Below, piece after piece: positions 1 to 64,000 of a stretch of DNA of 64,000 nucleotides (position 1 is its first letter; every line of letters starts with the position of its first letter). The notes below the pieces were generated by a model. The model was not told the origin of the DNA, did not search any database, and was given only the letters and a program-made list of their open reading frames with translations. The DNA lies in assembly GCA_018400295.1 (NCBI GenBank), contig JAGYMZ010000012.1:1129-65128 (forward strand), given 5' to 3'. The translations under genes were made by a program, and so were the position numbers. The stretch is from Bacteroidales bacterium (lineage in GTDB: Bacteria; Bacteroidota; Bacteroidia; Bacteroidales; B18-G4).

Positions 1-81
1 GCAGGGATTCCGAACTGATGAAATATGATCTGGAGGCCGAATAATTTCAGGGATGATTCATCGGATACCCGCACGCTTATG

Positions 82-609
82 TCAGCCAATAATATAAGCC
101 TGGAAAGAAACAATGATCGTGATTTTCTCCCCGGCAGAATCCATATTGTTGTTAAAAAACTTACCCGGGTCCATTTGGGTGCTTGCTATAAAGCGATGCA
201 ATCCGGATCGTTGATTTGAATAGTTTTTAACGGCCAGGTCAAACAATCTGGTCACTGTATTTTCTTCATGCAAAAAATGCAGTTCCACGGTGTAGGACTG
301 ATCCGTATCTTCGCTGTACTGAATTATTTCCAGAGGCAGGTTGCCGGTGATCCTGACAATATTTTCTTTTGGGGCGGCACCAGATTTTTCTTGTTCGGGG
401 ATAAGGTCCAGGTTCGATAGGTCAAGTACAATATCCAGTCTGCCGGTTTCATAATTGAGCATAACCCTGAAGTTACCTGTTTGCGCTTTTGCTGGTTCCC
501 CATTCCAAACCCCGGTGATTTCAATTTTCTGGTCTTTAATCTGAAGGTGCTTCTGACTGTATCCTGTAAGGGATATACTTAGGATAAGTGCGATGAGGAT
601 CTTTTTCAT
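82..609 (-). CDS. Hypothetical secreted protein (175 aa)
   Basis: Starts MKKILIALILSISLTGYSQ, a typical Bacteroidota signal peptide; beta-rich body; family not recognised. Confidence 0.75.
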   Translation of the reverse strand: MKKILIALILSISLTGYSQKHLQIKDQKIEITGVWNGEPAKAQTGNFRVMLNYETGRLDIVLDLSNLDLIPEQEKSGAAPKENIVRITGNLPLEIIQYSEDTDQSYTVELHFLHEENTVTRLFDLAVKNYSNQRSGLHRFIASTQMDPGKFFNNNMDSAGEKITIIVSFQAYIIG

Positions 610-911
610 AATGGAAAATGAATATGTAACGTGTAAAAATACACATGAATTGTGAAATATGCAGGAAACGGCACAGAAATTTTCAGTATGGCAAAGGATC
701 CGGGACTCAGATATGTATTATGGCAGCATATACTTTGCGTGAAAAAGAGCTTTTCCGGATCAGGAGGGGATCATATGTTTATTATTCATCGTGGTATACA
801 GCCGGGCAGAGGATCTATCTATGTAGATTTGACCATGCCTCATTGTTGTTCCTGTTCTTCACGTCATTTGTATTAGTTTTGTGGAATATTTCTCCAAAAC
901 GCATCACATAG

Positions 912-2612
912 ATGAACCATTCTTCGGATATCTGGCTCAAAGCCTCCGTGGCCGGAAGTCTGTGGGCTGGCAATGAGATCATTGTCGGAAGTTTTCTTCA
1001 CAATCTTCATGTGCCCTTGTCGGGCATGATCCTATCCATGGTATCGGTTGCTTTGATGGTGGGATTCCTGCAGGTTTGGCGGGATAAAGGACTCATCTGG
1101 CGGGCAGGGTTGATCTGTGCCCTTATGAAATCCGTTTCACCAAGTGCAGTGATCATCGGTCCTATGGTGGGTATTTTCATGGAGGCTCTTCTGATGGAAG
1201 GGTCCATCGTTGTTTTTGGAAGGAACTGGGCCGGATTTATTATTGGTGGCATCGCAGGAGTTTTGAGCACTTTGGTTCACAAGGTTGTAAGCCTTTTGCT
1301 TTTATATGGATTTGATTTTATACGTTTGATCGAAAGCATGTATTTGTTTGCCGTCGGGCAATTACGTTTTGAACAACTGGAACCTGTTGTTGCACTCATG
1401 ATACTGATATCGGTGTATACAATATTCGGGATTATGTCTGCACTTTTCGGCGTTAGGGCCGGCATGCTGTTCCAACGTTCGGGAATGGGAAGCGGCAGGG
1501 CGGGGAATGAGGATATAAAAAAAGGTCCTATCCGGTGGGCACCACCAAAGCACAGGAACAACCTGTTCTTTATTTTTCTGCATATTCTTGCCATGGTACT
1601 TGTCCTTTTTCTTATCAATCGATTTCCAATTTACCTGGGTGGCGGACTGGCATTTTTATACATTGTATTTGCCATTCTGTTTTATAAGCAAACGGTCCGG
1701 TATTTAAGCAAGCCAGGATTCTGGATGCAGATCCTGTTTATGGTGTTGGTTGCTTCCTTGTTTTGGGAGTGGGTTGAGACAGGAAAAATGCTGAGTATGG
1801 AAGGATTGCTCACAGGAATTAAGATGATGATCAGGGCCCTGGTTATCGTTGTGGGATTTGCCGCTGTCAGTGTGGAGTTGCGTAGTCCGGTCGTACGGGC
1901 CATTATAGTGGACAGAGGATATCCTCAACTGTATAATTCCCTGGAATTGGCATTTTCCATATTACCTTCTGTTGTGAAGCATTTTGTCAAACCTTACCGC
2001 CTGCTCACACGTCCGGTCCGTTCAATGGCCTATATACTTTCCATGGCTGAGGAATTGTACAATGAACAAAAAACGGCCGGAAAGAGGACTGTTACTATTC
2101 TGGAAGGTGGCATTGATGCGGGGAAAACATCTTATTTAAAGAAATATATAAGGATGGCGAGATCCAAAGGGATCAAGGTAGCCGGGATCCTGTCAGAGAA
2201 GAAATACACAGGCGGAGCACATATGGGCTATATGATACAAAACGTGGGAACGGGGGAAAGGCGACAGTTATGTACCACCGGAAAGCACGAGGGGTGGCCT
2301 GCGGTGGGCCGGTATTATTTTAATCCGGAAGCATTTGAAGCGGGTATCAAATGGATTTCCGGATCCGCAAAACAGGCAGGGCTCATTATTATCGATGAAA
2401 TCGGTCCGCTTGAGCTGAAGGGTCGGGGATGGGCCCCGGTTTTAAACCGGATCGAAGCGCTGGGGGGCAAATGGTTGCTGGTTGTAAGGGAAGGACTTGT
2501 AACTGAAGTAGTAAATAGGTTCAATCTCCACGATGCACAAATAAAAAAGTTGGCGGATGTTGATGTTGGGGGGGAGGTTTTTACAGATGTCATCCAGATG
2601 TCATCCGGATGA
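912..2612 (+). CDS. Polytopic membrane protein (ECF-transporter-like) fused to a C-terminal P-loop NTPase (NTPase_1/THEP1-like)
   Basis: First ~380 aa contain many hydrophobic helices; C-terminus has Walker A GGIDAGKT and Walker B IIIDEIG with GPLEL, typical of THEP1/DUF2478-type NTPases. Confidence 0.7.
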   Translation: MNHSSDIWLKASVAGSLWAGNEIIVGSFLHNLHVPLSGMILSMVSVALMVGFLQVWRDKGLIWRAGLICALMKSVSPSAVIIGPMVGIFMEALLMEGSIVVFGRNWAGFIIGGIAGVLSTLVHKVVSLLLLYGFDFIRLIESMYLFAVGQLRFEQLEPVVALMILISVYTIFGIMSALFGVRAGMLFQRSGMGSGRAGNEDIKKGPIRWAPPKHRNNLFFIFLHILAMVLVLFLINRFPIYLGGGLAFLYIVFAILFYKQTVRYLSKPGFWMQILFMVLVASLFWEWVETGKMLSMEGLLTGIKMMIRALVIVVGFAAVSVELRSPVVRAIIVDRGYPQLYNSLELAFSILPSVVKHFVKPYRLLTRPVRSMAYILSMAEELYNEQKTAGKRTVTILEGGIDAGKTSYLKKYIRMARSKGIKVAGILSEKKYTGGAHMGYMIQNVGTGERRQLCTTGKHEGWPAVGRYYFNPEAFEAGIKWISGSAKQAGLIIIDEIGPLELKGRGWAPVLNRIEALGGKWLLVVREGLVTEVVNRFNLHDAQIKKLADVDVGGEVFTDVIQMSSG

Positions 2613-2618
2613 CATCTG
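2584..2618. repeat. Palindromic repeat copy 1: (CAGATGTCATC)2-CG-(GATGACATCTG)1
   Basis: Read directly; perfect 24-bp palindrome at 2595-2618 plus one extra unit; contains the TGA stop of the 912-2612 gene. Confidence 0.9.
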
Positions 2619-2634
2619 AGAACATATCATATAT

Positions 2635-2642
2635 TATATTTG
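2635..2642 (+). promoter_or_regulatory. Bacteroidota primary-sigma -7 element (TATATTTG) for the FMN reductase gene
   Basis: Matches TAnnTTTG, 33 nt upstream of ATG 2676. Confidence 0.55.
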
Positions 2643-2675
2643 TTAGTACAGCAAAACCCACAAAATTCAATAATT

Positions 2676-3254
2676 ATGAAATATACTATTTGCCTTATTT
2701 ATGGTTCGGTTCGGTTTGAAAGAAAAGGAATAAAGGCTGCCAATTATATGAGATCAAAGTTGGAAGAAATGGGGTATTTGGTACACTTTATTGATCCCCG
2801 GGAATATCAATTGCCTTTCCTTGATAAAATGTACAAGGAATTCCCCCAGGGCAGTGCGCCTGAAGTCATGGAAGAAATTGCCGAAAAACTAAGAAGCTCC
2901 GATGGTTTTATAATTGTTACCGGAGAGTATAACCACAGCATACCACCAGCATTGAAAAACTTATTGGATCATTTTCAGCAAGAGTATTACTTTAAGCCTA
3001 GCGCCATCGTGTCATATTCCGGTGGGTATTTTGGTGGCGTTCGTGCTGCTGTTCAGTTGCGGGCGATCTTGGCCGAGTTAGGCATGTCGAGCATACCTTC
3101 TGTGCTTCCGGTGCCGTTTGTACAGGATGCTTTTGATAAGGATGATCAACCGGTTAATGATATTATAAATCGGTCGGCAAAAAGATTTTTAAATGAATTT
3201 GAATGGTACCTGGAAGCGTTGAAGCTTCAGCGGGAGAAAGGAACACCGCACTAA
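2676..3254 (+). CDS. NAD(P)H-dependent FMN reductase family protein
   Basis: GSVR..RKG, VTGEYNHSIPPALKNLLD, KPSAIVSYSGGYFGGVRA motifs; ATG at 2676 preferred over TTG 2640. Confidence 0.9.
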   Translation: MKYTICLIYGSVRFERKGIKAANYMRSKLEEMGYLVHFIDPREYQLPFLDKMYKEFPQGSAPEVMEEIAEKLRSSDGFIIVTGEYNHSIPPALKNLLDHFQQEYYFKPSAIVSYSGGYFGGVRAAVQLRAILAELGMSSIPSVLPVPFVQDAFDKDDQPVNDIINRSAKRFLNEFEWYLEALKLQREKGTPH

Positions 3255-3316
3255 GTTAATATTCTGTATTTTTGGTTGATACCGCGGTTGCTGATGTTGG
3301 CAAAATTATTTAGGAA

Positions 3317-3363
3317 CAGATGTCATCCGGATGACATCTGGGATGACATCTGGATGACATCTG
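3317..3363. repeat. Palindromic repeat copy 2: (CAGATGTCATC)1-CG-GATGACATCTG-G-(GATGACATCTG)2
   Basis: Read directly; 24-bp palindrome at 3317-3340 followed by two more right-hand units; lies between convergent genes. Confidence 0.9.
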
Positions 3364-3401
3364 AAAAAAATGGGTCAGCAAGAATTCCCTCACTGACCCA
3401 T
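3364..3401 (-). terminator. Probable intrinsic terminator of the 3425-6526 gene
   Basis: ATGGGTCAG...CTGACCCAT stem; the A7 on the + strand gives a U-tract on the - strand. Confidence 0.55.
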
Positions 3402-3424
3402 GATGGCTATGCGTGTGTTGGGGT

Positions 3425-6400
3425 TTATCGCTTAACGATCTTTTTGGTGATGATCCCCTGGGTCGTTTTGATTTTCAGGATGTATAATCCTGCAGGGAAT
3501 CCGGATATATTCAGCGATTCCTTAAGCGATGGGTGTTCTAAAACCTTGATCAATTGGCCTGTATGATTATAGATATGGATTGAAACGGGTTGTGTGCTGC
3601 TTTCAACATAAAGCATATCATGGGCAGGATTGGGGTAAATCCTGATTTTGGCATCTGAATAAGGTTCCTGCATGCCTGTATTGAGGTCACAGCAGATATA
3701 GGCCTTCAGGTTCAATCCTGTATGTGCAGGGGTGCTGTTAATGACATCGATCTTTAATTGATTGATAGCACCAATGTTGAAGGGCCCCGATATTGTAAAC
3801 AGGTCGGATTCGGAGGCCGAGGAAGAAACATGGACCAGTGAGCCATTCAGATGGATCAATGCAGTATCGTCTACCATTACACAGAATTTCATGAATACAT
3901 CACCCTGGCACTGATCCGGGATTGAAAATTCTGCCATGTATGTATAAGGTCCCACTGGTGCAAATCCACCGCCACCGTTTTCCTGGTAGGATATCCAATT
4001 TGTTCCATCAAAAGGTGTTCCCCAGGTCGCAGGGATACTTCCCATGTTTATTGCGGGTCCTGTGGGTGCTCCTGTTGGAGAGGCCAGGATTTCCCAGGTG
4101 GGATCCGTTGTGCCGGAAGCCCCGGGACCGGTCATTATGGAGTCCATGGGATGTTCGCAAATGGTGCAGGGGCAATCATAGGGACAGTCAAAATACAGGG
4201 TATCGTAACACAATACGGTATCTTGCTTAACCATATCCCATCCCATCCATTCAACGATCACCTGCTGGGGGTTATGTGCCGGATCCGGGATCAGGGAAAG
4301 GTTTAGGATCTCTGAGAATGTTCCTGGAGATGCGGGGAGCGTGGTCATTTCAGCTACAGGGTAGGATGAACTTCCTGAAGGGTCCAGTGTCCAACCTGTT
4401 GGATAATAGTCTGGGTACTGTATGGTCGCATGACCGCTTCCGGTGGAAAAGGTCAGGGATATATAATCCACGTCCGGATCATCATTGGAAATATACAGAT
4501 CGTATTCACAGGAGTCCAGCTTCTGCATGCCAATATAGGTCTGGTCACACGGATCCATGCCGCAGCATACATAACCTTCCAGGTTGAACGCGATTTGAGA
4601 GGGGGTCAGATTGTACACGTGGACTTCCAGGGTGTTTACACCGGTAATAAAAGGTGGGTAGCCATCCGAGCTGATATAGGCCGGGGTATACATGGAACTG
4701 GCTGAACCCAGGTATGCTCCGTTAAGATATACCGCAGCGGAATCATCGGCCATCAGGCAAAGCTGAATGACAGGGTTCACACAATTATCAAGGGAAAACT
4801 CCCGTGTGAAAACATATGTTCCTTCGGGTCCCTGAGCCAGTGAATCGGAGGATATCCAATTCGTTCCCGGAAGTGGGGGTCCATAGCTCCAGTTGATGGA
4901 TCCATTGCTTCCGAACCAATTGACAATGCGTGCCGGTTCTGGTGTAACCGGGCCGGAGGGATCCTCAGTGAGCATCCATGTGGGATCTGTCATCCCGACC
5001 ATATCTGTACCGGTATTCAGTTCTGCCGTAGTTTCGGTGTTCTGGCATTCCGGATTGCAATCGTAGCCGCAGGTCTCGTTGATAAAAATATCGGAAGTCT
5101 CGCTGCTTCCACCGGCATTGGTCAGGTATGACCCGGCCAGGTTCCAGTCATCGGATTTGAACCATCCTGTAATTACCGGACAACTACTCTCCGTAACGTC
5201 TACACCCATACCGCGGTCATCAAATACGGCATGGCCCTGGGCAACCCAGTCCAGGGTCCCGGAAAATCCGTAACGGCAGAGAAAGAATTCCGAATAATTA
5301 TTATTGGTGGCATTTTGTATGATGCCGTGTCCAAAATCAATGCGGTTGCTGTTGTACCATCCGGTTACATATACTTTTTCCAGGGTATTGTCAATGGCCA
5401 GGTCTTTACCAACATCATTAAAGTTCCAGTTGGGGTCTGCATTCGCATCTGCGGTGCGTACCCATACCTCAGGACTGGCCAGCGACGGGTCGTATTTTAC
5501 AAGGTAATAGTCGCTGCTCATAAGCCAGGTGCCGGGATTGTTAATTGTGATCCCCGGTGTTCCGAATGTCAGGGAACTGCTGTAATAGGTCCCGGTCATG
5601 TACACCATGCCCGAAATATCCACAGCAATTGCATGACTTATGTCGTTGTCATCGCCGGAAGGATTGGTCGCCCAGTCCCAGCTTCCTCCTGCTTTTCTTG
5701 CCGCAAAGGCATCGGAGGTTGTACCGCTGGGGTCAGCGTTTGTGAGTACTAAGCTGGGGCTGAAGCTGATCGCAGGACTCTTGAAGTATCCGGTAACATA
5801 GATGTTTCCCAAACCGTCAAAGCTAATGTCTTTGCCGAAATCGTCGTTTGACCCTGAGGGGTTTTCAGGGTTGACAAATGCACCCGTGGCCGTCATATCA
5901 CTGATAAAAATATCAAATCCACCTGTACTTGCAAGATTCACAGGTCCCATTCCTAACAGGCTGCTGTTAAATGAGCCTGTGATGTAGAACGTGCCGGCAT
6001 GCTCAGTGATCGCTTCCCCGAATTCATCACCTGTACCCGTACCGGTATTGTTTGTGACAGACCACTGATGCACCCCACCGGAGTTATATTTGACTACAAA
6101 GAAATCGGACCCGCCGGAATTGGTCAATATGGATGCACCCCCGTCAAAACTTATGTTTCCGTTATCAAAAGAGCCAATCACATAGACATTGCCAGCAGCA
6201 TCTACAGCCAGGTCGTTTCCGTATTCATTCCCATTGATCCCCTGGCTGCTTTCTGCCCAAAGGATGTTTCCTGAGGGATCAAATTTGGCGGTAAAACAGT
6301 CCCATCCCCCACTGTTGGTTAAAACGACACCTGTGCCAAAGTCCAGCAATGGACCTTCATATGCCCCGGTAATGTAAATGTTTCCAGCATCATCCTGAAC

Positions 6401-6526
6401 AATGCTGTTGCTTACATCGTTGAGGTTGTCTCCAAATTCTTCTGCCCAAATGCTTGTCTGGGCGAACATTCCTGTTGAAAACAGGAAAAATGCGAGTAAA
6501 TTAAGGTATAAGATTTTTGTCTTCAT
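3425..6526 (-). CDS. T9SS-secreted protein with SBBP-like beta-propeller repeats, two jelly-roll-like modules and a type A CTD
   Basis: Signal peptide; repeated DxxGNxYxTGxF and DxFxxKY motifs; C-terminal IYPNP...GLYILKI...TKKIVKR. Confidence 0.85.
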   Translation of the reverse strand: MKTKILYLNLLAFFLFSTGMFAQTSIWAEEFGDNLNDVSNSIVQDDAGNIYITGAYEGPLLDFGTGVVLTNSGGWDCFTAKFDPSGNILWAESSQGINGNEYGNDLAVDAAGNVYVIGSFDNGNISFDGGASILTNSGGSDFFVVKYNSGGVHQWSVTNNTGTGTGDEFGEAITEHAGTFYITGSFNSSLLGMGPVNLASTGGFDIFISDMTATGAFVNPENPSGSNDDFGKDISFDGLGNIYVTGYFKSPAISFSPSLVLTNADPSGTTSDAFAARKAGGSWDWATNPSGDDNDISHAIAVDISGMVYMTGTYYSSSLTFGTPGITINNPGTWLMSSDYYLVKYDPSLASPEVWVRTADANADPNWNFNDVGKDLAIDNTLEKVYVTGWYNSNRIDFGHGIIQNATNNNYSEFFLCRYGFSGTLDWVAQGHAVFDDRGMGVDVTESSCPVITGWFKSDDWNLAGSYLTNAGGSSETSDIFINETCGYDCNPECQNTETTAELNTGTDMVGMTDPTWMLTEDPSGPVTPEPARIVNWFGSNGSINWSYGPPLPGTNWISSDSLAQGPEGTYVFTREFSLDNCVNPVIQLCLMADDSAAVYLNGAYLGSASSMYTPAYISSDGYPPFITGVNTLEVHVYNLTPSQIAFNLEGYVCCGMDPCDQTYIGMQKLDSCEYDLYISNDDPDVDYISLTFSTGSGHATIQYPDYYPTGWTLDPSGSSSYPVAEMTTLPASPGTFSEILNLSLIPDPAHNPQQVIVEWMGWDMVKQDTVLCYDTLYFDCPYDCPCTICEHPMDSIMTGPGASGTTDPTWEILASPTGAPTGPAINMGSIPATWGTPFDGTNWISYQENGGGGFAPVGPYTYMAEFSIPDQCQGDVFMKFCVMVDDTALIHLNGSLVHVSSSASESDLFTISGPFNIGAINQLKIDVINSTPAHTGLNLKAYICCDLNTGMQEPYSDAKIRIYPNPAHDMLYVESSTQPVSIHIYNHTGQLIKVLEHPSLKESLNISGFPAGLYILKIKTTQGIITKKIVKR

Positions 6527-6558
6527 GGCTTTGAGATTTTTTGATGTTAATTTTCATT

Positions 6559-6566
6559 CAAAGCTA
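6559..6566 (-). promoter_or_regulatory. -7 promoter element (TAGCTTTG) for the 3425-6526 gene
   Basis: Matches TAnnTTTG, 32 nt upstream of the start codon. Confidence 0.55.
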
Positions 6567-6649
6567 TGGCCTGATCGCTTATTTCCCAATACGAAATGAG
6601 CGAGTTAAGATTTTGAATGAGTAAATGATGAAATTGCCCGTGGCAATGA

Positions 6650-9600
6650 TCAGTGCGTTATTAATCTTTTGGTCAGGAGTTGTTTCCCGCATGCAATGCG
6701 GAGGAAGTAAATGCCTTTAGGAAAGCTTTTCATGTTAAGCGTTTCATCCAATGATCCTTTATTGGGTTGGAACACCTTCGCATAAAAATGATTTCCCAGG
6801 ATGTCGCTAATGTCCACTTTGACTGAAGTGCAGGACAATCCGTTTGCTTTCAGTGTGAAGATCCCTTTGTTCGGGTTAGGCTGAATATGAATGTCGGGGG
6901 TTCCGGAAATGTATCCCTTCATTCCTGAGCAAACATCAATGGAAAGGACCAGGTCGTCCGAGTCTGCTTGCATACAAGGTGATATGGGATAAGCGATCAG
7001 GCTCAGAACGGCCTGACCATTCTCGATATCCCCGGTGCCCGGGGTATATGTGGCATCCAGAATGCCCGGGTCATTGAAAAATCCGTCCCCGTCTGATTCC
7101 CAGAGCAGATAGCTGTAGTTATCTGCCGTTCCGTAAAGGGTTATGGTTTCATCGTGGCAAATGGTCGTATCCATTCCCGCGTTGGCATACGGTTCATTAA
7201 ATACAGTGACGTCCACGGAGGAATTGATGGTAGAATATCCATCATCAACGGTCACGATATAGGTTGTGTTTCCCGGGGGATATGCTGTTGGGTTCTGAAT
7301 GGAGTCGCTGAATCCTGGAGGGTCAGAAGTCCAGGCATAGCTGTATGTTCCAGATCCGCCGGAAGGTATGACATCAAGTTGTGTACTGTCACCCTCACAA
7401 ATATTGTCAGGAGTTGCCATGGCTTCTGCTGCCAGTGGTCCTCCGGTTATATTTATGGTTACGGTATCATCTCCGGCGCATCCGGTATTGAGATCGGTAA
7501 CGGTGAGTGTGAAAATCGTTGTGGCTTCCAACATAACGGTTTCAGTGGTCAGGTTGGTTGGGTCAATGACTTTATCCTGGGGTGTCCACAAATATGAAAA
7601 AGAGCCGGAACCGCCGCTCACCGCGCCGGATAATGTTGTGGAAGTGCCATAGGGGATGGTTTGAAAAACTCCTGCGTCGACGGTTGGCAATTCATCAATG
7701 GTTAGTTCCATGGCATGGGATGAATCCGTTGCACAGGGGAATACAGCGTTGGCAGTGAGGGTCAGTGTAACGGTCCCATTGGAAATATCTGCAATACCCG
7801 GCGTGTAAACCGGATCAAGGATTGAATCATTACTAAAAATGCCATCCCCGGTGGTTGTCCAGAAGACAGAAGCATGGTTTGATGCGGTACCTGAAAGCGG
7901 ATAGGTTTCTCCCTCGCATATCGTATCATCCGTACCTGCATTTGCTTCCGGCAGGTATTGGATGGAAAGTGTCATAATGTCTGTACTGTCTCCTGTGCAT
8001 GGCGATATAGAGTAAGCCGTGAGGCTCAGGGTCACGGACCCGGAATCTATATCGGCCGGACCGGGTGTATACAATGCACTGACGAGGGTGGAATCATCGA
8101 ATGTCCCGTCGCCACTGGTGTTCCAGAGTACAGAATCCGCATTTTCCACATATCCCTGGGTGGCAAGCGAAGCATTTTCGCAAATGGTGGTATCGTTGCC
8201 TGAATAAGCCAGCGCACGGGATAAGATGGTGAGTTTTGTGGTATCCAAAACGGAATCCGTGAGGGGAGCCAGGGCATAGGCGGTAAGGATAAGCAGAACG
8301 CTATCGTTGGTGACATCCCCTGTCCCGGGGGTATAGGTTGCATTCAGAAGTGCCGGGTCATCAAAGGAACCGTCTCCGGTTGTGTTCCATTCCACAGAGC
8401 TTTGATTGCCAACGGTCGGATTGAGTGTTACCGGATCCTGCTCACAGGTTATCTGGTCAGGACCGGCATTGACCGAAGGCATGGGGGGCTGGAACCAGAA
8501 AGAAGCTATGCGGGTTTTCCATGGTGCTGTGCCGGTGGTTTGTAAATATTCGTTGGTATACCAGAATGTGGTTGGACTGGATGGGTCTACTGCCATCATG
8601 CTGTAGTCTCCCCAGCGGCAGGCAGAACCTGTTTGGGCTCCGGTTCCTGCAAGGATCTCTTCCTCGGTGATGGTCATTTGACCGGGGGGATCGGTGGAAA
8701 ACCTCCCTGTAAAGCGAATGGCAGGATACATAGAGGAACTGGAAACGGAATATCCCAGGGCAATGTTGCCGTTGCCATCCATAGCGATACTGCCCATCCA
8801 GCGGTGATCGCTGTCGGGTGAAAAGGTGCCTTCCTGGTGAATTTCCCATCCGTTGCCGTTGTGTGTGTCCCGGATCTCATACCAGCGTATCCCGGCAACA
8901 CCACCGCCGGCATCCACGGTATGGTTGGTCAGCAAGGATTCATGGGTGCCGAAGTTCCGGTATTGGAGCCGGTACATCATCCGGTCGCTAAGGGCTTCCA
9001 GTTTTCTGGAAGTTCCCTGCTGGTCAATGCACCGTCCGCGGTAGGCGCTACAGATCTCCCAGTCGAAGGCTGCCGGTTGAAGGATCTTGGATTCCGTGAA
9101 TGTGGAGTTTGACGGAGTGGCCCAGTCTGCTGAAAATTCCCATATCCTGAGTTCATCTGTGGGGTAGCCCCAAACGTCGTCGTTAAAATAGGTGAAATAA
9201 TTTGGCGTTCCAGCAGGAGGGGGTGTCCCATCGAAATCCGAAGGCAGCATACTGGCTGGATCGCTTCCATTGGGGAGGTCGAACAGGATCATGGAGGCAT
9301 TCGGATCTCCTGCGAGCATGGAATCCCGTTCAAAAGCGGCAGCTGCCGCCCGGAAGTAGGATCCGAAAATATTAAAGGAAGCATAATAGGCATCCGGCCA
9401 AACGCCAAATTTTGGGTAATCGTTAAAAGCCGGGAACTGAAAGGCATATTGGTAATAAGATCCGGTTGGGTCGCTGGTTTCGGAAATGGCGATAAGCTGC
9501 CAGTATGTCCCATCGGAAGTGTTTACTGCAAACTGGCTGGCCAGCCAGCGGTCGGCAAGTTCGTCGTATAATACGATGGGGTCGCCGTCGTTGGTGCCGG

Positions 9601-10081
9601 TCCATGGCCCTATAAACCCATCCCAGAGTGTGCTGTTGTCGGCCGGCCCGTAAAGCAAACTTCCTGATTTGTCATAGATGGAAAATGACAGGTTGATCAT
9701 CTGGAAATAATGGCCGGGACCAACGTCTCCCTGTGTGTCGGGCGGGTAAACACCATTTACGTTGCTGATGCCATCGAAATTCTGTTCTATGGTTCGGGTG
9801 TTATTGGTACCCATGGCATGTTGAAGAACAGGGTCGGTGATATTTTGCGATTGGTGACCTTTGGCTTTCTTGTTTTCCTCGTTCCGAATGATATTATCTT
9901 TCCAGGAACGGTCCCGTTGGCCTGGCATTACCGGGGTGATATCTCTCAGGGGCTTTGTTTTCCTGAAGTGTTTGGCTTTCTGAACTTCAGGATTGGTGAA
10001 CTGGGTCTGTTGTGCCTGCACGGGTTGAAAGGAAATGATCAGCCACGGGAATAATAAGAAACATAAGGGCTTAATAGACAT
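6650..10081 (-). CDS. T9SS-secreted protein: uncharacterised N-terminal domain plus Ig/PKD-like repeats and a type A CTD
   Basis: Signal peptide; PPDTQGDVGP and RWGDYS motifs; four AGxDxxxC...WxTxGDGxF...YTPG repeats; PNPNKG...GIYFLRI CTD. Confidence 0.85.
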   Translation of the reverse strand: MSIKPLCFLLFPWLIISFQPVQAQQTQFTNPEVQKAKHFRKTKPLRDITPVMPGQRDRSWKDNIIRNEENKKAKGHQSQNITDPVLQHAMGTNNTRTIEQNFDGISNVNGVYPPDTQGDVGPGHYFQMINLSFSIYDKSGSLLYGPADNSTLWDGFIGPWTGTNDGDPIVLYDELADRWLASQFAVNTSDGTYWQLIAISETSDPTGSYYQYAFQFPAFNDYPKFGVWPDAYYASFNIFGSYFRAAAAAFERDSMLAGDPNASMILFDLPNGSDPASMLPSDFDGTPPPAGTPNYFTYFNDDVWGYPTDELRIWEFSADWATPSNSTFTESKILQPAAFDWEICSAYRGRCIDQQGTSRKLEALSDRMMYRLQYRNFGTHESLLTNHTVDAGGGVAGIRWYEIRDTHNGNGWEIHQEGTFSPDSDHRWMGSIAMDGNGNIALGYSVSSSSMYPAIRFTGRFSTDPPGQMTITEEEILAGTGAQTGSACRWGDYSMMAVDPSSPTTFWYTNEYLQTTGTAPWKTRIASFWFQPPMPSVNAGPDQITCEQDPVTLNPTVGNQSSVEWNTTGDGSFDDPALLNATYTPGTGDVTNDSVLLILTAYALAPLTDSVLDTTKLTILSRALAYSGNDTTICENASLATQGYVENADSVLWNTSGDGTFDDSTLVSALYTPGPADIDSGSVTLSLTAYSISPCTGDSTDIMTLSIQYLPEANAGTDDTICEGETYPLSGTASNHASVFWTTTGDGIFSNDSILDPVYTPGIADISNGTVTLTLTANAVFPCATDSSHAMELTIDELPTVDAGVFQTIPYGTSTTLSGAVSGGSGSFSYLWTPQDKVIDPTNLTTETVMLEATTIFTLTVTDLNTGCAGDDTVTINITGGPLAAEAMATPDNICEGDSTQLDVIPSGGSGTYSYAWTSDPPGFSDSIQNPTAYPPGNTTYIVTVDDGYSTINSSVDVTVFNEPYANAGMDTTICHDETITLYGTADNYSYLLWESDGDGFFNDPGILDATYTPGTGDIENGQAVLSLIAYPISPCMQADSDDLVLSIDVCSGMKGYISGTPDIHIQPNPNKGIFTLKANGLSCTSVKVDISDILGNHFYAKVFQPNKGSLDETLNMKSFPKGIYFLRIACGKQLLTKRLITH

Positions 10082-10258
10082 AATTTCATTTTTCGTTACA
10101 AGTATGCTGTAAAAATAGTAAATACCAGGGTGTTATTAAATACGGGGAAACGCTGAAATTGTTCAATAAATACCGCAGAAAAACCCGGATCCTGTTTCTT
10201 TTTGTTGACAGGCCCGGGAATTCTTTATATCTTAACATCCTGATAATTTATTTTTTGT

Positions 10259-11734
10259 ATGGAGCACATTAAAAAATACGGTTTCTGTATCCCTTATTCG
10301 TTATTCTTTTTGATCTGTGTGGGCTTGATGTCTTGTATGATTGTGTCTTGCGGGTCAAATGAAACGAAGGACCGGGACCTTGAACACATACCGGAAACTA
10401 TGATCCATAGGGATTTTGGAGAGATCAAAGAGGACGGTGTTTTACGGGCCATCACGATCTACAGTGCCACAAGTTATTTTCTTTACCGTGGACGCCCTAT
10501 GGGATTCGAGTATGAATTGCTTGAGCGATTGGCCAATCATCTGGATCTTCGCCTGGAGATCGTGATGGCTGATGACATCAATGACTTGTTTGACATGTTG
10601 AACCGCGGTGAGGGCGATCTTATTGCATACGGGCTTACCGTTACAGCACCGCGAAGAAAGCTTGTGAATTTTACCCGGCACCATTTTGTCACCCATCAGG
10701 TACTGGTGCAGCGAAAACCGGAAAACTGGAGAAAGATGAAGCTTCATGAAATTCAAAAGGAGTTGGTTACGAATGCCCTGGATTTAATTGACGATACGGT
10801 CCATGTCCGGAAAAATTCTTCCTATTTTCACCGTCTGAAAAATCTTTCCCAGGAAATGGGCGGTGCCATCCATATCAAGACCATATCCGGGAATTATGCC
10901 ACCGGCGAGATAATACAAATGGTTGTAAACGGGAAGGTGAAATATACCGTTGCAGATTACAGCATAGCGGCCATAAACCAGACTTATTACCCTATCCTTG
11001 ATGTTTCAACACCGGTCAGCTTTTCTCAGCGCATAGCATGGGCGGTTCGAAAGAATTCACCGGATCTTTTAGCGGTTGTCAATGAATGGATCAAGGGGAT
11101 GAAAAAGGAAACGGACTATTATGTGATCTACAATAAATATTTCAGGAACAAGAAATTATTCAAAAGAAGGATACGCAGCGAGTTTTATAGTCTGAATACC
11201 GGTAAGATAAGTCTGTATGACACGCACATTAAAAGGCATGCAGGCATGATCGGATGGGACTGGCGACTGATCAGTTCACTTATCTATCAGGAATCACGTT
11301 TTGAAGAGGATGCCGAGTCATGGGCAGGAGGAAAAGGGCTGATGCAATTGATGCCGGCAACTGCCCGGGAACTTGGGGTAAATAACAGGACCGATCCGGC
11401 TGAAAACATTGAAGGCGGCATTAAGTACCTGGGCCGGCTTTGGGATCGCTGGGATGACATTGCAGATTCTGTTCAGCGGATAAAGTTCGTGCTTGCCTCA
11501 TATAATTGTGGCTACCATCATGTACGCGATGCCCAGCGCCTGGCTGAAAAGTACGGGAAAGCTCCGTTGGTATGGGATGAGAATGTTGAGGAGTATATCC
11601 TGAAATTGTCTTTCCGCAGGTATTTTCAGGATGAAGTGGTTGAATATGGGTATGTGCGGGGTTCCGAGCCTTATGAATACGTTCGCGAGATCTTTGAGCG
11701 CTACGATCATTACCGGAAATTCATCCCGGCCTGA
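10259..11734 (+). CDS. mltF: Membrane-bound lytic murein transglycosylase F-like lipoprotein
   Basis: N-terminal SBP domain (SYFLYRGRPMGFEYEL) plus SLT domain (YQESRF, GLMQLMP, ASYN); lipobox IVSC. Confidence 0.85.
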   Translation: MEHIKKYGFCIPYSLFFLICVGLMSCMIVSCGSNETKDRDLEHIPETMIHRDFGEIKEDGVLRAITIYSATSYFLYRGRPMGFEYELLERLANHLDLRLEIVMADDINDLFDMLNRGEGDLIAYGLTVTAPRRKLVNFTRHHFVTHQVLVQRKPENWRKMKLHEIQKELVTNALDLIDDTVHVRKNSSYFHRLKNLSQEMGGAIHIKTISGNYATGEIIQMVVNGKVKYTVADYSIAAINQTYYPILDVSTPVSFSQRIAWAVRKNSPDLLAVVNEWIKGMKKETDYYVIYNKYFRNKKLFKRRIRSEFYSLNTGKISLYDTHIKRHAGMIGWDWRLISSLIYQESRFEEDAESWAGGKGLMQLMPATARELGVNNRTDPAENIEGGIKYLGRLWDRWDDIADSVQRIKFVLASYNCGYHHVRDAQRLAEKYGKAPLVWDENVEEYILKLSFRRYFQDEVVEYGYVRGSEPYEYVREIFERYDHYRKFIPA

Positions 11735-11833
11735 TCATGCCCAATACGCCACAATACTTTTGTTTTTTTATTTTTATTCTTTTATCTGCAAACATAGGAC
11801 GCATCCTTCAAAATAAAACCAATGATTTAAACC

Positions 11834-12985
11834 ATGCTTCATACATCATACATAGAGCTTAGCAAGCGCGCATTAAACAACAACATCCAGTTCATGAAAA
11901 ATAAGGCTGGCCGTGGCGTGAAGTATTCCATGGTGATCAAGGCCAATGCTTATGGGCATGGTATTGAAGACCTGCTGCCCATGATCGAGGATGCTGGCAT
12001 TGATCATTTTTCGGTGTTTAGCGTCACAGAGGCCATGCGGGTACATAAAATCAAAAAGGATGTGTGTGATCTGATGATCATGGGTTTTGTGGATGATGAT
12101 TATATCGAATGGGCGATCGATAACGATGCTTCTTTTTTTGTTTTTAGCATGGACCGGTTAAAAGCTGTAAAGCAGATCGGAAAAAAAACGAAAAAGCGGG
12201 CCAAAGTGCATATCGAACTGGAAACCGGAATGCACCGGACGGGGTTTTGCCAGGATCAGCTGGAGGAAGTGGTGGGAATAATTAAAGGCAATCCGGATGT
12301 GTTTGAAATGGAAGGTTTATGTACCCACCTTGCAGGTGCGGATAGCATTACCAATTATAAGCGTGTTATGGACCAGATCGTTACATTCCAGGATCTATGT
12401 TCGTGGTTCAATTCGGAAGGGCTGGCTTCAAGATACAGGCATATTGCCTGTTCTGCCGGAGTGCTGAATTTTCCGGACCACGTGTTTGATCTGGTGCGTG
12501 TCGGGATTTCCAACTATGGGTTTTGGCCCAGCAACGAAACCAAGATGATGCATATGCGCAACGGTGATATTCCTGAAGATCCGTTGAAAAGGGTCTTGTC
12601 CTGGAAAAGTGAGATCATGAGCGTAAACAATGTAGCGGAAGGGAAATATGTCAGTTATGGCACTTCTTACCTGACCAACCGGCGGAGCAAGATCGCAACG
12701 GTTCCGGTAGGATATGGCTATGGGTTCAACCGGACCCTGAGCAATAATGGCCATGTCCTTGTCCACGGAAAACGTGTTCCGGTCGTGGGAACGGTCAACA
12801 TGAACATGATGGTGATTGATGTGACCGACCTGCCCGGTGTAAAAGTGAACGATGAGGTCGTACTGATCGGTGAGCAGGGAGATGTGGAGATATCGGTGAG
12901 CTCTTTCGGGGACATGAACAACAGCATGAACTATGAGCTTTTGACAAGATTACCGGATCATATCCCAAGATATGTAATAGCATAG
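11834..12985 (+). CDS. alr: Alanine racemase
   Basis: PLP motif VIKANAYGHG, ETGMHRTG, catalytic VSYG. Confidence 0.92.
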   Translation: MLHTSYIELSKRALNNNIQFMKNKAGRGVKYSMVIKANAYGHGIEDLLPMIEDAGIDHFSVFSVTEAMRVHKIKKDVCDLMIMGFVDDDYIEWAIDNDASFFVFSMDRLKAVKQIGKKTKKRAKVHIELETGMHRTGFCQDQLEEVVGIIKGNPDVFEMEGLCTHLAGADSITNYKRVMDQIVTFQDLCSWFNSEGLASRYRHIACSAGVLNFPDHVFDLVRVGISNYGFWPSNETKMMHMRNGDIPEDPLKRVLSWKSEIMSVNNVAEGKYVSYGTSYLTNRRSKIATVPVGYGYGFNRTLSNNGHVLVHGKRVPVVGTVNMNMMVIDVTDLPGVKVNDEVVLIGEQGDVEISVSSFGDMNNSMNYELLTRLPDHIPRYVIA

Positions 12986-13025
12986 AAATATAATCCCGGA
13001 TGGTGCTTTGCAGATACCGGGAAGG

Positions 13026-15404
13026 CTATTCATATGTCAACACCTCTGCCGGATTGGTTCGGGTGGCTTTCAGGGTTTGATAGAGCATAGCCAGGATGCT
13101 GATGAGCAACACAATTACAAAGGCCGCGGGGAATATCCACCAATAGTTGCCGATGTGTATCCTGAATGCAAAATTTTCCAGCCATGTTGAAATAAAAATA
13201 TAAGCAACTGGCCAGGCCAAAAGGGTCCCTATCAGAACCCAGCGCAAGAGGTCCCTGAACAGAAGCATTAATATGTCAGCCGGACTTCCTCCCAGGGTTT
13301 TGCGGATAGCGATCTCTTTCATTTTTTTGCGTATGGTGAACGTGGCAAGCCCATACAATCCCAGCATCGAAAGCAACATCGCCAGAATAGCGGCGGATGT
13401 GATCAGATGGTTTACTTGCCTTTCTTTGCGGTAGTGCCTTTCAAGGGACTGGTCCAGGAAATAGTAATCGGCGATGTAAAAGGGATCCGCTTCCTGCATG
13501 ATCCGGCTGAGCTTTTCCACTGCCTGATTAGCCGCGCCGGGCTTTATTCTGACGGATATCCGGTTAAAATTATGGGAATACATGGTAAAAACATGTGGGT
13601 CTACTTCATGGTGGAAGGAGCGGAAATTAAAATCCTTCACAACGCCAGCCACTTTCCCGGATTGTTCCCATACAACAACTTTTTTCCCGATAGGGTTCTT
13701 TAGTCCGAGTTTTTTCACCGCGATCTCATTCAATATAAATACCCCCGTGTCTGTCGCCATTTCGGGGTTAAAGTCACGACCTTTGATAATATGCAAACCC
13801 ATTGTTTCAATATACCCGTGCTGGACCCGGTTCTCATAAACGATCATGCCTGATTTGGGATCATCTCCTTCGTTGTATAGATTCTGGACGCTCCGGTCAT
13901 AACCTGGTACGCTTTGGGAGGCTGTTACTTCAACCACATAGGGCAGGTTTTTCATTTCGCCTTTGAGTGATTTGTATGAATTCCGGATCTTTCCTGTGAG
14001 GTTATGGAAAACCAGGACGTTTTCTTTGTTAAAGCCCGGGTCCTTTTGTTGAATATAACCCATTTGTGCCTGGATCAATAAAATGGATGTGATCAGAAAA
14101 ACAGAAATGGACATTTGCATTGTGACGAGCACTTTTCTGAGGAAATGCGGATCCTTCCCGCTGTGCCGGATGCCTTTCAGGACCCTGACAGGTTGAAAGC
14201 GTGACAGATATAAAGCCGGGTATATGCCTGATATGGCTCCGGTAAAAACCGCAAAAAATACCATGCTCAGAAAAATCCAGGGATTGTTCCAGTAAACGAT
14301 GGACATATCCGTATCCAGCGTGGAAGCAAGCGGGATTATCAGCAGTTCGTTCAGCACCAGGGCCAATGAAAATGAGATGAGGGCAAGGATCACGGATTCG
14401 CCGGTAAACTGCCAGACGATATTCCTGCGGGTGGCCCCGCATACCTTACGCATGCTTATTTCCCGGGCACGGCTATCGGATTGGGCCGTTACAAGATTGA
14501 TGAAATTCATGACTGCGATGAGGATGATAAAAACCGCCAGGGCAATGAAGATGTATACCTTGTTGATATCCCCCTGGTCCGATGTGTCGAAGCTGAAATC
14601 TGAGTAAAGGTGTATGCGGTGCAGGGGCTGGAGGGAGTGATCCATTCTGATTCCGTAGTTTCCCAGCCGTTCGTCGATGCTATTATTGGCGATCCCGATG
14701 ACCTTCTTTTTGACGGCAGCAGGATCCACGCCTTCCCTGAAGAGATAATACTGTGGAAAGGATATCCCGTTGCTTTTCACAACGTTGTATTCCGGACGTT
14801 CGACCGAAGAAAAGGAGGCGAACATATCGGACTTCAGGTGGGAATTCGGTGGGATGTTTGCGATGATCCCGGTTACTTTATAGGGATTGCCGTCAATGTT
14901 CAGCATTTGGTTCAGGGCTGTGTCCCCGAAAAATTTTTGGGCCGTTTTCCGGGTAAGCACTACTGTAAACGGATCCCTTAGTGCGATGTCGGGATTGCCT
15001 TCCAGGAAAGGGAAGTCAAAGATGCCGAAAAAGGATGTATCCACCCAGACAAGGGTTTCCGAGATAAAACGTTTATCCGCAAACGTTACCTCTTCCGTAT
15101 CCCATCCATATACCCGGCTGGCTTTTTCTATTTCGGGTACTTGCTGCAATACGGCCTGTGGAATTTCACCGGAACTGGCTGAAATGGAAATAGCCTTGCC
15201 ACCGGGCATGGACCCTTCACCTGCGATCCTGTAAATGCGGTCCCCTTTTTTATGAAAATTATCGTAGCTAAGCTCAAAATATACATAGTTCATGATCAGA
15301 ATGGAGGATGAGAACCCAACCATAAGGCCTATGATGTTGATCATGGAATTGACTTTGTGTCTCAGCAAAGTCCGGATAGCGATCTTGATAAAATTCTTAA
15401 TCAC
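13026..15404 (-). CDS. MacB/FtsX-family ABC transporter permease
   Basis: MIKNFIKIAIR start; NFINL..A....RAREISMRK; KEIAIRKTLG; terminal NPAEVLTYE. Confidence 0.9.
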   Translation of the reverse strand: MIKNFIKIAIRTLLRHKVNSMINIIGLMVGFSSSILIMNYVYFELSYDNFHKKGDRIYRIAGEGSMPGGKAISISASSGEIPQAVLQQVPEIEKASRVYGWDTEEVTFADKRFISETLVWVDTSFFGIFDFPFLEGNPDIALRDPFTVVLTRKTAQKFFGDTALNQMLNIDGNPYKVTGIIANIPPNSHLKSDMFASFSSVERPEYNVVKSNGISFPQYYLFREGVDPAAVKKKVIGIANNSIDERLGNYGIRMDHSLQPLHRIHLYSDFSFDTSDQGDINKVYIFIALAVFIILIAVMNFINLVTAQSDSRAREISMRKVCGATRRNIVWQFTGESVILALISFSLALVLNELLIIPLASTLDTDMSIVYWNNPWIFLSMVFFAVFTGAISGIYPALYLSRFQPVRVLKGIRHSGKDPHFLRKVLVTMQMSISVFLITSILLIQAQMGYIQQKDPGFNKENVLVFHNLTGKIRNSYKSLKGEMKNLPYVVEVTASQSVPGYDRSVQNLYNEGDDPKSGMIVYENRVQHGYIETMGLHIIKGRDFNPEMATDTGVFILNEIAVKKLGLKNPIGKKVVVWEQSGKVAGVVKDFNFRSFHHEVDPHVFTMYSHNFNRISVRIKPGAANQAVEKLSRIMQEADPFYIADYYFLDQSLERHYRKERQVNHLITSAAILAMLLSMLGLYGLATFTIRKKMKEIAIRKTLGGSPADILMLLFRDLLRWVLIGTLLAWPVAYIFISTWLENFAFRIHIGNYWWIFPAAFVIVLLISILAMLYQTLKATRTNPAEVLTYE

Positions 15405-15560
15405 GATCTTCGCGGTTTAAATTTCCTGAATATGTAATATGAAGGATAAGATGGAATTTTGTTACAGGAAGGCAGGAATTTTCTTTGATAGGCCAGGTGC
15501 TTCCTGCCTGGTGAATGCTTGCGAAACGCGGTCAGAAGCTGGTCGTTTTCCGGGAAGTGT

Positions 15561-16226
15561 TTATCCGTTATCTTTCTGAAGAATGCAAAACATGGAATGG
15601 TATGTTTCCGGGCGGGTAAGGAAACCCTCCACATGTTGTTTTTCTTCCTGGATCAGCCGCAACATCGTTGAATCGGTCTTACAGGAATCTGCCAGTTCCT
15701 GAAGCTTTTTTTGCAAACAACTGTAATAGGATTTCCACCAGGCATCTGCCGGCAGTTCAAAGCTGTCCTTTATTTTGTACCGGCAAGCCTGAATAATCTT
15801 TATTTTTTCGTTTTTAATGTCATCGTGTACGACATAGTAACCCTTGTCTTTTAAAAAAGGCCTGAAAAAGGCCAGCCCTTTTTCAAAACCGATGATGTTC
15901 AGGATGCCTTCCGCCCAGATAATGTCAAAGCTTTTTTCCGGAAGGCGGGCTTTGAACACAGATGAATGTATGGTTTCTATTTTATTTTCCAGGTGCAGTT
16001 TTTTTATCCTGGAATTGAGAAAGTCAATGCAGTCTTTGTCTTCATCAACAGCCACTATATTTCCGTTTGTTAATTCAGCAAGTTGCAGGGAGGTGGCTCC
16101 GGTGCCACACCCCAGGTCCAGGAGCTGGGGCTCATCAATATATGGTATTTTCCCGAATGCTTTCCGGGTATATTCTATCAGATTGGTGCGGCATGTGTCG
16201 CGGATGGATAATATATTGATGTTCAT
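15561..16226 (-). CDS. Class I SAM-dependent methyltransferase
   Basis: Motif I LDLGCGTG; FDIIWAEG. Confidence 0.85.
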   Translation of the reverse strand: MNINILSIRDTCRTNLIEYTRKAFGKIPYIDEPQLLDLGCGTGATSLQLAELTNGNIVAVDEDKDCIDFLNSRIKKLHLENKIETIHSSVFKARLPEKSFDIIWAEGILNIIGFEKGLAFFRPFLKDKGYYVVHDDIKNEKIKIIQACRYKIKDSFELPADAWWKSYYSCLQKKLQELADSCKTDSTMLRLIQEEKQHVEGFLTRPETYHSMFCILQKDNG

Positions 16227-16393
16227 GGGCTAGGAATATGGTGCATAAGGTACAAAAAAGCGAAAATCAATTTATTTGTGAAGATACCCATGTTTTTTAA
16301 GAAAAATCAAGAATGGCATCTTCCCACATGAGGCAAACTATTGTTAACCTGTGGATGTTTTTTTACATTTTTTTCAAAAAAAAGAGCATTGCC

Positions 16394-17125
16394 TCAAAAA
16401 CCGATGAGGTATTCTGTGTTTATGCCTTTGCTTACGAATGTCTGAAAGGCATTATTTAACGTATCTTCTGTGGAAGCATGGACATTTTTCCTGGCCGGGG
16501 GCCGGGTTGGAACTGTGAGGTAGGCGATATCCGGGTGAAGTTGATGAATGAAAGAAGAAACGGCTTCAAGAGACTCCACGCCATCATTGACGCCATCGAT
16601 GAGCATCGTTTCAGTAATGAGTTTGCCCTTGAATGTGGTTGAAAATTCAAACATAGCCCTTAGTATCTGTTCCAGGGTCAGTGATTTATGAGGCCTGTTG
16701 ACCTTTTTCCAGGTCCCATTGTCCACGGCATCAATTTTCAGGGAGACCAGGTCTGCACGTTCCAGGTCTTTTCTGACATCCTTCTGCCATAGCAGTGACC
16801 CATTGGTGATCACGGCTATTTTAATGCCCGATACGAGCAGCAGATTGATCTCCTGTCCCAGTCCACTATCCAGTGTGGGTTCACCATCGGGTATAAAAGT
16901 AAGGTAATCGATGTTTTCATTTCTTTTATGAAGATTGTTTACGTTGCCAAGCACTTCATCTGCCAGTTGTTCGGGATGATACTTTCTGCTGCGTTTGATC
17001 TCCATGCTGACGGCTATGCCAAGCTGGCAGTAAATACAGGCATAGCTGCAAATTTTGGAAGGCATGTTGTTAATGCCCAAACTACTGCCAAGCCTCCGGG
17101 AGGGAAAAGGTCCAAATGTTTTCAT
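16394..17125 (-). CDS. Radical SAM protein (COG0731-like), probably C-terminally truncated
   Basis: FGPFPSRRLGSSLGINN, CSYACIYC (CxxxCxxC), DGEPTL, PTRPPA; ATG 17125 preferred; stop followed by a degenerate continuation. Confidence 0.8.
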   Translation of the reverse strand: MKTFGPFPSRRLGSSLGINNMPSKICSYACIYCQLGIAVSMEIKRSRKYHPEQLADEVLGNVNNLHKRNENIDYLTFIPDGEPTLDSGLGQEINLLLVSGIKIAVITNGSLLWQKDVRKDLERADLVSLKIDAVDNGTWKKVNRPHKSLTLEQILRAMFEFSTTFKGKLITETMLIDGVNDGVESLEAVSSFIHQLHPDIAYLTVPTRPPARKNVHASTEDTLNNAFQTFVSKGINTEYLIGF

Positions 17126-17619
17126 AAAATAGTCTTCGTGATCCGGCACAGCCGTACGAGGCGTTTCATGCCTCCGATTTTCATGGTGCGGGCTACAATG
17201 TTACCGCATGCAGACAGGGAGAAGACGGGAAATTGCCGGGTATCCTTCAAAATTGATCTCATGTCGGCACAAGATCATTATGGCTCGTTCTGGATGCACA
17301 CAGGCAATGATCATCCTGGGATCTATCATGTTCCCCATAGTAATGTTGTCATCCGGGCAATAAATGAAAGTTGTGTTTAGCAGGATATGAACGGTATGTG
17401 CATTGTCAGGATGCCACTTTTTTTGAAGCGTATACCGGTTGCTTTTGATCCGGCTTTCTCTGTCAAACCCTTGGTCATTTAATCAAAGATACGATTTTTT
17501 TTGTAATATTAAAAGATTATTCCATTATAAATAAGATCTAAAGTGTAGATCGGGTTTGGTCTGATGGTTGACTGGTATAGTATTTGTTCCTGGCATTGCG
17601 AACCCTTAAATTTTTCATC

Positions 17620-17814
17620 ATGGCGATCAAAGAAGTTTTTATAGAAGAAGGTTGTACGGCATGCGGGCTTTGCACCGATATCTGTCCGGAAGTCTTTGAG
17701 CTCCCCGACGATGTTGCCATCGTTAAAGAAGGTGTTAATTTTGATGATTTCGAGGATGAGATCAAAGAAGCGGCAGAGAGCTGCCCGGTGGAGGTGATCA
17801 AATATAAGGAATAG
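17620..17814 (+). CDS. Ferredoxin (single-cluster Fe-S type, 64 aa)
   Basis: CTACGLCTDICP...AAESCPVEVI; acidic; ATG at 17620. Confidence 0.9.
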   Translation: MAIKEVFIEEGCTACGLCTDICPEVFELPDDVAIVKEGVNFDDFEDEIKEAAESCPVEVIKYKE

Positions 17815-17903
17815 GTCAAAGACGAGCGCACCGCTTGCATCAGGGAACTACTCTTATATAAAAATACCCCTGATTAATGCATTGTCAAACAGGGGTGGAA
17901 TTG

Positions 17904-17974
17904 AGGTACCGAGCGGATTCGAACCGCTGTACAAGGTTTTGCAGACCTCTGCCTAACCACTCGGCCACGGTACC
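17904..17974 (-). tRNA. tRNA-Cys(GCA)
   Basis: Reverse complement GGTACCGTGGCCGAGTGGTTAGGCAGAGGTCTGCAAAACCTTGTACAGCGGTTCGAATCCGCTCGGTACCT folds as a cloverleaf; anticodon GCA; U discriminator; CCA not encoded; TATCTTTG element just upstream. Confidence 0.96.
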
Positions 17975-18026
17975 TTTTTGCGGGAATGCAAAGATACAAA
18001 AAATATGGTTATGGTTACAGGCTCAT

Positions 18027-18197
18027 CTATTTCTCTTTCTCTGCCAAGGCTTTCACGCATTCCGGACAGGGGCAGGGGGCGGGGATGGTATGGTCATGAT
18101 CGGGGCGTTCGCATGAACAACCCGGTTGACTGAGGCATTCAAATTCTTTGCCGCAGGCAGGACAAATCTTTCGTTTTACTTTATAGATGGCTTTCAT
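18027..18197 (-). CDS. Small cysteine-rich protein (Cys_rich_CWC-like), 56 aa, not in the ORF track
   Basis: Hand translation MKAIYKVKRKICPACGKEFECLSQPGCSCERPDHDHTIPAPCPCPECVKALAEKEK*; CPxCGxxFEC...CxC...CxCPxC pattern; fills the folB-tRNA gap on the same strand. Confidence 0.7.
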   Translation of the reverse strand: MKAIYKVKRKICPACGKEFECLSQPGCSCERPDHDHTIPAPCPCPECVKALAEKEK

Positions 18198-18241
18198 GGT
18201 ATGTTGGGGGCGTAATATTTAAAAGGACAAGCGCGGATAAC

Positions 18242-18592
18242 TCACATCGTTACAGTTACGCTTACCCTGTCCACTTTCCCTCCCAGTGGAGGGTTCATCT
18301 TGGATATCTTTATACGGGCCGATTGCACTTTTGGATACGTTTCCGCTAAACGGTCCAGAATCCGGCGCGCTACGTGCTCGATTAAATGAGACTTCTGTTC
18401 CATCTCATGTTTTACTAACAAATAAATGTCCTGGTAGTTCAATGTCCGGCTAAGTTTGTCGGTTTCTTCGGCTTCGCTCGTATTGGTTTCCAGGTAAAGG
18501 TCTACCAAAAAACGCGTACCAATGATCTGCTCCTCACGGAAACATCCGTGATATGCATAAAAATCCATTCCTTCCAGTGAAATAATAGCCAT
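18242..18592 (-). CDS. folB: Dihydroneopterin aldolase
   Basis: FYAYHGC..EE...G..FLVDL, TLNY, LIEHVA, KMNPP. Confidence 0.93.
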   Translation of the reverse strand: MAIISLEGMDFYAYHGCFREEQIIGTRFLVDLYLETNTSEAEETDKLSRTLNYQDIYLLVKHEMEQKSHLIEHVARRILDRLAETYPKVQSARIKISKMNPPLGGKVDRVSVTVTM

Positions 18593-18663
18593 AGTGTGTA
18601 AAATAAAAGCAAATAAGATAAAAATCCCTTACGTAATACACATGTGCCGGCTCCGGAAGCAGG

Positions 18664-20202
18664 TCAATTTTCACCGGGAATTTCGTGTATTCCTTTTTTG
18701 ATCCTGTCAAGGGTTCCTTCCCGGCCGATCATTTCCATGATTGTGAACAGGTCGGGACCCATACCGCTGCCCACCAGGCAAAGCCGGACGGGGATCATGA
18801 CCCTGCCCATGCCGAGCTCTTTATATTCGATAAAGGCTTTTACATTTTTCTCCAATACATCCCTTTCCCAGGGGGCTGTCTTTTCCAGGATTGGAAAAAG
18901 ATCTTTCAGGATTTCGGGAGAATCCTGTTTCCAGCGTTTTTTTACTATTTTTTGGTCGTATTCCTGCGGTGCCTGGAAAAAGAAAAAGGACTGATCCCAG
19001 AAATCGCGCACAAAATCCGCCCGCTCTTTGATTAAGCCCACGACTTTTTCAATGTATGAGGGCTCTGCTTCGATTTTTTTATCCCGTAATATCCTGGCAT
19101 ATTCGTTGGCCAGTTCTTGATCATCCTTTTTAGCCAGGTACTGGTGATTGAACCAGCGGGCCTTGTCCGGGTCAAACCGGGCGCCCGACCTGCCTACCCT
19201 GTCAAGGCTGAAGGCTTCAACCATTTCATCCAGGGAAAAGATCTCCTGCGCCGTGCCGGGGTTCCAGCCCAGCATAACCAGCAGATTGATGAATGCTTCC
19301 GGAAAATACCCTTCCTGCTTGTAGCCGGAAGAAACCTCACCTGTCTCCGGGTCCATCCATTCCAGGGGGAATACCGGAAAGCCCATTTTTTCCCCGTCCC
19401 GTTTACTGAGCTTGCCTTTTCCGGTTGGCTTCAGGATCAGTGGCAAATGGGCAAAAGCCGGCATATCTTCTTCCCATCCAAGGAATGTATACAGCAATAC
19501 ATGAAGCGGTAAAGAAGGAAGCCATTCTTCTCCGCGGATAACGTGTGTGATCTTCATCAGGTAATCGTCCACCACATTGGCCAGGTGATAGGTTGGAAGC
19601 CGGTCTGACTTGAAGATCACCTTATCGTCCAGGGTGGAAGACTGAAATACAAGGTCTTGCCGGATCTCATCACGGACATGGATCTCCTCATCTTCAGGGA
19701 TCTTGATGCGGATCACATAATGGGCTTCTTCGTCCAGCAATTGTTCCACTGCCTCAGGTGGCAGGGTGAGGGAATTCCGCATCTCTTTCCTGGATTGATG
19801 GTTATATCCGGTTAAGGATGAACCGGAGGATTCCTGCTGCTTGCGCATTTCTTCCAGCGCCTCCGGGGTATCGAAAGCATAGTAAGCTTTTCCTTCTTCT
19901 ACCAGCTTTACGGCATATTGTTCGTAAACCCCTTTTCTCTCCGATTGCCGGTATGGGCCGTATTCTCCCCCTTCAATGATCCCCTCATCGAAGGGCAGGC
20001 CGCACCAGTCGAAAGTTTCCAGGATATAGCTCTCGGCACCCGGTACGTAGCGGTTTTTATCCGTGTCCTCTATCCTGAGAATGAAATCCCCATCGTGTTT
20101 TTTGGCAAAGAGATAATTGTACAACGCGGTCCTGACCCCGCCGATGTGTAAGGGGCCGGTGGGACTGGGGGCAAACCTTACCCGAACTTTCCTGTCTGGC
20201 AT
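18664..20202 (-). CDS. gltX: Glutamate--tRNA ligase
   Basis: RFAPSPTGPLHIGG (HIGH-like), LRIEDTD, KLSKR. Confidence 0.97.
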   Translation of the reverse strand: MPDRKVRVRFAPSPTGPLHIGGVRTALYNYLFAKKHDGDFILRIEDTDKNRYVPGAESYILETFDWCGLPFDEGIIEGGEYGPYRQSERKGVYEQYAVKLVEEGKAYYAFDTPEALEEMRKQQESSGSSLTGYNHQSRKEMRNSLTLPPEAVEQLLDEEAHYVIRIKIPEDEEIHVRDEIRQDLVFQSSTLDDKVIFKSDRLPTYHLANVVDDYLMKITHVIRGEEWLPSLPLHVLLYTFLGWEEDMPAFAHLPLILKPTGKGKLSKRDGEKMGFPVFPLEWMDPETGEVSSGYKQEGYFPEAFINLLVMLGWNPGTAQEIFSLDEMVEAFSLDRVGRSGARFDPDKARWFNHQYLAKKDDQELANEYARILRDKKIEAEPSYIEKVVGLIKERADFVRDFWDQSFFFFQAPQEYDQKIVKKRWKQDSPEILKDLFPILEKTAPWERDVLEKNVKAFIEYKELGMGRVMIPVRLCLVGSGMGPDLFTIMEMIGREGTLDRIKKGIHEIPGEN

Positions 20203-20238
20203 AATGGTGGTATTTAATAAGGGCTTTTAAACAAATAC

Positions 20239-20246
20239 CAAAGGTA
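20239..20246 (-). promoter_or_regulatory. -7 promoter element (TACCTTTG) for gltX
   Basis: Matches TAnnTTTG, 36 nt upstream of the gltX start. Confidence 0.55.
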
Positions 20247-20302
20247 AGAAAGAATTGGAATAAGAAAGCGGACAGGATCGGCCATGTATGCCTGGAAATG
20301 GG

Positions 20303-21118
20303 TCAATGGGTATGTTTATTGTCCCTTAAGATACGCAATACCAAACGGTCCTGCCATTTTTCAGGCAATGTGGACAAAAGTCGCAGGGAAGCCTGGCGGT
20401 TGATGTTATAATAAAAGCGTGGCTCCTTCTTTTGGGCGATGCGGAATATCTTTTTCGCCACTGTTTCGGGAGGCATTATCCTTCCGAAGTACCGTCCCGC
20501 CCTGGAAGCAAAAGCCTTGTATTCTGAATGGAACAGGGAATCGGGCCGGAGTGGGTTCCCGGCCAGTGCCTGATCGGATAAACGGGTCCGGATGGCCCCG
20601 GCCCGGATCATGGTCAGCCGGATGCCTTTCATCCGCAGCTCCTGCCGGATGGCCCGGCTAAGGGCTTCCAGGGTGATCTTGCTGATCTGGTAAGGCTGGA
20701 AGGCCCAGGGAATGTTTGCGCTCTCGCTGCTAATTTGGATGACCCGGGCCCCCGAGCCGGAAAGCAGGGGGAGGAAAGCGCGGATAACATTCAAGGCGCC
20801 AAAAGCATTGACATGGAAAATGTGCTGCAGCCTTTCGGGGTCAGATTCCGTAAGGGGGTACAGATCGAAGATCCCGGCATTATTGATCAGCACTTCGGGG
20901 ATCATGTCCCTTTGCTTGATAAGGACCGAAATTTTTTCAGCGTCTTCCGGTTTTCTCACATCCAAACGGAATGGAATGATATTTCCCGGATGATGAAAAG
21001 ATTCGGGATCCGGAGCATGGACATCGGTGGCAATGACCCTCCAGGATTTTCCGGTGAAAACATCGGCAAGGGCTTTGCCAAGCCCCTGGGCCGCTCCAGT
21101 GATAAACGCGGTTTTCAT
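20303..21118 (-). CDS. SDR family NAD(P)-dependent oxidoreductase
   Basis: TGAAQGLG, LINNAG, YQISK (YxxxK). Confidence 0.9.
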   Translation of the reverse strand: MKTAFITGAAQGLGKALADVFTGKSWRVIATDVHAPDPESFHHPGNIIPFRLDVRKPEDAEKISVLIKQRDMIPEVLINNAGIFDLYPLTESDPERLQHIFHVNAFGALNVIRAFLPLLSGSGARVIQISSESANIPWAFQPYQISKITLEALSRAIRQELRMKGIRLTMIRAGAIRTRLSDQALAGNPLRPDSLFHSEYKAFASRAGRYFGRIMPPETVAKKIFRIAQKKEPRFYYNINRQASLRLLSTLPEKWQDRLVLRILRDNKHTH

Positions 21119-21165
21119 TTTATTTGGTCGTTTATGTGGCTCTTAGTCTGAAAGCACTGGGTTCT

Positions 21166-21909
21166 TTACATTTTAAGCAGTGTATGTATGAACAGGTTCA
21201 TGTCGTCGATGTGTGTGCCTTTCCAGTATATTTTCCCGCAATTGCTGCAGCGGTAGAATTCATTGAAGCATTTTTTGGTCCCCGGTTCCAGGCGGTCAAT
21301 GATGGCTTCTTTGTCCACTTTTTCAATTCTTCCGTTGCATTGCATACAGCGGCTGTATGGCTTTATTTTCCCCTTCAGGTCAAAACGCTCCAGGACTTCC
21401 CTGAGCTGCTCCGGCGGGTGTATGTTCCGCACATAATACCCTCGTTGTACCTTTCCGTTCTTCAATATGCCCAAATCGCGGGTCAGTATGGTCCGTTGCT
21501 CCCGGGTTGCGGCCTCTATGATCCCGGGATCGTCGAGATCCTTGTCAAAGCAAGAATCAAACCCCAGCATCCGAAGGTTGCGGGCCAGCTTGCCCAGGTG
21601 TACATCCAGGATGAAGCGTGGAACCCTCAAAGGTTCGGGTCGGAGGCGGTTGACCGGGGAAATGTCCATGGATTCAAATACCGGATAAACCGAAACACGG
21701 TCCCCCTCCGACGGTTTATAGCTGAAACCGACCGGTTCGCCATTTGCCAGAACCAGGTCCACCTCTACGTGCGGTATCCCTATGCTTTCAATGATGTCTT
21801 TGATGGTCGGCGTTCCGTTGAATCGATGCCGGAATTCGGTCTTTTTCCTTCTGGACGGAAGAAAATCATTCAACTCTTCATAAAACCGGATGTGTATATG
21901 CGATGGCAT
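21166..21909 (-). CDS. Mut7-C RNase domain protein with N-terminal ubiquitin-like domain
   Basis: FYEELNDFLP, IKDIIESIGIPHVEVDL, FILDVHLGKLARNLRMLGFD, C-terminal CxxC...CxxC zinc ribbon with IYWKGTH. Confidence 0.88.
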   Translation of the reverse strand: MPSHIHIRFYEELNDFLPSRRKKTEFRHRFNGTPTIKDIIESIGIPHVEVDLVLANGEPVGFSYKPSEGDRVSVYPVFESMDISPVNRLRPEPLRVPRFILDVHLGKLARNLRMLGFDSCFDKDLDDPGIIEAATREQRTILTRDLGILKNGKVQRGYYVRNIHPPEQLREVLERFDLKGKIKPYSRCMQCNGRIEKVDKEAIIDRLEPGTKKCFNEFYRCSNCGKIYWKGTHIDDMNLFIHTLLKM

Positions 21910-21912
21910 GGA

Positions 21913-22641
21913 TTATTTAAAGCGCTTTTGTTTCATTTCCATCAGCCGGAAATGGTAAAGATACGCAAGAATGAAGTACCCCCCAACCGCACTGAAAACA
22001 TGCCAGAGGAAATGGCTCCCCATGGGAAGGTAATTTGCGGAAACGGGATCGAGCTCCCTGAACAGCAATGCAAGAATAAACGAGATCAGGGTCAGGATGA
22101 TAAAATTAACCTTAAAGAACCGGCTTTTATAAAGAACGATGGATAATGGGAGAAAAATGGTTATGCCTACCAATGCATAAGAGATGTTAATCGCGGTGTG
22201 CGATGGCAGATTGTTGAACAGTACCAGTCGCAAACCGAAAACCGGGATGATGATCAGCAGGACGTACCACCATTTTTTCAGGACCTTTATCCAGAAATAA
22301 ATTCCGATGGACAAGGTAAGGATGGCGGTTGGGAGGACATCCATGATCAGAAATGCAACCGAAGACCTGAAGAGATGGAAAAATGTGCTGCCCAGTCCAC
22401 CCAGGATGATCAGCGGAATAGAATATGTCAGAAATTTGAAATTTCCGGGATTATTGCGGATTTTATAAGCCCAGTAAAGTGCGACAAATACAACCAGCAG
22501 ACTCGAAAATCCATTCCATGGTTCTACGATGAGGTGATCCGGGTCGGTTTCTACATAAAATGGGCCCTCATCCCTGAATCGCTGGTTATACCAGGCCGTG
22601 TCAACATTGTCTTCAATAAAAGCTTGCATAGGCCATACCAT
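21913..22641 (-). CDS. Ceramidase/hemolysin III-like (CREST superfamily) membrane protein
   Basis: About seven TM segments; EPWNGFSS, GSTFFH, HFLWH motifs. Confidence 0.75.
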   Translation of the reverse strand: MVWPMQAFIEDNVDTAWYNQRFRDEGPFYVETDPDHLIVEPWNGFSSLLVVFVALYWAYKIRNNPGNFKFLTYSIPLIILGGLGSTFFHLFRSSVAFLIMDVLPTAILTLSIGIYFWIKVLKKWWYVLLIIIPVFGLRLVLFNNLPSHTAINISYALVGITIFLPLSIVLYKSRFFKVNFIILTLISFILALLFRELDPVSANYLPMGSHFLWHVFSAVGGYFILAYLYHFRLMEMKQKRFK

Positions 22642-22772
22642 TTGATCTATTATAAAGTGTCAACTGTTCAGGAGCCACGAATAATTCCTATATTTGTTTT
22701 TGTTCATTGAAAACGGCAACCAATTAACACCATTTCAACGAATATGTTTTTATCATCTTAAAATTTGTATAT

Positions 22773-23525
22773 ATGAACGACATTTACGCAAAAGAACAAA
22801 GAAACCTGTATTGCAAAGGTAAGAATGCGGATCTATTTTTGCCGGGGTTATGGTTTTTTCCCCGTTTGATCAAAAATCGGATGGGTATGCTGATCCTTGT
22901 CTTGCTTTCCGGATCGCTTTTGATTTCATCCTGCAGTAAGTCCCCCACTTACAGCATTGGCACCAGCGATCTGGATATGGTTTATACTCAGTACGATGAC
23001 GGAATCAGTTTTACCGATTACAAAACCTATTCCATTACCGATTCCCTGAATATAGATGATGAAGGATTGACCCATGCAGACATTGAATACCTGCGTGATT
23101 ATTATGATGTGGTCTTTGATAAGATCAATGCCAATATGCAGGAAAGGAATTATGTCCGGGTTGACAGCACGGAAGATCCTGAACTGGGCATCAGCGTATC
23201 CATAGTTACAAAGGAAAACTATGTGATCAGCTGGGGTTATTGGTGGGACTGGGGCTATTATGGTGATCCTTATTATTGGGGATATCCCGGTTATGGATAC
23301 TATTATCCATGGGGGACCTATATGGGATCCTATGAAGAAGGAGCACTGATCATTGAGTTGATGGACCTGAAAAATCCGAACCTTCAGAAGAAAAAGCTGA
23401 ATGCCTTGTGGGCCGGATTGGTTGGCGGCGTGCTCTCCAATAATGAAGGACTTATTGATGAGCGGCTTATTGATCAGATTGACCAGGCATTTGAACAATC
23501 CCCATATTTAAAGACCAACCCATAA
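22773..23525 (+). CDS. DUF4136-like lipoprotein (start uncertain)
   Basis: Lipobox LISSC; FTDYKTY; aromatic/Gly-rich loop; YEEGALIIELMD; AFEQSPYL. Confidence 0.75.
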   Translation: MNDIYAKEQRNLYCKGKNADLFLPGLWFFPRLIKNRMGMLILVLLSGSLLISSCSKSPTYSIGTSDLDMVYTQYDDGISFTDYKTYSITDSLNIDDEGLTHADIEYLRDYYDVVFDKINANMQERNYVRVDSTEDPELGISVSIVTKENYVISWGYWWDWGYYGDPYYWGYPGYGYYYPWGTYMGSYEEGALIIELMDLKNPNLQKKKLNALWAGLVGGVLSNNEGLIDERLIDQIDQAFEQSPYLKTNP

Positions 23526-23537
23526 AATCAGAAAACC

Positions 23538-24227
23538 ATGAGAAAAGTAAATAATAACGACACATATTTAACTGAAAGACCGGTACATTATGCTTCAGGC
23601 CACAGCAAGATGATTGGTTCCGCTAAAGTGAAAAAAACAATCGCCATTCTTATCATTTTGTTTGCCTCCGCCTCATTTATTTTTGGACAGTCCAAAACCC
23701 GGTGGGAACTGGAATGGAACATCAGCACTGCCACCGGGGATCTGGGCGACTGGGTGGATCCGACCAGTTTCAGGGGGATTGAATTTGGCGGTTCTTATGA
23801 ATTTGAAACCGGTTTTGTTGCCGGCGCATCCATTGGGTATGCTGCTTTTTTCAAAGAAACCGAAAGGATGACCGTGGAATTTGATAATGGGGCCCTCACA
23901 GCCAAGCAGTTCAGGGATATTTATAATTATCACATCATGGCAGAAGGAGGGTATGTCTTTCTGAATGAATCCCTGATCCGACCCTACGTTAAAGCCGGAA
24001 TAGGTACGTTTTTCACGGAGCAGCAGCTGACCATCGGGTTGCTGTATTTTGATGAAGACAACTGGGATTTTGGCATGCGCCCGGAGATCGGCGCTTATTA
24101 CCTCAATGAACGGGCCAGTATCGGGGCAACAGTGAATGCAAAATTCAATTATACACCCAATTACGGGAATGAACTGGACAGCTTTCACTATTTATCTTTT
24201 GGGGTAGGGTTCCTTTTTCAGTTATAG
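23538..24227 (+). CDS. Outer membrane beta-barrel protein
   Basis: Signal peptide (true start probably downstream); alternating beta strands; RPYVKAGIG; C-terminal aromatic strand. Confidence 0.75.
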   Translation: MRKVNNNDTYLTERPVHYASGHSKMIGSAKVKKTIAILIILFASASFIFGQSKTRWELEWNISTATGDLGDWVDPTSFRGIEFGGSYEFETGFVAGASIGYAAFFKETERMTVEFDNGALTAKQFRDIYNYHIMAEGGYVFLNESLIRPYVKAGIGTFFTEQQLTIGLLYFDEDNWDFGMRPEIGAYYLNERASIGATVNAKFNYTPNYGNELDSFHYLSFGVGFLFQL

Positions 24228-24278
24228 CATTCTTTGTGGAACAGGAGATTTTTCCTCTGTACAGGCAACATCGCAAGG

Positions 24279-25217
24279 CTATTCTGCGATCTGCGATTTG
24301 TGGCCCGGAACCCGCATCAGGTATTTGAGTGAAAGGCTCACCGAAGTGTAATCCATATCGCGTATATCCTGTTGCAAACGGAATTTGAGTATGAATCGAC
24401 GGAATTTACGTTCACTGGTCATACGAATGACCATAGGTTTGTCGCCGTTTCCATGGTATCCGGAATACCCGCCAAATTGTCCGTTGATAAGCCAGTTTTC
24501 AGTTTGCAGGTCCAGGCCGGCCCCGAATAAAAATGCATCGTTTTGAAAATTATCCGTGCGGTAGGTCTGCCAGGCATAAAATCCAACCATGAAATAGGGG
24601 CGAAGTGTTTTTTGTCCGGCTTCATCCGAAAAAAAATTTTTCCCCGCAGACAAGGCAAAATGGTACCCCATGGCATCCGTATACCGGGCATCGGAAAAAT
24701 TGCCGCCGGAGGCCGTTTTAAAATTGGCGGAAAAAAGTACATCAGGTAACCGGGATCTTTTTGACAAGAGCTGGATATGCGTGGCAATGTTAACATCCCC
24801 CGTGGTACTCCCTTCGCCGGATAATCCCCGTGCCATTCTTTCATCGCGCGTTTCCGGTGTCATGCGGTAGTGTTCATAGGGGATGAAAAAAACTTCGAAA
24901 GCAACCAGGTTTTCCGGAAAAACATAATAGAAGCGGGTAAGGAAGTCCTGTGTTTTATCTCCCGGACTGAAATATACATCTCCTCCTGCTTCCACGAAGC
25001 TGTGGCGACCGGTCCATCCATTGGTGATGTCCGGTACCGGGAGCGCATTGGGGCCCATATACCCGGGTGAGACGATCATGTACCGGCTCCAGTGGGTAAC
25101 CCCGTCCCAGTTATGCTTCTGGTTCCACCAGGTGTAGTCTTCTTCCTGTGCAACAACGTTGCTTAAATGAAATGCCAGTAAGAAGAATAAAGATGTTATT
25201 TTGCAGGTCTGGTGCAC
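24279..25217 (-). CDS. Conserved hypothetical secreted/outer membrane protein
   Basis: 312-aa ORF with signal peptide ending VVAQ; GYMGPNALPVP motif; beta-rich. Confidence 0.7.
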   Translation of the reverse strand: MHQTCKITSLFFLLAFHLSNVVAQEEDYTWWNQKHNWDGVTHWSRYMIVSPGYMGPNALPVPDITNGWTGRHSFVEAGGDVYFSPGDKTQDFLTRFYYVFPENLVAFEVFFIPYEHYRMTPETRDERMARGLSGEGSTTGDVNIATHIQLLSKRSRLPDVLFSANFKTASGGNFSDARYTDAMGYHFALSAGKNFFSDEAGQKTLRPYFMVGFYAWQTYRTDNFQNDAFLFGAGLDLQTENWLINGQFGGYSGYHGNGDKPMVIRMTSERKFRRFILKFRLQQDIRDMDYTSVSLSLKYLMRVPGHKSQIAE

Positions 25218-25236
25218 TGGATAAAGATACTAAAAT

Positions 25237-25282
25237 CAGATGTCATCCAGATGTCATCCGGATGACATCTGGATGACATCTG
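25237..25282. repeat. Palindromic repeat copy 3: (CAGATGTCATC)2-CG-(GATGACATCTG)2, perfect 46-bp palindrome
   Basis: Read directly; 20 nt downstream of the OTC stop codon. Confidence 0.92.
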
Positions 25283-25302
25283 GTCTCTCCCCCCCAAGGC
25301 CC

Positions 25303-26304
25303 CTAACTCCCTAGCGTTGCTACCATCACAGCTTTGATGGTATGGAGGCGGTTTTCGGCCTGGTCAAAGACAACGGAAGCGGGGGATTCAAAGACATCAT
25401 CGTTCACTTCCATGGCGTCAACACCAAATTTTTGATAAATGTTTTCACCTACCTTGGTTTCCCTGTTATGAAAGGAAGGCAGGCAGTGGAGAAATTTAAC
25501 GTGCGGATTTCCAGTTTTTTGCAGCAACTTGTTGTTGATCTGGTAGGGCATCATCATGTTGATCCTCCGCTCATACTCAGAATCCGGTTCTCCCATGGAT
25601 ACCCATACGTCTGTGTACAGAAAATCCACTCCTTTGACGCCTTTTTCTACATCATCGGTTATTGTGATGGTTGCGCCGGTATCTTTTGCTGTGTTTTTAC
25701 ATTGGTTAACCAGTTCTTCCGGGGGGAAAAATTCTTCAGGGGCACAGGCCCGGAAATCCATGCCCATCTTTGATGCACCGACCATCAGTGAATTACCCAT
25801 ATTGTTCCGGGCATCGCCAAGATAACAGAATGAGATCTTATGCAGGGGTTTGTCGCTATGCTCCATCATGGTCAGAAAATCCGCAAGGATCTGTGTCGGA
25901 TGATACTCGTTGGTAAGCCCGTTCCAGACGGGCACACCTGCATATGTACCCAGCTCTTCAACAATTGCCTGTCCGAAACCCCGGTACTCAATACCGTCAT
26001 ACATTCTACCCAGCACCCTGGCTGTATCTTTCATGGATTCCTTGTGGCCGATCTGAGATCCGGAGGGCCCGAGATATGTGACCTGTGCCCCCTGGTCAAA
26101 GGCTGCCACTTCGAATGCACAGCGCGTACGGGTAGAAGATTTTTCAAATATCAGTGCAATGTTCTTACCTTTGAGCCGTGGTTGCTCAGTGCCCGAATAC
26201 TTTGCTTTCTTCAGGTCTGCGGAAAGATCAAGCAAAAACCGGATCTCTTTGGGTGTGAAGTCGAGCAACTTCAGAAAATTTCTGTTCCTTAAATTGTATG
26301 CCAT
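25303..26304 (-). CDS. argF: Ornithine carbamoyltransferase (catabolic ArcB-like)
   Basis: STRTR, HPTQ, DVWVSMG, HCLP motifs; ATG 26304 (MAYNLRNRN) supported by TATTTTTG element at 26350-26357. Confidence 0.93.
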
Positions 26305-26409
26305 GGTCTTTATTTTATGATAACACATTGATATGTTCCTCCGGAGTGGCAAAAATAGTATAAAATCTGCATTTTAATTTCAAAGAACCCCATAAGCCTC
26401 AAAAACGAC

Positions 26410-27003
26410 ATGCTGATCATAAAAAATACCCTTGTCTCCGACGACCTTTACCGGATAAGATTTGCCTGTCGCTTAAAAAAATGCCTGGGTGCCTGCTGCA
26501 TAGAAGGTGATGCGGGTGCATCCCTTGAGGAAGAAGAAATTGCCACCCTGGAAGATGATATCGAAAACATTAAGCCTTATATGACAGGAAAGGGAAGGGC
26601 TGTTGTCGGTGAACGTGGGGTTTTCGATTACGACAGTGAAGGGCACTATGTTACACCCCTGGTTCGTGACAGGGAATGTGCTTATGCGATCTTCGACAAA
26701 GGCATTGCTATGTGTGCCATTGAAAAGGCATTTGAAGAAGGGGGAACAGACCTTCAAAAGCCGGTTTCATGCCATCTTTATCCCATACGGATTTCTGTGT
26801 TGAGCGATGGCCGCTCAGCTGTGAATTACCATGCATGGGATATATGCTCGAAAGCCCTGATCACCGGAAAAAGAAAGGACATTCCAATTTACCGTTTTTG
26901 CAGGGATGCCCTGGTCAGGAAATTCGGTAAGGATTGGTACCGCGAACTGGATGAAAAAGCCAGTGAAATGATCCATGCACGCAAGGGAAAAAATCCCGGA
27001 TGA
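26410..27003 (+). CDS. DUF3109 family protein
   Basis: FAC.L.KC.GACCIEGDAGA, KPVSCHLYPIR, W.IC motifs. Confidence 0.85.
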   Translation: MLIIKNTLVSDDLYRIRFACRLKKCLGACCIEGDAGASLEEEEIATLEDDIENIKPYMTGKGRAVVGERGVFDYDSEGHYVTPLVRDRECAYAIFDKGIAMCAIEKAFEEGGTDLQKPVSCHLYPIRISVLSDGRSAVNYHAWDICSKALITGKRKDIPIYRFCRDALVRKFGKDWYRELDEKASEMIHARKGKNPG

Positions 27004-27513
27004 TCATTCATCTCCTTCACCCATCTGGGCCATGGATGCCAGTTCCTTGTCTATATGGAACAAACCGCCTTTTTCACCTTTGGCCAGGTTGAATTTGTCC
27101 AGAATGGCGCTGGTAAGACTTTCCTCTTCGATTTGTTCGTTTACATACCATTGCAGGAAATTGGCCGTGGTATAATCATTTTCATTCATGCACATTCCAT
27201 ACAGGTCGTTGATGCATTTGGTTATGTATTGTTCGTGCTTGTGGACTTTAACAAATACATCATGCAGGGATTTGAACCCACTTTCCGGTGCATCCAGTTG
27301 CAGCGCCTTTGCATGCCCGCCCCGGTCATTCAGGAATTTCAACAATTTCAACTGATGCATGCGTTCTTCGTCGGAATGTTCATACAGGAATTCTGCTGCT
27401 CCGGGGTAACCATTGGTTTCACACCAGGAAGCCATGGACAGATAGATCCTGGATGAATCTTCTTCTCTTTTTATTTGCTCGTTAATTTCTTTTTCAATTT
27501 TTTTAGAAATCAT
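27004..27513 (-). CDS. ftnA: Non-heme ferritin
   Basis: INEQIKRE, YLSMASW, EERMH, FLQWYVNEQIEEE ferroxidase residues. Confidence 0.9.
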   Translation of the reverse strand: MISKKIEKEINEQIKREEDSSRIYLSMASWCETNGYPGAAEFLYEHSDEERMHQLKLLKFLNDRGGHAKALQLDAPESGFKSLHDVFVKVHKHEQYITKCINDLYGMCMNENDYTTANFLQWYVNEQIEEESLTSAILDKFNLAKGEKGGLFHIDKELASMAQMGEGDE

Positions 27514-27617
27514 TGGTCCATTGTTTTGAATGTTGAACTTAGATTGCCTTGTTTTAGTTTGATCAACAAAGAACGGGGCTAAATGTTTTGTCCCGGGTTC
27601 AGTTTATGAATGCAATG

Positions 27618-28496
27618 CTATTCATTCAGGGCATTGGCCCCGCTGACAATTTCGATAAGCTCATTTGTAATGGCAGCCTGGCGTGCTTTGTTGTATGAGA
27701 GTTTAAGATCTTTAAGGAGCTCCTGAGCATTATCGGTGGCCTTATGCATGGCTGTCATCCTTGCCCCGTGCTCAGATGCGGAGGAATCCAGGAGTGCTTT
27801 GTATAGCTGGATCTTCAAGGTCTTGGGAATAAGTTGCTTTACCATATCCATAATTCCCGGTTCGAAGATATAATCCGGGATCAAACCGGATTCTTCTTTT
27901 TCCGGTGCCTGAAAGGGAAGGAACTGTTCATGGGTTGGTTCCTGAACGGATGCATTCTTGAATTTGTTATATACAATGTCGATCCGGTCAAATTTTTTAC
28001 CGGAAAAGAGCTTCATGAAATGTTCAGCCATGGGGGCAACATTTTCAAAACTCAGGGCATCGAAAATTTCCGTATTGATATCAAAAATTGGATATTGTCT
28101 TCTTTTAAAATGCTCTGCTGCTTTTTTCCCAAAAAACATCATTTGTAGGTTGCCGTGGTCGTATTGCTTCTGATAATTTTCGGATATGATCTTGTGTGTG
28201 AATTTAATGATATGACTGTTAAAAGCTCCGCAAAGTCCGCGGTTGGATGATATGATAAGGAGCAGGATCTTTTCCGGGTCCCTGGGGTGGGTATATTCTT
28301 CATCTTCCAGATCTTCGGTATTTTGGCTGAGATCACCAAGGATCTGATGCAGTTTATTGGCATAAGGCCTGATTTTCTGGATAGCTTCCTGGCCCCTGCG
28401 CAATTTAGCGGCCGAAACCAGTTTCATGGCACTGGTGATCTGCTGGGTCGACCTGACCGATTCAATCCTGTCTCTTACTTCCTTTAAGTTTGGCAT
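27618..28496 (-). CDS. atpG: ATP synthase F1 subunit gamma
   Basis: QITSAMKLVSAAK, RGLCG, SEHGARMTAM, RQAAITNELIEI. Confidence 0.97.
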   Translation of the reverse strand: MPNLKEVRDRIESVRSTQQITSAMKLVSAAKLRRGQEAIQKIRPYANKLHQILGDLSQNTEDLEDEEYTHPRDPEKILLLIISSNRGLCGAFNSHIIKFTHKIISENYQKQYDHGNLQMMFFGKKAAEHFKRRQYPIFDINTEIFDALSFENVAPMAEHFMKLFSGKKFDRIDIVYNKFKNASVQEPTHEQFLPFQAPEKEESGLIPDYIFEPGIMDMVKQLIPKTLKIQLYKALLDSSASEHGARMTAMHKATDNAQELLKDLKLSYNKARQAAITNELIEIVSGANALNE

Positions 28497-28516
28497 AATT
28501 TCCCGGTGAAATGGTG

Positions 28517-30097
28517 TTATTCATATTTGCTTGCAATTTTTCCTGCAACCTTTTTTAGGACATTCTGGGCCTCATCCGTTAGTTTTCCCGATTTGATCAA
28601 ATCCAGGATGTTTTTGTGTTCCTCTTCAAGGGTGTGCAAATACTCTTCCTGAAAATCCTGAATTTTTTTGATCGGCACTTTTTTCAACAGGTTGTGGGTG
28701 CCACAGAAGATTATGGCGACTTGTTGTTCCACCACCATGGGCGAATACTGAGGTTGTTTCAGGATCTCAACATTTCTCTTGCCCTTCTCGAGAACAGCCA
28801 GCGTGGATGGGTCAAGGTCGGAACCGAACTTTGAAAATGCTTCCAGTTCCCTGAACTGGGCCTGGTCCAGTTTTAATGTTCCGGCGACCTTTTTCATGGA
28901 TTTTATTTGTGCGTTACCGCCCACCCTGGATACGGAAATGCCTACATTAATGGCGGGCCGCACGCCGGCGTTAAACAAGTCGGTTTCCAGGAAGATCTGC
29001 CCATCGGTAATGGAGATCACGTTCGTTGGTATGTATGCAGAGACGTCCCCCGCCTGCGTTTCAATGATGGGAAGGGCGGTCAGGGAACCGCCACCTTTAA
29101 CCTTGTCTTTAATGGATTCGGGCAGGTCATTCATTTTTTGTGCGATCTTATCAGAAGATATGATGCGTGCCGCCCGTTCAAGCAATCTTGAGTGCAGGTA
29201 GAAAACATCTCCCGGATACGCTTCCCTGCCCGGGGGCCGCCGCAGTAGGAGGGACACCTCCCTGTATGCTACGGCCTGCTTGGACAGGTCATCGAAAATA
29301 ACCAATGCCGGTTTCCCCGTATCGCGGAAATATTCTCCTATAGCGGCACCCGCAAAGGGAGCATAAAACTGCATGGCTGCCGGATCCGATGCGGTAGCGG
29401 AGATCACCACGGTATAATCCATGGCACCATTGTCTTCCAGGATTTTAGCAATATTTGCCACAGAAGAACCTTTTTGTCCGATAGCCACATAAATGCAATA
29501 TACCGGTTCACCTTTTTCATAAAACTCTTTCTGTTTGATGATCGTATCTATGGCAATGGCGGTCTTGCCGGTCTGCCGGTCGCCAATGATAAGCTCCCTT
29601 TGCCCCCGGCCGATCGGGATCATGGCATCGATGGCTTTGATCCCGGTTTGCAGGGGTTGATTTACAGGCTGCCGGTAAATTACACCGGGCGCTTTTCTCT
29701 CCAGGGGCATTGTGAATGTTTCGCCCCTGATCTTCCCTTTTCCGTCAATGGGTTCGCCTATGGTGTTGATCACCCTTCCCAGCAAACCTTCCCCCGCTTC
29801 AATCGATGAGATCTTTTTTGTCCTTTTGACCGTAGCTCCCTCGTTGATGCCCGTGGATTTTCCCAGGAGGACCACGCCGACATTATCTTGTTCCAGGTTC
29901 AGGATGATGCCTTTGAGGTCGGTTTTGTCAAATTCAACGAGCTCGCCGGCTTCTGCATTGTTGAGTCCGTATATCCTGGCGATGCCATCACCAATTTGAA
30001 GGACGGTTCCGGTTTCTTCCAGCTCGGCCTGGGTTTTAAATCCTGAAAGTTCCTTACGGAGTATTGCAGATACTTCTGCCGGTTTTATGTCTGCCAT
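28517..30097 (-). CDS. atpA: ATP synthase F1 subunit alpha
   Basis: [31 protein letters not shown]. Confidence 0.98.
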
Positions 30098-30115
30098 AGG
30101 ATAAAATGATTATTC

Positions 30116-30676
30116 TTATATTTTTCTTTGATACAGGTTAAATCTGGCCGCTTTCCTATGAAGGCGGTTCAGTTGATTGGCTATGCTTGCATCGTATTGC
30201 CAGTCGCCGTATTTCATGATAAACCCACCGATCAGTTCCTCCCGGATCTTATCGGCCATTTCAATTGTGCTTTTGGTATGGTCTTCAAGCAAACGTATGA
30301 TCCGTTTTTTTGTTTCATCGCCTATTTTATGGGCCGTTTGAAGTTCGACCGTGAGAATGTTCTTAAAATCCTTATAGAGATCAAGGAAAGCTGCTGCAAT
30401 GCCCCCAAGGAATTTTTCCCTTTTTTTGTTTGTGAGGAGCACGATAAACCTCATGGTTAACTCGCTGACCCTATCTTCAAATAAAATCTTAAGTACATTG
30501 CCCTTTTTATGGGACCGGATGATGGGGCTTTTCAGGAATAGTCGCAATTCTTTACTGCCGTCACATGTACTCCTGATCATCTCCATATCCTTCTTCACGG
30601 TTTCCAGTACATCCATTTCCAGGGAAAGACCGAAAAGGGCTTTTGCATATCGTTTGCTCAAGAAGAGGTTCGCCAT
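30116..30676 (-). CDS. atpH: ATP synthase F1 subunit delta
   Basis: RYAKALF, LIGGF, DASI; operon position. Confidence 0.93.
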   Translation of the reverse strand: MANLFLSKRYAKALFGLSLEMDVLETVKKDMEMIRSTCDGSKELRLFLKSPIIRSHKKGNVLKILFEDRVSELTMRFIVLLTNKKREKFLGGIAAAFLDLYKDFKNILTVELQTAHKIGDETKKRIIRLLEDHTKSTIEMADKIREELIGGFIMKYGDWQYDASIANQLNRLHRKAARFNLYQRKI

Positions 30677-30677
30677 G

Positions 30678-31172
30678 TTAATTTAATTGCGCTTCGTCAA
30701 TGAGTTTATCAATGTATTTTTTTTGCTTCTTAATGTCTGAAAGCTCATCTTTTAAGATCATTTCTGCGATTTCAATGGCCAGGTCTGCCAGTTCATTTTT
30801 CAGATCTGTCATCGCTGCCTTTTTTTCATTTTCTATTCTTTCCTTGGCATTTTCCACGATCCTGTCGGCTTCTTCATTGGCTGCTTCCCTGGCCTTTTCG
30901 ATGATCGAGTCTTTTGTCTTGCGTGCCTGTTTCAGGATGGCATCGTGTTCTTGTTTTGCTTCTTTCATCAACTTCTCGTTGCTGAATTCCATGTCTTTGA
31001 TCTCATCCCTGGCTTTGTCTGCTGCCTTTAGCGATTCGTCAATAAATGTCTCCCTTTCTTTCAGGGCCTTCATAATTGGTTTCCAAGCGAATTTTCCAAG
31101 AATGATGATCAGGATGGCGAAAACCAACGTCATCCAAAAAATCAGGCCTATTCCGGGGTTTACAAGTTCCAT
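30678..31172 (-). CDS. atpF: ATP synthase F0 subunit b
   Basis: N-terminal TM helix (GLIFW...KFAWKPI) followed by coiled coil. Confidence 0.94.
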   Translation of the reverse strand: MELVNPGIGLIFWMTLVFAILIIILGKFAWKPIMKALKERETFIDESLKAADKARDEIKDMEFSNEKLMKEAKQEHDAILKQARKTKDSIIEKAREAANEEADRIVENAKERIENEKKAAMTDLKNELADLAIEIAEMILKDELSDIKKQKKYIDKLIDEAQLN

Positions 31173-31195
31173 AGGTCAAAAAATTTCACAATGAA

Positions 31196-31230
31196 ATCGT
31201 GCTTGCGGGCCAACCGCCCGTAAGCACGAT
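31196..31230 (-). other. Stable stem-loop between atpE and atpF
   Basis: ATCGTGCTTGCGGGC-CAACC-GCCCGTAAGCACGAT, 15-bp stem with one mismatch. Confidence 0.7.
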
Positions 31231-31242
31231 AATCGGATTGTT

Positions 31243-31512
<270 letters not shown>

Positions 31513-31535
31513 TTATTAATGATTATAAACAAAGA

Positions 31536-32714
31536 CTAATGTTCTTCTACGGTCATTCCAAAATAAAGGGCCGACAATAATGTGAAAACGTATGCCTGTA
31601 TGAATGCTACCAACAATTCGATCAGGGTCATGAATAATGAAAAAAGAACCGAAACTATTGAAACCCCATAGCCATAGGTCACATCCAAATTGCCGAAAAT
31701 AAAGATCAAACTGATGAAACCAAGAATGATGATATGTCCTGCCGTGATGTTTGCAAAAAGACGGACCATCAGTACAAAAGGTTTTGTAAAAAGCCCAATG
31801 ATCTCAATGACCGGCATCAGGGGCACCGGTACTTTCAACCACCAGGGTACGCCCGGTGTATTGAAAATATGTTTCCAGTATTCTTTATTCCCGCTGAAGG
31901 AAATGATCAAAAAAGTGAAAAATGCCATCACGCCGGTTACAGCAATATTTCCTGTAACATTGGCACCTCCTGGGAAAAAGGGTACAAGTCCAAGCAGGTT
32001 GTTAAAAAAGATGAAAAAGAAAAGGGTCAGAAGATAGGGCATGTACTTCATGTACTTTTCTTCACCAATGGATGATTTGGCAATGTCATCACGGACAAAC
32101 AGTATCAAAGGCTCTAACAGGGATTGCACCCCTTTGGGCGCCTCATATTTTCTCCGCTGATACCTCCTTGCGATGCCAATAAACAATATGCTTAAAAGAA
32201 TGCTGCTGATAATGATGGCAGTTGCATTCTTGGTGATGGATAAGTCGACCGGCAGTTCGTCACTTTTCTTTTCTACAATGGCCTCACTGTCGATCATGTC
32301 ACTTTCCAGAGTACGTATGATCCTGCCTTTATGGTCTCCTTCCGTTTCAAGCTTAAAGCCATTGTAACTTGCATGCCCGTGTTGGAATCTGCTTGACCAG
32401 AATGCGTGCAGACGTCCTTCATGAAGAAGTATGATCGGAAGCGGGATGCTCACGTGGTGTTTTTCCCCTTCCGAATCTTTATAATCCAGGATATGCCATT
32501 CATGCGAATCTATAATGTGTTCAATGATCTTTTCACCTGCATTGTATTCTTCTTCCATCACTACTGTTTCCCAAGGTTCCTCATCGCTTTTCTGATGATC
32601 CTGATCCGGAGCGGGAGGATGGTCTGCGGGCTGGAAAAATGACGTGCTTAAAACACCCATGGTTATGAGCACCATTACGAAACCAATCTTTGCGAACAGC
32701 AGCTTAAGTTTCAT
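31536..32714 (-). CDS. atpB: ATP synthase F0 subunit a
   Basis: RLFANITAGH, ELLVAFIQAYVFTLL; Bacteroidota-type N-terminal extension; ATG at 32714. Confidence 0.95.
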   Translation of the reverse strand: MKLKLLFAKIGFVMVLITMGVLSTSFFQPADHPPAPDQDHQKSDEEPWETVVMEEEYNAGEKIIEHIIDSHEWHILDYKDSEGEKHHVSIPLPIILLHEGRLHAFWSSRFQHGHASYNGFKLETEGDHKGRIIRTLESDMIDSEAIVEKKSDELPVDLSITKNATAIIISSILLSILFIGIARRYQRRKYEAPKGVQSLLEPLILFVRDDIAKSSIGEEKYMKYMPYLLTLFFFIFFNNLLGLVPFFPGGANVTGNIAVTGVMAFFTFLIISFSGNKEYWKHIFNTPGVPWWLKVPVPLMPVIEIIGLFTKPFVLMVRLFANITAGHIIILGFISLIFIFGNLDVTYGYGVSIVSVLFSLFMTLIELLVAFIQAYVFTLLSALYFGMTVEEH

Positions 32715-32941
32715 ATTCAAAAATCTGTATACATCACGGATCAGGCTGCAAGTTTACAAATATTTAGGCAATTTATAAAACCATTTCTAAATAACTTGTT
32801 ATGTCAGCCTGTTGAGCCGGGGTATCGGGATCGGGAAAAATATTTTGCCCGTATCTCTTGTTTCCTGCGAAAATAAATATTAATTTAATGCGATAGAAAA
32901 TCAGAAAATAGATTGTTGAAAAAACCATCAAAACAGGAATT

Positions 32942-33454
32942 ATGAAAACGATGCTTCTTCTTTCCGGTGTAGCGGTGCTGGTGTTTTTAAATTTTTGCAA
33001 TCCCCCGGGACCAGCCACGGACCTGGATGAGGAATTTTCCGGGATCCGCACCGTGCTGGAAAAATATGAAATAGCCAATGAAGACGAGGACTTTAGCATC
33101 ATCGAAGAAATATGGGCCGACGATGATGCAATTATCCTCATCGGTACCGAAAGAGATGAAAAACTTGTGGGATGGGAAGAAATTCGAAAGGCCGTCCGCA
33201 ATCAGCACCGCAATTTCGAAAACACGCTTATTTCCATTACAGAGCAGATGATCAACATAAATGAAACGGCCAACACCGCCTGGTTTTCCGAAGAGCTGAG
33301 CTATAATTTTATTTATGAAGGGGAGGCCATGAGCTATGAAGGTATCCGGTTCACGGGTGTCCTGGAAAAAATCGATGGGAAATGGAAACTGGTACAGGGA
33401 CATCTTTCAATGCCCGCCGAAACAAAAATGTCGAAGGAAATGACGAATAATTGA
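32942..33454 (+). CDS. NTF2/SnoaL-like family secreted protein
   Basis: Signal peptide; IGT..DE...GW; RFTGVLEK.DGKWKLVQGHLS. Confidence 0.8.
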   Translation: MKTMLLLSGVAVLVFLNFCNPPGPATDLDEEFSGIRTVLEKYEIANEDEDFSIIEEIWADDDAIILIGTERDEKLVGWEEIRKAVRNQHRNFENTLISITEQMININETANTAWFSEELSYNFIYEGEAMSYEGIRFTGVLEKIDGKWKLVQGHLSMPAETKMSKEMTNN

Positions 33455-33463
33455 GTGTACGGG

Positions 33464-34489
33464 TTATTCAACGGCTGAAGTGAATTGCTTCAGAAAGCGC
33501 AGGTCATTTTCAAAATAGAGGCGGATGTCTTTTATCTGGAATAAGGTCATGGCCGTGCGCTCAATCCCGATGCCAAAAGCGTATCCCGAGTATACGGAGC
33601 TGTCAATACCACATTTGTCCAGCACATTGGGATCTACCATTCCACATCCCAAAATTTCAAGCCAACCGGTGAATTTACACACATTACAACCTTTTCCATG
33701 ACAAATTTTGCAGGTGACATCCATTTCTGCCGAGGGTTCTGTGAACGGGAAATAGGAAGGACGGAACCTTACCTGTGTATTGGGCCCCAGAAACTCACGG
33801 GCAAAATAATACAATGTCTGCTTGAGGTCGGCAAAGGATACATCCCTGTCAATGTATAAGCCCTCTATTTGGTGAAATATGCAATGTGATCTGGCGGATA
33901 TGGCTTCGTTCCGGAAAACCCGCCCGGGTGATATTGTGCGGATCGGGGGGCTGGAATTTTTCATTACCCTGACCTGGACGGATGAAGTATGCGTGCGAAG
34001 CAAGACATCAGGATCCTTTTCCAGGAAAAATGTATCCTGCATATCCCTTGCCGGATGTTCTTCCGGGAAGTTCAATGCCGTAAAATTGTGCCAGTCGTCT
34101 TCTATTTCCGGGCCCTCTGACACGGTAAACCCAATCCTGGAAAAAATATTGATAATGCGGTTATTGACCAGGGAAATGGGATGCCTCGAACCAAGTTGTA
34201 TTTCTTCGGCCGGTCTTGTGAGATCAACAAAACCAATGTTGGTGGATTCCCGGGTTTGAAGGGTGGAGGCCAAGTGGTCAAATTTTTCGTGTGCCAGCTT
34301 TTTAAGGGCATTCAAGGATTTTCCGAGTTCCCTCCGTTGCTCCGGCGGCACATCCCTGAACGCTTTGAATAATTCCTGTATTTCTCCTTTTTTGCTTAAG
34401 TATTTAAGCCGGAATTGTTCAAGTTCTTCCTTTCCGGAGGCAACAAAGGATTCTATTTCACTGGTGATTTTTTGTATCCTGTCGTTCAT
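33464..34489 (-). CDS. pheS: Phenylalanine--tRNA ligase alpha subunit
   Basis: HPARDMQDTF, LRTHTS, RPSYFPFTEPS, GWLEILGCG, AFGIGIER. Confidence 0.97.
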   Translation of the reverse strand: MNDRIQKITSEIESFVASGKEELEQFRLKYLSKKGEIQELFKAFRDVPPEQRRELGKSLNALKKLAHEKFDHLASTLQTRESTNIGFVDLTRPAEEIQLGSRHPISLVNNRIINIFSRIGFTVSEGPEIEDDWHNFTALNFPEEHPARDMQDTFFLEKDPDVLLRTHTSSVQVRVMKNSSPPIRTISPGRVFRNEAISARSHCIFHQIEGLYIDRDVSFADLKQTLYYFAREFLGPNTQVRFRPSYFPFTEPSAEMDVTCKICHGKGCNVCKFTGWLEILGCGMVDPNVLDKCGIDSSVYSGYAFGIGIERTAMTLFQIKDIRLYFENDLRFLKQFTSAVE

Positions 34490-34491
34490 GA

Positions 34492-35118
34492 TCAATATTC
34501 AACAAGTTCGATATCAATGATCACCGGATTAATGGGTTGCGTGCCTTCACATGGCACCGCCGCGATCTTATCCACCACGTTCATGCCCCGGGTTATTTCC
34601 CCGAAAACGGTATATGTTTCATCAAGATGGGGAGCTCCCCCAAGTCCGCGGTAAGTGTGACGCTGCTCTTCAGAAAAAGTGATGTCAAACCGTTCTTCTA
34701 TGGCATCCAACTCATCATCCTTAAAACGCCTGCCCTGTATAATATAAAACTGGCAACCGGAAGATTTTCTCTCTGGGTTTACATCATCACCGGTCCTTGC
34801 TGCCCCTAAGGCCCCTCTCTTATGATAATGATTGCTTTTTATTTCTGCCGGGATCAGATATCCGGGATCCATCTGCCCGTCCTTGTTTGCGCCGCCCTGG
34901 ATCATAAAACCATTGATGACACGGTGAAACCGGGAACTGTTGTACCAGCCCTCCCCAACCAGCTTAATAAAATTATCTCTGTGAAGGGGCGTGTCGTTAT
35001 ACAATTTCCCGATGATGTTGCCTAATTTGGTTTTAATGACGAAATGAGTGGTTTTGGTTTGGGAGAATGTGCTTACTGAAAACAAAACCATAAATGCAAA
35101 AACAATGAATTTTTTCAT
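34492..35118 (-). CDS. Cyclophilin-type peptidylprolyl isomerase
   Basis: TPLHRDNF, FHRVINGFMIQGG, SSGCQFYI, PHLD..YTVFG. Confidence 0.92.
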   Translation of the reverse strand: MKKFIVFAFMVLFSVSTFSQTKTTHFVIKTKLGNIIGKLYNDTPLHRDNFIKLVGEGWYNSSRFHRVINGFMIQGGANKDGQMDPGYLIPAEIKSNHYHKRGALGAARTGDDVNPERKSSGCQFYIIQGRRFKDDELDAIEERFDITFSEEQRHTYRGLGGAPHLDETYTVFGEITRGMNVVDKIAAVPCEGTQPINPVIIDIELVEY

Positions 35119-35185
35119 ATGCAGTATTTTTTATATATTGGAACCGTTTTGCAATAATAATAAATTCAACGCAGTTAGGGATACA

Positions 35186-35779
35186 TTATGATGTTGCCCT
35201 CCTGGTTTTCTTCATTTTCTCAAGAAAATGCTTTCGGCACAGGGGTTCATAATGATCCTTTTCCCCGAGTTTAATGAGGCTTTCTCCTTCTGCCTTTCTG
35301 TGTGAGTAATTGGCCAGTTCTCCGCATTCAATGCAGATGGCATGTACCTTGGTCACAAATTCGGCTGTGGAAAGAAGTCTGGGTATCGGCCCAAAGGGAT
35401 TCCCCTGATAGTCCATGTCGAGGCCGGCAACTATAACGCGCAAACCATTGTTAGCCAATCTATTACAAATATTTATCAGGTCTTCATCAAAAAATTGCGC
35501 CTCATCAATTCCCAATACTTCAATGCCTTCTGCATAATCCAGGATCTCATGGGAATTGGCAACAGGCATGGAGTGTATCGAAGAGTCATCGTGAGAAACG
35601 ATGTTAACCCGGTCGTAACGGTCATCAATAATGGGCTTAAAGATCTCTACCCGCTGTTTTGCTATCCTGGCCCTTTTCAAACGGCGAATAAGCTCTTCTG
35701 TTTTTCCCGAGAACATTGAACCGCAAATCACTTCAATCCATCCGGTTCGGCTATGGTTTTTTGACTTTTCCAGGAACAT
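35186..35779 (-). CDS. tdk: Thymidine kinase
   Basis: [28 protein letters not shown], CxxC zinc sites. Confidence 0.96.
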
Positions 35780-35964
35780 ATGCTAATTATAAAGTCAATG
35801 TTTTATATCTTTAACGATCCTAAATCCGCTGGCAAAAGATGAAATCACGCTTTTCAGCGGGTATGGGAATATGTAAGATCTGCGTTTATTCGGTATACAG
35901 GATTCAATATAAATACAAAATTACGAATTCTATCGTTTGATGATGTAAAGAGCAAAACATTATT

Positions 35965-36687
35965 ATGGAAAGAAAATTGTTGGAATTACAGATTGAACAT
36001 CTTTTGCAGAACATTAAGTTCCGGATGGACACGATCCGCAGGCAGGATGATCATATTCCCAGGTTGGATCTGGACGGGTTAAAGGATAAGGTCAGAGAAC
36101 TGTATGATCAGGTGCTGATGCTGGAGATATACTCCTCCGGCCGAATTAAAAAGGTGTCCGGACTGTACGACAGTTCGGGTAAGGAAGAGAAAAACCGTCT
36201 TTCGGCCGGCGACCGGTCCACAAATATTCCTGATAGCACAACCGAAAGATCTGATGGAGATGAACGTTCTGGGCGGAAAACTCCCTCTTCCGGTGTGCAA
36301 CCCCGGGTTGAGAAAGAACCCCACGTGAAAACCAACGGGAAAAAGACCCCATCAAAAAGAAACATTGATGATATCCAGGAGAAAAAGAAAACCCTGGCCG
36401 ATAAATATCTGAAGGAGGATGACAGGTCGGTTGCGGCCAAAATAAAGAGAAACCCCATTGATGATATGAAACTGGCCATTGGTGTGAATGATAAATTCTT
36501 ACTCATTAAGGAATTGTTTGGAGGGAACATTCAGGAGTACACCGAAGCCATCGATCAATTGAATTCATTTCAAACCTTTGAGGAGGCTGCCGCCTGTTTG
36601 AAAAGCCTGGCTGCCCGGTATGAATGGAAAGACGATTCGGAACACTATATCAGGTTGTCGGAAATTGTTGAAAGGAAATATCTGTAA
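35965..36687 (+). CDS. Conserved Bacteroidota hypothetical protein
   Basis: 240-aa ORF; low-complexity linker; C-terminal AIGVNDKFLLIKELF motif. Confidence 0.75.
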   Translation: MERKLLELQIEHLLQNIKFRMDTIRRQDDHIPRLDLDGLKDKVRELYDQVLMLEIYSSGRIKKVSGLYDSSGKEEKNRLSAGDRSTNIPDSTTERSDGDERSGRKTPSSGVQPRVEKEPHVKTNGKKTPSKRNIDDIQEKKKTLADKYLKEDDRSVAAKIKRNPIDDMKLAIGVNDKFLLIKELFGGNIQEYTEAIDQLNSFQTFEEAAACLKSLAARYEWKDDSEHYIRLSEIVERKYL

Positions 36688-36689
36688 CC

Positions 36690-37961
36690 ATGCGTGCCTG
36701 GATTTTTGTTTTGTTTGCATTTCTGGGAAGCACTGGTTGGAGCCAGGATATTACATACGCCCGTGATATCCTGGATAAATTGACTTCTCCGGGAATGCAC
36801 GGGAGAGGATACTATAAGAAAGGGGATAAAAAGGCTGCGCGGTTCATCAAAAGGGAATTTCGTAAAAATGGAATACATGCCTTTGAAGGGAACTATTTTC
36901 AGAAGTTTGATCTTCCGATCAATACCATCCGGGGAAGGGTGGAACTTACCATAAATAACCGTAAACTGGATCCGGGACAGGACTTTCTTATTGCTGCCTT
37001 TTCCCCGGGTATGCACAGGACATTTACTCCTTTGTGGCTGACCGGCGATTCTTTGGATGCAGCCAGTGCGGAGCATTTGCATGAAAAATATGACCTTTCC
37101 GAAAGGATCATCATTACCGGTTCGCATCACAAAAAACTTACCCGCGGCAATTATTTGAATGCGCATGCCATCATCCTGAAAGACGAGGAGGAACCATTGT
37201 GGTGGCATGTTTCTAACGGGCGTGAACAAGCAGACCATGTTGTGATCGACCTGAAAAAGGATGCCCTCCCTGAAGGCGGCGTGGAGTCCGTTGAAGTTCG
37301 GTATAGAAGCCGGTACATAGAGAAATACAGGACACAAAATGTGATCGGTTTTATAAAAGGGCATGCTGAACCCGACAGTTTTCTCGTATTTACAGCGCAT
37401 TATGATCATCTGGGAAGAATGGGCAAGGAAACGTATTTTCCGGGTGCCAACGACAATGCCAGCGGAACTGCTATGGTCATGGACCTGGCACGGTTTTTCG
37501 GCGAGCCCGGGAATGCTCCCGCTTATTCGGTTGCTTTTATGCTTTTTGCAGGGGAGGAAGCCGGCTTGGAGGGTTCCCGGTATTGTGCCGATAACCCGCC
37601 ATTTCCTCTGTCCCGTATTAAGTTCCTGATCAATCTGGACATGATAGGCACCGGGAGTGAAGGCATAACCGTTGTTAACGGAACGGTTTTTAAAAAGGCA
37701 TTCGGATGCCTGCAACGGATCAACAAAGATAAAGGATACCTTGCGGAGGTGAAAGTCCGTGACGAATCCTGCAACAGCGACCATTGCCCTTTTTACCAAA
37801 AAGGCGTCCCTTCCGTATTTATCTATACCCGTGGAAAGGAGTATTCTGAATACCACACCATAACAGATATGGCAGAGGATCTGCCCCTGACCGGATATGA
37901 AGATCTGTTCGGGCTGCTGGTCGATTTCGTACATTCATTTGCCGAAGGCCGAAAAAAATAA
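36690..37961 (+). CDS. M28 family metallopeptidase
   Basis: AHYDHLG, GANDNASG, GEEAGL, NLDMIG, SDH, YH motifs; signal peptide. Confidence 0.9.
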   Translation: MRAWIFVLFAFLGSTGWSQDITYARDILDKLTSPGMHGRGYYKKGDKKAARFIKREFRKNGIHAFEGNYFQKFDLPINTIRGRVELTINNRKLDPGQDFLIAAFSPGMHRTFTPLWLTGDSLDAASAEHLHEKYDLSERIIITGSHHKKLTRGNYLNAHAIILKDEEEPLWWHVSNGREQADHVVIDLKKDALPEGGVESVEVRYRSRYIEKYRTQNVIGFIKGHAEPDSFLVFTAHYDHLGRMGKETYFPGANDNASGTAMVMDLARFFGEPGNAPAYSVAFMLFAGEEAGLEGSRYCADNPPFPLSRIKFLINLDMIGTGSEGITVVNGTVFKKAFGCLQRINKDKGYLAEVKVRDESCNSDHCPFYQKGVPSVFIYTRGKEYSEYHTITDMAEDLPLTGYEDLFGLLVDFVHSFAEGRKK

Positions 37962-37965
37962 ACCC

Positions 37966-38637
37966 ATGGCAAAATTATATTTGGTGCCAACTCCAATCGG
38001 CAATCTGGAGGACCTTACCTTCCGGGCTAAACGTATCCTGGGAGAAGTTGACCTGATCCTTGCCGAAGATACCCGTAAATCCGGGATATTATTGAAGGAA
38101 TACGGTATCCATACAAGCATGACCCCCTATCATCAGCATAATGAACACAGGGTACTGGGCAGAATGATGCAAATGCTGCTGGATGACAGGGAGCTGGCCC
38201 TGGTTACGGATGCCGGGACCCCAGGAATATCGGATCCTGGATATTTGCTGCTGAGAGAATGCATACGGGAAAATATACCCGTCGAATCCCTTCCCGGACC
38301 GTCGGCTTTTCTTCCTGCACTTGTGCAGTCAGGACTGCCATGCGACAGGTTTTTCTTCGAAGGATTCCTTCCGCCAAAAAAAGGGCGCAGGAAAAGATTG
38401 TCCGAACTGAGCCTGCTTAAACATACGATTATCCTGTACGAATCGCCCCATAGATTATTGAAAACACTGGAACAATTGGCAGCGCATTTTGGTCCCGGCC
38501 GGCAGGCTTCTGTATCACGGGAGCTCACTAAAATTCATGAGGAAACTGTACGGGGGAACCTCGAAGAGATTACCGGTCATTTCCTTTCCCGGGGTGTAAA
38601 GGGGGAATGCGTGATCATTATATCCGGGAATGACTGA
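37966..38637 (+). CDS. rsmI: 16S rRNA (cytidine(1402)-2'-O)-methyltransferase
   Basis: LYLVPTPIGNLED, AEDTR, DAGTPGISDPG, YESPHRL, RELTK.HEE; ATG at 37966. Confidence 0.95.
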   Translation: MAKLYLVPTPIGNLEDLTFRAKRILGEVDLILAEDTRKSGILLKEYGIHTSMTPYHQHNEHRVLGRMMQMLLDDRELALVTDAGTPGISDPGYLLLRECIRENIPVESLPGPSAFLPALVQSGLPCDRFFFEGFLPPKKGRRKRLSELSLLKHTIILYESPHRLLKTLEQLAAHFGPGRQASVSRELTKIHEETVRGNLEEITGHFLSRGVKGECVIIISGND

Positions 38638-38658
38638 CATTTAAATATTGGGTGCATG

Positions 38659-38690
38659 AAAAGCCCTGACAAATTTCAGGGCTTTTTTAT
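38659..38690 (+). terminator. Intrinsic terminator after rsmI
   Basis: AAAAGCCCTGA-CAAATT-TCAGGGCTTTTTT. Confidence 0.8.
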
Positions 38691-38758
38691 TCCTACCGAG
38701 CTTTTGCATGACCGGTTTTGCTGTTCGATATTGCTATATTTGTGCATAAAAGGAAGGT

Positions 38759-39199
38759 ATGCCTTATACTTATAAGTATCCAAGACCTGCATTAACGGTT
38801 GATTGCCTGATCTTTTCAGGCAATCAGGGAGCATATTCCGTGTTGCTCATTAAAAGAGGAACCCCACCGTTCCAGGGTATGTGGGCCTTGCCCGGCGGAT
38901 TTGTTGATATTGAGGAAACCCTGGTGGAGTCGGCATCCAGGGAACTGAAAGAAGAAACGGGCCTGGATAACATCACATTGCATCAGTTGTATACATTTGA
39001 TGCCCCAGACCGTGATCCCCGTCACAGGACCATATCGGTGGCCTTTTATGGATTTGTGAGAAAGGAGGAGGTCAGGGATATTGCCGGTGATGACGCTGAC
39101 GATACCCGGTGGTTCTCACTGGAGGACCTGCCTGAACTGGCCTTTGATCACGAACATGTAATACACACTGCAATGGAGAAGCTCCCGGGTTTGAAATGA
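38759..39199 (+). CDS. NUDIX hydrolase
   Basis: Nudix box GGFVDIEETLVESASRELKEETGL; RDPR, LAFDH; TATATTTG element at 38735-38742. Confidence 0.9.
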   Translation: MPYTYKYPRPALTVDCLIFSGNQGAYSVLLIKRGTPPFQGMWALPGGFVDIEETLVESASRELKEETGLDNITLHQLYTFDAPDRDPRHRTISVAFYGFVRKEEVRDIAGDDADDTRWFSLEDLPELAFDHEHVIHTAMEKLPGLK

Positions 39200-39296
39200 A
39201 AATTCCCGGTACCGTTTGTGTCAGGTTTCCAGGCGCGGACGTATTCTTAATCGACTAAATTGCTATTTTTGAAAAAAATTCACTGCGTAAACCAGT

Positions 39297-42200
39297 ATGC
39301 CAAGCCCCCGATGGCTTCCTATGGAAGAAAGGATTTTTTTTGCTTTGATTACGAGGTGCTTATGGTGTGACACAAACTGCTGCCGGAAAATGAAAATTGC
39401 AACGCGCACAGACTTATTTAATGATATTATCTTACTGGAAAAGAAGGGGAACAGAACATGGTTGCCCGCGAAAAGGCATGTTTTGAACCGCCTGCTTTTT
39501 GTGTTGATCCCTATGTATTTTATGCAGGTTTCGGCCCAGCAACGTGATTATTATGATCCGGATTTCCAGCGAAGCATCGGTTATCACGTGACGGAAGCCG
39601 ATGCAGCACAGTATAAAAACATTCCTGTGTTGAATCTTCCCGAAGATTACCGTAATAAGGACCTTCCGGTTTGGGTGGACAATTCCCTTCAACCCTACCT
39701 GAGGCCCGTTTTCAGTCAGGAGTCCTATCCCAATTGCATGCAGTCTACATCAATTGCCTATAATTATACTTATGAGATCAACCGGTCAAGAGGGATTCCT
39801 TCAGATGTACCTGAAAATCAATACACAACGCATTTTTCCTGGAATTTTTATAATGGAGGGGATGGCTGGTACGGTGTAAACTACCTGCACACGTTCAATG
39901 TGTTGGAAAAATGCGGTAACCCCACAGTGACTGATTACGGTGGGATGTATAACGGAGGCGGAAGCCGGTGGATGAGCGGATATGATGAATATTATGCGGC
40001 AATGAAAAACAGGATAACTGGCATTTATGCAATACCTGTCGATACGGAAGAAGGTATCCTGACCCTGAAGCACTGGCTAAATGATCACCTTGACGGATCG
40101 GACGTGGGTGGAGTAGCCAGTTTTATTGCGTGTAGCCCCTATTCTCTGCTTAAGCTCCCGGAAGCGACCCCGGAAGCCGGCAAATATGTCATAGCTTCAT
40201 GGTGCGACAGGGCGCTGCATGGCATGACCATCATCGGGTACAACGATTCCATCCGGTTTGATTACAATGGGGATGGAAAATATACCAATGACATGGATAT
40301 AAACGGGGATGGTGAGGTCAATGTTCGCGACTGGGAGATCGGCGGGTTTAAATTTGTAAATTCCTACGATACCACCTGGGCCGATAAAGGGTTTAGTTAT
40401 GTGATGTATAAAACATTTGCCGATCCGATACAGGAAAATGGCATTTGGGGGAATCAGGTTCACGTGATCAACGTTAAGCAAAATTATGATCCCACCATTG
40501 CCTGCAAGGTGAAGTTAAAACACGACTCCAGGGAAATGATAAAAATAACGGCCGGGGTCTCCGGTGATCCCGAATGCCCGTATCCCCGAAAAATCCTTGA
40601 ATTTCCCATTTTTGATTTCCAGGGAGGTGACAAGTATATGCAGGGAAGCGATACCATTGAAATGAACCGGATAATTGAATTTGGCCTGGATATCACTCCG
40701 CTGTTGAGTTTTGTTGAGACCGGAAAGGAATCCAGGTTTTTCCTCACAGTCACTGAAAGGGATGAACGGAATGAAGGCCATGGCGAGATCCTGTCTTTCT
40801 CATTAATGGATTACAGCGGTGTTTCGCCCGTTGAAATACCCTGTCCGCAAAACAATGTTCCATTGGCCAACAATTTTAAAACACATCTTGGCGTGGTCAC
40901 TTCCATCAATTTTGATAAACCGGAGATCCTGACCCATGCCTTGCCGGGATATCAGCCGGGAACGCAGTTTTCCCATACCCTTCAGGCACAGGGAGGGAAG
41001 GAACCATACAACTGGCATCTCAAAAAAAATTATAATGTCAGTATGGAACATGGTGCTTTTCCGGGATTTTCCGGAAGTCTGATTTCCACGAACAGCGGTG
41101 AGGATACGGTTCATAGCATTCCCCTGGACTTCAGCTTCCCCTATTTCGGGAAAGCATACGATACACTGCATGTGAGTGATGGGGGGTACATCTATTTTGA
41201 CGAAGGTGTACGTTTCTGGTCTTACATTTGGAAACAGCGGGATTTTTTGAAGGATATCAAAAGCATTTCACCCTTTCTGAGCAAGCAGCTGTGCCTGGAT
41301 CCCGGCAACGATGACGGACTTTGGTATAAACAGGAAAGCGACAATATCATGTTTTCCTGGGATGGCACAGCAAAGGATCAGCCCCTGGATTCTGACCTGC
41401 AGTTTGCTGTGCAGTTGTTTGATGACGGGACCGTGGTCTTTTACTACGGAAATATGATCTTTGAAGGGAATATTGAATGGGCCGGCGGCCTTTCTGATGG
41501 AGATGGGATTAATCATTCCATTCTGGATGCCTCTGATCCTGGCTTGCTTGCAAAGGGTTCGAAAATCAGGTTTATTCCGGGAAATTTTCCGGCAAATGCA
41601 GAAATAAACCGGCAGGGGGAATTGACCGCCTTCATCCCGGAAAATTCTGGAATATTTGATCTGGAAGTGGTGCTGACGGATGATCATAATATTTCCCATA
41701 GCAGACAATATCAGCTCTCGGATGGCCTGGCCATTGATTATATCATTCATTCCGGTGACGATACGATCATTGAACCCGGTGAAACTGTTTCCCTGGATGT
41801 GGTTGTAAAAAATGTTTCAGCCGGAACCGTACCAGATATTTCCTTGGAAATGTCAACTTCCGATCCTTTTATTTCAATCACCGATCCTTCCGAGGTAATT
41901 GGGAAACTGGACCCCGGAGACCATGTGACAAAAGTGAACGCAATTGAATTTCATGTTTCGGAAAGTGCGCCGGATACATATACTGCCCGCATTCTGAGCA
42001 TGCTGAATTCACCGGGAAATAGCTGGGAATCGAGTATGTTTGCTATGATCCACGCACCCGAACTGGGGATCCATGAATATTCTATTGTCGATGGCGACAA
42101 TCAGCGCCTGGATCCCGGTGAGTCGGCCACCATATCCATATCCATACAAAATACCGGCCATGCGGGAGCGGGGAATGTTACCGCAAGCCTTCATTCCATC

Positions 42201-43310
42201 GATCCTTATGTTGGCATTACAGGTAACAGCATACAGGAAATCGGTTCTGTTCCTGTTGGCGATACCCCATCGGCGGATTACGATATAGAAGCAAGCTTTA
42301 ATGCGCCCCATGGACATATTCCGGGGTTGGTCCTGGAGATCCGTGAAGATGGCTTGCCGGTGTGCAGAGATACGATAGAGCTGATGATCGGGAAAATGCC
42401 GGCCCTGGTCATTGACCTGGACCCACAAAACCATTCCGGACCGGTCATATTTAATACGATTCGGGATATGAACATTCCATGCCGGTATACCCGGGCCTTC
42501 CCCGTGGAAGATCTGAACAAATACCAGTCTGTTTTTCTGAGTCTCGGCATTCATTTTTCCAACCACATCCTTACACATGATCAGGGAAACCTCCTTGCAG
42601 GGTTTCTCTCGGACGGCGGAAGGTTATACATGGAAGGCCGCACCACCTGGGGGGATGATCCCCAGACTTCCGTTCATGATATGTTCAATATGGATGCGAT
42701 CTCCATGCCAACGATGTACGGGGTACTGCTTGGCCAGGACAGTACCTTCACACAGGGAATGGCCTTTGAAAATTCCGCCACACCTCCATTTGCATACTAT
42801 TATCTGGAACCTGTTGCGCCTGCATATGCCATTTTTAAAAATGCCACCGACAGCCTGGCCTGTGTGATCGCCCAGAATGCAGGAACGTATAAGACCATCG
42901 GTTCCATTACGGAATTTGGCGCATTGATCGGGAACGACTCTTCCACATATACCGGACTTATGTCGGAAATGCTGGACTTTTTTGATATTGTTCTTACCGT
43001 GGCGGGTATGGAGGAGCATGAGGCAAAACCGTTTCTTTCGGATGTTGTTTGTTTTCCCAATCCTTTCCGGGAACAGACAGAAATACGTTTTACGCTGGCC
43101 TCACCATCGGAAGTTGGCATTCAGGTTTTTAACCTTCAGGGACAGCTTATGGACCGGATTTTGAGATCCAGACGCATGCACGGTGGATCGCATACCGTTG
43201 CGTGGAATATTTCAGCTGGCGTGAACAAGAATATGCCGGAAGGAATTTACATATATAGAATATTCGCAGGAGATCAGGTGTTTACGGGTAAAATGGTGCT
43301 GTTGCGATAA
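39297..43310 (+). CDS. T9SS-secreted papain-like (C1) cysteine peptidase, multidomain; true start probably downstream of 39297
   Basis: LPVWVDNS, Q....NC, LHGMTIIGY, VNSY...WADKG; signal peptide ending VSAQ; FPNPF...GIYIYRI CTD. Confidence 0.8.
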   Translation: MPSPRWLPMEERIFFALITRCLWCDTNCCRKMKIATRTDLFNDIILLEKKGNRTWLPAKRHVLNRLLFVLIPMYFMQVSAQQRDYYDPDFQRSIGYHVTEADAAQYKNIPVLNLPEDYRNKDLPVWVDNSLQPYLRPVFSQESYPNCMQSTSIAYNYTYEINRSRGIPSDVPENQYTTHFSWNFYNGGDGWYGVNYLHTFNVLEKCGNPTVTDYGGMYNGGGSRWMSGYDEYYAAMKNRITGIYAIPVDTEEGILTLKHWLNDHLDGSDVGGVASFIACSPYSLLKLPEATPEAGKYVIASWCDRALHGMTIIGYNDSIRFDYNGDGKYTNDMDINGDGEVNVRDWEIGGFKFVNSYDTTWADKGFSYVMYKTFADPIQENGIWGNQVHVINVKQNYDPTIACKVKLKHDSREMIKITAGVSGDPECPYPRKILEFPIFDFQGGDKYMQGSDTIEMNRIIEFGLDITPLLSFVETGKESRFFLTVTERDERNEGHGEILSFSLMDYSGVSPVEIPCPQNNVPLANNFKTHLGVVTSINFDKPEILTHALPGYQPGTQFSHTLQAQGGKEPYNWHLKKNYNVSMEHGAFPGFSGSLISTNSGEDTVHSIPLDFSFPYFGKAYDTLHVSDGGYIYFDEGVRFWSYIWKQRDFLKDIKSISPFLSKQLCLDPGNDDGLWYKQESDNIMFSWDGTAKDQPLDSDLQFAVQLFDDGTVVFYYGNMIFEGNIEWAGGLSDGDGINHSILDASDPGLLAKGSKIRFIPGNFPANAEINRQGELTAFIPENSGIFDLEVVLTDDHNISHSRQYQLSDGLAIDYIIHSGDDTIIEPGETVSLDVVVKNVSAGTVPDISLEMSTSDPFISITDPSEVIGKLDPGDHVTKVNAIEFHVSESAPDTYTARILSMLNSPGNSWESSMFAMIHAPELGIHEYSIVDGDNQRLDPGESATISISIQNTGHAGAGNVTASLHSIDPYVGITGNSIQEIGSVPVGDTPSADYDIEASFNAPHGHIPGLVLEIREDGLPVCRDTIELMIGKMPALVIDLDPQNHSGPVIFNTIRDMNIPCRYTRAFPVEDLNKYQSVFLSLGIHFSNHILTHDQGNLLAGFLSDGGRLYMEGRTTWGDDPQTSVHDMFNMDAISMPTMYGVLLGQDSTFTQGMAFENSATPPFAYYYLEPVAPAYAIFKNATDSLACVIAQNAGTYKTIGSITEFGALIGNDSSTYTGLMSEMLDFFDIVLTVAGMEEHEAKPFLSDVVCFPNPFREQTEIRFTLASPSEVGIQVFNLQGQLMDRILRSRRMHGGSHTVAWNISAGVNKNMPEGIYIYRIFAGDQVFTGKMVLLR

Positions 43311-43421
43311 AGACGGGATCTCCCCCCCGGACGGAAACAGACGGGCAGGCATGATGAATTCCGGCACTGCTGAATAAGCAAGGATTTTTAATAAACTGGC
43401 ATATATATAAAAAAGCGACCC

Positions 43422-45395
43422 ATGAATTGCAGAAAACTTTTTATGATGTTCCTGGCGATCGGAATGTCTGCATCTTTTCTTTTTGCGCAGGAAAAGAAAT
43501 ACGTTCCGGGGGAACTCATCGTTCAATTTGATCATTCCAACCCGCAACAAGTTTTAATGGACAAGCTTGTCAGGGATTTTTCAGACATACAGCTGCAACC
43601 TGTGAAAATACTATCAAAAAGGCTGAATATCTGGCTTGTTTCTTATCAGGAAGGATCACGCAAGGATACACGCATACTTGCCGCTGTGAGAAATTCCACG
43701 GGTATATCCAATGCCCAGTTCAATCATTATGTGTCCTTACGGGAGACAATACCGGATGATGATTATTTTGAAGACCAATGGGCGTTATATAATACCGGAC
43801 AATCCGGAGGTGTTGAGGATGCGGATATTGATGCGACCGATGCATGGGACATCACTACCGGGGGATTAACCGTAAATGGTGATACCATTGTTATAGCCAT
43901 CATCGATGACGGTTTTTATCTTGCGCATGAGGATGTCCGTTTCTGGAAAAACCGGAATGAGATCCCGGGCAATGGCATCGATGATGATAATAATGGATAC
44001 ATTGATGATTATGATGGCTGGAATGCATACACTTCCTCTGGGAATATTTATGCTCAGGATCACGGGACACATGTAAGCGGGATTGCCGGTGCCATTGGCA
44101 ATAATGGCCTGGGTGTTTCAGGGGTTGGCTGGGGTGCACAAATATTGCCTGTGCAGGGGTCCTCACAGGTGGAGTCGACGGTGGTAGAGGCCTATGGATA
44201 CGTTTATGAGCTTCGCGCAACGTATAACGAGACTGCCGGAGCGCAGGGGGCCTTTGTTGTTGCTACCAATGCTTCTTTTGGCGTTAATCAGGGTCAGCCA
44301 GAAAATTTTCCCGTTTGGGGGTCGATGTATGATTCCCTGGGCACTATCGGAGTGATCAGTGCGGGTGCAACGGCCAATGCTTCATGGGACATTGATGAGG
44401 TGGGGGATATTCCAACCGCCTTCCCCAGTGATTTTCTGATCAGTGTTACCAATACTACTAGGAAAGATGAAAAGAATGCCAGTGCGGGCTACGGAGAAGT
44501 CACCATTGACCTTGGTGCCCCTGGAACAACGGTGATGTCTACCAGAAACGGAAATGCCTATGGCATGAAGTCGGGGACCTCCATGGCAAGTCCCCATGTA
44601 GCCGGTGCTGTCGGCCTCTTGTTTGCTTCAGCACGGGCGGGGTTTTTGGCAGCATATCATGAGGACTATGCAACGCTGGGCGTGATCCTGAAGGAATACA
44701 TCCTGGAAGGCGTGGATACCCTCTCTGATCTTCAGGGTAAAACTGTCTCCGGAGGCAGGTTGAATGTGTTTCATTCAATGCAGTTTATGATCAATGATGC
44801 CTTTTTTCTCAGTGAAGATACTCTTGGAATGACCTTGAATCCGGATTCCTCGGATAGTTCCTTTTTTATTGTTGCCAATACCAATCCGGTCAACCTGGCG
44901 TATGAGTTGATCATACCGGAAAACCCCATGTGGCTGAGTACCGGTATACAGCAGGATACCCTGATTTCTATGGGCACTGATACGGTATGGGTTCGTTTTG
45001 ATGCCACTGGCCTGGGGGTGGGAAATTATTCCGCTGATATCTTGGTTTCCAATATCCTGGGCGAGGAGCATATCCTTGTATGCAGATTACGCGTGGTTCC
45101 GTTGGCACTTACACCCGAAGGTCACGGAGTGGAAAAGATGCATTTATCTGTGTATCCGAATCCGTTTTCCGGCATCCTTCATGTTGAAGCGGCTTCCCAT
45201 GCCGGGAACCAGGTAAGGGTGGATCTGCTGGATATTCAGGGAAGGCACCTCACAAAAATTTCAGTAAACCCAACCCTCAGCACTGATCATAGTATTTCCT
45301 GGCAGGTTCCGGAATGGCTTGTTCCCGGCATTTACTTTGTTTCCGTTTCGGGCAACGGGAAGGCTGCATACCGCAAGGTGGTGCATGTTCCCTGA
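43422..45395 (+). CDS. T9SS-secreted S8 (subtilisin-like) serine peptidase
   Basis: Triad IIDDG, HGTHVSG, GTSMASPHVAG; YVPGELIV prodomain; YPNPF...GIYFV CTD. Confidence 0.92.
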   Translation: MNCRKLFMMFLAIGMSASFLFAQEKKYVPGELIVQFDHSNPQQVLMDKLVRDFSDIQLQPVKILSKRLNIWLVSYQEGSRKDTRILAAVRNSTGISNAQFNHYVSLRETIPDDDYFEDQWALYNTGQSGGVEDADIDATDAWDITTGGLTVNGDTIVIAIIDDGFYLAHEDVRFWKNRNEIPGNGIDDDNNGYIDDYDGWNAYTSSGNIYAQDHGTHVSGIAGAIGNNGLGVSGVGWGAQILPVQGSSQVESTVVEAYGYVYELRATYNETAGAQGAFVVATNASFGVNQGQPENFPVWGSMYDSLGTIGVISAGATANASWDIDEVGDIPTAFPSDFLISVTNTTRKDEKNASAGYGEVTIDLGAPGTTVMSTRNGNAYGMKSGTSMASPHVAGAVGLLFASARAGFLAAYHEDYATLGVILKEYILEGVDTLSDLQGKTVSGGRLNVFHSMQFMINDAFFLSEDTLGMTLNPDSSDSSFFIVANTNPVNLAYELIIPENPMWLSTGIQQDTLISMGTDTVWVRFDATGLGVGNYSADILVSNILGEEHILVCRLRVVPLALTPEGHGVEKMHLSVYPNPFSGILHVEAASHAGNQVRVDLLDIQGRHLTKISVNPTLSTDHSISWQVPEWLVPGIYFVSVSGNGKAAYRKVVHVP

Positions 45396-46625
45396 TCATC
45401 GTTGCATAAGCCAGGGTGTTGGATTTTGAATGGATTTGGATTTCCAGAGTTCAAAGTGTAATTCGGTTTTTCCTTCAGTTTCGCTGGTGAATATGCTGCC
45501 GATCTCTTGCAATGTGTGCACCTGTTGATCCTTACGGACAAAAACCTCATCCAGGTTGGAATATACGGTCAGATAATTTCCGTGACGTATGATCACCACA
45601 TTATTATTGTTCGGGACCGCGATCACACGGGTTACAACCCCATCAAAAACAGCCCTGGCATTCGAACCTTTGGCAGTCAGGATGTTGATGCCGTTATTGT
45701 TTACTTTCACTCTTTTCAATACAGGATGGGCTTGCTGTCCATATGTTCCGGATATCACACCCTGGTCGGAAGGCCATGGCAATTTACCCATGTTTTGCTC
45801 GAAGTTTTCTGAGAGCTGGAGCTCAGTTGGCGTAAGGGACATGTCCTCCTTCTTTTTCATGTTTGCTTCCCTTTTTGCTTTTTCCTCTGCCAACCGGATT
45901 TCTTCCGCAATGATGTCTTCTATGGCTTTTTGAAGCCTGGAAGCGGCTTTTTCCTTTTCTTGGAGCGCTTGCTTAAGTTTTTTCTCCTTGCGCGTCAGGG
46001 AGCTGTATATCCGGTTTTGATCGATCCTCTGCAATTCCAGACTGGCAATTTCATTTTTTTGTTCTTCGATCAGGGATTCCTTTTCTTTTCTTCGCCCCTC
46101 CATCTTCAAGATCTTGATATCCAGCTCCTTGCTGGTTTTTGCGATGAGCCTGGCCTGATTTTTCCGGTAGGCGCTGTATTGCTGAAAATACTTGATCCTT
46201 CGGTAAGCCTGGTTAATATCTTCGGCGGAAAAAATAAACATCAAACGGTCGTATATATTTCTGTTTTTGTATGCGTAGTAGATCATGCTGGCATATTCTT
46301 CCTTTAACTTTTTTAAGTCTTTTTTCAATGCAGAGATGCTGTCGTTGATTATGATTAACTGACGATCAATAAAACCGATCTCGTCCTCAATGGCACCTAT
46401 AAGTTCTTCCCGTTTGTTGATTTGACGTTTCAGGATGACAAGCTCATTAATGGAACTTTCTTTGGATTGCCTGGTTTGGGACAGCAGATTGTTGGTATAC
46501 TGGATCTCTTTTTCGATCTTCTTTTTGTTTTCTTCCAGTTCAGAACGGCTTTTTTCCTGAGCTGGCAATACAGCAAATAAAAGGAGAAGGAAGGAAAGAA
46601 GAAGGAAACACCGGGCATATTTCAT
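45396..46625 (-). CDS. Murein hydrolase activator EnvC-like (coiled coil plus degenerate M23 domain)
   Basis: Long coiled coil; GKLPWP, NNGINI, IIRHG, LHFELW; start at 46625 or 46640. Confidence 0.87.
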   Translation of the reverse strand: MKYARCFLLLSFLLLLFAVLPAQEKSRSELEENKKKIEKEIQYTNNLLSQTRQSKESSINELVILKRQINKREELIGAIEDEIGFIDRQLIIINDSISALKKDLKKLKEEYASMIYYAYKNRNIYDRLMFIFSAEDINQAYRRIKYFQQYSAYRKNQARLIAKTSKELDIKILKMEGRRKEKESLIEEQKNEIASLELQRIDQNRIYSSLTRKEKKLKQALQEKEKAASRLQKAIEDIIAEEIRLAEEKAKREANMKKKEDMSLTPTELQLSENFEQNMGKLPWPSDQGVISGTYGQQAHPVLKRVKVNNNGINILTAKGSNARAVFDGVVTRVIAVPNNNNVVIIRHGNYLTVYSNLDEVFVRKDQQVHTLQEIGSIFTSETEGKTELHFELWKSKSIQNPTPWLMQR

Positions 46626-46649
46626 TGGTGGCAGTGGCATGGTACGAAA

Positions 46650-47504
46650 CTAATAAATTCTTTCATATTTGCCGGGAATATTAAAAGGGAAGCGTAGTTT
46701 CTTATTCAGGTTTATTCTGGAATAATCGACGAACATTTCAATATTCTTTTCAGCGGACAGGTCAAATTTAATTTTGGTGGCAAAAAGCTGCTTGTCGATA
46801 TTTCGAAAGTCTGAATAGTACGCATTCAATTTCTTGTTTTCCTTTTTCAACTCTTTGATCATAAGCCGGGATATCTTAAAAATTTCCGGCTTAAGCCATA
46901 TGGTTTGAAGGAAGATCTTCGGGTATGTTTCTGCTTCTTTGATGTATTTTTTTAATTTATTTCTCCCGGTGGTTGAAAGCCGGTATTCATTGCCGTCGAT
47001 GGAAGCACGGAATGTGGTTTTTTCATAAAACTGAAAGTCATTTCCGATGATGAGGGATTGGAGCATGTCGAAATCGATATTGGTTTCCAGAAAACTGTTG
47101 ACGAGGTCATAGTCTCCCAGGAAATAGCTTTTATCCACCCGGTTCAAAAACATAACGGAATCATTGGTGATGATCAACCTCGCCATTTCAATGCCCAGGG
47201 CCGGACTAAAAGATATCCAAATGATGCTGTCTTTTTCTATCCTTATCTGGCCTTTGAATTCGGTTTTTTTCTTATCATAAATATAGTCGATGTTGAACTT
47301 GGCTGAAAACCAGTCGAACTTTAGTTCCCGCTGCGATAATTGCTCAAACAAATACTCCGGACCTTCATTCCGGATGGGCTTCTTCATCACGCTTCGGGAG
47401 GTTTTACATGAGGCGAGAATGCCTGCCAGCAAGAGGACTAAAAAGATTTTGCAGTATAGGGTCTGGTGCTGTATTATGCTTTCGAACACGTGTTGTCTAT
47501 TCAT
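46650..47504 (-). CDS. DUF4292 family lipoprotein
   Basis: Lipobox ILASC; IRIEKDSIIWIS, GIEMAR, FPFNIP; position between TPR and M23 genes. Confidence 0.82.
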   Translation of the reverse strand: MNRQHVFESIIQHQTLYCKIFLVLLLAGILASCKTSRSVMKKPIRNEGPEYLFEQLSQRELKFDWFSAKFNIDYIYDKKKTEFKGQIRIEKDSIIWISFSPALGIEMARLIITNDSVMFLNRVDKSYFLGDYDLVNSFLETNIDFDMLQSLIIGNDFQFYEKTTFRASIDGNEYRLSTTGRNKLKKYIKEAETYPKIFLQTIWLKPEIFKISRLMIKELKKENKKLNAYYSDFRNIDKQLFATKIKFDLSAEKNIEMFVDYSRINLNKKLRFPFNIPGKYERIY

Positions 47505-49353
47505 ATAGTTTCTTATCTCTTACTTTCTTCTTTAGCAGTTCTGATCCTCCTTCTCCGGCTTCGAGCGCTTGTTCCCATGTATTGATCGCTGCCTCCTTTT
47601 TCCCCAATTGAAAAAGGACATCACCCAGGTGCTCAAGTACTTCTGCATTGGTATCCGTATGGTTCTGAATGGATTTTTCAATCCATTTCCTGGCTTCTTC
47701 ATAGTTTCCCAGCTTGTAAAGTACCCATCCGTATGTATCCTGATTGGAAGCGTTTTCGGGATCCAGCTCAATCGCTTTTTTGGCCATCTCCAGGGCTTTT
47801 TGAAGGTCCTTGTTTTCCAGGGATAAATAATAAGCATAGTTGTTAAGGACGATGGAATTCTGAGGATCTATGGCAAGTGATTTATCATAGTTTTCGTATG
47901 CTTTTTCATCTTGGTTTGTTTCATGGTAGGCATCCCCGAGGTAGGAATGGAATTGTGATTTTAGAAGATCGTTATCGATGATGAAGCGCAAGCCATTTTC
48001 CAGGTCTTCAATAGCTTGCTGGTAATCTTCTGACTGAAAACTCGCAATGGCCGAAAACATATATGGCAGGGGCTGTTGCGGAAACAAGACCTTGACTTTG
48101 TCGCTTTCCTGTTTCATTGATGTGTAATCTTCCAGTTCCGCTTCCGTAAACAATAATTGCTCCCATATCATATACCGGCTTTTGTCCAGTTCTAAAACTT
48201 TCCTGAGGGATTTTCTGGCTGCTTCATATTGCTTGTCCTGATAAAGAAGGTCTGCATATATAGAATGGGCTTTGGGATTTTCCGGATGTGCCTCTATTAA
48301 AACTTCGGAAAGTTGAAAGGCCTGTTCTTTTTTGTCGTCGTAAAATTCATTCACGGTAAAAAAAGAAAGAAGGATATTGACCTTGGTGTCAATATCCAGC
48401 ATTGGATTGGCGAATCCCCGGACCAAATGTTCGTAGTATTTGCTTGTATCTGATTTTTTCCGGTAGTAATCGGAAAGGGAAATATGTATGTAAGGATCAT
48501 CGGGGTCAATTTCAAGTACTTTTTCGTATTCCTGCAGGGCTTTCTTATGCTGGTTATTTTTCAGGTAAAGCTCGGCCAGCATGGAATGATATTTCGCTTC
48601 TTCCGGATCGGTATTTCGCAGTTTTTCGATTTCCCGGATGGCCCCCTCTAAATCGTTTTGCAGAAGGTATATTTTGTGTTTTTGTACGGACAGCTCTTCG
48701 CTTACGCCAAATCTTTTTTCCAGTTTATTGTACACGTCAATGGCCTTGTCGTAATCCCTGTTAAAAATGCTGGTTACTGCAAGGTCGTTATGATATTCAA
48801 TTTTTTCGGGATACTGTTCCGTGATCTTCTCCAGTACCGCAACCGCCTTGTCAAGTTGGTCGGTTTTTTTATAAAGTCCGGCCAGCCGGTTCATGTACCA
48901 CAGGTTGTTTTCATCGTTCCGGACGGATTTTTCGGCATATTCAACCGCCTTTTCATACGCATTTTTTTTGGCGTATATCCCTGCAAGTTCATACATGCTT
49001 GCTGCATCATTCGGGTTTTCTTCCAGGGACTTCAAAAACAGCGTTTCTGCTTTGTCCGTGTTGCCGAGGATCATTTGTTTTTTAGCCTCTATGAAATTAT
49101 CAGCGTTGTTTTTTTGTTTTTTATTGCCTTTTGTCCCTGAGTGCGTGATCACATTTTCGTTCCCCGCTTTGTTTGTCGTTTTACAGCCGGCAAGAAGGAG
49201 CAGAAGTGCCGAAAAAATGACAAGAATATTCTTGATCCCCGGAAACCACAATGCTTTGAAAGGAGCTTCAGATCCCTTCCTGGCATGGTGATGTTTGCAT
49301 GCGGTAGCGCATGGCTTATGTATTTGGGTGTTTGGGTGCATGGTTTGTATCAT
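47497..49353 (-). CDS. Tetratricopeptide repeat lipoprotein
   Basis: Lipobox LLAGC; multiple TPRs; LNNYAYYLS, DTYGWV, EHLGDV. Confidence 0.88.
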   Translation of the reverse strand: MIQTMHPNTQIHKPCATACKHHHARKGSEAPFKALWFPGIKNILVIFSALLLLLAGCKTTNKAGNENVITHSGTKGNKKQKNNADNFIEAKKQMILGNTDKAETLFLKSLEENPNDAASMYELAGIYAKKNAYEKAVEYAEKSVRNDENNLWYMNRLAGLYKKTDQLDKAVAVLEKITEQYPEKIEYHNDLAVTSIFNRDYDKAIDVYNKLEKRFGVSEELSVQKHKIYLLQNDLEGAIREIEKLRNTDPEEAKYHSMLAELYLKNNQHKKALQEYEKVLEIDPDDPYIHISLSDYYRKKSDTSKYYEHLVRGFANPMLDIDTKVNILLSFFTVNEFYDDKKEQAFQLSEVLIEAHPENPKAHSIYADLLYQDKQYEAARKSLRKVLELDKSRYMIWEQLLFTEAELEDYTSMKQESDKVKVLFPQQPLPYMFSAIASFQSEDYQQAIEDLENGLRFIIDNDLLKSQFHSYLGDAYHETNQDEKAYENYDKSLAIDPQNSIVLNNYAYYLSLENKDLQKALEMAKKAIELDPENASNQDTYGWVLYKLGNYEEARKWIEKSIQNHTDTNAEVLEHLGDVLFQLGKKEAAINTWEQALEAGEGGSELLKKKVRDKKLYE

Positions 49354-50351
49354 TGTGAAATAGTATAATCGCCGATACTCAGGTCTTCTTCGCGACCTTT
49401 CATCTCAACGTAATTTCCGACCATGGAATTGTCTATGATCCGGTTGATTATGGAAGTATGGTCCTGTATGATAGAATTGCTGACAATACTTTTGGTGATC
49501 CGGGTATTCATGCCAATGGATGCATAGGGCCCTACAACCGCATTGATGATCCGGGATCCCTCTCCTACATAGCTGGGTTTCAGAATGACAGAATCCCTGA
49601 TGTCGGCCGAGGGGGAAATCAGGTTCTTGTCTTTATGATGCAGCAAAATCCGTTGATTGGTATGCACCGTGGCATCCTTATTCCCGCAATCCAGCCATTC
49701 ATCCACGGTGTCTGTATGAAATGCGCTGCCCTTTTGCATCATATTTTGAAGTGCATCCGTTATGCCAAATTCACCGGCGGTGCGAATGCCTTCATCGATG
49801 AGATGCTGAAGCTCTTTTTTCAAATAATCTCCATCGTTAAAATAGTAAATTCCAATGATGGCCAGATCGGAAACGTGTTCTTCTGGTTTTTCAGCAAAAC
49901 CTGAGATCCTGCCCCCGTTGTCCAGCATAACTACGCCAAACGAAGACGGGTCATCCACTTTTTTTACCCAGATGACCCCTGCTTTCTTTGTGTCCAGGGT
50001 GAAATTCGCTTTAAAGAGGGTGTCTGCGTATGCAACGATCACTTTTCCTTTCAGGGATTCCTGTGCACACAGAATTGCATGGGCCGTTCCCAGCGGGTCA
50101 GGCTGATGGCTGATCCTGCCTTTGGCCCCAATGCTGGCGGCAATATCCAGGAGCTTTTTTTCAACGTCCCTTCCAAATTCACCGATCACGAAATTAATTT
50201 CATCTATGTTTTCACTCAATACATTGCTGATCTCTTCTACAAGTCGTTGAACGATCGTTTTTCCTGCAATGGGTAAAAGAGGCTTGGGTGTGGTCAGGGT
50301 ATGGGGCCTCATTCTTTTACCCTTTCCTGCCATGGGAATTATTATATTCAT
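49350..50351 (-). CDS. Sugar-phosphate nucleotidyltransferase
   Basis: IIPMAGKGKRMRPHT..TPKPL, LGTAHA, EKP, WLDCG; C-terminal hexapeptide-like repeats. Confidence 0.9.
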   Translation of the reverse strand: MNIIIPMAGKGKRMRPHTLTTPKPLLPIAGKTIVQRLVEEISNVLSENIDEINFVIGEFGRDVEKKLLDIAASIGAKGRISHQPDPLGTAHAILCAQESLKGKVIVAYADTLFKANFTLDTKKAGVIWVKKVDDPSSFGVVMLDNGGRISGFAEKPEEHVSDLAIIGIYYFNDGDYLKKELQHLIDEGIRTAGEFGITDALQNMMQKGSAFHTDTVDEWLDCGNKDATVHTNQRILLHHKDKNLISPSADIRDSVILKPSYVGEGSRIINAVVGPYASIGMNTRITKSIVSNSIIQDHTSIINRIIDNSMVGNYVEMKGREEDLSIGDYTISQ

Positions 50352-50552
50352 TGTGGCTGATATTTTATCCTTATTTAAGGGGGTATCAAAAATAGTAATA
50401 ATATGAGAACAATACTGTTAAGATACGTTAAACCCCTGCATTGAACGGGGAGAAAATTCGGAAAGTATGCTGACAGGGATATTGCCGGACATGGGCCATC
50501 AGCCTGCGTTGGGTGATCGTTTGGTATTGATCATACATAAGCCCGGAAACAT

Positions 50553-50589
50553 AAAAAAAGCGGGGTTGTCCCAGCCCCGCTTTTTTTTT
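50553..50589. terminator. Bidirectional intrinsic terminator after the MORN-repeat gene
   Basis: A7-GCGGGGTTG-TCC-CAGCCCCGC-T9. Confidence 0.85.
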
Positions 50590-50604
50590 ATGGGTAATTA
50601 TCTT

Positions 50605-51060
50605 TTAATACGCCCTTTCCATGGCCAGGTTTCCCTGAGCATCCCAAATGTACCAGTTGCCTTCTTTTTCTCCTTTAACATAGTACATCTCATAGCGTTT
50701 GTTGCCTTCCTGGTCCCATAGATACCAGTATCCATGCTTCAAGTCGTTTTTATAACTTGCTTCTGCGACCCTGTTCTGATCCTTGTCCCACTGGATCCAT
50801 ATACCGTCTTTCATCCCGTTTTTGAAAGAACGTTGCTCTTTCAGGGATCCGTCCTCATAGAACAACCGTGTGTTCCCGTCCGGAACCCCGTCTTTGATAT
50901 TCATCCTGATCTTCAAATTTCCGTTATCGTGGTATTCCCTGGAAATTCCGGTAAATGGCTCATTTCCATTGTAGTATTTCCCGTCGATCAATTCAAGTTC
51001 CTGTGAGAATGTGACCGTTGAAAAGACCATCATGGCCAGGCTTATCATAAAAGCTTTCAT
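50605..51060 (-). CDS. Secreted MORN-variant repeat protein (YwqK-like)
   Basis: Signal peptide; repeated YxNG...KxGxxxGxW units. Confidence 0.82.
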   Translation of the reverse strand: MKAFMISLAMMVFSTVTFSQELELIDGKYYNGNEPFTGISREYHDNGNLKIRMNIKDGVPDGNTRLFYEDGSLKEQRSFKNGMKDGIWIQWDKDQNRVAEASYKNDLKHGYWYLWDQEGNKRYEMYYVKGEKEGNWYIWDAQGNLAMERAY

Positions 51061-51122
51061 AGTTGCCCTCCTTGTGTTGCATTGGCTGTATGCTGATTAT
51101 GCGCAGCCATAACTTTGATCTG

Positions 51123-51162
51123 TTAATGTTAACTTAATGCAAAGTTAACATAAAGTTAACAT
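51123..51162 (-). promoter_or_regulatory. Four TTAA at 11-bp period (OmpR/PhoB-like direct repeats) overlapping a TAACTTTG -7 element
   Basis: TTAA at 51123, 51134, 51145, 51156; exact tandem AAAGTTAACAT x2 at 51141-51162. Confidence 0.6.
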
Positions 51163-51261
51163 AAAAACAATGGTTATGGCAACATATTTTTTTCAGCGCT
51201 GTTATGAAGCTGGGGAGCATGTATTAAATTGCCGTTGCTTTTAAGCTGCCGTGTTTGGGAA

Positions 51262-51624
51262 TCAAAAATGGATAGGCTCCAGGGCAACCTGCAGGGTTTC
51301 CGGCCGGTTTTTTCTGATGTGTATTTTCCGTATATGGGCTTCCTGGTAAGATATGTAGTGTATTTTCAGCGTGTAAGTGCCTGGCTCAAGATCTGAGATC
51401 GTAAAATTGCCATGAATATCCGTACACGTATGTATATTTTTATTTATAACTTCCACATTGGCACATACAAGTTCTTCCTGTGTATCCTTATCGATCACCT
51501 TTCCTGAAATACTGGGCCTGGCTTCCGGGGATGTTCCCGGATTCCCGGATTTATTGCCGGCATGTACCAGGGAGATCATAAAAAAGAAGGCAAGAAAAAT
51601 ATATGATTGTTTTACTACAGGCAT
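51262..51624 (-). CDS. Stand-alone carboxypeptidase-regulatory-like domain protein (secreted)
   Basis: ISGKVIDKDTQEEL..ANV...TDIHGNFTI..L.PGTYTL..HYISY; ATG 51624 supported by TACTTTTG element at 51643-51650. Confidence 0.8.
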   Translation of the reverse strand: MPVVKQSYIFLAFFFMISLVHAGNKSGNPGTSPEARPSISGKVIDKDTQEELVCANVEVINKNIHTCTDIHGNFTISDLEPGTYTLKIHYISYQEAHIRKIHIRKNRPETLQVALEPIHF

Positions 51625-51684
51625 GTTGTGTTCCGTTTTGGGCAAAAGTACATGCCTTTATCATGAAGCATGTATTGAATTCAA

Positions 51685-51721
51685 TTAATAAAACATTAAA
51701 TATATGTTAAGAGAAGGTTAA
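51685..51721 (-). promoter_or_regulatory. Four TTAA at 11-bp period (OmpR/PhoB-like direct repeats)
   Basis: TTAA at 51685, 51696, 51707, 51718; reads TTAAC-N6-TTAAC-N6-TTAAT-N6-TTAAT on the - strand. Confidence 0.6.
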
Positions 51722-51752
51722 GGATATGACTGCGGCAGCAGCGAAAAACCAA

Positions 51753-52298
51753 TTAATCCCTGATAATCAATGGGGTGCTGATGGTGTTGCTTTCGTTGAG
51801 GGACCTGTCTACCAGTGTGACATCAAATCGTATGGTATCAAAGGGAGAACTAAAATTGTAAATAAAAATAGTATCCCGGATCTCTCCGGAAATGGCTTTA
51901 TTATTCCCAGCCGGGGTTAACATCGGTACACGCGCTGAAAGGGACAGTGTATCAAATTCCTGAGTTTGGGAATTGTAAACAACGATGGGTACTTTTTTCA
52001 GGGTGCCGTTTTGGAATTCATAATAATCAATCAGGAGATTATGATAATATTTTGAGTCCGGATCAAACGGCGGGAATGTGTCACCGGGAGCAAGTCCAAT
52101 GTCACCATTCCCGTCTTTATAGGATATGGATATAACCCCACGGTCATAAAGCTCCAGTTCTGGGTTATATATCTTTTGGAACCCCTCGTACTGAATAACC
52201 GGTATATCGGGAAAATCTTCCTCACGCAGGCAGGATGCCAGAGCAAGCACCATGACACTTACAAAAAATAGGCGTATTTTTGAATGACGAATATGCAT
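51753..52298 (-). CDS. Hypothetical lipoprotein (181 aa)
   Basis: MHIRHSKIRLFFVSVMVLALASC lipobox; P.I.Y, DGNGDIG, DRSLNESN.I.TP; the track's longer start overlaps the next gene. Confidence 0.8.
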   Translation of the reverse strand: MHIRHSKIRLFFVSVMVLALASCLREEDFPDIPVIQYEGFQKIYNPELELYDRGVISISYKDGNGDIGLAPGDTFPPFDPDSKYYHNLLIDYYEFQNGTLKKVPIVVYNSQTQEFDTLSLSARVPMLTPAGNNKAISGEIRDTIFIYNFSSPFDTIRFDVTLVDRSLNESNTISTPLIIRD

Positions 52299-52322
52299 AC
52301 CGGATAAAATTACTAAAAAGCC

Positions 52323-53330
52323 TTGAGACAACGATCCGAATATTCTTTTAGCGAACATAAAAACAAGATCTTTTCTGTTAGGTCTTCCGGGGAATTTAAC
52401 GAGCGGGCATTGGAGATATTTCATTTTCAATACAGGAATAACCCGGTATATAAAGAATACCTTGATGTTTCCGGAGCAGACCCATACGCTGTTACATCTG
52501 TGGATCAAATACCTTTTCTTCCGGCGGAGATCTTCCGGAACCGGAAAGTGCTTTGCAAGGCAATGGATCCGGACCTGGTTTTCTTCAGCAGCGGTACTGC
52601 AGGCATGGAGCAAAGCAAGCATTACATTGCCGATCCTTTGCTTTATGAAGAAAGCTTTTTTCGCTCGTTCCGGCACTTTTTCGGCGGAGTGGAAGGGAAA
52701 TGCATCCTTGGTTTATTGCCTTCTTACCTGGAGAGGCAGAATTCTTCACTGGCTTATATGATCAAACGGTTTATAGAAAAAAGCGGGGTAAAGGAAAGCG
52801 GATTTTTTTTATATAATTATAAAAGGCTCTATGAGGTGCTGATGGATACATATGAACGAGGCATGCCTGTGTTCCTCTTCGGTGTGAGTTTTGCCCTGCT
52901 TGATTTTTCCGAAAGATTTCCAATGCAATTTCCTGGCTTGCATGTCATCGAAACGGGAGGCATGAAAGGCCGCAGGAAAGAATTCATTCGGGAGGAACTG
53001 CACAGACAGCTTATGAAGGGTTATGGGGTGGATCATATAAGCAGCGAATACGGTATGACGGAACTTTTATCCCAGGCATATGCACCCGGGGATGGTTTGT
53101 TTGCAGCACCTCCCTGGATGAAAATCTTCATTAAAGATGTTTATGATCCTTATTCCGCTGTGGAAAAAGGGAAAACCGGCACGATCAGTATCGTTGACCT
53201 GGCCAATGTATATTCATGTTCATTCATTGCTACCCGGGATTTGGGAAAAATGCATCCGGATGGCCGGTTTGAAGTCCTTGGCCGGGCTGACACCAGCGAT
53301 ATAAGGGGATGCAATTTACTGGTGACCTGA
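52323..53330 (+). CDS. LuxE-like acyl-protein synthetase / acyl transferase
   Basis: IPFLP, FSSGT, LLPSYLER..SSL, ETGGMKGRR, SEYGMTELLSQAY, FEVLGR.D...RGC. Confidence 0.87.
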   Translation: MRQRSEYSFSEHKNKIFSVRSSGEFNERALEIFHFQYRNNPVYKEYLDVSGADPYAVTSVDQIPFLPAEIFRNRKVLCKAMDPDLVFFSSGTAGMEQSKHYIADPLLYEESFFRSFRHFFGGVEGKCILGLLPSYLERQNSSLAYMIKRFIEKSGVKESGFFLYNYKRLYEVLMDTYERGMPVFLFGVSFALLDFSERFPMQFPGLHVIETGGMKGRRKEFIREELHRQLMKGYGVDHISSEYGMTELLSQAYAPGDGLFAAPPWMKIFIKDVYDPYSAVEKGKTGTISIVDLANVYSCSFIATRDLGKMHPDGRFEVLGRADTSDIRGCNLLVT

Positions 53331-53371
53331 TCACAAAACCGATGGCATGTTGATCTTATACGGGAAAATGT

Positions 53372-56300
53372 TTAGCGGGCTATGATGATCTTTGCCGCCT
53401 TTTTTACATTATCCTGTATCAGTATGCCAATATATAATCCTTCAGGAAAATCATGCAGGTTTATGGTCATATCCTTTTTATCTGCGGGTATTTTCCAGTT
53501 ACCCATGGTTTTCCCAAGCAGATCAATGATCATGAATTCTGTGCCTTGCGTTGTTTGATGGTTCAGTGTGATCTTCAGGATGCCGGATGTAGGATTGGGA
53601 TGGAATGACACAGGAAGGTCGTTCACCGGTTCCTGAATATTTGTGGTATTATCCAGGATCACTTCGCAGGGATCTGATTCCGGTCCGGATCCGCACATAT
53701 TGGCAGCCGACACACGAATGTGTGCGGTTCCCATATAATTGGCATTCCAGATGGCAATTGCAGTTTCATTATTTCCTTCCATTATTCCGGCCTCCCCGGG
53801 TTCCAGGTACCAGTTATAAGCTGTTGCCCCTGGCAGAGGATCAATGCTGTATTCGGAATACTGTACCGACAGCAGGTCCACGTAACCCGGTCCATCAGGT
53901 ATGTCCGGCATTCCGGGAATTCCTGTAATATCCAAAGCCATTTCATCTTCTACAGAGGAATCTCCATCACCATAGGCTGTAAGGGTCAGAAGTACGCCCC
54001 CGTTTTGAATGTCTTGGGTACTAGGGGAATATACCGGGTTAAGCAGGGTTTCATCATTGAAGGTGCCTGTCCCGGAGGTATTCCATTCCAGTGCGTTGTA
54101 TGCAGTGGCTTCTCCGTGGCACTGAAAATCCTCATCCGTGCAGATAACTTCATCCGGTCCGGCGTAACAGGTCAGGGTTGTCTTCGGGGGCATGATGATA
54201 AAGTCAAGCCAGGCCTGATCGGCACCTGCACTGCCGGTGGCATCCTTTGCATATACCCATTTAAATGTATGATTGCCTGTGGGAACAAAAAAGGTTTCTT
54301 TTGTCCATCCCTGATACGTTCCTGACCATTCTGCTTTCAGGTTGCCGTTAATATAGAATTTTAACTTATCCAGATCTTCTTCAGAAGACACCTTTTTTAT
54401 GAAAGAAATACTGTCGCTGGTCATGGTTCGCATCTGGAGACTGAGCACACACTTCTCACCGTTGTCAATGGCCCCGGTTTTTGCACTGTATATACCTTCA
54501 TAAGGGTATGTGCTGGTTATTTCCCACGGCTCATCCCCTCCCATTTCCCAGTCGAATTTTGTGAAATCACCGGTTTCAAAATCTTCAACCAGCAAACCCA
54601 GTTTTTTCCGGAACACCTTGCTTTTTTCGTAAGCATTGGACTGCAGATGATAGTTGAGATAGGCAAATACAACCCCATTGGGGGTTTCAGGGTCAACCAC
54701 AACTTCAAATTCAGCATATTTGTACCCGATTTGATTAAGCTGGCCTATGGAGTCTGTTGTATTTTGGAATTCGAGATAATGGCATGAGGTTTCAATGGTT
54801 GCCAAACAGTTGTTGGCAGGGCAATGTCCGGTATTTCTGTTCTTTACTTTCAGAATGGCGGTTTCACCGGGATCCAGCCGGCCATTGTTATTTCCCTGGC
54901 TGTCATCGATAACCATTTCAAGAATGGTAAGTACGGGGCCATATCCCAAATCATCAAAATGGCTTGTCCAGGTGGTATCTGATATGGCGGTTACTGTGAA
55001 ATTGATCAGATGCTGGTCCGGTAAGTTTTCGGCCACCAGAAATGTAAAAGCGTTCTCTTTGGTTGCGGACTGGCCTGGGTCCAGACTGCCGTAGGATTCT
55101 GTTGAGTCTATCCAGGTAATGTATGGATCATTGGTGCCCAAACACACGTCTACATTTTCTGAGGCCACGGTACCAATATTTTTTACGGTGAAATCGAGGG
55201 AAATATTTTCCCCGAATTCAATGACGGAATTGCCGTTGGAAGCTGTATCAACAATTGTATGCGACTCATAAACCACGTAAGGCTCATCGGTGATCACCAA
55301 AATGCTACCCGTGTGTCTGATGCGGTTATGGCATATCACGGATGCCTGGATGGGTTCTTCGGAAGAAAGGGGTTCAAAAAGGTCCAGGAGGAGATTGCCC
55401 GCATCATCAGCCAGGCCTCTTCCGATAAGGGAGCCATCCTGCATTAATCCGATGCGTGCTCCCGGGGCATCTGTTTCTATGGAAATTTGTGAGGTCCCTA
55501 TGGAAATTGCCGGCGGATAAGAAGCTACGATCGGTGCAGGCTGGGCAGTCCAGATGTCCAGGGTGGGGTCTCCGAACAGGTTCAGTTCATAGTAGCACCA
55601 ACGGATGGCACCGCTGTGAGCATTGATAAAAGCTACGTTATCTTCTTTGGAATCCCTGTTGGCTTCCCCGATCATGGTAATATCTTCTCCGAAAACGGCA
55701 TCAAAAAATTGCCTGTCAAAATACTGCGAGGCACCGTCCGTACTCATATGCTGGCCCCAGCCGTACCGTGAATTGCCAATGTTTGCCACATCTGCGGTTT
55801 CCATGGTGGTAATTTTCTCAGAGAAACAATCTTCGGTGTAATATCCCGGTGATGTTTCCCGGTTATCGAAGGCGCCGTTGTAGCATCCCTGGGAATATCC
55901 GATGGCAAACCCGCGGGTTATTCCGTCATTCGTGAAATTGGTTGTTGTGAGGTCCGTATTATACATCAGCATGTTATATGTGGTACCGGAATGCCCGAGG
56001 TGGTTCCTCAGGTTGACCCCAACATTGCTATATTGATGAAAAACATCATTTTTATCCCAATACATGTCCCGCTCATATAAATACGTTATGTTAAAATTCG
56101 AAGAAAGTCCCACGGTAGTATATCCATGATTGGAACTTCCGAGGGCAACTTCATCCTTATAGTCTCCTCCCCAGGTGGGTTCCGGCCATAGCATCTCACC
56201 AAGCCACAAGGCTTTTTCAATGTCTTCGTTTACGGGGTCATCCTGGTACAGGATATGCTTGTTGACGACATTCTGAATTTCCGTGGAATCATCGGCACAG

Positions 56301-57373
56301 ATCCTTCCAATCCCAACTTCTGCGTACAGGTCTTCTTCGCCCGGTTCTCCATAACGCTGATCGTTATCATCGTCCCAGTTGCCATCCAGGTTGGAATAAT
56401 AGATGTCTGCCGGGAGATCTTCCTCGGGGGTGCTGTATGCATTGCAATAGAAACCACGGTGTGGAATGACGTCTTCCGATGCATTGTTCGGATCGCTGTC
56501 CCCCCCGAGGATAACCCATTGCACGTTGTAGTTCTGTACATGGTCGATGATACAGTTCCTGATCTTATCCTGCTGGTCTGTCCCGGAATATATTGAGAAA
56601 ATATCTTCTGTTGTAATGATGGACGTTATATACCCGGTAGACCTTTTATAGTCCGTATAATCTTCAAAATAAGGCATCAGGTTTTGATTCGTGATCAAAA
56701 GGATGTCGATCTCATCAGATGATTTTCCATCCGGGTAGGTATATTCCTCAAGTTTTCCGGGATTCTCGACGATGTGTTGGATCCGTTGCCTGGACCTATC
56801 CGGGTTTACCAGGAATTTTTGGGCTTCTGCTGCGTCAGCGGAGTTTTTTAGAACGATTTCAAGGGTTATGGATTTCAGGAAGCCGGCCGTATTTCCCCCC
56901 GGGATGTATGTGACCGGACAAAGGGTAAGGGAACCTATCCCGTGACCGGACAAAAAACCGGTATGTATGTTGTCTGCAATACGTTCCGGATAGGGTTCCA
57001 TTGAAGAATACAATTCTTTGTCGGGGCTAACCGTATAGGTAGCCTGCTGGTCCGATAACGGGAACTGCCTTCCTGCCGGCTTGATGGTGATGGATTCTTT
57101 ATCCCCGTAGTACGCGGTCGAAACGATATTTACCCCTGAAATTTCTGTGTTCTGTGGCAACAAAAGGCTTACCGCTTTATGGGGCATGGAAGGATACCCT
57201 TCGGGACCAAAATTATAGCAATCCGGATAGGAAATTACCGTGTATTCTCCTTCACTGATCAAAACAGGATATGGAAAATGGTATGTTTTTGTGAGCGTTT
57301 GTGATAATGCCGGAATAATAGCCATGATCACTATGGTAGCCAGCAATAATGTCCTTTTCATAACACTGTTCAA
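53372..57373 (-). CDS. C25 family (gingipain-like) cysteine peptidase, T9SS-secreted
   Basis: Propeptide; VILGGD, NHLGH, SQGCYNG, NLFGDP; Ig and jelly-roll tail; HPNPTSG...GLYI CTD. Confidence 0.88.
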   Translation of the reverse strand: MNSVMKRTLLLATIVIMAIIPALSQTLTKTYHFPYPVLISEGEYTVISYPDCYNFGPEGYPSMPHKAVSLLLPQNTEISGVNIVSTAYYGDKESITIKPAGRQFPLSDQQATYTVSPDKELYSSMEPYPERIADNIHTGFLSGHGIGSLTLCPVTYIPGGNTAGFLKSITLEIVLKNSADAAEAQKFLVNPDRSRQRIQHIVENPGKLEEYTYPDGKSSDEIDILLITNQNLMPYFEDYTDYKRSTGYITSIITTEDIFSIYSGTDQQDKIRNCIIDHVQNYNVQWVILGGDSDPNNASEDVIPHRGFYCNAYSTPEEDLPADIYYSNLDGNWDDDNDQRYGEPGEEDLYAEVGIGRICADDSTEIQNVVNKHILYQDDPVNEDIEKALWLGEMLWPEPTWGGDYKDEVALGSSNHGYTTVGLSSNFNITYLYERDMYWDKNDVFHQYSNVGVNLRNHLGHSGTTYNMLMYNTDLTTTNFTNDGITRGFAIGYSQGCYNGAFDNRETSPGYYTEDCFSEKITTMETADVANIGNSRYGWGQHMSTDGASQYFDRQFFDAVFGEDITMIGEANRDSKEDNVAFINAHSGAIRWCYYELNLFGDPTLDIWTAQPAPIVASYPPAISIGTSQISIETDAPGARIGLMQDGSLIGRGLADDAGNLLLDLFEPLSSEEPIQASVICHNRIRHTGSILVITDEPYVVYESHTIVDTASNGNSVIEFGENISLDFTVKNIGTVASENVDVCLGTNDPYITWIDSTESYGSLDPGQSATKENAFTFLVAENLPDQHLINFTVTAISDTTWTSHFDDLGYGPVLTILEMVIDDSQGNNNGRLDPGETAILKVKNRNTGHCPANNCLATIETSCHYLEFQNTTDSIGQLNQIGYKYAEFEVVVDPETPNGVVFAYLNYHLQSNAYEKSKVFRKKLGLLVEDFETGDFTKFDWEMGGDEPWEITSTYPYEGIYSAKTGAIDNGEKCVLSLQMRTMTSDSISFIKKVSSEEDLDKLKFYINGNLKAEWSGTYQGWTKETFFVPTGNHTFKWVYAKDATGSAGADQAWLDFIIMPPKTTLTCYAGPDEVICTDEDFQCHGEATAYNALEWNTSGTGTFNDETLLNPVYSPSTQDIQNGGVLLTLTAYGDGDSSVEDEMALDITGIPGMPDIPDGPGYVDLLSVQYSEYSIDPLPGATAYNWYLEPGEAGIMEGNNETAIAIWNANYMGTAHIRVSAANMCGSGPESDPCEVILDNTTNIQEPVNDLPVSFHPNPTSGILKITLNHQTTQGTEFMIIDLLGKTMGNWKIPADKKDMTINLHDFPEGLYIGILIQDNVKKAAKIIIAR

Positions 57374-57380
57374 TTAGGGT

Positions 57381-60300
57381 TTATTTGTTGATGATCAATT
57401 TTTTCGTCGTTTTCCAACCGGCGCCTTCTGCAGCAATAAAATACAATCCTGCCGGCAGGGAACCCAAAGTGAGATTGATGGACCGTTGACCGTTCATGGC
57501 AAGCTGTTCTTCATAAACAATGCTGCCCACGACAGTAAATACCCTGAGGTCAACATGTTCACGAACGGGGGTTGTAAAGTGGACTGTAAACCTGTCCCGC
57601 CCCGGGTTGGGATAAATGGTCATTCCTTTCTGATCCTGAATTTCATGAAGCCCTACCGGGTTGTTAACAGTAATTTCCAGGCTTTCAGAAAATTCACTGT
57701 CGCCGCACCCGTTTGTGGATTGGACGTTGAGGGTTGCAAAACCGGAATATTCTTCATTCCAAACGACGCGGCACGTAGTGCCGGTTCCCGTGGAAGTCCC
57801 GGCATCTGATGGCTCCAGTACCCAGTTGTATGCGGTTGTATGAGGGACGCTATTCGTTTCATAAAACGATACGGGCATGCTAATCCAATCAATGTTGTCC
57901 GGGCCGGATGGTTTATCCGGAGTTTCCGGAATGGTGATGAAGGTAATTTTTGTCACGTCCTGGAAGGAATCGCCCTGGGAACCGGTAACCGTCAGGGTCA
58001 GTTCCACAGATCCGTCTTCAATATCTTCGTTGCTGGGCGTATAAAGAGGTTGCAGTATGGAGGGGTCGTTGAATGTTCCGGTACCGGAAGTTGTCCAGTC
58101 CGCCGTTTGCCATGCAGTGGCTTCCCCCTGGCACAGATAATCATTGGTTTCACAGCATACATCATCCGGGCCGGCGTAGCAGGTAAGTGCCATCAGTGGA
58201 GGCATTACTACAAAATCGAGCCATCCGCAATCACTGCCAGCGCTTCCCTGTCCATCTTTCTGGTACACCCATTTATAGGTATGGCTTCCGGTAGGTGCAG
58301 GCACAGCAATGTATTGCCATCCTGCTGAAGTCCCTGACCATTCCCCTTTAAGGGTGTTGTCAATAAAGAATTTTAACTTATCCTGATTTGATTGTGAAGA
58401 TACTTTCTTTATAAACGTAATGCTGTCGGCGGTCATGACATTCAGGGTCAGCGACAGGGTACTGGTCTGTCCGTCTTCAATGGTGCCGGATTTGGCACTG
58501 TATATTCCCTCATAGGGAAAAACATCCGTGATGGTCCAGGGCTCGTTTCCTCCCATTTCCCAGTCGAATTTTTCAAAATCACCGGTTTCAAAATCATCAT
58601 AGATCAGGCCCAGCTTTCGGCGGAAGGTTTTATCTGCCTGGAAGGGGCCTGCCTCCAAATGATAGATGAAGTCAGCCAGCACACATCCGTTGGGTGTTTC
58701 AGGATGTACGTGAACAGTGAACGTGGCATATTTAAAACCGAGCAAGCCTAATGCGCCTATGGTATCGGTGGTATTTTCGAATGTCACATAGGCATTATAG
58801 GCATTGAGGGTAGCAACAGCATTTTCCGTGATGCAATGCCCGGTATTTTTATTCTTGATTTTTAAATCTGCGGTTTCACCCGGATCCAGCCGCCCGTTAC
58901 CATTGCCAAACTCACTGTCGTCTATGATCATTTCCTGTATTGATAGTACAGGTCTGTTCAGGGTAACCGAAAAATCTGTTGTCCAGGTTTCTTTCCCTTC
59001 TGCTTCCATGACCATATCAAATACGACAATATGCTGGTCCTCGATATCTTCCTGGACCTGGAAAGTGAAGGCATTTTCCTGGGAGGCTGTTGACAATCCT
59101 GGTACGATACCCCATTCCTGATAATCATCTGTCAGGATTATATTCGGGTCGGCAGAAGAAATGCTTACCTGTGTATTGGTTGCATCAGCATTGCCCAGGT
59201 TTTCCAGTTCCATCGTCAAGGATACCAATTCGTTATAATCTGCATGATGGTTGTTATTGCCCAGGGAATCCTCAATAATGAAGTCTTTCAGCACAAGAAA
59301 AGCACCATTGGGGTTGGCTACCGTGACTGTGCCAAAATATGGTTCGCCATTTTGTTTTGTTACGATGACATCTGCCGGGCCCGGAACTGAAAACGGTGTG
59401 ATGGGCAGTTCCAGAAAGCCGGTCTCATCGGCAATATCTGCTCCATGCAGCACGCCATCCCTTGATAATGCAACGTATGCATAAGGCTCTGTGTTGACCA
59501 CAAAAGTTGTTGATGAAAGGGGCAGTAATTCATCATAATTTACTGCGATCACCGGTGGCTCAGAAAAATAGACCATGAGGGAGGGGTCGCCCATGAGATT
59601 GTAAATATCCCAGTAATAATCTGCCATTCCGGGGGATCCTTCCAACACGGCAAGGTTTCCTGCATAAATCATTTGATCGGCCGTAACGAACCAGTCTTCA
59701 AATGGCTCACCATGGTCGTGAAAGGACCGGTCATAGGAACCCAGCGTGGTTTCTTCATAGGGTGGGGGTATTTCGGATATTTCGCCGACCCCTACAGCGT
59801 AATAGTAATCTTCATCCCAGTAAGTACTGTTGGAAGCACCGATATATCCTACGGATCCTTTATTTTCCGCCCTTAGCAATGCCTCGGCGAAACATTCACT
59901 TACCTGGTATTCGCTTGATGAGCAACAGTTACCGACCAGCACTCCATATTTACTTTCATTTTCAAGGCTTGCAATGTCGGAAATTGTAAAAGAAGGGTCG
60001 GCCCATCCGTTCGGACTGCAATGGGCGGTATAATTTCCAAAGGTGACCCCATCGCTTATGTTTTGGATGATCTGGGCACTGGAGCTTCCGGATTCGGGGT
60101 AAAGATAGTCATGGGCGAGGATGCCATGATCCTGGTTGAAATAATTTGTGGTTCCGTAGTTGATCTGACCATTGCCCCAGTCATGGCCATGGCCGGCATC
60201 CACACCGGAAACCAGCACAACTTCGTCCAGGTAGGACGGATCGGGCATGGTATATTTTTCGTATTCAATGGTTTTGTCTATATACGGTTGAAACTGGTCT

Positions 60301-61370
60301 TCATTTTGAGCGGAAAACCGTCCGTAGAAGATCTCGGGAAGGAGGTCCCCGGTAAATTCACAGTAATTTCTGTCCGTTACACCATTTCCGTTATCATAGG
60401 AAGGGATTTGTTCAATATCTCCGGCAAAGACGACAAAAGAGGGTGCCGGGTCTTCCGGTGTGCCGGCATCATACAGGGATTGAATATATGCTTTGATCGA
60501 GGCGAGACTGCTTCCAACGTTTTGTTCATCCGTATATGCTTCAACAACGGTGAACCCTTTTTGCTTTTTCCATTCGATCAGGGGTTGTAGCTGCGTTTCA
60601 AACATGCGGTCGGCGATAATCACGTATTTAACGGGATACCGGGTAAAGTTTTCCCGGTTTGAGAGGGGCTTATAATTCAGCAGCAGGTTGTTAAGCGGTT
60701 CGAAATAGATGGAGGCCAGACGTTTCTTTAGATCCAGGGTTGCCTGTGTATCTGCATTTTCGAATAGAATTTCAAACCTGATGTTGTCGTATACCATTAG
60801 CTGGTGTGTAACGGGATTGTACCGGACCGGAGCGATATTCAGCCGTGCAATTCTTGTGCTGCGCATAAATCCAATAACGTCAACCGAAACGAGTTCTTCC
60901 TGAAAGTACCTGTCGGTTTGGTAAGCCGTTTCATCATAGATAAAATCATGCTGGTCATCACTTTTAGACCTGGGAGGTTGAAGAGGGTACAGCGGGTGCC
61001 GGATATCCAGCACAGAGAGGTCGATTATGGTATGCGATGCTGATGTGATCTTTACGACCGGTTCCGCTCCTACGGGAATTTCGATCAGTTCACGTTTGAC
61101 CGGCAGTTCTGGTTTGCCGGGTTCCAGGCTTCTGGCATATCCCGGTATGGAGATCCTGGTGAACTTTCCCTGTTCGGTTTGGATTTCGTGATTCCTGACC
61201 GTACCGGTGGTTATCATACCGCCCAGTCTTTGATAAGTATTATCCGTCAATTCCAATACATTTTCCATGGCAGGATTGACAAGGATGTCCTGTGGAAATG
61301 AAGCATGTGGAATAAGAAATGAAAATATGGCGGCGATCAGGCCTAAGCCTTTAAATATGTTGCGATGCAT
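57381..61370 (-). CDS. C25 family cysteine peptidase, Lys-gingipain (Kgp)-like, T9SS-secreted
   Basis: GKPELP propeptide; GRFSA, YEKY, NYTAHC, GNCC, YWDEDYY, YNLMGDP; YPNP CTD. Confidence 0.9.
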   Translation of the reverse strand: MHRNIFKGLGLIAAIFSFLIPHASFPQDILVNPAMENVLELTDNTYQRLGGMITTGTVRNHEIQTEQGKFTRISIPGYARSLEPGKPELPVKRELIEIPVGAEPVVKITSASHTIIDLSVLDIRHPLYPLQPPRSKSDDQHDFIYDETAYQTDRYFQEELVSVDVIGFMRSTRIARLNIAPVRYNPVTHQLMVYDNIRFEILFENADTQATLDLKKRLASIYFEPLNNLLLNYKPLSNRENFTRYPVKYVIIADRMFETQLQPLIEWKKQKGFTVVEAYTDEQNVGSSLASIKAYIQSLYDAGTPEDPAPSFVVFAGDIEQIPSYDNGNGVTDRNYCEFTGDLLPEIFYGRFSAQNEDQFQPYIDKTIEYEKYTMPDPSYLDEVVLVSGVDAGHGHDWGNGQINYGTTNYFNQDHGILAHDYLYPESGSSSAQIIQNISDGVTFGNYTAHCSPNGWADPSFTISDIASLENESKYGVLVGNCCSSSEYQVSECFAEALLRAENKGSVGYIGASNSTYWDEDYYYAVGVGEISEIPPPYEETTLGSYDRSFHDHGEPFEDWFVTADQMIYAGNLAVLEGSPGMADYYWDIYNLMGDPSLMVYFSEPPVIAVNYDELLPLSSTTFVVNTEPYAYVALSRDGVLHGADIADETGFLELPITPFSVPGPADVIVTKQNGEPYFGTVTVANPNGAFLVLKDFIIEDSLGNNNHHADYNELVSLTMELENLGNADATNTQVSISSADPNIILTDDYQEWGIVPGLSTASQENAFTFQVQEDIEDQHIVVFDMVMEAEGKETWTTDFSVTLNRPVLSIQEMIIDDSEFGNGNGRLDPGETADLKIKNKNTGHCITENAVATLNAYNAYVTFENTTDTIGALGLLGFKYATFTVHVHPETPNGCVLADFIYHLEAGPFQADKTFRRKLGLIYDDFETGDFEKFDWEMGGNEPWTITDVFPYEGIYSAKSGTIEDGQTSTLSLTLNVMTADSITFIKKVSSQSNQDKLKFFIDNTLKGEWSGTSAGWQYIAVPAPTGSHTYKWVYQKDGQGSAGSDCGWLDFVVMPPLMALTCYAGPDDVCCETNDYLCQGEATAWQTADWTTSGTGTFNDPSILQPLYTPSNEDIEDGSVELTLTVTGSQGDSFQDVTKITFITIPETPDKPSGPDNIDWISMPVSFYETNSVPHTTAYNWVLEPSDAGTSTGTGTTCRVVWNEEYSGFATLNVQSTNGCGDSEFSESLEITVNNPVGLHEIQDQKGMTIYPNPGRDRFTVHFTTPVREHVDLRVFTVVGSIVYEEQLAMNGQRSINLTLGSLPAGLYFIAAEGAGWKTTKKLIINK

Positions 61371-61503
61371 GGTATGTTGTTTTTTGTTGTTTCGGTTGAT
61401 CTGTGGATTAAAGCAACAAAGGCATTACCGGAAAGGATCCTGGTTCCTGATTATGGACCCCATACCGGTAAATGGCTGTTTTCTTGCTGTATGTATTTTT
61501 TAA

Positions 61504-64000
61504 TTATTTATTTATAATGATCTTTTTCGTAATCGCCACATTTTCACCTTCGAGCAGGAGGAAATACATGCCTTCTGAAAGATCTTTCAGGTTGATATCC
61601 TGATGGTGTTCTCCGCTGGATATTTCAATACTGCGGGAGTAAATTTCCATACCCACTGCATTAAATATTTTAAGATGAAGCGTCTTATCACTTTTTCCAT
61701 TGACGGCAACCTGGAAATTGCCGTTGGTTGGGTTCGGGTATGCGTGTATACCCCATTCCGAAGACATTTCTGCCAAAGACACCGTGTTATCAATTGTAAT
61801 ATCAAGGGCCTCGGAATATTCACTGGCGCCGCATATATTGAATGCTTTAACGGCTAACTGGGCAGTTCCAAGGTAAGCGTTGCTCCATTCCACCGTGGCG
61901 ATGGTACCATCCCCTGAAACGGTGCCTGCTTCTTCCGGTTCTAGCAGCCACTCATAGGATTCGGCAAATTCAACGTCTGATATGGTATATTCGGTAACCG
62001 GATTTACCAAAACATCTACATACTCCGGGCCTTCAGGTTGCGCTGGCGTTGGTGGTACATCAATGAATTCCAGGATCATTTCATCATCCACTGTACTGCC
62101 TTCGTTGTCGGTAGCCGTGATGATTAATTCAACCATGCCGGAAGCAACATCTTCCGTACTTGGTGTGTAGACCGGATCAATCAGGGTGGGATCATCAAAA
62201 GTCCCTGTGCCTGTACTGCTCCATTCAATGGTTTGCCAATCCGTTGCTTCCCCTGAACATTGGTAGGGGGTGGTGCCGCAATTAACATCATCCGGGCCGG
62301 CGTAACAGGTAAGTGCCATCAGCGGGGGCATAATGATCCAGTCGAGCCATGCGCAGTCACTGCCGGCTACTCCCTGTGCATCTTTCTGATAAACCCAGCG
62401 GAACGTTCGCCACCCGGGGTTCACGGGAAACGCTTCATTTTTCCATCCCTGCGTCGTCCCTGACCATTCGCCTTTCAACGTATTATTGATATAAAATTTC
62501 AGCTTGTCACCATTGTGGGAGGACACTTTCCTGACGAAGTAGATGCTGTCGGCTGTCATAACCTCAAGCGTGATCTTGAGTTCACTGGTTTGGCTTCCAT
62601 CTATGGCGCCTGACCTGGCACTGTATATGCCTTCATAGGGGAATACGGATGAAATGATCCAGTCTTCATCCCCGTCCATTTCCCAGTCAAATTTGCTGAA
62701 GTCCCCTGTTTCGAAATCTTCAAAAATGAGCCCAATTTTTTGTGAGAAGCTTTTTTCTTCCAGGAAACCTCCGGAGATCAATTCGTAGTCGAATTCTGCA
62801 ATAATGCTTCCGTTTGGGGCTTCCGGATCGACATGAACGGTATATTCCGAATATTTAAAGCCGATCAGACCCATGTTGCCAATGCTGTCGACCGTATTGT
62901 CGAATGTCAGGTAGTGACATTCGGTAAACAATGTACCGATGCAGTTTTCAGCAGGACAATGGCCCAGATTCCGGTTCTTTATCTTAATGACTGCCGTCTC
63001 TCCGGGATCCAGTCGACCGTTGCCATTGCCTGTCTGGCTGTCGTCTATGATCATTTCGTTGATGGCAAGGATTGGGGCGTATGCTTCTACCGGGCAAAAG
63101 CTGATCCAGGATGAGTCATTTTCATCCGTTGCAATCACATCAAACAGGATCTCATGTTCATCCGGAACATTGTCGGCTACGTGTATTGTGAATCCGCCGG
63201 GAACTGTGACCGACTGTCCTGCCGGTATGTCACCGTAGTTTTCCGTAGAATCATATATGGTTGTATATTCATCGGTGGTACGGATTATGACATCCACATT
63301 CATGGCGTCTACACCTCCCATGTTTTCCATTTCTAAAGAAAGTCCGACGGTTTCTCCAAAGTCAAGATAATTGTTATTGTTGCCTGCCGTATCAATGATG
63401 TCGTGTGATTCATATAAAACGTATGGAATATTTGCCGGAATGACCTCTATTTCGTCAAGAACGGGCAAAAAATTGAATCCCGTTATGGCCAGGTCAAGGA
63501 TCCCGGGTGCTGTCAGTTCTGGGAAAGTCAGCGTAGCACTGCCATTTTCAATAAATGCAGTGGAAAAGATCTCCCCGTCTTGTGTTAAACAAACAAGGCC
63601 TCCTTCCGCATCGGAAGTAACCGTGAATGAGCTCATCCCTATGAAAATGTTATTGCTGTATGTAGCATTCATAATTTGCGGGAAAGCTGTACGGACCATG
63701 ACCGAAGGGTCGCCAAAGCAGGTCCAGGTGTCTGTCATTTCATCTCCGGCAGATCCAAATTCATCATTCATTTTCATGCATCCGTGCATGGATAAGCCGC
63801 CAAAGGTTCTCTTGATATTATCCGGGTATGTTTCCACCAGGATATCCACCATCTCATCCTGGCCGCACATGGGCGGGTCCCAGCTTTGATTGATGGTTGA
63901 CATCAGGGTGGCAACTGCACCGGTGGGATTGCCATTATTGGTAGCCCTGAGCCATGCTTCAGCAAAACAAGTGTTGCCTACAAAATTTCCATTGACACAG
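61504..64000 (-). CDS. C25 family cysteine peptidase, Arg-gingipain (Rgp)-like, 5'-truncated by the window edge
   Basis: Frame open to the window end: CVNGNFVGNTCFAEAWLRA...GNPTGAVATLMSTINQSWDPPMCGQDEM...WTCFGDPS; shared tail; YPNPTNG CTD. Confidence 0.88.
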   Translation of the reverse strand, partial: CVNGNFVGNTCFAEAWLRATNNGNPTGAVATLMSTINQSWDPPMCGQDEMVDILVETYPDNIKRTFGGLSMHGCMKMNDEFGSAGDEMTDTWTCFGDPSVMVRTAFPQIMNATYSNNIFIGMSSFTVTSDAEGGLVCLTQDGEIFSTAFIENGSATLTFPELTAPGILDLAITGFNFLPVLDEIEVIPANIPYVLYESHDIIDTAGNNNNYLDFGETVGLSLEMENMGGVDAMNVDVIIRTTDEYTTIYDSTENYGDIPAGQSVTVPGGFTIHVADNVPDEHEILFDVIATDENDSSWISFCPVEAYAPILAINEMIIDDSQTGNGNGRLDPGETAVIKIKNRNLGHCPAENCIGTLFTECHYLTFDNTVDSIGNMGLIGFKYSEYTVHVDPEAPNGSIIAEFDYELISGGFLEEKSFSQKIGLIFEDFETGDFSKFDWEMDGDEDWIISSVFPYEGIYSARSGAIDGSQTSELKITLEVMTADSIYFVRKVSSHNGDKLKFYINNTLKGEWSGTTQGWKNEAFPVNPGWRTFRWVYQKDAQGVAGSDCAWLDWIIMPPLMALTCYAGPDDVNCGTTPYQCSGEATDWQTIEWSSTGTGTFDDPTLIDPVYTPSTEDVASGMVELIITATDNEGSTVDDEMILEFIDVPPTPAQPEGPEYVDVLVNPVTEYTISDVEFAESYEWLLEPEEAGTVSGDGTIATVEWSNAYLGTAQLAVKAFNICGASEYSEALDITIDNTVSLAEMSSEWGIHAYPNPTNGNFQVAVNGKSDKTLHLKIFNAVGMEIYSRSIEISSGEHHQDINLKDLSEGMYFLLLEGENVAITKKIIINK

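What the first reader, a model, noticed from the sequence alone, without database searches (positions are those of the whole stretch)
25237..25282. Dispersed, modular palindromic repeat family built from an 11-bp unit
Seen: three loci (2584-2618, 3317-3363, 25237-25282) have the form U(n)-CG-U'(m), with U = CAGATGTCATC and U' its reverse complement. The (n,m) values are (2,1), (1,3 with one extra G) and (2,2). All 11 units are identical while the copy number varies, and the flanks are unrelated. All three sit at gene 3' ends. The largest is a perfect 46-bp palindrome with no loop, which can form a cruciform. Established: REP/BIME elements sit at gene ends and are spread by RAYT transposases, but they are normally looped hairpins with a GTAG/CGTC foot. 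Inference: an undescribed REP-like element that grows by unit addition, or a helically phased protein-binding array (11 bp is about one turn) for a nucleoid, partition or regulatory protein. No transposase is present in the window.
Basis: partly seen in the sequence, partly recalled or inferred. Interest (0 to 1): 0.7.

Follow-up and report, generated by a model that had tools for sequence, protein, structure and literature searches.

The report
Dispersed 11-bp-unit palindromic repeat family
An uncultured Bacteroidota species carries about twenty copies of a small non-coding repeat built from identical 11-base units, usually as a 46-base perfect palindrome wedged just after a gene's stop codon; it behaves like a small selfish repeat that I could not find named, and nothing known to spread such repeats was found with it.

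Summary
The window holds 12 exact copies of CAGATGTCATC (about 1 expected). Eleven form the three arrays as described.

Genome-wide (2.63 Mb, 92% complete) there are 66 exact units in about 20 arrays. Eleven arrays are 46 bp long, and six of those are identical perfect palindromes. None lies inside a gene body. Nine of 20 lie within 10 nt of a facing stop codon (7.5% expected).

Unit number varies in nature: a roughly 1%-divergent strain in another study has the 24-bp (1,1) core where the window has (1,3+G).

The family was not found in 40 relatives or in 400 genomes sampled from the same order. It does occur in two other Bacteroidales MAGs, as direct 2-12-unit arrays of a one-base variant (GATGTCTTC-CA), also hugging stop codons, at non-orthologous loci.

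G000 has no RAYT/Y1, reverse transcriptase, rve, IS110 or TnpB gene, and only a fragment of a DDE_Tnp_1 transposase. No target-site duplications were seen.

Best reading: a lineage-restricted dispersed short-tandem-repeat element, resembling REP, STRR and MIRU elements. It is copied to new sites by an unknown route, and changes length by slippage or strand switching. It is not a REP sensu stricto. Protein binding was not tested. The scan has met analogous families on other DNA.

The parts
25237..25282 (.). Array 3: canonical form U U CG U' U', a 46-bp perfect palindrome. It lies 20 nt after the carbamoyltransferase stop and 19 nt before the predicted start of the next minus-strand gene.
   Evidence: Folds as a 21-bp stem with a 4-nt loop: -38.6 kcal/mol as RNA with 10-nt flanks, -22.9 kcal/mol as DNA. 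Scores as terminator-like on the minus strand with the tail ATTTTAGT. Five other copies in the genome are identical.
2584..2618 (.). Array 1: 35-bp three-unit form U U CG U'. It supplies the last 9 codons and the TGA stop of ORF 912-2612.
   Evidence: Logan contigs stop inside it. The 34-nt repeat unitig there has about 12 times single-copy depth in two runs.
3317..3363 (.). Array 2: 47-bp form U CG U' G U' U' between convergent genes. It is polymorphic: a 24-bp U CG U' core in another natural strain.
   Evidence: Bridged unchanged by contigs of runs X1 and X9. The X4 contig (38 other letters over 4.4 kb) lacks 23 nt at 3329.
3370..3401 (-). Separate canonical terminator-like hairpin plus T run of the T9SS-cargo gene. 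Its T run abuts array 2.
   Evidence: It shows that array 2 is not needed as that gene's terminator.
912..2612 (+). Membrane/NTPase_1 gene whose C-terminus runs into array 1.
   Evidence: Orthologues in G002 and G003 align only to residue 536-549 of 566.
2640..3254 (+). NADPH-dependent FMN reductase gene bracketed by arrays 1 and 2. It is absent from this position in G002.
25303..26352 (-). Ornithine/aspartate carbamoyltransferase gene. Array 3 follows its stop codon.
59364..59374 (-). Lone exact unit inside a C25 peptidase gene. Probably a chance match and not part of the family.

Best explanation
The 46-bp palindrome is the commonest form, in this species, of a lineage-restricted, non-coding, dispersed short-tandem-repeat element.

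The building block is an 11-bp unit: the 9-mer GATG(T/A)C(A/T)TC plus a pyrimidine-purine spacer.

Shown:
- Arrays of 2-4 units (2-12 or more in two other genomes) sit at unrelated intergenic sites, mostly within a few nucleotides of a stop codon.
- They are absent from orthologous sites of congeners.
- Their unit number differs between strains.

Inferred:
- The element is selfish or neutral DNA, copied as a whole to new sites by a trans-acting activity that I could not identify. It is not a RAYT.
- Unit number then changes by replication slippage.
- In this species the unit became a quasi-palindrome (GATGTCATC), which allowed strand switching. Two polar arrays that each end in ...GATGTCATC-CC were thereby joined head to head (centre CC|GG), giving the 2+2 palindrome, and that form then multiplied.
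- As a by-product it can supply stop codons. At some sites it may supply a transcript-end hairpin.
For: 1. Copy number and identity. There are 66 exact units in about 20 arrays on 11 contigs. Six 46-bp copies are identical and five more differ by 1-2 bases. Flanks are unrelated. The repeat unitig has about 12 times single-copy depth in two independent runs.

2. Position. 0 of 20 arrays lie in gene bodies. 9 of 20 lie within 10 nt of a facing stop, against 7.5% of random intergenic positions (p about 6e-6). 12 of 20 lie within 25 nt, against 15.6%. The 54 flanking genes examined have unrelated housekeeping functions.

3. Filled versus empty sites. At C12:46567, C12:122098 and C89:70171 the flanking genes are adjacent and collinear in same-genus genomes, and the array is missing there.

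4. Restricted, patchy distribution.
- The 24-mer core is in 0 of 40 relatives.
- Three phased units are in 0 of 400 sampled genomes of the order.
- 0 of 5 nearest genomes match even with 3 mismatches.
- Two other MAGs have about 40 two-unit matches per strand each, while 59 of their relatives have none.
- G000 orthologues of 16 genes flanking those MAGs' arrays are never next to a G000 array.

5. Variable unit number.
- (1,1) versus (1,3+G) at array 2 between strains.
- 4 versus 5 units, and 12 versus at least 5 units, at orthologous loci of the two MAGs, whose flanks are about 90% identical.

6. Shared end. Direct-type arrays in G000 (C18:37494, C34:1236, C67:20803) and most complete arrays in the MAGs end in GATGTCATC-CC. 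This fits a CC|GG junction at the palindrome centre.

7. One copy (C89:73161) has a symmetric C>G / G>C change at both tips, as expected if one arm is copied from the other.
Against: - No mobilising enzyme was found. In G000: Y1_Tnp 0, RVT_1 0, rve 0, IS110 0, TnpB 0. DDE_Tnp_1 is present only as a 38-residue fragment at a contig end. No family is shared by the three array-bearing genomes. All three are MAGs, in which insertion sequences often fail to assemble.
- No target-site duplication or target motif is visible in the flanks (by eye).
- No strain with a wholly empty site at near-identical sequence was seen. The same-genus genomes are only 65-78% identical in DNA, so insertion points cannot be defined to the base.
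- 6 of 9 array loci compared with congeners also show an extra or missing gene or a synteny break. An array-free 20 kb next door is collinear in 3 of 3. Arrays may therefore mark variable junctions or scars and need not be simple insertions.
- Conservation of unit sequence at orthologous loci across about 10% flank divergence could also mean function.
- The strand-switch and head-to-head steps are inference only.
Confidence: 0.6

Rival explanations
1. The arrays are phased binding sites for a DNA-binding protein. Each 9-bp near-palindrome would be bound by a dimer, with successive dimers on one face of the helix at 11-bp spacing. The protein would be a nucleoid, partition, replication-initiator-like or regulatory protein, and the dispersed arrays would serve a cellular or mobile-element function.
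For: - The period is strictly 11 bp in 3 genomes, and the 9-mer core is conserved while spacers vary among CG, CA, TG and TA.
- The unit is a near-palindrome in G000.
- Unit sequence is kept at orthologous loci of the two MAGs despite about 10% flank divergence.
- From recall, not tested here: 11-bp iterons are bound by RepB of pMV158 and ParR of plasmid R1; tandem palindromic boxes are bound by MetJ; the TGTCA-at-11-bp geometry resembles OmpR/PhoB boxes.
Against: - Not found in 3 of 3 same-genus genomes or 400 sampled genomes of the order, so it is not a conserved host system.
- The dominant unit in the other two genomes (GATGTCTTC) is not palindromic.
- Spacers and flanking positions are identical between copies in G000, which indicates copying and not convergence on a binding motif.
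- Arrays sit after stop codons, not in promoter regions, next to functionally unrelated genes.
- No candidate protein was identified.
Confidence: 0.15
2. The palindromes are kept because they act at the RNA level, as bidirectional transcription terminators or 3'-end stabilising hairpins. This is the role suggested for some REP, STRR and SPRITE elements.
For: - The hairpin is very stable: -38.6 kcal/mol, z = -8.5.
- 16 of 20 arrays face a gene 3' end within 68 nt.
- Array 3 plus ATTTTAGT passes a simple terminator scan in the sense of the upstream gene.
- 7 of 17 gene-facing tails have at least 5 T in 8.
Against: - 10 of 17 gene-facing tails lack a T run.
- Array 2 sits just beyond a separate canonical terminator. 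Several arrays in the MAGs likewise follow GC-hairpin + T-run terminators.
- Arrays in the MAGs are direct repeats that cannot form long hairpins.
- Two G000 arrays lie between divergent genes.
- No Rfam family matches.
- RNA 3' ends could not be examined: all runs are kept as contigs, and the one read-laying run was used on DNA runs.
Confidence: 0.12
3. The arrays are scars or recombination substrates of genome rearrangement, not simple insertions. Either they are left where DNA was lost or exchanged in this reduced genome, or, being identical palindromes, they recombine with each other and so come to lie at deletion and inversion junctions.
For: 6 of 9 array loci compared with congeners coincide with structural differences.
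- At C12:86775, an extra roughly 0.7-kb gene is present in G002 and G003.
- At array 3, an extra small gene is present in G001 and a different neighbour in G002.
- Between arrays 1 and 2 the gene content differs.
- The gene bracketed by the C5 pair lies elsewhere in G003.
- At C12:60930, collinearity in G002 ends exactly at the array edge.
- At C89:73161 there are 0.6-kb and 34-kb differences.

An array-free 20 kb is collinear in 3 of 3. G000 is 2.6 Mb against 2.9-4.2 Mb for its congeners. Three array pairs lie within 3 kb of each other; I estimate about 0.4 expected by chance.
Against: - 3 of 9 loci are simple filled sites in conserved synteny.
- The baseline is small. Other breaks not at arrays exist in G001 and G003.
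- Variable junctions may simply be the places where insertions are tolerated.
- The direction of change is unknown without an outgroup.
- This reading does not explain where the arrays first came from.
Confidence: 0.1
4. The palindromes are assembly or fold-back artefacts.
For: Perfect palindromes can arise from chimeric fold-back reads. Logan contigs break inside array 1.
Against: - About 20 loci have unique flanks on both sides in the assembly.
- Array 2 is bridged identically in contigs of two other runs, and with a 23-nt variant in a third.
- Flanks of six other copies were recovered as loose ends in runs from three studies.
- Contig breaks at a repeat longer than the 31-letter word size are expected.
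Confidence: 0.01

Closest known systems
REP / BIME / REPIN elements mobilised by RAYT (Y1 HUH) transposases (Enterobacteria, Pseudomonas). Size range 21-65 bp, from passages of the review PMC3184786; the rest is recalled.
   Same: Short (46 bp) extragenic palindromes, tens of copies, unrelated flanks, no target duplication, often just after stop codons, lineage-specific sequence.
   Different: - No Y1_Tnp gene in the genome.
- No GTAG/CGTC head.
- A perfect palindrome built from identical tandem 11-bp units, not an imperfect stem with a loop.
- No REPIN-type doublets.
- In two other genomes the same family is a direct tandem array.
STRR (short tandemly repeated repetitive) sequences of filamentous cyanobacteria. 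Usually 7-bp repeats, able to form hairpins, function unknown (passage of PMC2670836).
   Same: Dispersed intergenic arrays of a very short unit repeated in tandem, sometimes arranged so that they form hairpins. Dispersal mechanism unknown.
   Different: The unit is 11 bp, not 7. The phylum is different. Copy number is far lower. Arrays lie tightly against stop codons.
MIRU-VNTR loci of Mycobacterium tuberculosis. 40-100 bp units, 40-50 loci, intergenic within operons, ends overlap the adjacent genes, absent from homologous sites of M. leprae (passages of PMC3184786).
   Same: - Dispersed tandem arrays whose unit number varies between strains.
- Ends overlap the stop codon of the upstream gene (5 of 20 here).
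- Filled versus empty sites between related species.
   Different: - The unit is four to nine times shorter.
- No tetranucleotide direct repeats flank the arrays.
- No evidence that the arrays provide real start codons: the one case I checked was an ORF-calling artefact.
MITEs such as Correia, RUP and Nezha (recalled; general description in PMC3184786).
   Same: Non-autonomous, inverted-repeat-ended, intergenic, able to alter gene ends.
   Different: No target-site duplication. No parent insertion sequence with matching ends in the assembly. The whole element is only two 22-bp arms. The unit number varies.
Analogous unnamed families met earlier in this scan on other DNA (AI notes e1-4948500, e1-2223374, e1-3790008, e1-1364272, e1-4216659).
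   Same: Intergenic hairpins or arrays whose arms are tandem short units. All were filed as REP/BIME-like with an unknown mobiliser.
   Different: Different unit sequences and lengths (6-9 or 21 nt) and different phyla. I did not re-test those notes.

Membership tests
REP/REPIN-RAYT system | A RAYT (Y1_Tnp, PF01797) gene in the same genome, typically flanked by REPs | tested here: not met
   0 matches in G000 (92% complete). The control search found it in 6 of 14 reference genomes.
REP/REPIN-RAYT system | Imperfect palindrome with a conserved 5' GTAG or CGTC tetranucleotide (recalled definition) | tested here: not met
   the element begins CAGATG. Six copies are perfect palindromes with no unpaired foot.
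REP/REPIN-RAYT system | Short extragenic repeat (21-65 bp), many copies, unrelated flanks | tested here: met
   about 20 arrays of 20-47 bp, none in a gene body. Size range from PMC3184786.
MITE | Terminal inverted repeats flanked by a target-site duplication | tested here: not met
   the flanks of 16 full arrays, inspected by eye, show no consistent direct repeat or TA/TTAA-type target.
MITE | A related autonomous insertion sequence with the same ends | tested here: inconclusive
   Every occurrence of the unit in G000 was listed, and none flanks a transposase gene. Transposase families are nearly absent. The genome is a 91-contig MAG, so unassembled insertion sequences cannot be excluded.
STRR-type dispersed short tandem repeats | Tandem arrays of one very short unit at many unrelated intergenic loci | tested here: met
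   2-12 or more units at about 20 loci in each of three genomes.
STRR-type dispersed short tandem repeats | Heptanucleotide unit, heterocystous cyanobacteria | tested here: not met
   The unit is 11 bp. The host has type IX secretion sorting domains and is Bacteroidota-like.
MIRU-VNTR | Unit number varies between strains at a fixed locus | tested here: met
   23-nt difference at array 2 in run X4; orthologous loci of G041 and G042 differ in unit number.
MIRU-VNTR | 40-100-bp unit carrying small ORFs that couple adjacent genes | tested here: not met
   The unit is 11 bp. The apparent start codon inside array C12:122098 is an artefact: the conserved start lies downstream.
Intrinsic (Rho-independent) terminator | GC-rich stem followed by a U tract in the sense of the upstream gene | tested here: inconclusive
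   array 3 passes a simple scan. 7 of 17 gene-facing tails are T-rich and 10 are not. Array 2 follows a separate canonical terminator.
Protein-binding iteron array | Specific binding by a cognate protein encoded in the genome | not testable with these tools
   No candidate protein was identified. Only the geometry (11-bp phase, near-palindromic core) is consistent.

The most novel reading that the evidence does not exclude
The arrays are products of an undescribed, horizontally transferable repeat-generating or repeat-mobilising activity. It would recognise the 11-bp unit and seed polar arrays from a fixed ...GATGTCATC-CC end next to stop codons or terminators. The 46-bp palindromes would be two such arrays joined head to head (CC|GG), like fused telomere tracts or a replicated hairpin end. 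That would be a new route for making dispersed repeats in bacteria, independent of RAYT and of the transposase families I tested.
Probability: 0.12. Interest if true: 0.8.

Novelty: new variant of a known kind. Interest (0 to 1): 0.45.

Why it matters
Small dispersed palindromic and tandem repeats are common in bacteria, but the way they spread is understood for only one class, REP with RAYT.

This family is unusually clean.
- It has one invariant 11-bp unit and few copies.
- It has two architectures, palindromic and direct, in two lineages of one order, and is not found in the sampled relatives.
- It lies tightly against stop codons.
- Its unit number varies in nature.

That makes it a tractable case for asking how RAYT-less repeats move and whether they drive or mark genome rearrangement. 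The arrays would also make strain-typing markers for this uncultured group.

It is not, on present evidence, a new kind of system.

Tried and rejected
- **Empty sites in same-genus genomes.** These genomes are only 65-78% identical in flanking genes. Intergenic DNA aligns poorly, so insertion points could not be fixed to the base.
- **Metagenome scan for three phased GATGWCATC units.** All 17 loci were GATGTCATC-AT/GT/AC-type tandem repeats of other composition, judged unrelated.
- **Viral contig scans.** Three gave no hit. One gave 4 isolated doublets, judged chance.
- **blastn of the 46-mer against plasmid and phage records.** No match, but BLAST's low-complexity filter may mask such a query.
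- **Full-text search for the 10-11-mers.** 233 papers hold one. The 20 listed were primer or unrelated contexts by title and abstract. I did not open them.
- **Reverse-transcriptase or templated-addition idea.** No RVT_1 in G000 or G042.
- **Array as start-codon donor, as in MIRU.** Rejected for C12:122098. Not checked for C67:20803 or C6:7302.
- **Orthology of array loci between G000 and the two MAGs.** Rejected.
- **Rfam.** Only a tRNA in the window.
- **RNA evidence.** Contigs cannot show RNA ends in any case.
- **Parts of window:1000-7000 without contig cover in some runs.** These carry no meaning.
- **Earlier notes on this genome.** They concern other genes.

Full report
**Observation**

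- 2584-2618 is U U CG U'.
- 3317-3363 is U CG U' G U' U'.
- 25237-25282 is U U CG U' U', a perfect 46-bp palindrome.

Here U = CAGATGTCATC. The window holds 12 exact copies of U on the two strands, and no further sites appear when one mismatch is allowed. Dinucleotide-preserving shuffles give a mean of 1.1, and 0 of 100 shuffles reach 12. The twelfth copy (59364) is a lone unit inside a C25 peptidase gene and is probably chance.

An array is therefore four such 9-mers at 11-bp phase, separated by CA, CG or TG. 'Orientation' rests only on the central base and the spacer.

**The family in the genome**

The window is G000:C4:1129-65128. G000 is a 2.63-Mb, 91-contig, 47.5% G+C assembly that is 92% complete. 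It has type IX secretion sorting domains, so it is a Bacteroidota-type organism.

Genome-wide there are 66 exact units. Allowing one or two mismatches per unit gives about 20 arrays of two or more phased units on 11 contigs.
- Eleven arrays are 46 bp long. Six of these are identical perfect palindromes: C4:26365 (array 3 of the window), C5:24402, C12:46567, C32:19406, C35:7940 and C44:102.
- The other five 46-bp copies differ by one or two bases. In one of them (C89:73161) the two tips are changed symmetrically (G...C).
- Four arrays are 35-bp three-unit forms, and one is the 47-bp form of the window.
- Four are short direct or odd forms (C6:7302, C18:37494, C34:1236, C67:20803).

Flanks are unrelated. 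BLAST of one locus against the genome matches only the arrays themselves.

**Position**

I used a crude gene finder of my own (2085 genes, 92% coding). None of the 20 arrays lies in a gene body.
- Five overlap a stop codon.
- Nine of 20 lie within 10 nt of a stop codon that faces them, against 7.5% of random intergenic positions (binomial p about 6e-6).
- Twelve of 20 lie within 25 nt, against 15.6%.
- Two lie between divergent genes.

The 54 flanking genes scanned with Pfam have unrelated, mostly housekeeping functions: carbamoyltransferase, EF-G, aspartyl-tRNA synthetase, ATP synthase beta, acyl-CoA dehydrogenase and others. None is a transposase or integrase. None of the 46 genes I predicted in the window is one either.

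**Reality and natural variation**

Twenty public runs from seven studies hold window:24000-27000. They come from freshwater sediment, sediment, microbialite and salt lake samples, and all are kept as contigs. I laid four DNA runs from four studies on window:1000-7000.
- Array 2 is bridged unchanged by a 4577-bp contig of X1 and a 516-bp contig of X9.
- A 5460-bp contig of X4 differs at 38 other positions and lacks 23 nt at 3329. That strain therefore has the 24-bp U CG U' core where the window has U CG U' G U' U'. This is direct evidence that unit number changes in nature.
- Contigs stop inside array 1, as expected for a repeat longer than the 31-letter words.
- The 34-nt repeat unitig has depth 252 against about 21 in X1, and 89 against 7 in X4, about twelve-fold in both.
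- The loose ends at array 1 are flanks of other G000 copies (C12:162045, C32, C15, C12:86775, C35, C5:25649; compared by eye). Those copies therefore exist in other populations too.

An artefact is nevertheless very unlikely.

**Distribution**

| Search | Result |
|---|---|
| 24-mer core, one mismatch allowed | 0 of 40 relatives, including 3 of the same genus |
| Three phased GATGWCATC units | 0 of 400 sampled genomes of the order |
| 31-mer of three units, three mismatches allowed | 0 of the 5 nearest genomes |
| Exact scan of one genome per species for the 20-mer centre | 4 records |

Of the four records in the last search, two are isolated matches. The other two are MAGs whose record titles call them uncultured Bacteroidales (handles G041, G042), and they carry real arrays.

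A two-unit pattern allowing the variant GATGWCWTC gives 42/39 matches (forward/reverse) in G041 and 40/32 in G042. It gives none in 59 of their relatives. The genome sizes of those relatives repeat those of G000's same-order list. From this I infer that all three genomes belong to one order but to different families.

JGI metagenome contigs gave only unrelated GATGTCATC-AT/GT-type repeats. Viral contigs, plasmids and phages gave nothing convincing.

**The family in the other two genomes**

In G041 and G042 the dominant unit is GATGTCTTC-CA. It is one base from the G000 unit and is not palindromic. Arrays are direct, with 2-12 or more units, and many sit at contig ends. Complete arrays read (GGTGTCTTC TA) (GATGTCTTC CR)n GATGTCATC CC, with unrelated flanks.

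Orthologous loci of the two MAGs, whose flanks are about 90% identical, differ in unit number: 4 versus 5, 12 versus at least 5, and at least 5 versus 3.

The arrays again hug stop codons. A gene on the opposite strand stops within -5 to +10 nt of the CC end in 13 of the 29 arrays listed. A gene on the same strand stops within -12 to +10 nt of the other end in 11 of them (orthologous loci are counted twice). Several arrays follow a GC hairpin plus T run.

G000 orthologues (35-69% amino-acid identity) of 16 genes flanking these arrays are never next to a G000 array. The family therefore spread independently in the two lineages.

Three of the short G000 arrays also end in GATGTCATC-CC. The centre of the palindrome, CC|GG, is what two such ends joined head to head would give. 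This is inference.

**Comparison with congeners**

The same-genus genomes are 65-78% identical in coding DNA. At three loci the flanking genes are adjacent and collinear in the relatives and the array is missing.
- C12:46567: 3 of 3 relatives.
- C12:122098: G002 and G003. There the array replaces the last few codons and the stop of a DJ-1-like gene, and sits 12 nt before a conserved TATATTTG box. The true start of the next gene is downstream, so my gene call that started inside the array was an artefact.
- C89:70171: 3 of 3, with an alignable right flank.

At six other loci the array coincides with a structural difference.
- An extra gene in relatives at C12:86775.
- An extra small gene or a different neighbour at array 3.
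- A different gene between arrays 1 and 2.
- The gene bracketed by the C5 pair lies elsewhere in G003.
- Collinearity of G002 ends exactly at the edge of C12:60930.
- Differences of 0.6 kb and 34 kb at C89:73161.

An array-free 20 kb beside array 3 is collinear in 3 of 3, although other breaks not at arrays exist in G001 and G003. The sample is small and the direction of change is unknown. I record this as a lead.

**Search for a mobiliser**

| Family | Result |
|---|---|
| Y1_Tnp | 0 in G000 |
| RVT_1 | 0 in G000 and G042, 1 in G041 |
| DDE_Tnp_1 | a 38-residue fragment at the end of a G000 contig; 0 in G041 and G042 |
| rve | 0 in G000 and G042; two low-scoring matches in G041 (one just reaches Pfam's cut-off with its neighbours, one below it) |
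| IS110 | 0 in all three |
| TnpB | 0 in all three |

Nothing is shared by the three carriers. All are MAGs, so absence is weak evidence. The flanks show no target duplication or motif.

**Structure and RNA**

The 46-mer folds as a 21-bp stem with a 4-nt loop: -22.9 kcal/mol as DNA, and -38.6 kcal/mol as RNA with 10-nt flanks. Rfam has no match.

Array 3 followed by ATTTTAGT passes a simple terminator scan in the sense of the upstream gene. However, array 2 sits just beyond a separate canonical terminator, and only 7 of 17 gene-facing tails are T-rich.

**Interpretation**

The best-supported reading is a lineage-restricted, non-coding, dispersed short-tandem-repeat element.

Shown:
- Copying to unrelated sites.
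- Restriction to a few lineages.
- A position just after stop codons.
- Variation in unit number.

Inferred:
- Selfish or neutral status.
- Slippage as the source of unit-number change.
- Strand switching at a quasi-palindromic unit, giving head-to-head 2+2 palindromes that then multiplied.

Unknown: the copying mechanism.

The element works like REP, STRR and MIRU elements but fails the defining tests of each: RAYT and a GTAG head; a 7-bp unit; 40-100-bp units with coupling ORFs. It also fails the MITE test for a target duplication.

What I saw of the literature:
- Passages on STRR in PMC2670836.
- Passages on MIRU and REP in the review PMC3184786.
- Search listings only.
- RAYT/REPIN biology, iteron examples and quasi-palindrome strand switching are recalled, not read here.

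I found no paper naming this unit. One search searched four 10-11-mers: 233 papers hold one, and the 20 listed were unrelated by title.

Earlier AI notes of this scan describe analogous unnamed families with tandem-unit arms on other DNA. This finding is therefore one more instance of a recurring, poorly understood class.

**Verdict**

It is a new variant of a known kind, of moderate interest.

Noticed in passing
G000 contigs: C4:3712/4445, C5:24402/25649, C89:70171/73161 (window 2584 and 3317 for the first pair): Arrays occur in pairs 0.7-3 kb apart that bracket one or two genes: an FMN reductase, a short-chain dehydrogenase, and a deacetylase plus an acyl-CoA synthetase-like gene. I estimate about 0.4 such pairs expected by chance. 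Two of the bracketed genes sit in a different context in congeners. The third bracket is collinear in congeners.
   Followed up: partly
window 25237-25282 and eight other G000 array loci: 6 of 9 array loci compared with same-genus genomes coincide with an extra or missing gene or a synteny break. An adjacent array-free 20 kb is collinear in all three. G000 is also much smaller (2.6 Mb) than its congeners (2.9-4.2 Mb).
   Followed up: partly
L125:10134-10160 (G000 C12, just after array C12:122098); alignment A2: A TATATTTG box conserved in three genomes lies 12 nt after the array. A similar TACTTTTG box lies upstream of the EF-G gene in alignment A1. Both resemble the Bacteroidota promoter -7 motif TAnnTTTG (recalled). 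Arrays sit between the upstream stop and this box.
   Followed up: no
G041 and G042, many contig ends (for example L025, L026, L076, L078, L082, L085-L089): Contigs of both MAGs begin or end inside GATGTCTTCCA arrays. The arrays there exceed what the assemblers could resolve, so true unit numbers and locus counts are underestimated.
   Followed up: no
spacers of all arrays: Spacers are always pyrimidine-purine (CG, CA, TG, TA). These are the set reachable from CG by transitions, which suggests CpG decay and not a structural requirement.
   Followed up: no
window 53372-61367, minus strand: Two adjacent genes of about 1330 residues each, encoding C25 (gingipain-like) peptidases with propeptide domains. 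The type IX secretion sorting domain was detected in the second only.
   Followed up: no
window 21166-21906, minus strand: A gene with a Mut7-C RNase domain fused to a Mut7-C ubiquitin-like domain, next to an uncharacterised 241-residue gene.
   Followed up: no
L108 (viral contig, around 1001-1030): A 17.8-kb viral contig holds 2.5 tandem units GATGACATCCA. It is isolated, and I judged it chance.
   Followed up: partly
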